64,000 bases of DNA from Azolla caroliniana (lineage: Eukaryota > Plantae > Polypodiophyta): the NCBI GenBank assembly GCA_043228905.1, contig JBHGNT010000020.1:8060001-8124000 (forward strand), read 5' to 3'. The translations under genes were made by a program, and so were the position numbers. Below the pieces are notes generated by a model. The model did no database searches. It saw only the letters and a program-made list of their open reading frames with translations, and was not told the origin of the DNA. This document shows positions 1-64,000 of the stretch, piece by piece (positions within the stretch are counted from its first letter, which is position 1; the number at the start of each line of letters is the position of its first letter).

Positions 1-2100
1 AATTTGACTCCGGAAATGATAAAGGCAAATCTTCGGGAACAAAGTCTGAGTCGGCCAAGAGGGCCCTCAAATCAACTAACGAGAAGTTACGCCGATCAAC
101 CTGCCAAAAGAACCCCGTCAAGAGGTACAAATATAATGAATACATGGCACATCATTATGCATACATGATGAAGGTGGCGGTAGTGCGTGAGTCGAAGAGC
201 TATGCAGAAGCAACGAAAGACGCGAATTGGCGTGCCGCAATGGAGGAAGAAATGCAGGCACTAGATGCCAACGACACATGGGACCTAGTTTACCCTCCCC
301 GACATTGCAAACTGATCGGTTGCAAGTGGGTGTACAAACTCATGTACAACGTTGACGGTTCGGTCAACCGGTACAAGGCCCTGTTAGTGGCAAAGGGATA
401 CGTGCAGACCCACGGAATCGACTATGACAAGACCTTCACTCCGGTAGCGAAGATGACGAAGGTTCGTGTGGTATTGGCGGTTGGTGCGACAAGGGGGTGG
501 CATCTTCACCAAATGGACGTGAAGAATGCATTTCTTCAAGGTGATCTTGAAGAACGGATGATCCAACCTCTCGGTTTTCAGTTGGAGATGAACAAGTCGA
601 CGGTGTGCCGGCTTAAGAAGTCGCTTTATGGTCTGAAACAATCCCCCCGAGCTTGGAATGCGAAGATCACGCACCGGTTGCGTAAGATGGGGTTTGTGAC
701 CTCTAAATCTGACTCATCGTTGTTCATCCGGCAAGGTCCGGACGGTCCGGTTTGCATCTTACTTTATGTAGATGATATAGTCATCACCGGACCCGGACTC
801 AGTGAAATCGGTCGTGTTAAGGCCTAGTTGTCGGACGCATTTGAGATGAAGGACCTGGGGGATCTTCATTATTTGTTACTCTTAGGGCCGGACAATGGCG
901 TAACACAGGGTGTCTACGGAAGACACTTCACCAAAGGGTGTTACGGCAACCGGATTAGACTCAACGCTTAATCCGACTTAATTAAGTTACTTAACATGAT
1001 CGTCTTTCCTAATCACACGCGTAAGATATAACAATTAAGGCAGAACGGCAATTAACACAGAGAGATAACAACGCTAAGCTTTTATTAATTAACCGCTATT
1101 CATTACATTGTATCCGGGCCTTTAAATAGGTTTCCGGTCTATATTACAAAACGGTGCCATCCGCACCTGTTCGGGATCGGTCCGGATCCGGAACGGCATA
1201 CCGATTCCGGTCCGTCTGTCCACACTCATAGCTTAATTACAACCACATTCCTACTACTTAAATAACTCTCTGTTTCCCACTCTGGACTCCTTTGTCGGCC
1301 GGTAACATTATTTTCTTCAGATCGAGGTGATCCGAACCCCTGATGGAATATTGCTCTCACAAAGACACTAGGTGCCGAATATGTTGTACAAGTTTGGCAT
1401 GAAGGAATGTCGACCGATCTCCACACCCCTGGATCGGAACCTAAAGCTACATCCCGACTCCGGACCGGCCTGCGATGAGAAATGGTTCTGATAGATAGTC
1501 AGAAGCCTGCTATACTTGACAATCACCCAACCGGACATCAGTTATCCGGTCGGTGTGATCAGCCAATTCATGCAGAAGCCAACCGTGGAGCACCTTCAGT
1601 GCATGCATCGAATATTGCGGTATGTGAGCGGTACAAAGGACCGGGAACTGTTATATCGGCATGGTATAACTGAAGAGCTAGTCGGATACACAAATGCCGA
1701 CTGGGCTAGTGATGCATCGGATCGTCGATCCACCTCCGGGTACATGTTTTCTCTTGGTAGCGCAGTTGTTGCATGGAGCAACAAAAAGCAGCTAACAGTG
1801 GCTCTGTCGAGCACTGAGGTTGAGTATTGGGGCGCTACCATTGCCACCTGCGAAGCCATCTGGCTTCGGAGACTGTTGCGTGACCTCCAGATCGAGGTGC
1901 CGACCCCAATCCCGATCCACAGTGACAACATGAGCAGCATACATCTCACCAAGAACCTAGTGTTCCATGCTCGAACAAAGCACATAGAAGTGCATTATCA
2001 CTTTGTTCGTGAGCAGATCTTGAGCGGTGAAGTTGAACTTCAGTATGTTCACACGGGCCGCTCGGGTCGGGCAAGTTGTAGCATTTTTCGGAGATGCTCG
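1..2100 (+). mobile_element. Decayed Ty1/Copia internal region (RT + RNase H), copy 1, split by a solo LTR
   Basis: ORFs 144-827 ([31 protein letters not shown]) and 1516-2202 (ADWA, RRSTSGY, ARTKHIEVHYHF) carry Copia RT/RNase H motifs, with stops and frameshifts. Confidence 0.93.
874..1307. mobile_element. Solo LTR (434 bp) inserted in Copia RT
   Basis: Termini TGTTAC...GTAACA; 5-bp TSD TTATT at 869-873 and 1308-1312; removal rejoins the RT segment DLGDLHY-F...IEV. Confidence 0.9.
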
Positions 2101-2117
2101 ACATTTTTCGGGCCAGC

Positions 2118-4590
2118 CTTTGTGAGGCCTGCCAACTCGGGAAGCAACATCAACTTCCCTTCCCCACTGAAAGAAATCAGAACCGTAACAAGCTTGATCT
2201 AATACATTTGGATGTATGGAGACCGGCACAAAACGTTAGTCTTGGCGGGAGCCGATATTTCGTCTCCTTCATCGACGACTACAATTGGCATACGTGGATC
2301 TACCTCATCGAAAAGAAAAGTGAAGTTTTCGATTGTTTCCGAAACTTGCAAAGTTTAGTCGAACGGGAAACGGATAGGAAGATCAAGTGCCTACGGTCGA
2401 ATGGCGGAAAAGAATATTTTTCCGGCCAATTCAACAGTCATCTGCAACAGAAAGGATTTCGGAGAGAATTTAGCTACAGGTACACACTGGAACAAAACGG
2501 TTTGGCTGAGAGGAAGAACTGGTCAATTGTTGATGCAACAAGGGCAATGCTTGAGGAGAAAAGCATGCCCAAATTCTACTGGGTTGAGGCGATTAGGACG
2601 GTCGTTTACATCCAAAACCGGATCGGGGAGAAGGTGTCACCACACGAGTTGTATTTCGGGCAGAAGCCGAATTTAAGGCACCTTCGAATATTCGGTAGCA
2701 TAGCATATGTGCATGTACCGGATGAGAAGCGGAGAAAGTTGGACCCAAAGTCGGAGAAGGGCATCCTAGTCGGCTACTCACATGAACAAAAGGGTTATAA
2801 GTGTTATAACCCTCGAACAAAACAAGTTCGAGTAAGCTGAGATGTCGAATTTGATGAGTCGCCATCATGGTACTCTCTACCGACTCTGTTTTTCGACTCT
2901 GACCCAATTCCAGAGGATGAGGCCAGTGAGCCCAAACCAGTCCAGGCAGAAGATGAAGAGGGGTTCAACACTCTAGATGAGAGTCCGATCTCGTTCTGGT
3001 TGAGTGGGCCAAACGAGCGACTAAGTCGGAATGACAAGTCAGATGAAGAGTTAGCGAGCAATGGAGACTCAGTCGTGCTCTCCTCGTGTAAGGAACCAAG
3101 GAGACGGTTCACACGCAAGGAAAAGGGAAGAAGAAGATGTCGGAGTACGACACTGGCAAAGATGAATCAGATCAGAGTGAATCCAAATCCGGAAAGAACG
3201 AAGACGGACCTTTGGGAACAAAGTCCGAGTCGGCCAAGAGGGCCCTCAAATAAGCTAACGAGAAGTTACACTGATCAACCTACCAAAAGAACCCCGTCAA
3301 GAGGTACAGATATAATGAATGCAGGGCACATCATTATGCATACATGAGGAAGGTGGCGGCAGTGCGTGAGCCGGAGAGCTACGCAAAAGCGGTGAAATAT
3401 GCGAATTGGCGTGCCGCAATGGAGGGAGAAATGCGGGCACTAGATGCCAACGACACATGGACCTGGTTGACCCTCCCTGACATTGCAAAGTGATCGTTTG
3501 CAAGTGGGTGTACAAAGTCAAGTACAACGCTAATGGTTCGGTCAACCGGTACAAGGCCCGGTTAGTGGCGAAGGGATACACGCAGACCCACAGAATCGAC
3601 TACGATGAAACCTTCACTCCAGTAGCGAAGATGACAATGGTCCGTGTGGTGCTTGCGGTTGTTATGGCAAGGGGGTGGCATCTTCATCAGATGGATGTGA
3701 AGAATGCGTTTCTTCAAGGTGATCTTGAAGATCAGGTCTATATGATCCAACCCCCCGGATCTTAGTAAGAGATGAACAAGTCAGTAGTGTGTCGACTCAA
3801 GAAGTCGCTTTATAGTTTGAAGCAAGCCCCCGAGCTTGGAATGCGAAAATCACGGACCAGTTGCGTAAGATGGGTTTTGCGACCTCAAAATTTGACTCTT
3901 CACTGTTCATCCAAAAATGTTCGGTCTGCATTTTGCTATACATGGATGATCTTGTGATCACTGGACCCGACCTCGATGAAATTGGCCGAGCGAAGTCCCA
4001 ACTGTCGGATGCATTTGAAATGAAGGACCTAGGGGACCTTCATTATTTTCTAGGGATTGAGGTGATCCATACCCCTGACGGCATATTGCTCTCACGACGA
4101 CATTATGTGTTGAATATGTTGTACAAGTTCGGCATGCCGGATTATCGACCGATCTCCACACCCCTAGACCCGAACCTGAAGCTATGTCTTGACTCCGGCT
4201 CGGCTTGCAACAAGAAACGGTTCCAAAAGATTGTCGGAAGTCATATCTACTTAACTATCACCCGACCCAACATCAGTTATCCGGTCGTAGTGATTAGCCA
4301 ATTCATGCAGAAGCCAACCGTGGAGCACCTTTAGTGCGCACACCGGATACTTCGATATATTAGTGGCACTAAGGATAAGGGTTTGTTATACCGACACGGT
4401 ACAACGGAAAAGCTAGTCGGATATACATATGCCAACTTGGCTAGTGATGCATCGGATCGCTGGTCCATCGTCGGATACATGTTTTCTCTTGGTAGTGTGG
4501 CTATTGCATGGAGCAGCAAAAAGCAACCAACTATAGCTCTATCGAGCATGGAAGTTGAGTATCGACACGCCACCATTGCCACCTGTGAAG
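2118..4590 (+). mobile_element. Decayed Ty1/Copia integrase-RT-RNase H, copy 2 (same family as copy 1)
   Basis: Integrase (CEACQLGKQH, SFIDD, QNGLAERKN, KLDPKS) at 2118-2840; RT/RNase H fragments at 3330-4590; 3181-3760 closely parallels 1-560. Confidence 0.93.
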
Positions 4591-4596
4591 CACGTG

Positions 4597-4913
4597 TGTA
4601 TCGGTAGGCCGTTTAGAGGTCTACGCTTCTAGACTACTATGTAGTCATGGTCCTCGTAGTTACTGTCAACTGCTCGTATGAGCATTGAAGTACATGTACT
4701 TCTGTCAGTCCCTTGTGGACTTGTATAAAGAGTGCTCACTGAGCACATCCTATGTACAGAGTCTTATTTTTTTAATATAGTTTATGCTATTTTGCTCTCT
4801 TTGTATCTCCCGCTCTCTATCTGTGTCTTGTAAGGTTTCCACTAAACCTGTATTCTCTCTGTTGCTATCTGGATAAACCGATCTGTCATAAGCTTCCGCA
4901 TATTAACTTTACA
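4597..4913 (+). mobile_element. Partial 3' LTR of the Copia family also seen at 45060, 47572, 58146 and 60373
   Basis: Shares ggtaggcc...gagcattgaagtac...gacttgtataaa.agtgctcactga...agcttccgca...tttACA with those LTRs; fused directly to truncated RNase H. Confidence 0.8.
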
Positions 4914-5330
4914 CTAACCATACTCCGACCACAAGACCTTGAGTCGGATACCAAAGGACGAGTATCTAACACCGTGTTACCTTAGGCCGGTAACAACTTG
5001 GTCTATAAACCACAATTAAGAGAACACCTCCTTGTATTCTGTTGCCTGTGATAGCCTTATTTTCTCCTGTTGTTCTTTGTGATTGACTCTATTCAGTTCC
5101 GTTGGTGTTGCACGGGTTGATGGCCAAAGAGCCGAAAGCAAGGAGGTCGTACCGGCTGCTGCCGAAAAGCTCATAGTAGATGTGGTCCAAAAGGTCGATA
5201 GTGAGGAAGGAACCTCAGCTGACCGAGGACAGATCCAACCGGAAGGTGCAAGCTCACTCGATTTCCTAGTCCCTAGTTCGAGACCCCCGTGGTCCCACCT
5301 AGCTTACCTATAGACACGGATTTCTACAAC
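4914..5330. mobile_element. Unclassified LTR-retrotransposon remnant
   Basis: gtgttac...ggccggtaACA at 4974-4995 resembles the terminus of the 874-1307 LTR and is followed by acttgg; no recognisable protein. Confidence 0.35.
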
Positions 5331-6120
5331 AATGTGGTTAGTTAATAACAAATCTCAAAGGTTGTTAGAGTTTGAAGATGCCAAATGATATTTATGTATT
5401 CCTCCAAAATATGGATTTATTTTGGAGAAATTACCAGATATATCATAGTTGCATGTATCTTTTCCAATGGAAACAAATGTTTCGCCTTGGGTGGATTAAC
5501 AATTAAAGGATGATACACGCTTGTTACAAGTCAATACAAATATATTGTATCATCATTCAATGGTATTATTAATTTATCTTGGCTATCACCTAAATCAGAA
5601 AAGGTGTGGAATGTCTATAAGTCAAATGCAATGTCATGGAAAATATTGCAACATGGTTGACATTCATATGGAGAGCCATGATTGTTGGCTTCCATTAGGT
5701 TCAACCTTAAGGAGACAAGACTAGGGTTTGGTACATGCTTCTTTTGCATTATTCCATTTGAGAACAATACATATAGGTTCGTTAAATGTCCTACGACACA
5801 TATCATCTGTAAGTACTTATCGGATATTTGGCAAGGTTTTAACCCATTGTTATTTAAGGCTTTAACAATGGGGTTTTTCGCATAATGTTCAAAATGGTCC
5901 AAATTATGAGTTGGATATATTCTTCCAAATTTTAGAATATTGGGGACTAGAACACAATTGGAATATGTGTAATGCTTTCATGTTTGATGGTAGACATGGG
6001 GTGAAAGCATACATGAAGAAGTTGAGCGACATTCTTATGTGAGATTTCTGGATGTTAGAGAGCATGTGGGAATAAATTCCTTGAGTGCATAATATTCAGG
6101 TTTTTTAATGGCTTTTACAA
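5331..6120 (+). mobile_element. Decayed L1-like LINE ORF2 3' end (zinc-finger region after RT)
   Basis: Homologous to 41150-41880 (LPLG...G.CFFC; tattgggg.cta...caattggaatatg.g.aatgc.ttcat); many stops. Confidence 0.7.
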
Positions 6121-6213
6121 GATCCTCCATAGGTAGGTAAGTAGGTAGAGGGGACAAAGAAGTTGTAACAAGTTGTCTTGTTTCTGCATTAACGGTCTCA
6201 GACTCCACACATA

Positions 6214-6860
6214 TGGTATCAGAGCTTGGTTTATATTCTACTGTCGGTCGTCACCTGTTTTCAACAATATTCTTGCTCCTATCTTCTCGAAGTCCATGAG
6301 TTCAACAATCATCAAGAGAAGAGAAGAAAGACAATAGTTGGTATGCACTCCACCGGGCTAGATCATGTCCCAAGTAGGCTAGTAGGCCATACCTCGTTCC
6401 TGTGATCGTAGCCACTCGGAGTGGAACCTACTTCAAACAAGTCTCATTTGTGCCTCATCTGGTTAAGCAACATTTAGACAGGCTAGTTGGTGTTGCCCAC
6501 TTAATTGTTGTAACCAATCGAAGTAGAATAGACTTTAGATCTAACATCATTTGTGCTCCATTCGGCTAGAAGAGATTTAGGATGACCAATTGGGTTTATC
6601 CCTTCCTTTATTGTAGCCACTCGGAGCAGGATCATCATTGAAAACGACACAATAACACTGTGATTGGCATTTTGATCAGTCCAATATGTGCCTAACTCGG
6701 CTAGACAACATTCGGGAATATTAGTTGATTTTGTCCCTCTAATTGTTGTAGCCACTTCAAGTAGGATTGGCGATCAAATCAAATCGACACGATTCGTGCT
6801 CAATTCGGTTAGGCATCAAAACAGAGAGACCAGTTGGCTCTACTACACACTTGGTCGTAA
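6214..6860 (+). mobile_element. tRNA-iMet PBS followed by non-coding leader with diverged repeats (LTR-element remnant)
   Basis: TGGTATCAGAGC at 6214-6225; motif gtagccact(cggag) recurs near 6408, 6614 and 6748. Confidence 0.5.
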
Positions 6861-7249
6861 CTCTCTCACTCTCTCTGTACACTGTTACGCTCTCACAATC
6901 ACAACAACGATAATAACAACTACACACTAAGTTTTTTTGCCCTAAGTCATATTTATACTAAAATGACTTTTCGGCTATTTACAAATATAGCCCCGATGGA
7001 CTCTCAGAAACATATTTACGAATATGTCCCTTCATCGGTGAGCACTCTTCATCGGGCCTGCATCATCCGACGCTTGCCGGGCACTCGTCATCCGGTTCTC
7101 ACCGGGTCTTCCGTTGCCGGGTACTCCACATCTGGTTCTCACCGGGTCTTTCGTTGCTGGGTACTCCACATCCGGTTCCGGCCTCGGCCGAGTTTGCTCA
7201 TCAACACTGTTCTCCTCACTTCCCATCCGGAGGGACTTGTTTCCTAACA
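6860..7249 (-). mobile_element. Truncated LTR related to the Tnt1-like Copia LTRs (21525, 32812, 37736)
   Basis: Shares ccctaagtcatatttatacta...cggctatttacaaat...catatttacgaatatgtc, CCGG repeats and the end cccatccggagggac.tgtttcctaACA. Confidence 0.85.
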
Positions 7250-7440
7250 ATACATATGTGTATGTGTATGTGTAAGTGTGTGCATGTATGGTGTATGTGC
7301 TATACATGTGTACATTGTATACGGTATATGTATGCATGTATATGATGTGTTATGCATGTATGTTGTATGTGTATGTGTGTGCATGTATGTATGTATGTGT
7401 ATGTGTACATATTATGCATGTATGTGATATGTGGTGTTGT
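7250..7440. repeat. (TG/TA)-rich low-complexity microsatellite tract
   Basis: Imperfect tatgtg/tgta repeats. Confidence 0.85.
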
Positions 7441-7691
7441 GAAATTTTGCTTTGAAGTGAAAGCAAAACCCTTAACAAAATTTTATACAACTTCACAAAC
7501 TTATTTCCTTCTTTTATTAATTTTCCCTCCTCATTTCCTCGCTCTCTCTGCATTTCTTCGTCTGCTCCGCTCCGTCTTTGTCTCTTCTTGAAACAGACAG
7601 ACATCAATCAGTGTCCCCAAGTTCCTTATTCTGTGCAGAAGAAGCAAGAAGAAGCAGAAGAAGCAAGAAGCAGAAAGAAATCTAGAAAGTC

Positions 7692-10600
7692 ATGTCGATC
7701 CAAGCTCTGGACATCCGTGGCGAGCGACAGACGGGCCAAGACGTGAGGACTCAGAACGGTTAGTCTTTCATCAATCCCTCCCGTTCATTCCTCATTTGAT
7801 TCTTTCTTTCTTTCTCACTTTCTGTATTTGATTCTATCTCTCTCTCTCTCTCTCTCTCCGTGTTTCCCTGTCTTTCTGTTCCCCCCCTTCCTTGTTTCGA
7901 TTTTTCATTCTTTGTGGATTGCTTTCTCGCTTGCATCATTCATTCATTCTTGCTTTCTAACAATGTTTGTTTCTTGACTCGTTTGTTTATTCGTTCATCG
8001 CTTTTGCTTTCATTATGTTCTATCTTCTACTCTCTCTCGTCCTTTGTTTGCTTTCTTTTCCTCACGCGTGACTAAAAAAAGCCGTTCCTTCATCTTTGCA
8101 GTGATGGCATGCCAAGCACTTTCCAATATCGTCAAAACTTCACTTGGACCCGTTGGCCTCGACAAGGTAAAAATCTCAGTTGGAAACAGCTCTCCTCAGA
8201 TCCAAATGTTTTAAATAGATTCGTATAGATCAGAATTAGTATCTTAAGTTTTGCTTTCGTTTTATTTCTATTATTGAGGCAATTTTGGTAGAAATATTCT
8301 CCAACTGCTTTCAATTTGGATCAAACCAATATGATTTAGTACTAGTCAGGGCACACCATCAAATGTTGTACTGCTACAGTGAATTCTATTGAGGTTACAT
8401 TTCTCACAAAGCTTCACTTGAGATCAGAATGTGCCACATTATCTTGATTAGTAAGGGCGTTTTGAATATGTTTCCTTCTTATCATGATTTTATTACTACA
8501 AGATGTCTTGTACTTCCTACTTCCACTTGAATCTTTATGGCGAAAATCTCTTGCAAGTTTTCACTTGAGATCCAAATGGAAGAACACATAATCTGGATCA
8601 TAAAAGCCAGCTCCAGGATTTTCTTCTTTTATTTTTCTTATTATTGCAATTTTGTTACTGTGATATTTCTGTCTTCACAACTTAAATTCTACATGCATTT
8701 CTTAAAAAGTTTAAACTTCTTCCAGTTCTCAGTATAGATTACATTGTAAACCACATAATCTGGGCTAGAAAGAGCAGCTCAAAAGTTTCGTCTTTATCTT
8801 ATTGCTATCACGAATTTGTACATGGTGTACTGAATTCTCATCACAAACGGTCCATGTATGAAACTATGACAAGAGAAGGTCATTTCATCACTTCTAGATG
8901 TATGGCATGGTCTGGATAAGAATGGTAAGCTTGAATTCTGTTTTTTAAGTTTGATCAATAATTACCTTATATTGAGATTTAGTGTATCGAGGTCATTTAT
9001 CTCATCTCAAAAGTGCGAATGAAGTTTTGCATGAGACACTGGGCCTTAAATTGCACAAAGATTTACGTCAGATAAGAAATGCATGACATAATTTGGGATT
9101 TTTAGGGTTTTTCAAGTTCTGGTAACTCAAAACATTTTTTTTCTCTGTGTCTGTCCCAGTTGATGGGCAGTACCATCATGTTCATGTAATGGATATCAAG
9201 CTCAAAACTTTTATTAATCTTGTCTTGCCACTGACTGGAAATGAATGCTGTTGTAGATGCTTGTAGATGATATAGGTGATGTCACAGTAACAAATGATGG
9301 AGCTACAATCTTAAAGATGCTTGAAGTGGAGCATCCTGCGGCGAAGGTAGTACAACTTCTCATCATCTGATTAGGTATCTATTACCAAGATCTTATTCTG
9401 GCACTCTTCTATAGGTTCTTGTGGAACTAGCTGAATTACAGGATCGGGAAGTTGGAGATGGAACCACATCTGTTGTGATAATAGCAGCAGAGTTATTGAA
9501 GGTTATTCAGTAATATTGATGCCCCCAAGTCTGGATTTTCTACATAATAGATCATTCTCATATTAGTATTTTTGCAGAGAGCCAACGCACTTGTTCAAAA
9601 TAAAATACATCCAACATCGATCATCAGTGGATATAGAGTAAGTATTTTAAGTTAACCATTGTAAATAATGGTTATAATAGGATCCTGATAACTGAAATAG
9701 AACCTTGACACATGGTATGTGTGTGTATTAGAAAGTTATACTCATAAAACCAAACTGCGAGAAACTGACTTACTAAGATTCACTGTGATTGGTATCTGAT
9801 TTCTGAAATTCTCTTTTTTCTTTTCCTTCTCAGCTTGCAATGCGAGAGGCCTGCAAGTATATAGAAGAGAAGCTTTCAATCAAGGTAATTGTGCTGTTTT
9901 GCTAATGATGTAAGCAATTATTTTTGTATGCAATTCTCATTAAATGAAAAGGGATTTGCAGGTGGATAAGCTTGGAAAAGAAACTCTAATTAACTGTGCT
10001 AAAACAAGCATGTCTTCAAAAATTATTGGTACTGAAAGCGACTTCTTTTCTAAAATGGTAATTTTCCCTAAGCATTCCCGTGCACACACATGCTTCTGTA
10101 TTTTTAGGGTGTATTATTATTCTTAACAAACTAACCTGCAATGGCAGGTTGTAGATGCAGTTCAAGCAGTTAAAACTGTGAATGAAAAGGGAGAACTAAA
10201 GTATCCTATCAAGGTATGAGACATTTCTAATATCTTTTGACTGTATTATTGCTTTTCTTTTCACTCAATTTGGAACCTTCATTTGCAGGCAATCAACATA
10301 TTAAAAGCCCATGGCCAAAGTGTTCGGGATAGTTACCTTCTTAATGGCTATGCATTGAACACGGGAAGAGCTGCTCAAGGTATGCCCTTGCGTGTTTCCC
10401 CTGCCAGGATAGCATGTCTGGACATCAATCTACAGAAATCTAAGATGCAAATGGGTGTTCAAGTGCTTGTTTCGGACCCAAAAGAGCTGGAGAAGATCCG
10501 TGATAGGTATAAAATACACTAGGCAATTACGTACAACTCAATGTGAATAATATTTTTGTACAATAATGATCAAACTGTACTCATACGTTTCAGAAACTCA

Positions 10601-13600
10601 AAAAGGATGCTTGGTCATGTTTATAATGTCCTATATGTGCTCTGAATAGGGAATCTGACATTACAAAGGAAAGAATTGAGAAGATTTTGAAGGCTGGCGC
10701 CAATGTGATTCTTACAAGTAAAGGCATTGATGATATGTCCCTGAAGGTAATGCATTTGTCTTTTTTGTAAATTGCTAGCTAATATTGCTCATTCTAACCA
10801 ATTTCGGTGTGTGTCTGTGGAATCAGTACTTTGTAGAGGCTGGAGCAATAGCAGTACGTCGTGTTAGAAAGGAAGATCTACGTCACGTTGCAAAAGCTAC
10901 TGGTGCGACTCAGGTTAGTTGCAAACCATTGTTGTAACTGGTTTGACTTCTTGCATATCTTTGTGGAGAGGCATGCAAATTGCTTCAAAGTGCGATCTGT
11001 ACTTCATGAGATATCTGGAAAATTTGGCTACAGTGCATTGTGCAAATTTGGCACACAAAAAAATCTATACAATGGGGTTTGTAATGCTAGCAACATTTAG
11101 GTTCCAGGCGTTTCTTGGGTTTACTTCTAGTAATTGCAAAGACTAGTAACGAGATCTCTTTTTACACAAATTACTTGCAACTGCTACAGACATTGCGTAT
11201 TACTTTGGGTTCTTGATATGTATATATATGTTTGCTGTTTTTCTAAGAGAGTACTCTGCCCAAAGATTTTAGCTATATGTCACCATAGTTTGAAATCTCA
11301 GAATTAGACCCCAATAAAATCAATTAACTGAGAGAAAATGATAGATTTGCAAGCATTAGCTTTACTTGGGGAACGGTGGGGTACATCTTATTGTTGAGAT
11401 TGCATGTTTACAAAAAAGGACACCAATTGACCTCATGTAACACAGCCTATAAGTGCTATACTATCTATACTATCTATTTTCTATTAGTTTGGTTACCTTA
11501 ATCGAACTGCTATGTACTTGATGAGAAGAAAACTTGACTTATTGCTTTTTCCGTATAAAATGCTGATATAGCATTTCTGCTTGTTGAAGACTGAGATAAT
11601 TCTAGTTATTTGTTTTTTCCTCTATTATTTTTGTTTTTAATAAATGTATTTGTTATATGGATACACAGGTCTTAACTTTTGCGGATATGGAAGGAGGTGA
11701 ATCATTTGATCCCTCATCCCTGGGCACAGCAGATGAAGTTGTAGAAGAACGTGTAGCCGATGATGATGTCGTGATGATCAAAGGTGCAAAAAGCTCCAGA
11801 GCGGTAAGGTTCATGTTAACTGCTGAATGAGCTATTAATTTGGTAATATTAAAAAGGTTGCATATAATACTGTTACTTCTATTTTCTCTTCTCTGAATTA
11901 TTAGACTGATACAAGTTGCTGCCTGCTGAGAAACCTTAGGAAAAACTCCAAGATACCATTGAGTTTTTCTTTAGCTCCCCAATAAGACTCAGTTGATTCC
12001 CTCTTTGAAAATAATGCTCTATTCGGTGAATTAGATGACCCTTTCATCTTCTTTATATCTATTATCTGGGTACCATAGAGCTTTCCTTGTACTTTGGCAA
12101 AATTAGTATTTGCTATTATTATACACAGATTGTAGAGCATCCTCCTATTAAGTGATTTGGGCCAGTCAATGTATTTTGTATAGAATGTGCAGATGTACTA
12201 TTTTTTCAGGTCTAAAATTACCTGCACTATCAATTATGTCAGGAGTCCCTTATATAAATGGAAGTTAGAAATTGTTTTCAATGGCCATCACATTTTATAA
12301 CATTTATAATGAAGGTGGATACTATTCTAATGTGATAATGCAACTTCCATTTTGACTTAAACTTTTACTTTACTAGTGGTTAGTGAGTGTCTATTATTCT
12401 ACTTCCAGTTTATGTGATTCCAATACCAAAGCTTTGCATGGATTTGTTCAGATATTTATATTTGGGGTCATTGTTGTTTGAATACAGGTATCCATCGTCC
12501 TACGTGGTGCTAACGACTATTTGCTGGATGAGATGGAAAGGTCATTACATGATGCTCTTAGTATTGTTAAAAGGACATTAGAGTCAAATACGGTATGCTG
12601 GGTTTTAAATTCAATCCTTATTTACTGCATGACATTAGTATGAAAATTTAGTCTACGGTATTTGTATAATCTCAGGTTGTTGCCGGCGGTGGGGCAGTTG
12701 AGGCAGCATTGTCTGTATATTTAGAAAACTTGGCAACAACATTAGGATCTCGTGAGCAGCTTGCTATTGCTGAATTTGCTGAAGCACTTCTTATTATTCC
12801 CAGGGTAGGTTTAATGTAATCTCAGATTCTTGTATTTTTCAAAGAGTAAGACTCTTATTACCCTGTTTTCCGTTATTCCCCAAAATTGCACATATTTTTT
12901 CTTTATTTTCCAAAATCCCTCAAGTTCGTGCTATTTTCTCAAATTGTCTTGGTCAAGACTCAACCTTTCTTGAGAAAATATGTGCTAGTTTGTAGCAATT
13001 ATATTTTAAGTTCATTCCTTTTTTCTCTAGTTTGGGTGCTGATGAAGGGCATTTGTAGGAATAATGTAAACTTATGGAAACAAAGAAAACCTCAAAGTGT
13101 ACTTTCCATTTGTCAAATGATCAAAGTGCTTTCAATGCAGGTATTGGCAGTTAACGCAGCCAAAGATTCCATTGAGCTTGTAGCTAAGTTGAGAGCATAC
13201 CATCACAATGCTCAAACAAAAGCTGACAAGCAACATCTATCCGGGTATGTTTAATTTGGCAAAACACCAAAAGGCCCCTATCTTGTTGGGTATTTGTTAG
13301 AATACTCATAAATTTTCAGAAAGTACCACAAGATCCCTATGTTTCAAAACTTATGCTTATGCGTGTAAAACCCAACAAGCTATGGGTAGTTTGGTGTTTT
13401 ATGTAAATTGTTAATTAAAGTTGGAATTGATTTGGAATTCAATCTCATTTTGATGATAACTTGGCATTTATTTCTGTAATGTAACTCTCAGAATGCCTGG
13501 CTTGCAGGACTGGTCTTGATCTTGAGAAAGGCACAGTTAGGAATAATGTAGAGGCAGGAGTTCTGGAACCAGCAATGAGTAAAGTCAAGATTATTCAGGT

Positions 13601-14140
13601 ATAGTAAGGAAATGTATATTTATTTGCATGCTATTTGGGTAAATATAGGTGGTGGATATGAATTCTGATGTGTATTGAGTAATTTTTTGTATTTATGTAG
13701 TGGCACAATGTACATTGCACACAATGTCATGTCAAAAGTGGGCTAATTTGAGATGAAAGTTGTAGCAAGAACTTCTTAAATCAATATTGTGTCTTTAAAT
13801 AATGATACTGTGTATTGTTGCCTGGGATGTCATGTAAACGATGGTCTAAATTGATGCACAAAGTTATAAAGCCTAGACAAACCAACACAGTGGAGGACAT
13901 TGTATTTTTGTAACCATCATAGATTGTTGTGAATAGTTTTTATTTTGAAATGTTTCACATACTCACATTCCCACATTCCCACATTCTAGAATATCTATTT
14001 CTAAATTTCTTGATTGGACCTAAACCTTTTTTTTTTCATTCTTCTAGTTTGCAACTGAGGCAGCCATAACCATACTTCGCATTGATGATATGATCAAATT
14101 GGACAAGGAAAATAACGAGGACGACCAAGAGAGATGCTGA
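7692..14140 (+). CDS. CCT1: T-complex protein 1 subunit alpha (CCT-alpha chaperonin), 17 coding exons, 546 aa
   Basis: GT-AG exons 7692-7758, 8102-8166, 9257-9346, 9415-9501, 9578-9637, 9834-9884, 9962-10057, 10148-10213, 10289-10506, 10650-10746, 10827-10913, 11669-11803, 12488-12592, 12676-12804, 13141-13244, 13508-13598 and 14048-14140 join in frame (1641 nt). Protein [27 protein letters not shown]...[10 protein letters not shown]...TNDGATIL...GDGTTSVV...VVAGGGAVE...[14 protein letters not shown] has the group II chaperonin/TCP-1 alpha motifs. Confidence 0.97.
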
Positions 14141-14469
14141 AGCCACACACTTTCCTCCAAGTTTTGTTAGTTTATGCTCAATAGCAGCAGAGGATTTGTG
14201 CAATGGTTTTTCAGATTCTGTTTATGAGGCGGAAGTGTTTGCATTGACTGTACTACAAAACATTGATATTTGAATGCGACTACAATCATTTTTCTATGAT
14301 GTTTCCTTTCCTGTGGTCATTTGTTTCAGAGACAAGTGTGAATGTCCTTGTTAGTAGTGGGGATCGAAATAGATTTTCAGTTCTTTACAATGATGTTTTT
14401 AGGTTGCATATCTCATCATGACATGGTTTTAATGGTTTATTGAATTGACTATTCAGTTTGATAGTAGGC

Positions 14470-15130
14470 CCATCCAACTTTCCTACGTCTTTTAAACTTA
14501 GCGACAGAAGTAACCTATATTGTTAAATGGTGTGGGGAGATTCTAATCCAAGATGTATGTTGCAATCATGTATGCTAGCTTTTCTGTTCATGTCTGCCAC
14601 TCTTTATATCTATCCTTGAAATGTTTACATACATCAGAAGAACGTGATTGTTCAGATGCTGCAAATTCCATGAAATCATTTGATCTCATCCATCATGACT
14701 CCCATCTCTGACTAGGGGAAGTTGTCACTGCAAACGTACATTGGAAATCCCTCAAAAAAGCTGCAATCTTTTGTGATAATTGCCCGTGCCATTGCTAATA
14801 TGCATTGGAAATTTCTTGAAAGAACTGTATTCTTTTCTGGTACATGTTTTAACCATGCTTCCCTGGCCAATTCAAATGATATGCCTGGTATGCCAAATAT
14901 GCTGATAAGTGGTTGGTAGTTCATCTCTTCAAACTCAGACATTAATGTTGGTTGATTATCTCTAAACAGGAATTCTCATAGTAAAAGCTCTATAGATGGT
15001 TCAATCTTAACAAAATAAAACTTTTTGCTCTCTTCCAATCACATTGATTGAGATGAGGTCCTTGTTGATTGTACTGCAATGAATTTGTTGTTGATGCCTT
15101 GTATTCTTCATCTTTTGCTTCTTCCATGTG
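14470..15130 (-). pseudogene. Decayed ORF remnant, possibly a retrotransposon accessory ORF
   Basis: Protein-like ORF 14712-14942 continues across stops on both sides; no firm family assignment. Confidence 0.25.
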
Positions 15131-16603
15131 TAAAACAAGGAATATTCACCTTGTAGTAGGCTATATTGCACACTTTACATGTTATTGTACTCGATGTATT
15201 TTGATCTCATTAATTGGTTCTAGAAATCCTCATTGGAATGCTGCCAAACACGTTTGCCCTAGTTCAAGACCCCAATGGTCCTAGTCTTATCTTTCGCACT
15301 CTTCTCGTAGATTCTCGTGACATCTTTGGTAACCTTAATGAGAAAGAGCATAAGAGGAAGATTGGAGGGTTGGCTCTTGGAAACATTCATTAAGAATGCC
15401 ACAAAACTTGTCTACCATAGTTTACAACCTCAATGGGCCTCACGTCTTTCACGTCTTTCTCACGGATTGTCACAACATCTTTAGTGAACTAGATGAGAAA
15501 GAGTGATAGAAGAAGATTGTAGGAGCGTTGAATGTAGAGAGCGAATGGAATTGACGATGACGGACCATGTATTTTGAGAAAAGGATAACATAACTCTTGA
15601 ATCTCCACTCGTTACAATGTTCTTTTCTTTGTTATGGTGTTTTGCTATATTCTCTTCTACAACATTTTGCTATGTGCTCTGCTACAACTTTTTGCTATGT
15701 GCTTCGTTAAAGCATTCTAATACAAGCTCTACTGCAATTTTCTCTACTCTCGATTTAGTTTGATTTAGTTCCCTTGGTTTGAAATGTGCTATGGTCCTAT
15801 TATTGGTCTAATGTGCTCACTATGATCTACAATATGCTCTATTGGTGTCCATTCTATTCTTGTACATGCTGTGCTCATGCCCATTCTATTCTACAATGCG
15901 TGTTGCCTTTTATTGTATTGGTCTGCAACTTTCTTGGTTTTAGCATGTCTTCTTTTGGTTTACTCTCCTTGTACCCAAGCTTATGTATATTTTCTTATTG
16001 TTTCTATTATTTTTGTGTTTGTGCCTGATATATATACACGTATATACACACTACAAGAACATTTTGAATTTGTATTTCTTGATTTGCAAGTGGTTTTTGG
16101 TTTGGTATACTTCTCTGTTCCCACTAAACCTAGTCTTCTTTTGGTTTTCTCTCTGTCTCCAACATTTTTTTTGTATTTGTTAATGCCTATTTGGGTCCAT
16201 TTTCTACTATTTGTATGTGTTTTTGTGTCTATGTATATGAGAGATAGATAGATGGATTATATTATCGTCTTCGGAGGTCAAATATGACCTATGAGACCAA
16301 AAATATTACATTTCACGTGATGTGTGAAAGTGAGTAGTGACTCTCGATATTCAAGAACTTTACCAATGAATGTTGCAATCGAGAGTGCACATTGTGGTTG
16401 TGAGAGGAATTCATGGAAGGATTGGGCTCGGTCGAAGAGATGTGGAAACCATGGTCGAATATGATCAAAGGTAGATCATTGTATCAAAGTGTGATACTCA
16501 GACTCACGAACTTGTTTAGGGCAAAGTGTGCATAGCCGACCACTCTCATCACTTGTGCCCCAACGCCCTGTCTCACATCACAATGCATGTGAGCTAAGTG
16601 TGC

Positions 16604-16605
<2 letters not shown>

Positions 16606-16657
<52 letters not shown>
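16606..16657. repeat. (GA)n microsatellite
   Basis: Perfect GA run. Confidence 0.95.
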
Positions 16658-16660
<3 letters not shown>

Positions 16661-17341
16661 GCAAAGTTGGGAGATGTTGGAGAAGGAAAAACACTAATTT
16701 TGATGTATCTTCTTGCTATGGTGTCCATTTCCTTTGTTATTTAGCTCGTTTCAAAGCCTGCACATAGAGCTCTCTAAAGAGTATTTGCACGTATCATTTG
16801 GTGGTCTTGGTAGAACGTTACGAGTAAAAATTCCATTCAGTTGCATGCTTCTCATGGTCGCTTGCTTTGATTCCTTCTTCAACACAATTACTTGTAAGTG
16901 AGCTCTCTCCTATTTCTTATCATATGGATGGTAGTGTTTTCATGAATATGGATGAGTCTCCAAATTCTTCAAAGGATGCATGCATGGTTGAGTCAGTATT
17001 AAGCCCAAGAGGGGATGGTAAAAGAAAATGATGTATTGGAGATAATAGTCATTGGGAACATTTAAGATTCATGGCAAATATATTAATGGAAGATTGTATA
17101 AGGGAGAATGTGAAAGTTGCTAAGGAGTTTGTTGACGATGAAGTGGCTAAGGTAGAAATAGACAATAAGGAGTATTTGGGCTTATTTGCTAATTTTTGTG
17201 ATAAAGGGGTCATATTGTTTTTCACGGGGAAGATACCTTTCCTTTGGAGGGTCAAACAATGGTTATGTGGGATTTTACAAGCTGATTGTGTTCAGGATGT
17301 TTATGCTAGTCCTCGTGGATTTTATGAGGTTGTTTTGGTAT

Positions 17342-18704
17342 TGTGGTGGTCACATGGACCACACCTAGATTAGGCCCCTACCAAGCCCCATGCACCACAC
17401 ATAGACCACACCCAAATTAGGCCCCTACCAAGCCTCATGCACCACACCCAAACTAGGCCCCCACCAAGCCCCATAATTAGTAGAGCTAATTGGAGCGGGA
17501 GAACACCCTCCACGCTAAGAGAGAGTCTATAAAATGTAACTTGAGACATAATGAAAAAGGAGGCTATTCTTGAGAGCATTTCACATCTTGAGCATTTCAC
17601 ATCTTGGTGGAGAAGACGGGCCAAGCCACCCCAACTCACGACCCCAACAACGCCCGCCACGATGCAACACGACAACAACGATGGCAACACAAACTCGATG
17701 AATCCGGAATTCCTACAACACAATCAAGGACACCAGCCCACATCGCCAATCGACCAACTGGTTCAAGCTCTGTCCAACATCATTTTACAAGTTAACCATA
17801 CTAACCAAGCCATGTTGTCCTTTCTCTCAGCCTACATCGATCCGCTGCACTCAACCTGGGACCGAATCTTGCCCTTCGTTACGCATGCCTACAACACAAC
17901 TGTGCAAGCTTCTACCCGCATTAGCCCATTTCGGGCCCTTTACGGAAGGGACCCGCGCTTACCCCCAGAAGTGGCAGTCCCGCAACCAACCACACGACTC
18001 CACGCTGACGCAGTGTCTTGGTGGTCCCACCTACAACAACTCCAACCCCTCCTCCGCAAAGCCATCACGAGCAACCTGCACCAGGCACAACTACGCCAAA
18101 AACGACAACACGATATAGGCCGTGTCGACCATCAATACCACGTCGGTGACAAAGTCCTCGTCTACTTCCCCATCCGTCGTCGCGGTCTCAGCGAATCGCT
18201 CATGCACCGATGGATCGGTCCCTTCGAAGTTCAAAAGCAGATACGCGACACTACATACCTGCTCCGCCGCGCCTCCAACAACCGCTCTACCTTTGCTCAC
18301 CAGTCTCGCATGAAGCCCTTCCATCAACTACCACCGCCCCCGCCCACACTCATGCCTACGCCCACGCTCGTGTCATCCCCCCGTCTGGAACCGTCGTCCA
18401 CGCCTCGTCGCGCTTCGACTGCACAATAACTTTTTTTTTTTTTTTTTTACAAGGGGGAATTGTGGTGGTCACATGGACCACACCTAGATTAGGCCCCTAC
18501 CAAGCCCCATGCACCACACATAGACCACACCCAAATTAGGCCCCTACCAAGCCTCATGCACCACACCCAAACTAGGCCCCCACCAAGCCCCATAATTAGT
18601 AGAGCTAATTGGAGTGGGAGAACACCCTCCACTCTAAGAGAGAGTCTATAAAATGTAACTTGAGACATAATGAAAAAGGAGGCTATTCTTGAGAGCATTT
18701 CACA
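17342..18704 (+). mobile_element. Internally deleted mini Ty3/Gypsy element (TRIM-like, 1363 bp)
   Basis: 244-bp LTRs 17342-17585 and 18461-18704 (TGTG...CACA, 2 differences); 4-bp TSD GTAT; PBS TGGTGGAGAA at 17605; T18 tract plus PPT AAGGGGGAAT before the 3' LTR. Confidence 0.95.
17551..18429 (+). CDS. Uninterrupted ORF of the mini-Gypsy: short putative gag N-terminus fused to integrase C-terminal half
   Basis: W..ILPFVTHAYNTT...SPF..LYGR.PRLP, VGDKVLV and WIGPF (GPY/F module); start codon uncertain (17551, 17662 or 17698). Confidence 0.7.
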   Translation: MKKEAILESISHLEHFTSWWRRRAKPPQLTTPTTPATMQHDNNDGNTNSMNPEFLQHNQGHQPTSPIDQLVQALSNIILQVNHTNQAMLSFLSAYIDPLHSTWDRILPFVTHAYNTTVQASTRISPFRALYGRDPRLPPEVAVPQPTTRLHADAVSWWSHLQQLQPLLRKAITSNLHQAQLRQKRQHDIGRVDHQYHVGDKVLVYFPIRRRGLSESLMHRWIGPFEVQKQIRDTTYLLRRASNNRSTFAHQSRMKPFHQLPPPPPTLMPTPTLVSSPRLEPSSTPRRASTAQ

Positions 18705-19585
18705 GTATCACAAGAGTATAAAGAGAAATTACTCAATAAATTGCTAGTTTTTTATGAGAAAAGTTTGGTTCATATTGTTCCGTGGAGGTCACTAGTAGAA
18801 TACCAAGATATATTAAAGCAAGAGTGTCCCGTATGGGTTAAGGTAGAGTGCACATATTCAATGGTTTGGCCAATATTACGGTCAACGATGGAAAAGTTGG
18901 GAAAGATCTTGGTGCCTCCTAGTGCTAATGCTCAAAATCGATATCGGATGTGTATTCTTTGGAATACTGCTATAAAGAGGCCAAGTTGTTTACAAATTGC
19001 ATGCTTTGGTATGCCACCTATGTATTTTCGGCTTAAATGGGGTACATTTGCAGGACATTGTTTCCATTGTGGTGTGTTGGGGCATTTTATGGCTGACTAT
19101 CCTCAAAAAAGAAATAATGTAGTGGAAGTGGTACATGAAGAGCCTACAACTCATGATCAAATTCAAGCTTTGACAATTTCTGAGCAAACAAAGGAACCAC
19201 AAATTGTGAATGAGAAGGATGGAAAGACTCTAGATGATGAAGGACAATGGTCAATAGTTTCTGGAAAGATGAAGAAGTCTAATAAAAATGTTGGGCATAA
19301 TGTATCTATGGAGAAGGTCACACCGACAAATCCCATGCGGAATTAACCATGGGCTCATCAAGAGGACTATCCAAAGAAATTATCTTTTGATAATAAAGGT
19401 AATTTGTATGTTCCTTGGAATAAACAGAAATCGGTGCCTCGTTCACATGAGGAGCCATCGGGGTCTGGAGTTTTGCATTCCCATAGTTATTCATATGCAA
19501 TCTTAGGGGATTTATTTTAGGATATGGCAGAAACATTAGCAGTGAAAGAGAAGGAGATTTCTCGAATAAAAGGAAAAAATAAAGT

Positions 19586-21796
19586 ATGAAGATCACCACA
19601 TGGAATGTGAGGGGATTGTGTTCTAGATTTAGAATGCATGAGGTTTGGAGGGTTGTGTTAAGTGAGCAATGGGATGTTTTATGTGTAGTAGAGCGTAAAG
19701 ATCATCGTAATGCTGGTTTAATTAGTTATTCTAAGGGTTATACATTATGTTATGCTGGCAAGGTTCATGGGGATTATTCTGGGATTGTCATATTTATAAG
19801 AGATAAATTTCACCAAGAAGTAATTGTTTCAGATGAATTTGGAAGATTTATTGTGGTAGAGATATGTTATGAAGGGCATGCTCTTTGGTTAGTTGGTGTG
19901 TATGCATCAAATGTTTCACAAGAACGAAAGTTGTTATGGAGATCTCCAAACTCAGTGCTTGATAATGGTAGACCGGGTTTATTGATGGGAGATTTTAATG
20001 TTTGTTGTGAGATAGATCAATCAACATCTATCGACTCTATTATGGATGGACCAGAGGCTCAAGAATGGGGAGATTTTGAGACTCAATTCATGTTAAGGGA
20101 TGTATGGAAATGGATCAAGGGAGATGAACTTGGTTATATCTTTCAATTGGCTCAATATAAGGATACTTGGAGTAGGTTGGATTGAATGTATGTAATGCAT
20201 ACCAAAGGTTTTTTACCAGAGATTTTGGATATTTCAGTGTCTTATGGGTCAATTATATTAGATCATTTCCCATTAATTTTTGAGTTCAATCACCACTCAA
20301 TTAGAGGTTTTCATGAGTTTTTAGGAAAACCAATGTTGATTTTTAATTCATCATTTTTGGATCATGAGGTCTTCCATGCCTATATGTGTCAATTGATTGA
20401 TGTATTTGCCTATCGTGTTCAATTTGATGGGTATGAAGTGTGGGAAGTATTTGTTGCAAATGTTCAGAGGTTAACTAGATATTATAGAATTCACCATGCT
20501 TTTAAAAGGAGAAAGAAATTAAGTCTCCTAGTTAATTTGCTTGATAAATGCAACTCATTGTTAACTTATTGGCCAACGGATGTAGAGTTGATGGGATATC
20601 AAGAGGTATTAATTTCTACGATGCATGATCTAATGATAAAAAATTATCAACATGCTAGACTGCATCGTCTAAGACAAGAAGTGGATGATGTTAATTGTCA
20701 ATCACATAAGTTTTTTCATGACCTTCATGAATCACATGCACGACATAATGTGGTAAGGTTAGAGGAAAATGGTATCATGTGTTCCGATCCTCAAGAAATT
20801 GTGAAGAAATGCATAGAATATTATACACAATTGTTGGATGTACAAATGTGTATTGATGATAATGTTAAAAAGGATAGATATGTATTTTTTAATGGAGTGA
20901 AAAATCATGTATCGCATGATGTGGCACAATCATTAGATGCTAATATTTCAAAGGATGAGGTGGAACATGTCATGTCACATCTTGCTAATGATAAGAGTTC
21001 TGGGTGGGATGGATTAACACATGAACTCTTTAAGAAATATGTGATTAAGTTAAAGGGGCCTTTTACGGTTTTATTTCAGAAGGTGTGGACATAAGGGGAA
21101 ATGCCTCATTCTTGGAAGATTGGTTTGATCAAGTTTTGCCGAAGGTGCCTTCTCCATCTTCCTTTGCTCAATGGAGGCCTATTTCATTGATGGGGGGAAT
21201 GTACAAGCTTTTTGCAAAAGTGATGGCCAATAGGTTGCATAAGGTTTTACTTTCTATTATTCATAATGCTTAATATGGGTTTTTAGCAAAAAGAGACATT
21301 TTACATAATATTTTAAATGTTCAACTGGCAATTGACTATGCAAAGGAGGCTAAACAAGAATTAGAGTTGCTACAATTGGATATTGAGAAGGCCTATGATA
21401 ATGTGGATTGGTCATTTATAAATCAATTGATGTCTCATATGGGTTTTGGTGATTGTATCTCTAAGTTGATATACACATTAGGGGAGGGTTCAGTTTCACA
21501 TGTGATGTTTAATAGAGGAGTAACTGACAGGAACTACACGCTCCGATGAACAACGCTTGGCCACAACCGAGTCTAAAATCAAACACAGAAAATGGATAAT
21601 GAACGCACGACACAAAGGAGAGAAGAGTACACAGGATGTTTAATGTGGAAAACCCTGAGAGGGAAAAACCATGGGAGTCCACAGACTCCAAACTATCACT
21701 ATATCACAATGATTACAACAGTGAGCTCATGGAGGCAACGACCTCGTGCTCACGATCTTCGCAACAGGTGGCAGTTACAACAGAGGCAACGACCTC

Positions 21797-21852
<56 letters not shown>

Positions 21853-23051
21853 CACTGTTACGTGCTCTCTGATCTAGCGCCGACAAGAATGACAACAACT
21901 ACTAAGAGTTTGCCCTAAGTCATATTTATACTAATATGACTTTTCGGCTATTTACAAATATAGCCCCGATGAACTCTCAGAAAACATATTTACGAATATG
22001 TCCCTTCATCCGGTGAGCACTCCTCACCGGGCCTGCATCATCCGGCGCTTGCAGGGTACTCGTCATCCGGTTCTCACCGAGTCTTCCGTAGCCGGGTACT
22101 CGTCATCCGGTTCTCACCGGGTCTTCCGTAGCTGGGTACTCTTCATCCGGTTCTCACCGGTTCTGCACCATCCGGCTCATGCCGGGTACTCCACATCCGG
22201 TTTCGGCCTCAGCCGAGTTTGCTCATCATTACTGTTCTTCTCACTTCCCATCCGGAGGGACCTGTTTCCTAATAGTAACACAATCGATTTCTATTCGGAG
22301 GTCAGTTAGACAAGGATGCCCGGTAAGTCCTTTACTATTCACTATTGTGACACATCCTATTCTTGTTAAGTTACACAATATGGCTATGGAGGAAGAATTG
22401 CATGGACTAAGGTTGCCATCAAGGAAGCCATGTATTGTTCAAGCTCTTGCAGATGACCATATTATGTTTTTGGCACCTAATTGGGAAATATTAGTAAGAC
22501 GAGATGTGTGGGAATTGTTTTCAAATGCTTTAGGGTTGAGAATTAATATACATAAATATGTCCTCATCTCATGTACAGAACAAGATGTGTTAGGGTTGGG
22601 GTGGTCAGGAAGGATAGTACATCATGGTATGATTTGTCGTCACCTTGGATATCCAATTGGGGTGGAAGTTTCTCATGTGAAACTTATTGAGTGGGTATCC
22701 TAAAGGTTGGAGGATAAGTTTATGTATTGGAGGTCTCAATTTTGGCCTTTTCATGTATGACTTAAGGTGGTCCAATCGATTATGGTCTCTATGGTATCTT
22801 ATTATCTTCCTTTGATCCCATGGTCAAAGAAAGCTCTTGAAATGTTGTCACGCTCGATGCAAATATTGTTATGGAAAATAAAAGGGAAAAGTTCCTTGTC
22901 ATGGGATCACGTTTGTACTCCGAATCGTCTTGGTGGGGCATCAATATTGAATCTAGATGAGCATATGGCAGCTTGTCGATTTACTTTTATTCGATTCATC
23001 TTTGAAGGTGTACAACCTTGGACAGAAATGGTGGCATACTTTATAGAGAAG
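19586..23051 (+). pseudogene. LINE ORF2 (APE endonuclease + reverse transcriptase), continues at 40876-41880
   Basis: TWNVRGL, MGDFN, SRLD, DHFP, WRPISL, LDIEKAYD, SVRQGCP.SPLLF, ADD, HLGYPIG; multiple stops. Confidence 0.92.
21525..22274 (-). mobile_element. Solo LTR (750 bp), Tnt1-like Copia family, in LINE RT
   Basis: TGACAGG...CCTAATA (CA>TA); TSD GTAAC at 21520-21524 and 22275-22279; removal restores FNRGV-TQSISIRRSVRQG. Confidence 0.92.
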
Positions 23052-23074
23052 AACGAAATAAAGCTTAGACACAT

Positions 23075-23129
23075 GGACTCGAACCCATGACCTTATGTTA
23101 CATGGCTCGAGCTCTTGACCATTAGACTA
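23075..23129 (-). promoter_or_regulatory. tRNA-like Pol III A-box/B-box cassette inside the Tcn1-like LTR
   Basis: Minus strand TAGTCTAATGG...AGGTCATGGGTTCGAGTCC; T8 to T54 distance is 46 nt, as in canonical tRNA. Confidence 0.7.
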
Positions 23130-23276
23130 TATGTTGTAATACGAAAGATATTCTTTTCATTTAGATTTTACTATAGAAAATTGATGTATATTCCAGATTT
23201 CTCTGGAACATTCTAGAAACTTCAAGAGCACTCCTGAGAACACTATAAAAGGAGGCACAAGGCATTATTTCAAACC

Positions 23277-23515
23277 AAATCGGTTCAACACCAGTCTTAA
23301 GCCTCCTAGCTACTATTGTATATTCCCTTAACATAATATATATCTTTTGTTATCCTCATTCTCTCTCTCTCTCTCTCTCTCTCCTTCTCTCGAGAGTTCT
23401 ACACCTCCTTTAGTACTAATCCTCATCTTTTAGTACTAATTCCTTCTCTGTTTTAGTACTGTTCTTGACAATACTTCTCTGTCTTAGTACTGCTCCTGAC
23501 AGTTTGAACCGATTT
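23277..23515 (+). other. Putative self-priming pair (transcript 5' end / PBS)
   Basis: AAATCGGTTCAA (23277-23288, 33 nt after TATA at 23244) is the exact reverse complement of TTGAACCGATTT (23504-23515), just after the LTR. Confidence 0.8.
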
Positions 23516-26500
23516 CTCTCTCCTTCTCTTCCTTTATCTTCTTACTTCACCCTCCCTTCATACTAATCTCTTATTCCTCTTTTCTCTCATACTATGGCCA
23601 TTGTTAGTGCTCAAAAATATCAATCCGTTTTCTCAGAGCTGCAATGCTTGAAAGAGAAGTTCCTTGCTTTGGAACAAGAAAATCAACGGTTGTTGGGGGA
23701 TCTTCAACAAATCTCCTTAGAAAAGTAGTTGATGCAACAACAACATGGGGAACTAGTGGTATGCGTGCAACAACTCAAAGTAACCTGAGTAGCGATGCAA
23801 CAACAAGGACCCAGTACGCAAGGGATTCATAAAGAACCCAAGATTGGCCTTCCCATGAAATTCGATGGAACGTGATCGCAGTTTAGAGGATTCCTTAATC
23901 AGGTACGATATTCCATTAATGCATCACGAGTGGGACTAGTAGGCACTCTACTTAGTGGCACGACTTTGGCATGGTTCGCCCCCCTGTTAGAAAAAAGCTC
24001 TCCCTTGTTAAATAATTTCGAAGAGTTTATTACCGAGTTTAAAGCTTGTTTTGGAGATACTGACATTGTTAAAACAACAATCAACAAAATCCGAAGATTA
24101 TGCCAAGGTGAGCGGCCGGCCTCGACTTATGCTGCGGATTTCCGTCTTCTCGCCACCAATATTCCCTGGGATGACTAGGCACTAATGGAGCAATTTAGTT
24201 TTGGCCTATGTAATGATGTTAAAGATTTACTCTTAACTTTCCCGGAGGAGCCAAAGTCAATGATAGAAGCAATCAGTCGTGCGATGCGATGTGATAATCA
24301 CCTCTTCGAATGATGTTCGGAACGTCAGTTCCAAATGCCACAGACAAGATTGGAGCCCACCTACACTTCAATCGTCACAAAGCCTTTCCCAAGGGAGTCA
24401 TTCAATACGTCTCCAACAAATACTCCGACTCCAATGGAAATCAACAACACACATCGCCGCGGACCACTATTGGAAGAAGAAAAGCAGCGATGCAGGGCAA
24501 ATCGATTATGTCTTTATTGTGGTGGACAGGGGCATATTGCAGTGAACTACCCCCATCGGCCGAAAAGGTAGGTAAATCAAATAACCGCTAGTACTAATAG
24601 TACTAAACCCGAGTCTATTCCTCTAGGTGTGTCTGATAGTCCTAATAGCCCAAGCCTTACAAACAAATTTGAAATCCTTAGTCAAGTAGAAGAAGAGTTA
24701 AACGATTAAGTCCAACCAAAATAGGAGCCATTTGGTTGGACAACCCTAGATCTGTGCAGCCCATTAGTGGTCCCATTTCCTCTAAGCAAGTTAGCAATGT
24801 GTTCTTAGCTCAAGTAATGGTTAGTACTAAAAGTACTCCTCCAGTACATGTCTTAGCACTCTTAGATTCCGGAGCAAACTCTTGCTTCATGGATAGGAAT
24901 TTTGCCCAAGCTCATCAGATATCCCTAAAGAAACTCCCATGTCCAGCCTCTGTTGTAGTCATTGATGGTCGTCCCATTGCTTCTGGGAATATTATAGAAG
25001 AGTTAGAACCCGTTAATATTGTCCTAGATAACTTAGCGTGTGTAGTATCATTTAATATAATTAGTATCCCAGAACATCCCATTGTTTTGGGATTACCATG
25101 GTTGGAATTACATAACCTAACCATAGATCAGAGAACAAGAGAAATACGGTGTTGACAAACCCGAGGATCTACTCATAAGATTGCAACCATTTCGCTACAT
25201 CAGTTGCGGGAGGAAGGACGCAAGGAAGAAATGTTTCTCTTCACAATATCAGTAAACCCCTCTAGTATCAATAAAGAGGAGTCCACCGTTCAACTTCTAG
25301 ATAAGTATCATCATTATGCCGATGTGTTCGATAAAGTACGAGCTAATACGCTTCCTCACCATCGACCGTATGATTGCCCCATCGATTTACAACTGGGAAA
25401 AGAGCCACCGTGGGGACCGATCTACAATTTTTCACTAACCAAGCTAGAAGTCCTTTGAGCATATATAGAGGAGAATTGGGCAAGTGGTTTCATTCAACAT
25501 TCGAAATCTCTAGCCGGCGCACCCATTTTCTTCGTCAAGAAAAAGGATGGATCACTTCGTCTCATCGTAGATTACCGTGGGTTGAATAAAGTCACCATTA
25601 GGAACAAGTATGCACTTCCTCTTATCTCAAGTCTTTTAGAACGGATCAATGGTGCAAGGTTCTTCACAAAGATCGACTTACGAGGAGCGTATAACCTCGT
25701 ACGGATCCGACTAGGAGATGAATGGAAGACTGCGTTTCGCACCAGATATGGGCACTTGGAGTATATGGTCATGCCATTCGACCTCACTAATGCGCCAACA
25801 GTCTTCCAACACATGGCAAATGATATATTCCGAGATCTCTTGGATGATTTTTTGATCATCTATTTGGATGATCTACTGGTTTATTCGAAGACCCAAGAAG
25901 AGCATGATTCTCCCGTACTGTTAATACTAAAACGACTTTGAGAACATGGTCTTTATGCAAAACTAGAAAAATGTAGTTTCGGGTGCAACCAGGTAGAATT
26001 TTTGGGCTATGTCATTTCCTCGGAAGGCATCTCCATGGATCCAGCTAAGGTCAAAACGGTGGTAGAGTGGCAAACTCTGTGTTCGTTGTGAGATGTGCAA
26101 TGATTTTTAGGGTTTGCCAATTTTTACCGCAAGTTCATACATGATTACTCACAACTTGTTCTGCCTCTCACCCAACTTACCAGGAAGGGAAAATCGTTCG
26201 TTTGGTCTGAAGAAGCGAACATTGCTTTTGAGAGTCTTAAGAATGCATTTACATCAGCTCCTATTTTAGCTCATGTCGATCCAGAAAAACCATTCATCAT
26301 TGAAGCAGACGCATCGGATTTCGCCTTGGGTAGCATTCTGTCTTAGCAAGGCAATGATGAAAAGCTACATCCTATGGCTTTCCATTCATGCAAGTTTGAC
26401 GGCGTGGAGATCAACTATGAAATTCATGATAAGGATCTATTAGCAATAGTGGACTCTTTTACGCAATGGAGGCATTTTCTAGAGGGGTCTTCTCATCAAG

Positions 26501-26786
26501 TCATCGTATTCAGTGATCACAAAAACCTTGCCTACTTTCAGAATGCTCGTGTGATAAATTTACATCAAGCTCGGTGGGCCTAATTCCTCTCTCGTTTTGA
26601 CTTCAAAATTACATATCGTCCGGGGAAGCAATAAGGGAAGGTATATGCATTATCACGGTGTTCGTATCTAGCACCGCGTCTCGGCGAGCCGATTTTCGAT
26701 AACCAAAAGCAAGTAATCATGGGACCGACACGACTGCAAGCAACATAGGTCTTCCGTATGCCCTTGGATTCCCACGTTGTCGACAC

Positions 26787-27100
26787 TGTTGAGAATCAAG
26801 CTCAACTTGGTCTAGTGTGTGAACTCACCTTGAGAGTGAATAGACACTCCAACGGTCAAGAGTCACCATTAAGTCACCACTTTGTATTCTAGCATTTAGT
26901 ATAAGTCATAGAATCATATTCTATGACACATAACTTATGAGCTTTCACATTCCCCCTGATCCATGAGTCTTGTAGTTAATGAAGAGAGAGGGTGACTATA
27001 TAAAGCACCCTCCTCCCACCTTGTATGGTGTTGAGTCTTTCTCCTTTGTCAATATACTTAACCTTGCGTATACTCTGTGTGTGTGTCTCTCTCTCTATCT

Positions 27101-27135
<35 letters not shown>

Positions 27136-30100
27136 TTCACACCTATTCCGCTTCACAAGAATCCATCTCTTGATTCTTTACATGGTATCAGAGCGATTTG
27201 GTAGCTCGATCTAGCCCATTCGCCTCATCGTGATCGTGTGTTGTGCTCTACGCCGATGACCAAGAACCGGCTTATCGCTATCGTAGCTTCGCTACATAGC
27301 TCACATTTGAAGAGAGAAGAAGAAGAAGAAGAATCGACATAATGAATACTCAAATTGGGAGCGCTCTCCCTATCGAGAAGTTGGATTGAAACAACTTCGC
27401 ATCTTGGGAGTACAAGATGCACCAATACCTTGTCGGACAAGGCTAGTGGAGCTACATCAAAGGAGCACATGAAGACCGACCCGCCGAAGCGGCTCCCGGA
27501 TACGCGACATGGGAGCAAGCCGCAAGCCGCGTGATGTATTTCTTGGCGACATGTGTTCACGATCACATGCTCGGCTACATTCGCGAAGCCAAGACGCCGA
27601 AGGAGGCATGGGAAAATCTACAAAAGATTTTCGCGGCGAACACAACCACAAGAAGGCTTCAACTCCGCCAAGAGTTGAACAACATTCAACAAAGGGACAT
27701 GTCCATGACGACATACACCTCGAAGATCAAGGAGCTTTGCGATTTGCTCGGCTCAATAAGCGTAAATATCGATGATGATGAGATGGTTCAAATATGCCTC
27801 GGTGGCCTCACATGGTTCGGCGCGATGTGAACCGCCGTTCTAGCACGGGAGAAATCTCCCTCCTTCTTCGAGCTCCAATCAATGCTATTGGTCGAAGAAA
27901 ACCACGTGCGTACAAGGAGCAATGATTTGGAAGGCCACATGCTCTACATGCACTCGAACGGAGGAAGAGGATGCAGACGATCGAGAGGCCGATTCGGCCA
28001 AGGACAAGGTGGACGAGGTTCGACCTACGACAACAACTCCCAATTTCAGCCGCAAAACGGAAGCCAATGAGGAACCCTCGCAAGAAGGGGGAGCTTCCAC
28101 TCCGGCCCGAGCCGTCAAAACGCAATCGAATGCGGATATTGCGGAAAGCTCGGCCACTACGAAGAAGAGTGCCGAAAGAAGATGCGTGAATCGGGTTCCA
28201 CAAGCCGACAACTCACAAATTACGCGCACAATTCCGACTACGAAGAGTATAGCGGAATGTATGGGAACAACTCCGACTACGAAGATTGTGGCAGAATGTA
28301 TGTACGCAACTCCGACCGTGGCGGTATGTTCATGATGAAACATAGAGCAAACTCTATGTCGGCCTCTACCTCAACTAGTGCCCTCAATCCGGAGGACGTA
28401 TGGTTTGTTGACTCCGGAGCCTCAAACCATATGACATCCCATAAAGAATGGTTTCTCGAACTTCGAGAGCCAGAGCGACCCGGTTATGTCGAAACCGGAG
28501 ATGACACTACGCACCCGATCCGACACATCGGCAATATTCCATTCGGCGAAAGAGGTAAGCAAACATACATTAAAAATGTCTTGCATGTTCCCACCATCAC
28601 GAAGAATTTGGTCTCGGTCGGCCAAATGATTGAGCAAGTGATGCAAGTACGATTCGACCAAGATGGGTGCTTTATCGAAAAAGAAGGCCGAATCATCGCA
28701 CGCGGAAGAAGAGAGGGCCGGATGTTCATTCTCGATTCTCACGAGATGAAATCCGCCATGTTCGCGAAAAACACGAAAGCCGACTCCGACATAGAGCTAT
28801 GGCATAAGCGAATTGGCCACATCAATCTCAACAAACTCAAAGCAATGAAATCTAAAGGAGTCGTCATCAGACTCCCGACATTCAAAGAGAAGGAGATTGA
28901 AGGTGTATGCGAAGCGTGCCAATTCGGCAAGCAACACCGACACCCATTCCCAAAAGAGCGGAACGTGAGCAAAGGTCTACTCGACGTAGTCCATTTTGAC
29001 GTATGGGGACCGGCGCAAACGGCTACATTCGGTGGATGCCGATACTACGTGCTCTTCATCGACGAATTCTCTAGGCACACTTGGATCTACCCGATGCGGC
29101 AAAAGAGCGAAGTGTTTGGACACTTCCAAACATTCAAGAATGAAGTTGAGAAAGCCACGGGTCGACATGTACGTTGTCTTTGATCAGATGGCGGCAAGGA
29201 GTACTTCTCGGGCGATTTCAAGGCGTATCTCCGAACGGAAGGAATTCGGCGAGAATTCACTTGCCGACACACTCCGCAACAAAACGGAGTAGCTGAGTGC
29301 AAAAATCGGCACATCCTCGAAGTAGCGCGGGCCATGATGAACGAGAAGCATATGCCCAAGTCATATTGGGTCGAAGCTGCAAATATGGCCGTCTACCTAA
29401 TGAACCGATGCACAACATCCGGCGTGCACGAGGTCACTACACATGAAAAATACTTCGGAGAGAAGCCAGACTTATTGCACATCCGGATATTCGGCGCGAT
29501 AGCGTACGTGCACATCCCCGACGAGAAGCGTCAAAAGCTTGATCCGAAGTCGGAGAAATGTATCCTCATAGGATACTCACTGGAGCAAAAGGGGTACAAG
29601 TGCTACAACCCCTCAACTTGAAAATCTCGAGTAAGTCGAGATGTTGTTTTTGACGAGTCGCATCCTGGTACGCACCAGAGACAACTCCAACTCCGACTCC
29701 GCTCGACCAGGAATCCTCCGAACAAGAGATAGAGGATGAGGATCGCCTTACGCGCATGTTCGAAGAGAGTCTAATCACGACCCGACTGAGCGGACCACAA
29801 TAGCCTTTGAGCAATCAAAGCACATCACGGCCTAGCCCGAAGATGGACAAGGGCAAGGCGAAAATGGCGGATATGCTGATGATCGTTTCAACGACGACGA
29901 GTAGACTCACTCACTCGACAGTGAGTTCGGCGGCTTTGATGTACCAATCGGAGCTAAGAAAGCCCTCATCTCAACAAATGGAAAGCTCCGTCACTCCACC
30001 CATGAAAAGAATTCGGTCAGCCGATTCGGCTACAACGACTACATGGCATATCACTATGCCTTTACGATGAAGGTGGCGACAGTACACGAGCCAGAAAGTT

Positions 30101-32276
30101 TTTCCGAAGTAGCCAAGGATCCGCGATGGATCGAAGCCATGAATGAGGAGATGCAGGCACTACGCAAGAACGAGACATGGGATCTCGTTCCCACCTCACC
30201 ACACAAAAAGGCGATCGGATGCAGATGGATTTACAAAGTGAAGTACAACGCCGAGGGTTCCGTCAACCGCTACAAAGCGCGACTCATAGCGAAAGGCTAT
30301 GCCCAAACGCATGGAGTTGACTACGAGGAGACCTTTGCCCCGGTGGCAAAGATGACGACGGTACGGACCGTAATTGCGCTTGCCGTGGCGAAAGGGTGGC
30401 ACCTCCATCAAATGGATGTCAAGAACGCCTTTCTACAAGGCGAATTAGAAGAGGAGGTGTACATGATACAACCACCCGGCTTCGAATCACGCATTCATCC
30501 GAAAGCTGTGTGCCGACTCAAGAAGCCACTCTACGGCCTCAAGCAAGCACCGCGTGCTTGGCATTCGAAGATAATGCAATATCTTCATCAAATCGGCTTC
30601 CGTATGTCAAAATCGGACAACTCCCTCTACATACGAAACGATTGTGCAAGTTTGATCGTCATCAACTTATATGTGGATGACCTAGTCATTGGAGGTGAGT
30701 ATCTCGTCGAAATCAATAAGGACAAATTCCTCCTTTCCGACAAGTTCGAGATGACAGACATGAAGGAACTCCACTACTTCCTCGGCATCGAGGTAATTCG
30801 GACTCCAGCCAGAATCATGATTTCTCAACGGCACTACATCCTCAACTTGTTATACAAGTTCGGTATGGCTAAGTGCAAATCCATGGCAACCCCGCTCGAT
30901 CGTAATCTCAAACTAGATGCGAACTCCGGCACCAAAGTGTGTGAGCCGAATCAGTATCGGCAACTCATCGGAAGTCTCATCTACCTCACGATCACTCAAC
31001 CCGATCTCAGTTATTCGGTCGGTCTCCTTAGTCAATTCATGCAAACACCGCGTGATACTCACTTGGATTGCACTAAGCGAGTTTTACGGTACGTGAGCGG
31101 CACAATGGATTGCGGTATCCTCTACAAGACCGCGATGCCAATATGCCTTGAGGGGTACACAGACGCCGATTGGGCCGGCTACAAAGCCGATAGAAGATCA
31201 ACCTCCGGATTTGTTTTCTCCCTTGGCAGCGGAGCAATATCCTGGAGCAGCAAAAAGCAACCAACTATCGCTCTTTCGAGCATAGAGACAGAATACAAGG
31301 GCGCGACAGTGGCCGCATGTGAAGCCATATGGCTCAAGAGGATTTTGAAGGATCTGGGTGTACCCATCAAGGATCCGACTTCCCTTTACTGCGACAACAT
31401 GAGCAGTATCTATTTGGCTCAGAACCCGGTGTTCCACGCGCGGACAAAGCACATCGAAGTGCACTATCACTTCATCCGAGAGCGCGTTCTAGCTGGCAAT
31501 GTCGACCTACAACACATTAGCACCAATCTTCAAACGGCCGACATCTTCACTAAAGCATTAGGAGCCGACAAGCTGTGGCAATTCATGACCGATCTCGGAT
31601 TGACGATCCCTGACCTGCCAAGCTTGAGGGGGAATACTGAAGACATTACGCAATAACACGTGGATTACGCAACCGCGCAACAAAGCCGCGAAGAGCCGAT
31701 CTACCGCGCAAAGCCGCGAAGAAAGACGCAAGTCGAAGCACAGACTTCACAACTACGCACAACGCAAGCTGGAGCACGGATTCCGCAACTCCGCATAAAG
31801 CGAGTCGACACGAGTCGACGCGGACTCCGGAACGCGAGTCGAAGTGGATTTCGGACACCGTCTGAAACCGACCCGACTTGAGCTTGAGGGGGCATGTTGA
31901 GAATCAAGCTCAACTTGGTCTAGTGTGTGAACTCACCTTGAGAGTGAATAGACACTCCAATGGTCAAGAGTCACCATTAAGTTACCACTTTGTATTCTAG
32001 CATTTAGTACGAGTCATAGAATCATATTCTATGATACATAACTTATGAGCTTTCACATTCCCCATGCTCCATGAGTCTTGTAGTTAATGAAGAGAGAGGG
32101 TGACTATATAAAGCACCCTCCTCCCACCTTGTATGGTGTTGAGTCTTTCTCCATTGTTAATATACTTAACCTTGCGTATACTCTGTCTCTGGGTCTCTCT
32201 ATCTATCTCTCTCTCTCTCACACACACAATTCACACCTATTCCGCTTCACAAGAATCCATCTCTTGATTCTTTACA
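26787..32276 (+). mobile_element. Full-length Ty1/Copia element A nested in the Tcn1-like pol
   Basis: LTRs 26787-27182 and 31895-32276 (TGTT...TACA); TSD GACAC/GATAC; tRNA-iMet PBS 27183-27194; PPT 31884-31894; gag-PR(WFVDSGAS)-INT-RT-RH with several stops and frameshifts. Confidence 0.96.
30043..31656 (+). pseudogene. Copia A RT-RNase H open segment (537 aa)
   Basis: YVDD, YTDADWAG, ADIFTKAL; upstream pol is disrupted. Confidence 0.9.
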
Positions 32277-33271
32277 GATACCATACGTGAGGACTTGAAG
32301 ACAAATGTTTTCGCTCAAGCCATTCTAGCACAAATTTATCCCTCTTGAGCATCTTGTTCACAGTCGCAACAAACATGTATGGACTATCGACAATTCGAAT
32401 GTCTTGATGGATTACTATTCTTTAAGAAACTCTTGCATGTTCCTAATGGTACTTGTCGCCTTCAAGTAGTCCAAAACTGTCATGACACATACAACTGGGT
32501 ATTTTGGTAGTACTAAAACACTAGATTTAGTACAATGATCCTTCTGGAGGCCCCATATACGACAATTTGTCGAAGATTTTTTTCGGACTTTTGATACATG
32601 TTGCCAAGCAAAAATGCCAAGGCATCATCCATATGGTTTATTAGAACAAAATGTTACCAATTCCAAGCAAGCCATGACAATCCATTGCCCTAGATTTCAT
32701 CACAGATCTTCCGGTCTCTAAGGGATTCAATGCGATCTTAACAGTAGTAGATCAATATACGAAGATGGCCCATTTCCTACCATGTACTAAGGAAATCTCC
32801 AGTGAAGAAACTGTCGGGAACTCAACGCTCCTTATGCACAAAGCTCGGCCACAATCGAGATTCTTTTCATACACAGAAAACAGGAAACGAAAAACACGAC
32901 TCAAAGGAGAGTAAGATACACAGGAGGTTTACGTGGAAAACCCCAAACTAGGGGAAAAACCACGGCAGCCCACAAGCTGCAAACTGTCACTATGTAAGAA
33001 TGTACAAAACAGTGAGTTCACGGAGGCAACGACCTCGGACTCACGATCTTCGCCACAGGCGGCGGTTACAACAGAGGCAACGACCTCGTCTCTCTCTCTC
33101 TCTCTGTACAGTTACGCACTCTCTCTTCTTCTTGCACCAACAAGAAAAATAACAACATCATAATATTAGTTTGCCCTAAGTCATATTTATACTAATATGA
33201 CTTTTCGGCTATTTACAAATGTAGCCTCGATGGGCTCTTAGAAACATATTTACGAATATGTCTCTTCCTCT

Positions 33272-33595
33272 GGTTCACACCGGGCCTGCACCATCCGGCT
33301 CTCCGTAGCCGGGTACTCCTCATCCGGTTCACACCGGGCCTGCACCATCCGGCTCTCCGTAGCCGGGTACTCCTCATCCGGTTCACACCGGGCCTGCACC
33401 ATCCGGCTCTCCGTAGCCGGGTACTCCTCATCCGGTTTACACCGGGCCTGCACCATCCGGCTCTCCGTAGCCGGGTACTCCTCATCCGGTTCACACCGGG
33501 TCTGTATCATCCGGCTCTCCGTAGCCAGGTACTCCTCATCCGGTCTTCACCGGGTCTGCATCATCCGGCTCTCTGTGGCCGGGTCCACCTCATAC
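33272..33595. repeat. 54-bp CCGG-rich tandem repeat x6 in U3 of the 3' LTR of Copia B
   Basis: Unit ggttcacaccgggcctgcaccatccggctctccgtagccgggtactcctcatcc. Confidence 0.93.
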
Positions 33596-36500
33596 GGTCT
33601 TTGGCACTGATCTTCTCCCTTCCCATCCGGAGGGACCTGTCTCCCAACAAACTCCCCCTTCACTCCGGCATGGGGTGTCCTACCAGTCCGATTCTCTTCC
33701 GGCATGCGTCCAGCTTGTCGGGTGTCAGCACTTTGGTCAACATATCTGACCCGTTCTCGGTCGTGTGGATCTTCGTCAGTGCGAACTCCTGGTCATCTAC
33801 TCTTTCCCGGATCCAGTGATACCTCCGTTGGATATGCTTCGTCCGGGAATGGTAGGCCGCATTCTTAGCAAGGTGGATGGCACTTCGACTGTCGTAGTAG
33901 AGTCGGTATTCCTCTTGCCGGATACCGAGCTCTCCGATGAAGTCCTTCATCCATAATATTTCCTTGCCGGCTTCCACAGCTGCCATGTACTCCGCCTTCG
34001 TGGTTGACAATGCAACCGTCTTCTGCAACCTCGACTGCCACGAAACAGCTCCCCCTGCATATGTCATCACATACCCGGATGTAGACCGGCTGGTATCCAC
34101 ATCAGCCGACATGTCCGAATCGGTGAAACCGTCCAGTTGAGGTTTTCCGGAGCCGAATCGGAGACACATATTTGAAGTGCCCTTCAAATACCGGAGTATC
34201 CATTTGACTGCGTTCCAGTGCTCCTTGCCGGTATTGCTCATAAACCGGCTCACAACCCCTACTGCATATCCTATATCCAGTCAGGTACACACCATTGCGT
34301 ACATCAAGCTCCCGACGGTAGAGGCATATGGGATCTTCATCATTTCCGCCTTCTCTGCTTTCGTCTTCGGGCTTTGCTTGCCGGATAGCTTGCAGTTTGC
34401 CGGAAGTGTCGATCCGACCGGTTTCGCTTCTGACATGTTGAACCGGTGAAGCACCTTTGTCACATACTTCTCCTGTGACAGCCATAATTGCTTCTTTGAC
34501 CGGTCCCGAATGATGTGCATCCCCAACATCTGTCTTGCCGGACCCAAGTCTTTCATTGAGAAGGTCCGGTTGAGAGCCTTCTTTAGCATCCGTATTTTGA
34601 CTTGGTCACGTCCGACGATCAACATGTCATCCACGTACAGAAGGAGTATCAGGAAGTCGCCTCCTTCAAACTTCTTCACAAACACGCAATGATCGGCCTG
34701 CGTCTTGTGGTACCCTTGATCGGTCATGAAGGAGTCGAACTTCCGGTACCATTGATGGGGAGCCTGCTTCAGTCCGTACAGGCTCTTCTTCAACCGGCAT
34801 ACCAGGTGCTCCTTCCCTTTCTCCACGAATCCTTCCGGTTGCTGCATGTAGATCTCCTCTTCGAGGTCGCCGTGAAGGAATGCCGTCTTCACGTCCAGCT
34901 GCTCTACCTCAAGGTCCATGCTTGCTGCTATACTCAGCACCGTCCGGATGGAGGTCATCTTTACTACCGGGGCAAATATCTCGTCGAAGTTCACACCCTT
35001 CTTCTGCTGGAACCCCTTCACCATGATCCTGGCTTTGTATCTCGGGGGGTTGCCGGCATCTCCCGGTTTCAACTTGTACACCCACTTGTTTCGGAGTGCC
35101 CGCTTTCCTTTCAGCAACTCCACCAATTGGTATGTATGGTTCTCATGCAGGGAATCCATCTTGTCCTGCATGGCACTTAACCATTTTCGGCTGTGGGTGT
35201 CTTCCTTCACTTCTTCGAAGCTTTCCGGCTCCCCCTCATCGGTCAGCAGCACATGCTCTGCATCCGGAAATCTCCGGGGGGCCCTTCTCTCTCTGAGAGG
35301 ATATCTACATCTTCGGGCTTCGGTAGCCGGCTCCTCCATTTGCTCTTCATCCGAATCCGATTCGGGGTCTTGGCCGGTTCTGGTTTCAGCTTCCTCTACT
35401 TCTTCTTCTGCCGGTTCGGTATCCTCACCGTAACCGGCTGGTTCCTCCAGTGCTAACCGGTCTCTTGCCGGTTGGGTCTGCTCATCGTAGAGTCTATCCT
35501 TACTGGTCGACTCAGAGTTCATTATCTTCTTCTCCGACTCCCAGTCGGCGAGTGTCTTGTCGTCCATGAAGATAATATCTCAACTCCGGAATACCTTCTT
35601 ATCGACCGGGTCCCACACTCGGTAGCCGAACTCATCGTCACCGTAACCGAGGAATATGCATGGCCGGGTCTTTGGATCTAGCTTTCCTCTCCGGTCTTTA
35701 GCTACATGCACGTACGCGAGACACCCGAACACCTTCAGATGTCGGTAGGACACTTCCTTACCGGTCCATACTCTCTGTGGCGTGTCTCCGTCCAGGGGTA
35801 CTGAGGGTGATCTGTTTATCACGTATGTCGCCGTCGACAATGCCTCAACCCAAAACTTCTTGGGTAGGTTTGCATGCGCTAGCATACTCCGGACCCTCTC
35901 CATTATGGTCTGGTTCATCCTCTCGGCCAGTCCGTTTAGTTCCGATGTCTTCGGCACGGTAAATTCGAGCCGGATTCCCTTCGAGCGGCAGTACTCCTCG
36001 AACTGCCCCCGGTACTCTCCTCCGTTATCTGCTCGAACCGCCTTCAGCTTCAGGCCGGTTTCTCTTTCCACTCTCGCGTGGAGCTCTTTGAAGACGGATA
36101 ACACCTAATCCTTTGTCTTCAACGGTGTGGCCCACAGCTTCCGGTTGTGGTCATCTATGAACGTCACGAAGTACTGCGCTCCGGCATGTGACTTCGTGTC
36201 TACTTGACACACATCCGTATGCACCAACTCCAATGGTGCATTACGTCTCATCGGTGGCCTTGGTCGGAAGGAGGTGCGGTTCTGCTTACCGGCCAGACAA
36301 TCAGTGCACTTCTCTAAGTGCACGTTCTTCACTAGAATGAGGTTGTCGTCTGCAAGCCTCTTCATCCCCTTCTCGCTCATATGACACAGCCTCTTGTGCC
36401 ACAGCTCACTGGCAGTGTCGGATGCCACGTTCACTTCTTCCGGACATAACCGGGAATTCATCAGGTACAATGTGTTTACCTTCCGGGCCCGAGCCACAAT

Positions 36501-38194
36501 CAGGCTCCCTTTGCTGAACTTCATGACACCATTCCGAATGCTACCCGTGTAGCCTTCATCATCTAGCCGACCGGCTGATATCAGGTTCAGACGAACCTCC
36601 AGAACGTGTCGGACATCCTTCAGCAGCAACTTGCATCCGGTTGGTGTTGTCAGCCACACGTCTCCTATGCCGACAATTCGGCATGTACCTTCATTCCCCA
36701 TCCGGACACAGCCGTGGTCACCGGCTGAGTAGGATGCGAAGCATTTCCGGTCCGGGGTAAGGTGGAACGACGCTTCGGAGTCTACCACCCAGGTCATCTC
36801 GTCGCCGGCAAGGTTTATCTCACTCTCCTCGGTGATGAACATCAACTCCTCTTCACTTGCCGCGATTGCCGTCGTTCCCTTCCGGTCCGGACCCCTCCGG
36901 TCTTTACCGTTTCGGTCCGGGGTTTGCTTCGAATCAGTACCGTCGGTTTCCTTGTCTTTATGGAAATGCCGACAGTTCTTTTGGAAGTGTCCCGGCTTGC
37001 CGCAATAGAAGCAAGTAGGCCTCCCCCTTGACTTTGACCGTGTCCCCGACTTCTCCCGGTTCTGGGGACTACGGTTTCTCTGTCTTCCGCGTTCCGATTC
37101 GGTAAGGAGCGCTTTGGAGTCGGAGCTCGTATCTTTATCCTTCCGACGCGCCTCCTCATCTAGCAAGCTCGACTTTACTCTTGCTAGGGATAACTGTTTT
37201 CGTTCCGGCCCGGCGTTGCCCAAAGTGACAACCAACGTCTCCTAGCTATCCGGGAGGGAACCGAGCAGGAGTAGCGCAAGTACCTCATCGGCGAGAGGTA
37301 CTTCCAATGAAGTTGCCTAGTGGATCAGCCCTTGGAAGGCATTCATGTGCTCCGCCTTGCTGGAGCCATCTTGGTACCGGAGTCTTACTAGCTTCCGGAA
37401 TACTGACACCTAATTGACATCATTTTTGTTCTGGAACATTATGCCGATCTTCTCCTAGAGCTCATGAGCCTTGCTCTCTTCATTGAAGTTGTTGTACAGG
37501 CTCATGTCGATGAAGCACCGTATGTACGTCGTTGTCTTCATGTGCATCACCTCCCATATCGCAGCGTCGATTTTGTCCGGTCTCTTGTCCCCGAACTGAA
37601 CCGGAAGCCAGAGGTCTTTAACCACGAGCATGTCCCTCATCTTCGACTTCCACACTGAGTAGTTGGAGCCGGTGAGCTTGAACATGCCGCCAAACGATTC
37701 GTCCATTTTCTGTGTCGTTTCGCTCTGATACCACTTGTCGGGAACTCAACGCTCCTTATGCACAAAGCTCGGCCACAACCGAGATTCTTTTCATACACAG
37801 AAAATAGGAAACGAAAAACACGACTCAAAGGAGAGTAAGATACACAGGAGGTTTACGTGGAAAACCCCAAACTAGGGGAAAACCCACGACAGCCCACAAG
37901 CTGCAAACTGTCACTATGTAAGAATGTACAAAACAGTGAGTTCACGGAGGCAACGACCTCGGACTCACGATCTTCGCCACAGGCGGCGGTTACAACAGAG
38001 GCAACGACCTCGTCTCTCTCTCTCTCTCTGTACAGTTACGCACTCTCTCTTCTTCTTGCACCAACAAGAAAAATAACAACATCATAATATTAGTTTGCCC
38101 TAAGTCATATTTATACTAATATGACTTTTCGGCTATTTACAAATGTAGCCTCGATGGGCTCTTAGAAACATATTTACGAATATGTCTCTTCCTC

Positions 38195-38465
38195 TGGTTC
38201 ACACCGGGCCTGCACCATCCGGCTCTCCGTAGCCGGGTACTCCTCATCCGGTTCACACCGGGCCTGCACCATCCGGCTCTCCGTAGTCGGGTACTCCTCA
38301 TCCGGTTCACACCGGGCCTGCACCATCCGGCTCTCCGTAGCCGGGTACTCCTCATCCGGTTCACACCGGGTCTGTATCATCCGGCTCTCCGTAGCCAGGT
38401 ACTCCTCATCCGGTCTTCACCGGGTCTGCATCATTCGGCTCTCCGTGGCCGGGTCCACCTCATAC
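38195..38465. repeat. 54-bp tandem repeat x5 in U3 of the 5' LTR of Copia B
   Basis: Same unit, one copy fewer, accounting for the 838 vs 784 bp LTR lengths. Confidence 0.93.
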
Positions 38466-39292
38466 GGTATTTGGCACTGATCTTCTCCCTTCCCATCCGG
38501 AGGGACCTGTCTCCCAATAGAAACCGCCAAAATTGTCATGCGTCAAGTATGTCGGCATGATGGCCTTCCTGATAGTACCATCAATGACTGTGGACCCCAG
38601 TTTGTCTCAATGTTCTGGAAGCACCTCTTTAAAATGCTTAAGGTCACTTGTAACCTCTCCTCCGGCTACCACCCACAAACAGACGGCCAAGCAGAACGAA
38701 CAAATCAAACGTTGGAGCAGTATCTTCGGTGCTTTTTAAGGTATCATCAAGATGACTGGCGGATATTCTCCACTTCGCCGAATTTGCATATAATAACTTT
38801 GTCCACTCATCGACAAAGGTGACACAATTTTATGCTTACACGGGTTGTCATCCCCGGTGGTGTGTATTTGAAACCCTAGAGTTACCCACGAATCCTTGTG
38901 CAGAGGATCATTTGGAGTGGCTATGTAAGATACAAGAGGATTTATCTACTCATCTACAACAAGCTCAACAAACACACAAGGTTTACGCGGATTGTCATCG
39001 GCTTCCATCCAATTTTGACATTGGAGATCGGGTGTGGTTACTACGATGACACATCAAGACTAGTCACCCATGCGAGAAGTTGGATTATTGGCGATTAGGT
39101 CCTTTTTGTATTATCGGAAAAATTAATGATGTCGCTTTTCGTCTCGATCTACCTCCACAACTTTGGATACAACCAATGTTTTAGAGTTCTCTCCTCGAAC
39201 CCTATCAAGACATCACCATCCCTGGTCATATTAAACAATCTCCACCTCCGATCAAGCTTGAAGATGGACATGTGTATGACGTTGCCGCTATC

Positions 39293-40509
39293 GTGTGGTT
39301 TTTCACACACGATATGAAAACTATTTAAAAATAATAATAATAAATAATAAAATAAGCATTTTATATTAGCTTAGTGGCTTGTTATAGAAATATGGATGTA
39401 CTCAAGAGCTTCAAAACGCATTTTACTTCATATAAAATAGACAAATACATATCAAGTTATGTGAACATGAAGTTTGAGAAGATAGGGAAAATAGAACATG
39501 ATTTATCTCACATAGATAGGAAACTTAAGGCCTTGACTATATAAGCACATTGAGATTCCATATTTTTCATTTGTGCTAAGAGCACTTTGGCCACTTTGTC
39601 TAGATTGATAAATGTGGCCAAGTTCCCAAAAACCGATTGACAATAAAATGGAACCGGAACCAACCGGTAAGCAAACCAGCACCGTCCGGTAATCAAACCG
39701 GAACCGGCCGGTAAGCAAACCGGAACCGGCTGGTAATCAAAATGGAACCGGCCGGTAAGTGAACCGGAATTGGCTGGAAATCAATTCGGAACCGGTCGGT
39801 AAGCCGGACACCAAATTGGAATCGACCGGTAAGCAAATCGGAACCGACTGGAAAGCAAACTGGAACCGACCGGCAATCGAACTGGAACCGGACTGGACGG
39901 ATTGGATGGGCGGCGATCGAGATGGACAGATGATTGGATCATGTGGCTAATTAAAGTAAAGTAAAGGAAACTAAAGTAAAGGCCATATGGACGGTCGCAT
40001 GCAACTAAAAGAAAAAGCCATGCAACTAAAAATGGATGCAACTAAAAGTAGAGTCCATGCAACTAAAAGTGGGCATGCAAAGTAACATTGAATGCTATGA
40101 TCAACAGAGAACTGCATATAAATTCCATTTTTTTTTCTGCACTCATTCTCTCTCTCAATTTTTATTTTCTTTTCCTTCTTAGCTCCCTTATCTTATCGAA
40201 GCCATAACACTCAAAAACCCTAATTTTCCCTACGGAAGCCATAACACTCAAAAACCTTAATTTTCCCTACGGAAGCCATATCTCTCAAAACCCCTAATTT
40301 TTCTTTTCTATTAATCTTAGTAAACCTAAAACTTCTGAATCCCAATCTTGGGACATATTGTAATTTCTTTTCCTTTGTTAATGAAAATGATTAAATTTCT
40401 TATTTTTGTTAATTGTTAAAAATATAAAAGCACGAATGTGATATCCTCTAGTCGGAGGCCCCGGGGTCCTGCCTCAAGTTCACGTATCCTCATCGTATTT
40501 TCGCGACAC
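39293..40509. mobile_element. Unclassified non-coding 1.2-kb insertion (probable non-autonomous DNA element)
   Basis: Splits the chromodomain; flanked by decayed 7-8-bp duplication (C)CGCTATC/(C)TGCCATC; GTGT...ACAC ends; internal arrays of (GG)AACCGG, ATGCAACTAAAA and GAAGCCATA repeats. Confidence 0.8.
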
Positions 40510-42071
40510 TGCCATCCTCGATTCCAAGATTGTTCGCAACAAGCTCTACTATTTAGTCGATTGGCTAGGATATAATCCCAATGAGCGTACTTGGGAACCA
40601 ATAGAGAGAACACTATAAAAGGAGGCACAAGGCATTATTTCGAACAAAATCGGTTCAACGCCAGTCTTAAGCCTCCTAGCTACTATTGTATATTCCCTTA
40701 ACATAATATATATCGTTTGTTATCCTCATTCTCTCTCTCTCACACACACACTCTCTCCTTCTCTCTAGAGTTCTACACCTCCCTTAGTACTAATCCTCAT
40801 CTTTTAGTACTAATTCCTTCTATGTTTTAGTACTGTTCCTGACAGTACTTCTCTGTCTTAGAACTGCTCCTGACAACATGAAGGTTGAAGCGAATTGGTG
40901 GAATGTAATTAATTCTGATAGGGATGTCAAATGTACAAGGTCTATGGTAGTTAATCATTTGTTGACATCTTGGCAAAGTATGTTGGATTTTGTGGAATGG
41001 CATCCCCCACAAGACAGGGGATGTGCCAATTCATTACAAATGGAGGTTTCATCAAGGTTGTTGAGGTGGGAAGGTAAACAAATTCTTAACCTTCAATTTA
41101 ATCGGATGGCTAGATTGGGTTTGGTAACAATTAAGGATGCTATGTTGGTTTCACAAAGAAGAGTAATGGCTTTTCGAACAATGAGATCAACATTTCGTAT
41201 TCCAGAAGGTTATAACTTTATTTGGGATAAGTTGCAACAAATACTATCTTCACATGAGCCAATTCCTAATTTAGATGGGCAATCTCAAGAGCTTGATTGG
41301 AAATAAGAGATTGACTATGATCTCAACGAATGTTGCTTATCACAAGTTGATTGACAAACATAAGTGGTTGGAAGAAAGGGTTATAAAGATATGGGGTTTT
41401 CATAAGCCCATTACTTGGTGGATTCATGTGATCAAGGCAGGTTTGTGTTCTCGATTGATGCTACGAGCCAAGGTATTTATTTGGAGAGTTATGGTTGGAG
41501 CTTTACCATTAGGCGATGCATTAAAAAAAGACATTACTAAAGGATTGTGTTTCTTTTGTTTGATGGAATTGGAACATAGTAGGCATTGATTTATTTCATG
41601 GCCGATGGCAAGGATGGTTTGGAGGTGTATCAATTTAGTGTGGATGTCTCTAACAGGAGTAAGTCTATCTTCCTTCAGTTGGGTTTTTGCACATATGGAG
41701 AACAATGAACCGATGTATCATTTTCAAATTAGTTTTGAGTTCTTGAGGTATTGGGGGCTATGGTTCAATTGGAATATGCGGAATGCCTTCATTTTTTATT
41801 CACAAGTTGGGGTGAGAAAATATGTTCTAAAGTTAAAAGGACTTCTTTTGTGGCAAATGACAGTGCTAGAGAAGTCATGAAATCTCAACCAGGAAGAGAG
41901 AAAACTCTGCAGGTCACATATCATCATACTCGCCATTTGAATTGGTGTGTAGGGTGGCATTGAGTTTGGTATTGTAATATCCTTTAGATCCCTAGATGGA
42001 AGGGTTCTATACTTTGTAGTAAGTTAGTCATGGTGGTGTTTTTTTCTTTCGTAATGAAAACCATTATTTAC

Positions 42072-42074
<3 letters not shown>

Positions 42075-42149
<75 letters not shown>
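42075..42149. repeat. (GA)n microsatellite
   Basis: Perfect AG run. Confidence 0.95.
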
Positions 42150-42151
<2 letters not shown>

Positions 42152-43149
42152 CAAGTTTGATGAAAGAAAACGGTTTTGAAACCATGTGTTTATATGTAAC
42201 AGAGTGTCCAACAACCATGAAAAGTTCTTTTGTTACCATTACTATATCATGGTAGTATGTTGTTTTTTCATGTGAATTTTTGTTATACAACATCTATTAA
42301 GCTAGTAATCTTACATTAGTCCATGACTACTTGGTGTATTTTGTGGCCTCAGATTGAAGAATGATGGAATGAATGTTGTGATTTCACCATGTTTGCCTAT
42401 TTATTATATTCTATGTGCTTAGTACCCTTTTGACAAAAAAATGCATGCATAGTTTGTAAAAGAATGATTGTGTTTGGATGGTACTGAACTATGCGAAATA
42501 AAGTTAAACTTCTCAAGTATGTGAGCGTATTGGGCTACAATTGGTTATGTACTTAGTGAACTACATACAATGCGTTTTTGTATTCTACAAGGTAGGTGCA
42601 ATTTTAATAGATGTGACTTGCTAGTTTAGTATTAAGTTCATTTTGTACATGTTTATTATACTAAGTCTACTCTACAAAAAGGCATGTGTGGTTTATAGAG
42701 TACAATGTTCATTATATATTCTTAAGTTAATACTAATGTTATGGTGTCCTTGTTCTATGCCAACTAGGGCATAACCCCAAAACTGATTGGACTTCAAAGG
42801 GAGACCAGTCCCAGTCCCAAAAGGGGTGCCACCATGGGTTGTCCCAATCCTGTCCCAACGGGTAGTCCCACGGGACTTTTGATAACTAACAATTTAGATA
42901 GCATTATCTCAAAATAAATGTGTCTGTTACAATTGCAAAAATCACAATTCACATGTATTTAAAGGACTAAAGCACCACATATTTTGCATTTGTACAACTA
43001 AATATATAGGTACAAGTACATAATTTAATTGAAATTTGAAAAACTTGAGCGTTATCCCCCGAAGCCATATACATATCTAAGCCTCTAGCCATAATCCTTG
43101 GACACTCATCGTTATCCACAATCAATGTGACTACATCTAACAAGAAATA

Positions 43150-44100
43150 TGTCTTAGATAAGTTAACTGAGAAGAAATTTGAAAACTAGAAGTCGAAGAT
43201 AGAATTTGTTTTGGATATTGAAGGGCTTCTCGAGGTTGAGGATGGCACATGGGAAGGACCAATAAACAAAATGTCAGAAGAATGGAAAACATGGACAACT
43301 CGAGATAAAATGGCTCTCTTGGAAATCCTACTACATGTAGATGACAAGCAACTGACATTATTTGGAGACTCACCATGACTGTTGCAATGTGGGCAAAACT
43401 CAAAGACTTGTACGAGCCGCATGATGCTACACCTAAGTTACATCCAATAGGTGCATTATTCAATATGTGTGTGTTGTAGGAAGAGGAAGATGTTTCTACC
43501 TTCCTAGCTACCAGGGAAGAAGCCATGGACGATGTTATTACCGTTGACAACATGATCCCAAAAGGTATAAATGTAGGCTTAATACTAAAAAAACTTCCTA
43601 AATACTAGGGAACATTCAATATCATGAACAACAACAATAAACCGCTTCCAAAGTTACTTATAAAGATTCTTCATGAAGACATTCAATGACAAAAAACGCG
43701 GCAAATCAGCCAATGACCATGGTTTCTTCAGTCAACAAATACCAACAATATCAACCAGCAAATCGATATCGACATAAATCTTGGAAAGGAAAAGCCCTTG
43801 AGTCAAATAAATCAAGTAACAAGAATGATGGATCCATAGAGAATTTATACACATGACACTTAACAAAGTGTAGGTTTCCAGGTGACATGGATGTACTGTA
43901 AAAGGGATGGACATACAGAAAGTGTGTGTTGATTCAAGCTTGGCTGATCTAAATCCAGTAAGCCAACCACAACCATACAATGTGGAGATCCAAGAAGTTA
44001 ATGAGGATAAATCTGAACATTCCTCAGATAATGGAGAAGATCAAACCAAAGATGTATAACTCTAAGTATCACATTCTAGACTTGAACCCTCTAACTTGTA
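43150..44100 (+). mobile_element. Highly decayed Copia gag remnant
   Basis: KLTEKKFEN*KSKIEFVLD...WTTRDKMALLEILLHVDDKQL...MWAKLKDLYEP across frameshifts, a typical Copia gag N-terminus. Confidence 0.6.
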
Positions 44101-44117
44101 ACACACCCAATACATAG

Positions 44118-44930
44118 TGTTGTGTTAAATAAACCATATGGAAACTCTTGAGTTATATATAATTTTATATATGGTATAGTCTAGAAGCATATAGTACATT
44201 CCAAAATACTCTAGTTGTTAGTATATTCTATGGTATATGCTAGATGAGTATATTCTAGAGATATTTCTTGGGTATATTCTAGAGATATTCAATCTCGGAA
44301 AGTCTTGTATAAATGTGTGTTCACCTAGATTACAATCAAGGTGAACAACACTAGTTACAGAGTCTTTCAATTCATCAACTTATCCATTCGAGTTTCTTCT
44401 AGTCTCTTGTGCATATTATCTATCCGCGACAGTTTGTCCACCTTCCCATTCTCATAGCTCTCCCTCTCATTAGTTGTAGCCATGTCCGACCCAACCCGTG
44501 ACTTAAGCCAGATAATGGCAGCCTTACGACAACTCCAACTTGAAAATGAAGCTCTTTGGGATTCTTTACGACAACTTCACGGCGACACCGCAATCTAGCC
44601 CAGAGCCCAATCTTCCACCGACATCTAGCCTAGCTTCTTCTTGTTTTCTTGAGCCTAAGGTTAGCCTCCCAATTTTTTTTGATGGAACAAGGTCATGTTT
44701 CCGGGGGTTCGTCAACTAGATTCATCTTATCATTCGGCTACAACCTCAACGTTATGCAAATGGTCTTCGACAAGTTGGCCTTGTGGACACCCTCCTCTCC
44801 AGTCCGGCCCAAGCTTGGTTTGCACCATTAGTAGAAACTTCTTCACCTCTATTGGAGGACATTTCCGCCTTCCTCGCCGAGTTAGAGGCCACGTTTGGAG
44901 AGACATACCGATGACGTACAACCTATTCGA
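44118..44930 (+). mobile_element. Truncated third Tcn1-like chromovirus (5' LTR 44118-44431 plus gag start)
   Basis: TGTTGTG...CGCGACA LTR; gag MSDPTRDLSQ...EPKVSLP.FFDGTRS.FRGF...AWFAPL homologous to the gags at 23600 and 49490. Confidence 0.8.
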
Positions 44931-45059
44931 GTCAATCGTCAAGGATGGGGAACAAAGAGCAACAATATATAATGAAGAACACCAAGATCACATACATAGA
45001 CAAGATGAACAAGTGATAAAACACAACTTAGCGAGATCAAGAAGGTTGAACAAAGAAAC

Positions 45060-45392
45060 TATTGAGCGAGTAAGCTCAACATATCCGGATCGGCTGAATA
45101 AGCTAAGAGCCGGATCGGTGTCCAGTAAGGTGAGCCGGATCGGAGAGCCGAACCCATGTGTGAACTTGTAGGCCGTTGGAGGCCTATGCTCCTAGTCTAC
45201 TAGGTAGTTATTGTTTTAGGAGTTAGTGTCAGTAGCTTAGTACGACCATTGAAGTACTTGTCAGTACTTCTGTCAGTCCTTTTGAGGACTTGAATAAAAA
45301 GTGCTCTAAAGCACATTTGTATGTACAGAGTCATAGAGTATTTTTTATATAGAGTTTTATTGTTATGCTCTCTCTGTCTCTCCTGCATACTC

Positions 45393-45424
<32 letters not shown>

Positions 45425-45771
45425 ATTCAAGCTTCCATTAAACCTTCATTCCGTTTTCCGTTGCTATCCGACAGAACTGGTTGTGTCTACAAGCTTCCAC
45501 ATGCTATTTTTACATGGTATCAGAGCACGAGGGTTAGAACATCCTCTGTTGCCAACAAGAGTTGTAACACAGACAAACCCTAATACCCGATAAGAACAAA
45601 TAGAAGAGAAAATGTACAGAAGCAAGACAAGATCGACAGAAACAACTTCACGTCTTGGTCTTACAAGATGCACTAGTACCTATTGGGCCATGACTACTGG
45701 AGTTATGTCGAAAGAGCAAATGTGGTAGCACCGGAGCCGGTAAACAAGGACTTCCCAGTATGGGAACAAGC
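45060..45771 (+). mobile_element. Copia 5' LTR (45060-45514), iMet PBS (45515-45526) and gag start
   Basis: T(A)TTGAGCG...TTTACA followed by TGGTATCAGAGC; gag DRNNFTSWSYKMH...WEQA is cut by the next LTR. Confidence 0.85.
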
Positions 45772-45902
45772 TGTTGGCATAAAAGGCCGACTCCTTCCAC
45801 TTTGTATCCTAGTGTGTGATCTCGTCCATATAGTTGGGGCTTAGTATATAAGTGATAACCTAACGTTGTAAGCCACGTTTGATCATTTTAGTAACGAGTC
45901 TC

Positions 45903-45955
<53 letters not shown>

Positions 45956-47340
45956 AGAAATAAAGAGAGCTTCCATTAAAGCTTCATTTGTGCGTCTATA
46001 TCTTCTTGCCTTCCTTCTGTGTTGTTTGCTGAGCATAACTGACAGGTCCTCACATACGTTTCCACGCATATCTCTCTTGCAATTGGTATCAAAGCCATCC
46101 GCGGCTCGGCGGCAACAAACAACAAAAAAAAAGCTAAAAGGAAAAAGACCAGGTTTGCAAATCTCACTTTGAAAAGAATCATGACATTAACATCTGGGTA
46201 CAGGAGTTGAGATGCGAAAATTCGACATCAAAAACTTTGCCCTATGGAAGGAAATGATGCAGGACGTACTGATTATTCAAAGACAGGTCGAGGCCATTCG
46301 ACACTCCAAAAGGCTTGCTTCAATGCCAACTGATGAGTGGAGATCAATGGACGAAATTGCACACTCCAGTATTTGAATGCACCTAACCGAAAATGTCTAC
46401 TTCAACATGGCAAAAGAGACGACATAGTTCTCATTATGGGAGAAGCTACAAGCCATGTACGAGAAAAATCCTGATCATCAAAACTGATCTTGATCAAACA
46501 ACTGTTCAACATGAAGATCAGAGACTAATCCGGCTACCTCTCACATCAACACCTTCAACCGGGTGTTGTCAGAACTCTCCTCACAAGGGATCAACTTCGA
46601 AGAAGAAGTGAAAGCCCTTGCCCTCCTATCGAGCTTGTCCATGAGTTGGGAGGTATTCTGCACGACATACGCCAATTGTCGACCGATCCTAAATCTGGAT
46701 GAGACTATTGGCCAAGTCCTCACCGAGGACATTCGGGGAAAATAGATGGGACTCACCATCGATGAATCGGCATAAGCCCATCACTCTACCAAGTCGAACG
46801 AGAGAACAAGCCGACAGAATCGGTGGGAATACCAACCGATCAAAAACGAGGGGAGACCAACAACGGTCGAAGTCGAGAATAGGCTGATCAGGCGAATTCT
46901 GCACACACTGTAGAAAAGTTGGCCACAATGTTTCCGACTGTTGGTCAATCAAGAGAAAAGAGAGTGGTTAGTGATCCGAGCGGAATTGAGGACGACCCGA
47001 CTCATACCACTTTCTAGTCGGCAACGAAGTTAATGTTATCGACACCCGATCCGGAGATATTCTCTCCTTAGAGGAATTGACGATCGGAGAAGTCCTCTAC
47101 AGTGCACAAGATGCACATACGTGGTTACTAGATTCTGGTGCCACATTCATGGTTTTTGAACTATTCAGCCGACGCCAATGGCACAATCCGACTAGGAAAC
47201 GAGCAGGAGTGCAAAATAATAGGGACCGAAGAGGTCCCCATAAGATTGCCAAAAGGCAACACAATAACCCTGCACCGAGTTCGGCATGTACCTGATCTGA
47301 AAAGGATTCTAGTCTCCATCGGCATCCTAGCCGAAGCAGA
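45772..47340 (+). mobile_element. Truncated Tnt1-like Copia: LTR 45772-46081 with (GA)n, PBS, gag and protease
   Basis: TGTTGG...TTGCA then ATTGGTATCAAAGC; gag NFALWKEMMQDVL, knuckle CTHCRKVGH, protease WLLDSGAT. Confidence 0.82.
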
Positions 47341-48199
47341 AAACAAGACATGGGACCTGGTTGACGCCCCCAAAGGTATAAAGTCGATTCGATGCAAGTG
47401 GGTGTACAGGATAAAGTACAACGCCGATGGCTCTGTCAACCGATACAAGGCCCAACTTGTGGTCAAGGCTATGCATAGCAACACAACATCGATTACGATG
47501 AGATGTTTGCACCAGTCGCGAAGATGACGACCATTCATGTCTTGCTAACGGTAGCCGCAGCAAAGGGGTTGTGTAAAGAATAGCATGCGGAAGCTTGTAG
47601 ACAAACCAACTCAGCCGGATTACTATAATAAGATAGAGAATGAGGGTTTAATGGAAGCTTAGAATACACAGTATATGGGAGTGGGAGAGACAGAGAGAGT
47701 AGAACATAAACTGTATTCAAAATAATAACACTTTGTATATACAATGTGCTCAGTGAGCACTTTTATACAAGTCCTTGCATGGACTAACAGAAATATTGAC
47801 AAGTACTTCAATCCTCATACGAGTGACTGACAATGACTCCAAGGAATATGCCTATGTACTAGGCTAGGCCTCTAATGCCCTACCGATTATAGACTGATCT
47901 GTCTCCTGGTTTCAGATACCCAACCGGCTTATTCAGCCGATCCGGATCTGGTTGAGCTTTGTCCGCTCAACAATCCCCCTCAAAAGCTCAACTTGAGGTC
48001 GGATCATAGTGTTTATGTTTGTGGTAGTCGGTCCTCTCCTCTGGCTCCCCCTGGCTTCCTCGACCTTCTCGGTTGGCTTTTGTCTACTCATAAGGCCCAT
48101 CTCAGCTCCTTTGTTATTGGGACTTCGGAGTTCTTGACCCATCGGTTCCTCTGTGTTGGTGTCGACCTCAGCTGCGTCCTTGGTCGTTTGGCCTTCAAT

Positions 48200-48910
48200 T
48201 GATCCGGTTCTCCACCGAACCAAACTCCTTTTCAGAAGCGACTGCCTTCGATTCGTTCCAGCTCTTTGTCCGGATTGGTTTTCTCTAATTCTTCTTTAGT
48301 CTTCAGGCCCTTTACCACATCGGACCACGTCCGGGTCTTTGACCGGAAGTCCTTAGAATTGGTTGCCTTCGATTCGTTCCAGCTCTTTGTCCGGATTGGT
48401 TGTCTCCAATTTGTCTTTAGACTTCAGGACCTTTACCACATCGGACCACGTCCCAGTCCTTGACCAGAAGTCCTTGATCCGGTTCCACCGAACCAAACTC
48501 CTTTTCAGAATCGGTTGCCTTCGATTCGTTCCAGCTCTTTGTCCGGATTGGCTGTCTCCAATTCGTCTTTAGTCTTCAGGCCCTTTACCACATCGAACCA
48601 CGTCCGGGTCTTTGACCGGAAGTCCTTAGAATCGACTGCCTTCGATTCGTGCTAGCTCTTTGTCCAGATTGGTTGTCTCCAATTCGTCTTTAGTCTTCAG
48701 GCCCTTTACCACATCGGACCGCGTCCGGGTCTTGACCGGAAGTCCTTCTCTGTTTCGCCTTCAATTGATCCAACTACACCGAATCAAACTCCTTTTTAGA
48801 ATTGGCTGCCTTTGATTCATTCCAGCTCTTGTCCGGATTGTCCGTCTCCAATTCTTCTTTAGTCTTCAGGCCCTTTACCACATTGGACCACGTCCGGGTC
48901 TTGGCCTTCT
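48200..48910. repeat. Five ~120-bp tandem repeats (periods 121, 152, 121, 170) in the 3' region of Copia C
   Basis: Units start with gcctt(c/t)gattc at 48244, 48365, 48517, 48638 and 48808. Confidence 0.9.
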
Positions 48911-48965
48911 TGACTTTGCCACCGTCACTGTCATGAGTATAGATGAAACCCCATGAGGTTTAGGG

Positions 48966-49020
48966 TGACTCGAACCCGTGACCTCCCAAGTAAAAGCACT
49001 CAGCTCTAGCCATTAGGTTA
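48966..49020 (-). promoter_or_regulatory. tRNA-like A-box/B-box cassette in the 5' LTR
   Basis: Minus strand TAACCTAATGGCTAGAGC...GGAGGTCACGGGTTCGAGTCA; T8 to T54 distance 46 nt. Confidence 0.7.
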
Positions 49021-49409
49021 TATATGTTGTACATAAAGATATTATAATTTACTTTATTATAATATTGATAATGTGACCCTATAAATATCCAAAGGGTGAC
49101 ATGACCCTTCAATATCCCAAAGGGTATCATGACCCTACAACATCCCATAGGGTATCATGACCCTACAAACATCCAAGGGGCACATACTACTCCTATATAA
49201 ATAGGACATATTGTATTGTTAGAACCATTCTGGTTCAACACTAGTCTTTGGCAAATATTCTAGCTCTTGCTCTTGTATATTTTTGTATTATAATAAAATA
49301 TAGTTATTGTTCTCTCATTCTTTTCCTCTCTTGTTCAATCTTCTTTTGTCAAGCTAGGGCCTTGACAGTTTGAACCAGAATATCTTCTCTCTTTCTCTCT
49401 CTCTTTCTC

Positions 49410-49449
<40 letters not shown>

Positions 49450-52400
49450 TTCCTTCTTTTTCTTGAGAATCCTATCAAGCGTTATCGTAGCCATGGAGTC
49501 AGTTAGCAAGCAAGAGTATCTTCGAGTCATCTCTGAGATCAAGCATCTCACAAATAAGTTTTTGGCTCTAGTGCAAGAGAATCAACGATTTCATGGAGAT
49601 TTACAACAAGTAAGCATAGAAAAAGGTAACAATATGACGAGTTATCAACACGTGTATTGCAACTCGAAACAACATTGCGGTCTCTTCATCAACAAGCTTG
49701 GATGCAACAATGCTCTCCCAAAGAACCAAAGATTTATTTGCCCGGAAAGTTCGATGGTAATCGATCACAATTTCGAGGATTTCTAAATCAGGTGCATCTA
49801 GTAATTCATATGCATCCTAATAGATATCCAACAGATACAACTCGAGTTGGACTAGTAGGAACCCTTTTAACAGGAACGACATTAGCATGGTTTGCACCAC
49901 TTCTAGAAAAGAAATCTCCTCTCCGTCAAGACTTTGAAGGTTTTATTAAAGAATTTCAAGCAAACTTTGGAGACATTGATAGTGTTAGAACGGCGATCTA
50001 TAAAAATCGAAGACTTCGTCAAGGGGATCGTTCCGCCTCCGCTTACGCCGCAGATTTCCGCCCCCTAGCTTGTGATATTCCATGGGATGAAGAAGCATTA
50101 ATGGATCAGTTTCGCCATGGACTATGAAATGATGTAAAAGATCGCTTACAGAAGCAATAAGTTGTGCGGTGCGATGTGACAATCGCTAATTCGAGTGATG
50201 TTGAGAACGTCAACTAATGTCACGACCAAGAACGGATCAAACATATGCTTTAGTAGTAGCCTCGACACCTACGAGAACTACCCAAACTTCACGCATGATT
50301 CCATCAAGTGGAGATCGATGGAGATCGATGTAACATGTCGTTGAGGACCTTTGTTTGAAGCTGAGAAGCAATGATGCCGAGCAAACCGTCTATGTTTGTA
50401 TTGTGGTGGTCTGGGACACATAGCAATCACCTACCCACATGGGCCAAAACGACAAGTAAATCAAGTAAGTACTAGTGAGAAACTTAATTCCAATTCCCCA
50501 GTTAGATCATCTATCCCTAGTAGCCCCACATGTCTAGGCCAGAGTCAGCTTGATGAAATATTAAACGAATAAGTCCAATCAAAATCAGATCCATTTGGTT
50601 CGACAAACCAGAATATGTAAAGTCAGCCCCAAGTAGTGGTTCCATTTTATCGAATCATGTTAGTAGAGTTTTTTCACCACAAGTTGATCTTAGCACTTCT
50701 AGGTGTCATCGAGTTCTTGCCTCTGCTCTCTTAGATTCAAGAGCCAACTCTTGTTTTATGGACAAAGAATTTGCTTTATCCCAAAAAATCCTATTGAGAA
50801 ACCTCCCTTGTCCTGCATTTGTTGTAGTCATTGATGGTCGCCCTATTGCATCTGGGGATAAAGTTGAAGAATCTAAGCCAATTCGAGTAGTCCTTGGTAG
50901 CTTTGCTTGTGTGATGTCCTTCAATATAATTAGTAGCCCTGAGTATCCGGTTATCCTTGGTTTGCCTTGGTTTGAGCTTCATAATCTTGAAATTGACTAG
51001 AGAAATCGAGCAATCAATGATTTACAACAGAAACCTGAATCCAACAGCCTTGTTACTACCAACCAAGATTCAAAACCTCACCAAATCTCGCCCATATCTC
51101 TACAAAACTTACGAGAAGACGGGCAGACAAATGAAATGTTTGTCTTTGTAGTAATGGCAAATCCATCCTCTAGTTCATAAGGGGCATGTATTCACCTCCC
51201 TACTAAGTACTTGGATTTTGAAGTCATCTTCAACAAAACTAAAGCTAGCTCTCTTCCAGACCATCATCCTTATGATTGTCCAATCGATCTAAAACCTAGG
51301 AAAGAGCCACCATGGGGCCCAGTGTATAATCTATCACCTTTTGAACTCAAGGCCCTTCGAGAGTATATAGATGAGCACTTAGCAAATGGATTCATTCAAC
51401 ATTCTAAAAGCCCTACTGATGCACCCATCTTCTTTGTCAAGAAGAAAGATGGGTCTTTATGATTGGTCATGGATTATCGAGGTTTAAACAAAATCACAGT
51501 TCGAAATAGATATGCTCTACCCTTGATACCGAGATTACTAGAGCGTCTTAGTGGAGCTAAAGTTTTCACAAAGCTAGACCTTCGAGGCGCATATAACCTT
51601 GTTCGGATACGTCCAGGAGACGAATGGAAGACAACATTCCATACTCAATACAGAAATTTCGAGTACACGGTTATGCCTTTTGGTCTCACAAATGCGCCCA
51701 CAGTTTTTCAACACATGGCGAATGATATTTTTTGAGACTTCTTGGATTCATTTACCATACTATATCTTGATGACATCTTGATCTACTCGAAAAGTCAAGA
51801 AGAGCATGACACACATGTCCACCAAGTCCTCCAACGCTTACGAGAATATGGGCTCTATGCCAAACTCGAGAAATGTAGCTTTGATCAAAACCACGTGGAC
51901 TTTCTAGGGTATGTGGTTTCACAACAAGGTATATCTATGGATCCATCCAAGGTGCAGACAATTCTAAACTGGGAAACACCTCGCTCAGTGCGTGATGTTC
52001 ATTGTTTCTTAGGATTTGCAAATTTTTACCGCAAATTTATCAAGAACTACTCGAACATCGTGATGCCTCTCACGGAACTTACATGAAAGAACAAGTCGTT
52101 CACATGGATTTCCAGTGCGGCCAAAGCTTTTGAAAACCTAAATAGAGCATTCACTTCTGCTCCTATTCTACTTCATGCTGACCTAGAAAAACCCTTTATC
52201 ATCAAGGCAAATGCGTCTGATTTTGCACTAGGAAACTTGTCGCAGGTTGGACATGATGGAAAGCTGCATCCAATTGCTTTCCATTCACGCAAATTCGAAG
52301 CTGTAGAGATCAATTATGAGATTCACGACAAAGAGCTCCTGGCCATTATAGACTAATTTGAACAATGGAGGCATCTCTTAGAAGGTTCTCCACACCAAAT

Positions 52401-54232
52401 CATTGTTTACAATGATCATAAAAACCTCACATACTTTCAAAATGCTAGAGTCTTGAGTCGACGCCAAGCTCGTTGGGCACAATTCCTAACACACTTTGAC
52501 ATCCTCATCACATATCGGCTTGGAGTAAAACAAGGAAAGGCAGATGCTCTATCACGACGATCTTATTTGGCGCCACAACCAGGTGAGCCCACATTTGATC
52601 ATCAAAAGCAAGTCATCCTGGGGCCTGATCTGTTACAACTATTGACTATTAATGCCTCTAAAGCACCTGAAGATTGCAGGCTCCTTGATTCAATCCGAAT
52701 AGGTATCATTTCTGATGAATTTGCTCAAGATGTATTGAATCATATCATTTCAGATCATGTGTCTTCTTCAAAATCCAAGTATCCTTGTAAAGATTATAAC
52801 CAGTTTCAATGGCAAAATGGGTTACTTTTTCGTAACACTCTTTTGTATGTCCCCAATGGTTCGTCTCGACCTCAAGTAATGCAATATTGTCATGGCAACC
52901 CAATGGATGGACACTTTGGAATCCACAAAACTTTGGAGCTAATTTCTCGAAACTATTGGTGGCCTCATCTTCGGGAGTTTGTTGAGGATTATGTTCGTAC
53001 TTGTGATGTGTGTTGTCGGTCAAAGATTCAGTGACATCGATCATATGGGTTATTACAGCCATTGCTAGTTCATTACTGGTCCGTGAAAATCCATCTCTGT
53101 GGACTTTATTACAGATCTTCCACTTTCAAAGGGTTTTGATGCTATCCTCACTGTAGTAGATCGATTCACAAAGATGGCGCATTTTCTTCCATGCACGAAA
53201 ACTATCAACAGTAAAGAAACTGCACATATCATTATGAAAGAAGTATTTTGGCTTCATGGTCTTCCAAATGACATCATTGGTGATCGTGATCCACAATTCA
53301 TCTCAAAATTCTGGAAACACTTGCTTGAAATGCTCAAAGTCTCTTCTAAACTTTCTTTAAGCTATCATCCACAAAGTGACGGTCAAACCGAGCGCATAAA
53401 TCAAACTCTAGAACAATATCTTTGATGTTTCATCAATTATCAACAGGATGATTGCGTGGATTTTTTACACTTTGTAGAGTTTGCATACAATAATTTGGTT
53501 CATTCCTCAACAAGATATCTCCATTTTTTGCAAACATATGATATCATCCTTGTTGGATGATGATCGAAAATCTAGAAATCTCGAAAAATCCTGCCACTGA
53601 GGACCGTCTACGCCAACTCCAAGAAGTTCATGTTGCATTTTCTCACCATTTGCATACGGCTCAAGCCACACACAAGAAGGTTGCGGATCGCCATCATCTT
53701 GACTCCTCACCAGAGGAACTGAAATTTCAAATTGGGGATCGAGCATGGCTATTACGACGTAATGTGAAGACCACTAAACCTTGTGATAAGTTGGATTATC
53801 AACGACTTGGTCCATTTATTATCTCTCATCAGATCAATGATGTTGCATCCCGCCTTTGATCTTCCCCCACACATGCATCTACACCTAGTATTTCATGTCT
53901 CATTGTTGGAACCTTACAATGTTAGTTCCATTCCACATCGGGTTGTTCTACCCCCACCTCTGGTTCAACTTGTTGATGGCCCAAAATTCGAATTCAAAGT
54001 TGTTTTGGACTCCACGATAGTACGTAATCTCGTGTACTGGTTAGGTAATACACCTAATGATCATAGTTGGGAACCGACCGAGAACCTTGACAACGCCTCC
54101 GATCTGGTAGTTGAATTTCATCGCCAATATCCAAATAAGGCAAGCCCCAATTCGTGTATTACGACTCGTGGAACTCATCATCCATGGAAGGAAATGGCAT
54201 CATGAGTAGATGAAACCCCATGAGGTTTAGGG

Positions 54233-54287
54233 TGACTCGAACCCGTGACCTCCTTAGGCGAAGCACTCAGCTCTAACCACTAGGTTA
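54233..54287 (-). promoter_or_regulatory. tRNA-like A-box/B-box cassette in the 3' LTR
   Basis: Minus strand TAACCTAGTGGTTAGAGC...GGAGGTCACGGGTTCGAGTCA; T8 to T54 distance 46 nt. Confidence 0.7.
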
Positions 54288-54862
54288 TATATGTTGTACA
54301 TCAAGATAATATTGATAATGTAACCCTATAAATATCCAAAGGGTTCCATGACCCTTTAATATCCCAAAGGGTATCATGACCCTACAAACATCCAAGGGGC
54401 ACATACTACTCCTATATAAATAGGACATATATTGTTAGAACAACACCAGTCTTTGGCAAATATTCTAGTTCTTGCACTTGTATATTTTCCAATTATAATA
54501 AAATATAGTCATTGTTCTCTCTTTCTTTTCCTCTCTTGTTCAATCTTCTTTTGTCAAGCTACGGCCTTGACAATCATCGCTTATTCCGAATTTATCGGAT
54601 GTGCCGACTTCTTCAGTTGATTCAGCTTCCTTTTTCTTCTTCTCGTCTCCCCCTATCTCTCCGACTCTTTGTCCGGTGCCATCACCTGTTTTCCCAGTTT
54701 CTGTTCTGGTTCTCCCCTCAAGTGTGGCATGTCGAGATGCTAAAGACCAAGCATCTTCAAAAAATGTTGCAACTTGTCCAGGCCGAGAGGTTTGGTGAAG
54801 ATGTCGGCAACTTGCCGATCCGTCCGAACATACCGGACTAGATCATCCATGCATAACAAGAT

Positions 54863-55143
54863 TGTAACGAAGTGGGAGGCAAGAGTGATTGCAATGCAGC
54901 GGAAGAAGATTGAGTGTGTGTGTGTGTGTGTGTGTGTGAAGCAACAGAGAGAGAGAGAGAGAAAGCTATATATTAACCAAAAATACATCAAACATAAAAC
55001 ATCCAACAGTAACTAAGTTACAATGCTTTGGTTTATATACCAACTAAGCTAGGGCAAGTGCCCTTTCTACTATTTACAAAACTAGCCCAATATGTCCATG
55101 AGCTAGTGTGAAACCTATGGGAAGTTGAGTTCAACTCTCAACA
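54863..55143 (-). mobile_element. Solo LTR (281 bp) in Copia C RT
   Basis: TGTAAC...TCAACA; TSD AAGAT at 54858-54862 and 55144-55148; contains (TG)n and (GA)n. Confidence 0.9.
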
Positions 55144-58100
55144 AAGATACATACCAGATCTTCCAGACCTTTTCAGATGAACAACGAAGAGTTCAACTTT
55201 GAGGCCGCAAACCCCATCTTATGCAATCGGTGCGTGATCTTTGAATTCCAAGCGTGGGGGGCTTGCTTCAAGCCGTAAAGTGACTTCTTGAGTCGGCACA
55301 CTGCGAACTTGTTCATCTCCGACTAAAATCCGGGGGCTGGATCATGTAGACCTGTTCTTCAAGATCGCCTTGAAGAAACACATTCTTCACGTCCATTTGA
55401 TGAAGATGCCACCCCCATGCCGCAGCAACCACTAGCACCACGCAAACCGTCTTCATCTTCGCTACCAAAGCAAAGGACTCGTTGTAGTCGATTCCATGGG
55501 TCTACACATATCCTTTCGCCACTAACCGAGCCTTATATCGGTTGACCGAACCATCAACATTATACTTGACTTTGTACACCCACTTGCAACCAATTGGTTT
55601 GCAATGTCAGGGAGGGTCAACCAGTTCCCATGTGTCATTGGCATCAAGTGCCCACATCTCTTCTTCCATAGTGGCACGCCATTGTGCATCTTTTGCCGCT
55701 TCTGCGTAGCTCTCCGGCTCATGCACTTCCGCCACTTTTGTCATGTACGCATAGTGATGCGTCGTGTACTCATTATATCTATACCTTTTGACGGGGTTCT
55801 TCTGGTAGTTGGATCGGCACAACTTCTTGTTTGCTGATTTCAAGGCCCTCTTGGCCAACTTGGACTTCGTTCCCGAAGGTCTGTCTTCGTTCCGTTCGGA
55901 GTTGGATTTGCCCCGATCCGACTCGTCTCTGTCGGTGGCGTATTCGGGCATCTTCTTCTTCCCCTTTTCCATGCGTATGAACTGTCTCCTTGGTTCCTTA
56001 CGGGAGGAGAGCACAGTCGAGTCTTCGCTGCTCGCCGGCTCATCATCTAGCTGGTCCTTCTGACTTAGCACTTCATTCGGCCCGCTCTTCCGAAATGAGG
56101 TCGGACTCTCATTTAGAGTGCCGAAGTCTTCTTCTTCTTCTACCCGGATCATTTTGGGGTCACTAGCCACATCCTCCGGAATCGGGTCGGAGTTAGAAAT
56201 CAGAGTCAATAGAGAGTACTATGATGCCAACTCATCAAATTCGACATCTCAGCTCACTCGAACTTGTTTTGTTCAGGGGTTATAGCACATATAGCCCTTT
56301 TTCTCATGTGAGTAGCCGACAAGGATGCACTTCTTCCACTTCGAGTCCAGCTTTCGCCGCTTATCATCTGGCACATGCACGTATGCAATGTTATCGAATA
56401 TCTTAAGGTGCCTTAAATTCGGCTTGCACCCGAAATATAGCTCATGTGCTGACACCTTATCCCCGATCCGGTTTTGGATGTAGATGGTCGTCCTGATCAC
56501 CTCAGCCCAGTAGAATTTGCGCATGCATTTCTCCTCAAGCATTGCCCTTGCCGCGTTGACGACAATCGACCGGTTCTTCCTCTCAGCCACATCATTTTGT
56601 TCCGGTGTGTACCTGCAGCTGAAGTCTCTCCAAATTCCTTTCTGCTACAGATAACTATTGAACTAGCCGAAAAAGTATTCTTTTCCACCATCCAACTGAA
56701 GGCACTTGATCTTTCTATCCGTTTCCCGTTCAACTAAACTTTGCAAGTTCCAGAAACAATCGAAAACTTCGCTTTTCTTCTCGATGAGGTAGATCCACGT
56801 GTGTTGGCGTCAGATGTAGTCGTCGATGAAAGAGACGAAATGTCGGCTCCCGCCAAGACTAACATTCTGTGTCGGTCCCGATACATCCAAATGGATTAAG
56901 TCAAGCTTTTTACAACTCTGGTTTCTTTCGGTGGGGAATGGAAGCTGGTGTTGCTTCCCAAGCTGGCAGGCTTCACATATTTGGGCCTTCCGGCCACTGA
57001 ATTTTGGCAATCAGAAAACAACTTGTTTTGATTGCAAGTCTTGAAGCCTCTGGTAATTGACGTGACTAATCTGCTTGTGCTAGAGGTCGATGTCCGATTC
57101 GATCTTCTATCCTTTGGCAAACAACGTGGTGCCTACATTGTTGGTGTTGAGGATGAACATCCTCCCGGTTCGGCGCCCTTGCGCAATTATCCGGCCTCCT
57201 TCCTCGATGAAGCACCCGAGGTGCGTAAACCACAACTACATACCCTGGTCGATGATCTGCCCGACCGATACCAAGTTCTTTGTGATTGTCAGGAGGTGAA
57301 GCACGTTCATAAGCTTCCCTTTTTGTTTGACATGACTCAAGGGAACTTCTCCGACATGCATGATCGGGTGGGGAGTGTCGTCTCCAGTTTCGACAACTCC
57401 CGGTTGCTCCGGCTTTTCCAGAAACGAGAACCACTCTTCGTGGCTAGTAATGTGGTTAGATGCTCTACCTCCGTGTACAACATCCCACTTGCATGGTTTT
57501 CTTTGACCATTAGCATCGATTGCAAGTCGAAAAAGGACGGTGGTTTCTCCCGGGTGAGGATAGCGGTCTGGATGGACCCGTACCTATGAACCAGACCAGC
57601 GAGGCAGATTTGCACCATTTCGTCCTCGTCTATCGTGACGCCAATGGACCCTAATGCGTCGCAAATCTGCTTTATCTTCGCAGTGTAATCTGAAATTGAT
57701 ATATCCTTTTGTCGGATATTGTTCAGTTCTTGCTGAAGTTGTAGCTTCCGGGCTGAGGTGCTTGCGGCGAAAATATTTTTCAAATTTTCCCAGGCTTGCT
57801 TCGGCATCTTAGCATCACTAATGTAGCCGATCATCTGGTCGTGCACAAAGGACCCAAGGAAGTATGGAACTCTTTTTGCTCATTGTTCCCATACCGAGAA
57901 CTCCTTTTATGACGACTCTGGCACTATTTCATTCGCACCCTCAACATAACTCCAGTATCCATGTCCGAGCAGATATTGGTGCATCTTGTATGACCAAGAT
58001 GCATAGTTGTGTCTATCAAGCTTCTCTGTCGGAAGTGAGCTTGCCATACCTCTGTCCATCTTTCTCTCTTTACCGGGTGTTAGGGTATTTCTTTAGTAAT

Positions 58101-61100
58101 CACTCGTCGGCTGCAGAGGTTTTCAACCTTCGCGCTCTGATACCATGTAAAGAATAGCATGCAGAAGCTTGTAGACAAACCGGCTCAGACGGATTACAAT
58201 AATAAGACAGAGAATGAGGGTTTAATGGAAGCTTAGAATACACAGTATACGGGAGTGGGAGAGAGAGAGAGAGAGAGAGCAGAACATAAACTGTATTCAA
58301 AATAATAACACTCTGTACATACAATGTGCGTAGTGAGCACTTTTATACAAGTCCTTATACAGACTTACAGAAGTACTTACAAGTACTTCAATGCTCATAC
58401 GAGCAACTATCACTGACTCCAAGTAATATTCCTATGTACTAGGCTAGATTCATAGGCCTCTGACGGCCTACCGGTTACAGTCTTATCCATCTCTTCGATG
58501 CTCCTGATTTTGGATACCATTCGGATACCGATCCAGTTCTCCGTTCCAGATACCAATCCGGCTCCGGCATCAAGTGGATGTAAAGAATGTGGTCCTCCAA
58601 GGCGAGCTTGATGAATAGATTTACATGGTATAGCCCCTCGAATTTCTATCCGAATTAAACACATTGGTAGTTTGTCGATTGAAGAAGTCCCTCTACGTAC
58701 TAAAACAAGCCCCCCGTGCCTGGAATGCGAACATCATGCAGAGGTTACGTAGGATGGGGTTTGTTCCGTCGAAATTTAACTCTTCATTGTTCTCTCGGCA
58801 AGGTCGGAATGGGCTGGTTAGCATTTTGCTTTATGTCGATGACTTGGTCATTGCTGACACCGACTTGGAAGAAATCGGTCACGTGAAGTCTCAACTAGCT
58901 GCATCATTCGACATGAAGGATCTGGGTGACCTTCATTACTTCCTCGGGACCGAAGTGATCTGCACCCCGGAAGGAATACTGATCAACCAACAACATTACA
59001 TGTTGAATATGCTCTTCAAGTTCGAAATGACGGATTGTAAATCTATCTCGACTCCTCTAGAACGAAACATGAAGCTTCCCCAAGGATCAAGAACGGTGTG
59101 TGACCCGACCCGGTTCCGATAGATGGTTGGAGGCTTGATCTATTTGACGATCACCCGGCAGGACCTCAACTATCCGGTCGGGCTGATCAGTCAATTTATG
59201 TCGCAATTGAAGACCGAACACCTTCAATGCGTGCAAAAGATCCTGACATATGTCAGAGGCACTAAGGACAGGGTGTTGATGTATCAGACTAATGTAGTTG
59301 AATAGCTTGTCGATTACACCGATGCTGATTCGGCCGGAAAATTTGGCAATCGTCGATCAACTTCCGTACATACATTTTCCTTGGGAACTGTGGCGATTGC
59401 GTGGAGCAACAAGAAACAACCGGAAGTTGCATTGTCGAGCACCGAGGCCAAATATCGAGGAGTGGTTGTCGCGACATGTGAATCCATATGGCTTAGAGGC
59501 TCTTGAAAGATTTGCATGTGGAGGTGTCTGAACCAACAGTGATATACTATGACAACCTCAGCAACATCCAGTTAATGTAGAACCTCGTCTTCCACGTGCG
59601 GACAAAGCACATCGAGGTGCACTATCATTTTGTCCGCAGGCGAGTTCACTCTGGTGAAGTTGAACTTACATATATTCCGACGGATCCGCAGACTGCCGAT
59701 ATCTTCATCAAACCTCTCGGCCTAAACAAGTTGTGGCATTTTTCAAGCATGCTTGGCTTGCAACATCTCGACATGCCGAACTTGAGGGGGAGAAGTCGGG
59801 AAAGCGAGAGCGACAAGGAGAGAGATGAAGTCCGAAGAGCCGAATTAGATGCGGAAATTGATTTCGGGACGATTGAAGAAGTCAAGGATGGATGATGCAA
59901 GGGGAGCAACCAAAAGAATGGGTCGGAGCCAACCTAACAAGGGGGAGACCGAGCCGAGAAAGGAAAGACAAGCGGTAGAGCCAAGAAGGGCAAGCCCGAC
60001 CTAAACGAGAAGTCCAAGACTAGGATGTGGGCAGATGTGGTTGAGGGCCTACAAGAAGACGAATCGGAGACAGCCGATTTGGTCGAGGAGAGTGATTCGG
60101 AAGAGCCAAATCACATAAAGGCCAGACAAACGAGAAGGCAACCGAAGACGATCCCAAGGCAGGAGAGTCGACGGAGTGAGGGGCGTCGAAGTCGCAGAGG
60201 CAAGAAGAAGGCCAACGAAGGCTTTAACATAAGATAAGACGACCGAGCAAATCGAGGAGCACTGGATCGGACAAGTCGTGGAGCACGAGCAAGGAGGCAT
60301 GAAGCTTGGAGATGCTGGAGCGGTGTACCAGTTGGAGCTGACAATGAACCTGAAGTTGAGCTTGAGGGGAAGTGTTGAGCGAGCAAGCTCACCTAGGGCC
60401 GATCAGTTGAAGAAGCTGAGAACCGGATCGGATGGAAACCGATCGATTAGGCCCGAATCGGCTGAAGAAGCCGAGAGCTGGGAGCTGGGAGCCGGTAGGC
60501 CATTAGGACCTATATTCCTCATAGGAATATTTTAGGTGTCAGTGTCAATAGCTCATTTATGAGCATTGAAGTACTTGTCAGTCCTTTTGAGGACTTGTAT
60601 AAATAGTGCTCACTGACTACGTTGTATGTATAGAATGTTGATTATTTTGAATCAAGTATTGTTGTCTGCTCTCTCTGTCTCTCTCATACTGTGTATCTAC
60701 ATTCTCTGTGTTTACCTAACTATTATACTTCCGAATAACCGACTATGTACTCTGTGTCTTCCACATATGTTTCCGCGCGTATTCTTTATACACCTATTTT
60801 TCAATAGAATATGTTAAGAGCATATCCTCTAGATTTTGCAACACCTTGTCACAATCAACAATGTGGTCAATGACGAATAATTTGCACCTATCCGTCCCTA
60901 AGGTCATGTATTCAAATAATGGAGATGTCATTGGAATATGTTAAGAACATATCTTCTATCTTATTATAGGGGGATTCTTGGGGGATCAAACAAAGGGCAT
61001 TAAGTCATTGGGCAAAAGCAATGCACAATTGTTTAAAAAAATGTATTTTATGAACTTAGACTTCGTTTTAGAATGCTCTAAAGTATTCTATATACATTCA

Positions 61101-62047
61101 ATGTTTTAGAACTTCCATTTTAAAATGGTTCACATATTCTACATTTTGTGAAAACTCTCGTGTGGATGTAGATATCAAGTAGGACGACTAAGCCTCTAGA
61201 CTAGTTGGAATCAAGGAAACATGTATTTCAAAAGTTTAATGATATAAATGGCTATATATATGAACAAATGTGAGAGAGATATAAGAGACAAAAGACAAAT
61301 TATCTAACATGACAATTTATTTATTTTTCTAAAACATGATGATCAAATACATTCAAATGGCACATTTATTAAACTCAACCAAGTAGTCTACAACCACCCT
61401 CAAAATGCACCTACCATTACACTTGAAATGGTGCACATGCAATGGCATACATTAGGCAAATGGCAAACAGCATTTTCATGTCTCCAAACTTAATTGACTT
61501 AAATATCTTCATTGCATCTTTAGATTGAACAAAAGGGCTTCTTAGTGGAGGTTAAGTTAGTGAGAGAGTGAGGCCAAATTCATCTAAGTAATTAATACAA
61601 CCATTATTACAAAGCGATTGCCAATATGTCACCAACTAAAGCCTAAATGATAATGTGGCCCCACATTATGACCTCAATAACGAGAATGAAATCCAACCAA
61701 GAGAAAAATAAGTTCAATGTAATGCATCTAAAGCATATCCAACTCAAACCCAAGATCCAAAGACTCCTTGCATGATATAAAGGCTAAATACATCCACCAC
61801 TAACCAATGACTCTACAATCTACAAAAAAGTCGCTCAAAATTAAAACCTAATACTCTTAATCAAGAAGAGGACATGTTAATACAGAAAAGTAAATTAATA
61901 TCAACCAATCATGTAACAAATTATTCAACGCTTGTAAAGCATCAGGAAACTCTAAATGGTTCTCATGTTTACTTCAAAGCAACACCCAAGAATTCAGATC
62001 TGCTACTCAAATCATCTCTAAAATATCAGAACTGAAGATGAAGAATG

Positions 62048-62167
62048 CTTCAATAGATATGCAAAACTGGCTAATGAATGCTGTTATTGTCAGTGGGTGC
62101 TTCAGATTCTTCTTCAATAGATATGCAAAACTGGCTAATGAATGCTGTTATTGTCAGTGGGTGCTTC
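62048..62167. repeat. 56-bp direct duplication (period 64)
   Basis: cttcaatagatatgc...gggtgcttc at 62048-62103 and 62112-62167. Confidence 0.9.
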
Positions 62168-62891
62168 GGATGCATCTGAGGTCAATCAAACTGATGAGAT
62201 GATATTCTGCCTATTCAGGTACTTTGTGAGATCTATGCCTGCAGAAAACTCTAGCACACCAACATTGAACAACATTGCCCGATATTCTGATATCACAATG
62301 CAACAAAGCAGTCCAAAATAAGCTGCTAATAGAGACTTCAAAAGGCAAACACAAGCACACAACACAAATAATGTTTCACAAAAAGCAAAACATGCTCTAC
62401 ATTCATCACATTCACCTATACTGCGAGCAAACAATGCACAGCTTCATATTTTCCAGTTGATACACATGGTAGACCGTAGAGCTATAACCTAGCACAGCCG
62501 AGTCAAAACATTTCACTGAATTTAAGACTGGATGAGTTCACAAGTAGAATGACCATATCACCTACAAGTGAGTTTGACTTGTGCAACTTGTGCATACTCA
62601 TGAATGAACACAAACTTTGATGTATCAATGTGATTAAATCACGTCAGCTTTTATTTATAACCCAACTCTCTTCTGCAGAAATCAAGAGAGTTGCGGCCAC
62701 TTTCCCGCACTGTATTAATGCTATGGTTGGCAGAAACAAGAATTGGGGAAAGAACTCTAGGATCAAAAAAATCAGTGTAGAACAGGAACAATGCAACATC
62801 CACCATTGGGTAGCTAGAGAGTTTATTTTTTGTCTCCACGCAGAGCAGTAATTGCACACGATATGTTGTCAAATGTACCACAAAAACATCA

Positions 62892-63317
62892 CTAATGATG
62901 TCCTCCAGGTGGTCCACCATGTCCTACCACCTCCAACTACAAATTCCAAATTTCATAAACACAAGAAAATTAGATTGGAGCTACAAATCTCAATCAAATG
63001 AGCAAATTTAACAATATGAAATCTCCATTTCCAAATAAATGACAAGGCATAAACAAAGCTCTATATTGCTAGATGTGCAATGAACTAACCTCGAATACTT
63101 GTGAGCAGACTGTGCATTCATAGTGTTCCCCTTTCTTCAGCTTAAACCACACAACATCATGCTCATCCTCTATAAAATCAAAGCAATCTCATAATGAGTT
63201 TATAAATGAATAAAAACAAAAGCACTGAAAATCCAAATAAATGGAATTACCTCCTACACCTCCAGAGCAGCCAACAATGCGCTCATCATACAGTGACTGG
63301 ATGATGGCTGGACTTTC
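62892..63317 (-). CDS. COX5B: Cytochrome c oxidase subunit 5B, last three coding exons (5' exons not identified, probably beyond the window)
   Basis: GT-AG exons 63251-63317, 63090-63169 and 62892-62936 give ESPAIIQSLYDERIVGCSGGVGEDEHDVVWFKLKKGEHYECTVCSQVFELEVVGHGGPPGGHH*, the plant COX5B zinc-binding C-terminus. Confidence 0.93.
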
Positions 63318-64000
63318 CTGAGTAAGACAGAAGTTGAAATTAAAAATGCATAACAAACATTTCAATTCGAAAAAGACAGGGACAGGCAAACAGAGAAAAA
63401 GAAAGAAGCTGAGCTTTAAATGAAATGAAAAAAATATCCAAAAGATAGGAAGTCATGAAATAATAATGCTTTAAATATTTTTAAAATAAAACAAGCAGCA
63501 AAAGACAGCCAAATTGAAGCAAGCTTTAATAAAGTGCATGGAATGAAACTCTATAATAAGACACAGATTATTCGAAGTGTCACATAGTCATGCATACTTT
63601 GCTCAAAGTATTTGATCCAATACCAACCGGTTTCCTTTATCATCCTCAATTTCCTCCCTTCTGCAAAACGTCATCTGTCTTGTATGAAGTTCAAAACGTG
63701 CATGTATATGGATAAAGGTAAGTTCTGAGGTCTCAGGACGAAATGTGATGGTGATTTTTCCATGTTACATATAATTTTCTTCTAAATCACAAAGACTCAT
63801 CAAGAGACAACAGGATAGCAGATTCAGGAATCTTAATTCTCAATTCAAACTAATAACAGAAAGAATAATTCTAATACAATTTACAATTACTAATAACATA
63901 AGACACAAAGACTAACATTCTGTACACAAAACAGTTTTAAAAACTTTAAATTAGTCAAATGAAGGTTGGAACTATTAAGCAACCGCAACCTAGATGGGTG

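Follow-up and report, generated by a model that had tools for sequence, protein, structure and literature searches.

An antisense, tRNA-derived cassette at the U3 edge of Tcn1-like chromovirus LTRs: conservation and a putative role as a TFIIIC docking site

What use could a retrotransposon that is predicted to prime its own reverse transcription make of a tRNA-like Pol III promoter in its LTRs, and of one that lies antisense to the element itself? The question is raised by three short segments in the DNA analysed here (64 kb, hereafter the window), all within LTRs of two decayed elements that we call element 1 and element 2. Read on the minus strand, positions 48966-49020, 54233-54287 and 23075-23129 each give an A-box, AGAGC, a spacer of anticodon-arm length, AGGTC and GGTTCGAGTC. 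A preliminary description had proposed this reading together with an identical spacing of the boxes, and both withstand re-examination: the A-box runs from T8 to G19 in all three cassettes, and the T8-T54 distance re-measures as 46 nt in 3/3, so that A-box and B-box stand at tRNA spacing in the layout of a type 2 Pol III promoter. The window contains only three B-box-like sites in its 64 kb, all of them cassette B-boxes, and a strict whole-cassette pattern matches it three times on the minus strand and never on the plus strand, whereas an iid model predicts 3e-4 matches. One boundary has to be moved: the element 1 segment does hold the cassette, but its position 23075 is host DNA, since the target duplication ACATG abuts the B-box. 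Three of the four LTRs of elements 1 and 2 carry the cassette, which is absent from both Copia LTR pairs and from all remaining window DNA. The features are as follows.

48929-49367, plus strand: element 2 5' LTR (TG...CA); degenerate 5-bp duplication, GTCAC at 48924-48928 and ATCAT at 54573-54577
48963-49020, minus strand: tRNA-derived cassette of the element 2 5' LTR; A-box 49010-49020, 18-nt spacer 48985-49002
48967-48976 and 48980-48984, minus strand: B side of the same cassette, B-box and AGGTC respectively
49194-49201, plus strand: TATA box of the predicted element 2 Pol II promoter, supported by the sequence and by a position shared with relatives, ~26 nt before the self-primer
49227-49238, plus strand: predicted self-primer of element 2, at the start of R; 12-nt complement of the PBS
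49370-49381, plus strand: predicted self-priming PBS, element 2, 2 nt beyond the 5' LTR
49493-54205, plus strand: broken gag-pol of element 2, interrupted by many stops and frameshifts (gag, protease, RT, RNase H, integrase, SH3, chromodomain)
54186-54197, plus strand: polypurine tract (PPT) of element 2, from sequence and matching position in relatives
54198-54572, plus strand: element 2 3' LTR, its 5' TG decayed to CA, with an 11-nt deletion in the primer region
54230-54287, minus strand: tRNA-derived cassette of the element 2 3' LTR; B-box 54234-54243
23076-23501, plus strand: element 1 5' LTR, lying in a LINE and lacking ~16 terminal nt; duplication ACATG at 23071-23075 and 40876-40880
23076-23129, minus strand: tRNA-derived cassette of the element 1 5' LTR
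23277-23288, plus strand: predicted self-primer of element 1, pairing with a PBS at 23504-23515
40606-40875, plus strand: element 1 3' LTR remnant, without a cassette because of a deletion that runs from the chromodomain into mid-U3

The two elements and their cassette

Both elements are broken, predicted self-priming Ty3/gypsy chromoviruses of Tcn1-like type, with no named Tcn1 reference among the protein matches or in the tree. The element type suggests a non-seed plant as host. Element 2 (48929-54572) has TG...CA LTRs around a 5.6-kb gag-pol unit and shows the gag-PR-RT-RH-INT order with C-terminal chromodomain that characterises Tcn1 chromoviruses; the chromodomain of this decayed copy scores E 1.3e-4, below the Pfam cut-off, and close relatives carry PF00385. 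In each window element the 12 nt just past the 5' LTR complement a stretch ~26 nt below the TATA box, and the predicted self-priming complementarity recurs at 9-12 nt in many relatives. Plant Tcn1 elements, as treated in passages of PMC6317226, PMC2864245 and PMC3350952, share with the window elements the Ty3/gypsy domain order and chromodomain, the predicted self-priming, the 5-bp duplication and the TG...CA LTRs of ~440 bp; the self-priming layout has been predicted for Tcn1 in PMC6317226, in the part of that paper considered here.

Each copy has its own history of damage. In the 3' LTR of element 2 the missing 11 nt (at 54440-54445, between short repeats) take most of the self-primer segment with them. 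The ~16-nt terminal loss of element 1 was judged by comparison with three related loci (L015, L022 and L026), and the element carries two nested Copia elements in its integrase region (26787-32276 and 32812-38518, each with a 5-bp duplication) and one other insert, with 22-nt repeats, inside its chromodomain (~39300-40490). The window also holds a small element at 17337-18704, whose 249-bp repeats are 99% identical and whose only frame is an integrase tail, and which is probably a recent non-autonomous Gypsy derivative.

The LTRs of the two families have little in common beyond the cassette and the primer region, as had been claimed: BLAST aligns only two regions, one with the cassette (72% over 113 nt) and one with the TATA box and primer (69% over 101 nt). 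That the cassette is no functional tRNA is likewise upheld. ARAGORN finds no tRNA in the window (relaxed thresholds give 253 calls, which are noise), Rfam yields no tRNA match, and the four stems pair at shuffle level. The preliminary description was right that the anticodon arm and acceptor stem are not conserved, and incomplete in that the D- and T-stems are poorly paired as well. Its view of a tRNA-derived module kept in elements with predicted self-priming is supported.

Distribution and conservation among relatives

Relatives were picked by protein alone: 12 integrase/chromodomain C-termini were aligned and searched, and the best 80 of 457 confirmed matches correspond to 76 loci. Five loci with too little LTR (L011, L014, L040, L046 and L060) were left unscored, and five with an extra reading frame before the LTR (L044, L047, L051, L054 and L055) were scored separately. 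The cassette is found in 0/5 of the latter, a separate clade in which a frame of ~500-600 nt lies between pol and the 3' LTR. Among the 69 scored LTR starts (66 loci from these best 80 matches, plus the three window LTRs) a full cassette occurs in 46, the B part only in 10 and neither in 13. Grouped at 85% nucleotide identity upstream of the LTR, the figures become 25, 5 and 9 of 39 clusters, with L074 and L076 being one family counted twice; the counts of full and B-part cassettes are partly circular, the call itself demanding a near match. Throughout the scored relatives the cassette is antisense and near the LTR edge, at a distance of 24-73 nt. It is dispensable, for 9/39 clusters are without it and 5 retain the B part only, and several of these have open pol frames.

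Every one of the 53 positive loci belongs to a single assembly series (53/60 scored there), and 0/11 scored loci from other sources carry the cassette. A search for relatives in viral contigs found none, and prokaryote-genome contigs gave five distant loci, with the cassette in 0/4 of those that have DNA past the match. In a quick tree without bootstrap (74 loci and 12 proteins; L045, L075 and the window elements left out) the positives fall into two clades with SH-aLRT 99 each, not shown to be sisters, so that no single origin is shown. Integrase identity among the positive families is 48-85%, with a median of 57% (n=21). Of the 17 full-cassette loci with enough upstream DNA, 16 have pol open over 1183 aa or more, a count that describes families and not single copies because the contigs are collapsed.

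Several loci have peculiarities of their own. A second antisense tRNA-like A/B cassette lies inside pol at L027:~960-1070 on the minus strand, and also in L025, L029, L030 and L031, all of one lineage; it occupies, in frame, a protease-RT linker that is longer than in other families, where the linker has no cassette, and it suggests a repeated capture. The family of L076 and L074 has the A-box that most resembles that of a tRNA, in a cassette (L076:5004-5108, minus strand) whose 7-bp acceptor stem is fully paired; this cassette is perhaps a younger capture or a replacement. A tRNA-Asp gene stands at L003:128-201 (plus strand), ~265 nt from a truncated pol fragment. At many loci (L003, L062, L063 and L070 among them) the pol frame crosses the PPT and reaches its stop codon within the first bases of the LTR, and in L062, L063 and L070 it passes through the B-box complement. 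In the element 1 family a long imperfect hairpin spans the cassette region (23076-23135; also L015, L026 and L059), with z between -3 and -5 in three loci.

What has been conserved is the boxes. Exact antisense GGTTCRA occurs in the first 130 LTR nt of 24/37 cluster representatives; the sense strand has it in 3/37 and the following 130 nt in 2/30, and shuffling gives 0.5 on average and 3 at most. When only the B-box serves as anchor, TGG lies 34-37 nt upstream in 20/31 cases versus 8/72 control sites, and AGGTY becomes visible, its columns agreeing at 81-87% each. Identity between the 23 families is 0.90 at positions 52-58, 0.87 at 44-48 and 0.76 at 14-16, whereas spacer and flanks reach only 0.36 and 0.32-0.39, respectively; expressed as a range, the boxes are 87-100% identical between families and the spacer 36%. 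The G18-T54 spacing is 35-37 in 23/23 families, where the call allows 35-38. Decay of the boxes in step with the rest of U3 had been named beforehand as a possible refutation, and between families the opposite is seen, the boxes being far more conserved than spacer and flanks. The other outcome named, an independent SINE insertion with its own tail and target duplication, did not appear either: with the cassette in 30/39 clusters and no shared tail or target duplication in the aligned flanks, a private SINE insertion is rejected.

The stems have fared differently from the boxes. Pairs are formed at 88/125 T-stem positions (85.6 in shuffles), 57/100 in the D-stem (56.2) and 53/125 in the anticodon stem (51.0); the acceptor stem is at chance except in L076 (7/7 pairs), and the outer T-stem pairs hold in 10/25. 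Watson-Crick pairs in the T-stem reach 58 versus 49.8 shuffled (p 0.008), a figure from which the relatedness of families has not been removed. Covariation at the Levitt pair 15-48 was rejected. Conserved boxes with decayed stems point to recognition of a sequence and not of a fold. Given the number of families, the antisense edge position, the retained boxes and the lost stems, we conclude from sequence comparison that the cassette is conserved and probably selected, a tRNA-derived sequence that is neither a tRNA nor a chance SINE insert.

A selected fold, or a selected address, would be another way to account for the conservation: a hairpin over the cassette, formed just after the PPT in RNA or single-stranded cDNA, or a site on which Pol III-targeting elements land. 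The element 1 family does fold into a long hairpin (z -5.3 and -3.8), and on the sense strand own-family duplexes are stronger than cross-family ones (-10.1 vs -7.9; p 0.017 after dropping four related rows). Yet the duplexes are weak in about half of the families, no pairing register rises above shuffles (best z 1.9 of 26), and neither the window nor the loci compared show an evident TG...CA insertion upstream of the cassette; furthermore, neither window element adjoins a tRNA gene. We consider both versions improbable. Targeting of tRNA genes by the two window elements themselves is rejected on the last of these observations.

The conservation could also be apparent only, a SINE or tRNA copy having entered an ancestral LTR, or passed recently from one co-resident family to another by template switching, and persisting without function. 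In keeping with this, the cassette is lost or half-lost in 14/39 clusters, confined to one source series and found in two clades not shown to be sisters. Within the element 2 family, moreover, variation in three DNA runs is 0.035, 0.031 and 0.010 in the B-box and 0.088, 0.025 and 0.018 in the spacer, so that the B-box is less variable in only 1/3 and about equal in two; decay after insertion is neutral. Nonetheless, the identity of the spacer (0.36) lies in the range of the flanks, against 0.87-0.90 for the boxes, the CpG of the B-box persists in 20/32 clusters, and families with more similar integrases also have more similar spacers (Mantel rho 0.29, p 0.004), a correlation that, on the sequences compared, suggests long vertical descent rather than a recent sweep. 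A neutral relic is disfavoured, and we hold it to be very unlikely.

Candidate roles: docking site, gene or tRNA-binding site

One possibility is that the cassette is a working Pol III gene and acts through its antisense RNA, which would read from the 3' LTR into the PPT and the integrase end, tuning or silencing the element, and from the 5' LTR into host DNA. This is, in our view, rather unlikely. The A- and B-boxes are intact and at tRNA spacing, the region upstream is AT-rich (62-95% A+T), and internal T4 runs are few, though 2/23 with 4.5 expected when the boxes are held fixed is not significant (p 0.12). Against this, the terminator is not conserved: T4 occurs within 45 nt in 9/23 families versus 8.5 by shuffle, and the first T4 lies anywhere from 0 to >900 nt away across families (248 nt for the cassette of the element 2 3' LTR). 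There is also no shared fold (mean z -1.1). A4 is depleted near the pol end to the same degree in families without a cassette, and selection for Pol III read-through into pol is rejected on that ground. The antisense transcripts suggested in the preliminary description accordingly find no support.

Alternatively, it is the U3 RNA just after the PPT that matters, binding a host tRNA by complementarity to its D-, variable and T-loops and so aiding packaging, dimerisation or strand transfer. There are precedents: in Ty3, U3 pairs with the primer tRNA through the T-psi-C and D arms of the latter (passages of PMC5371799), and in HIV-1 a tRNA-Lys3-like sequence in U3-R reportedly promotes strand transfer (as relayed in part of PMC6468702). 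These resemble the cassette in placing a tRNA-arm complement in the U3 of an autonomous element, and the antisense orientation, the position next to the PPT, the invariant positions 44-47, the fixed spacing and the preference for CA over TG all fit. Ty3 and HIV-1, however, match one specific primer tRNA (same sources), whereas the window cassettes have no tRNA primer and keep universal loop bases only, and the bases neighbouring these vary by family in the cassettes, unlike in Ty3 and HIV-1. Because the elements are predicted to self-prime, no tRNA would be tethered to the cDNA. A match to one single tRNA is argued against as well, since positions 44-61 take 22 different sequences in 23 families, positions 49-51 take 12, and the outer T-stem holds in 10/25. 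The substitutions, too, are unlike wobble tolerance: G-to-A is rare at positions 45, 46, 52 and 53 (0, 1, 2 and 0 of 29) and C-to-T common at 48 and 61 (11 and 5 of 29), which is the reverse of the change favoured by tRNA annealing. In the window the B-box complement resembles the self-primer. The two vary independently, though: the primer sequence differs in L027, L049, L058, L062 and L063 with the box unchanged, and a second self-primer site is thereby rejected. Overall, we judge tRNA binding in U3 RNA a serious but unlikely alternative.

The reading that we prefer, with moderate confidence, is that the antisense A-box/B-box unit at the outer U3 edge of two self-priming chromovirus clades works as a putative TFIIIC (and TFIIIB) docking site that would form a boundary. 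TFIIIC sites can act as chromatin barriers, and C56 is generally taken to be invariant in the GTTCRA B-box; the CpG pattern of the cassette B-box (CG 20, CA 11, TG 1 of 32 clusters) fits such a site. The TATA box and R region lie downstream of the cassette on the opposite strand. A boundary would be well placed at the outermost U3, where the predicted TFIIIB site points toward the Pol II promoter. Consider, then, an ancestor that captured a tRNA or SINE head, or a cassette that spread between co-resident families. Selection would keep the boxes; TFIIIC (and TFIIIB) would dock on the cassette as DNA, TFIIIB loading on the AT-rich U3 between cassette and TATA box, ~170 nt from the latter; and the docked factors would separate flanking silent chromatin from the element's own Pol II promoter. 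If Pol III made an antisense RNA at all, its length would vary and it would be a by-product. On indirect evidence, the chromodomain is thought to steer such elements to heterochromatin (a passage of PMC3350952), and the boundary would protect LTR transcription after chromodomain-guided insertion into repeat-rich chromatin.

At the same time, some features speak against TFIIIC docking. A textbook B-box demands neither an invariant A44 and T47 nor a spacer fixed at 18 nt, and the CpG asymmetry is also predicted by RNA annealing through G-U wobble, the clusters being related besides. Within the element 2 family both CA and TG variants of the B-box occur, CA being the commoner in 4/4 runs (48971-49006), and the CpG neighbouring the B-box CpG is skewed the opposite way.

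Relation to known LTR cassettes and meaning for the family

Pol III cassettes in LTRs are already known, and what seems to be new here is the antisense version in an autonomous element. The nearest relatives are the Helenus TRIMs (also TRIMp3; Kojima 2024, PMC10886601, from passages and supplement), which contain a tRNA-derived sequence in the LTR with conserved A- and B-boxes, a tRNA function being unlikely and the promoter role inferred there from conservation only. They share with the cassette the tRNA-derived sequence inside the LTR and the AGGTY-N3-GGTTCGA arrangement, the same AGGTY in which A44 and T47 of the cassette are invariant. Unlike the window elements, Helenus is non-autonomous (311-1263 bp), tRNA-primed and sense, so that its box can drive its own RNA (B-box strings in the supplement run 206 sense vs 13 antisense, and Helenus-1_SMo is sense); the window elements have the cassette antisense at the 5' edge of U3, together with gag-pol-chromodomain, a TATA box and predicted self-priming. 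Cassandra and Ajax TRIMs resemble the cassette in having an LTR Pol III promoter from a small-RNA gene, and differ in being 5S-derived, sense and non-autonomous, with transcription demonstrated for Cassandra (same passages). The antisense orientation excludes the role of transcribing the element that the box has in Cassandra and Helenus. Autonomous partners of Helenus are expected to use Pol II, and other Repbase LTRs show tRNA similarity, only TRIMs having been analysed in the passages of PMC10886601; segments of this kind may for that reason have been seen but left undescribed.

The preliminary description knew of no account of this arrangement, and we found none of an antisense cassette in autonomous chromovirus LTRs in the literature outside REXdb supplements, Repbase and subscription journals; the claim did overlook Helenus and the Ty3 and HIV-1 U3 precedents. 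Main-text passages of the Tcn1 papers PMC6317226, PMC2864245 and PMC3350952 make no mention of a tRNA-like or Pol III element in the LTR, a term search of PMC3601003 gives no mention of an antisense LTR cassette, and a sugar-beet preprint, in the part considered, mentions TRIM cases only.

Regardless of its exact role, the cassette is a real, conserved, lineage-wide feature whose function is inferred. The LTR Pol III cassettes known so far belong to non-autonomous mini-elements and are able to drive their RNA; an antisense cassette in autonomous families with integrases ~57% identical cannot drive element RNA, and hence needs another job. As a putative docking site, it would offer a mutable handle, one B-box base, on the way in which chromodomain-targeted elements remain expressible in heterochromatin, and it predicts many extra TFIIIC sites in the host genome. 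The cassettes are also a source of false tRNA or SINE calls. More tentatively, a tRNA gene may have been domesticated as a portable insulator by autonomous chromoviruses whose insertions go into silent chromatin, each new copy bringing a TFIIIC-bound boundary on both sides, an idea that we regard as possible but doubtful. If it were true, Pol III factors would occupy thousands of LTR edges in TE-rich non-seed plant genomes and shape chromatin there, and the second capture inside pol in one lineage would speak for a recurrent strategy.
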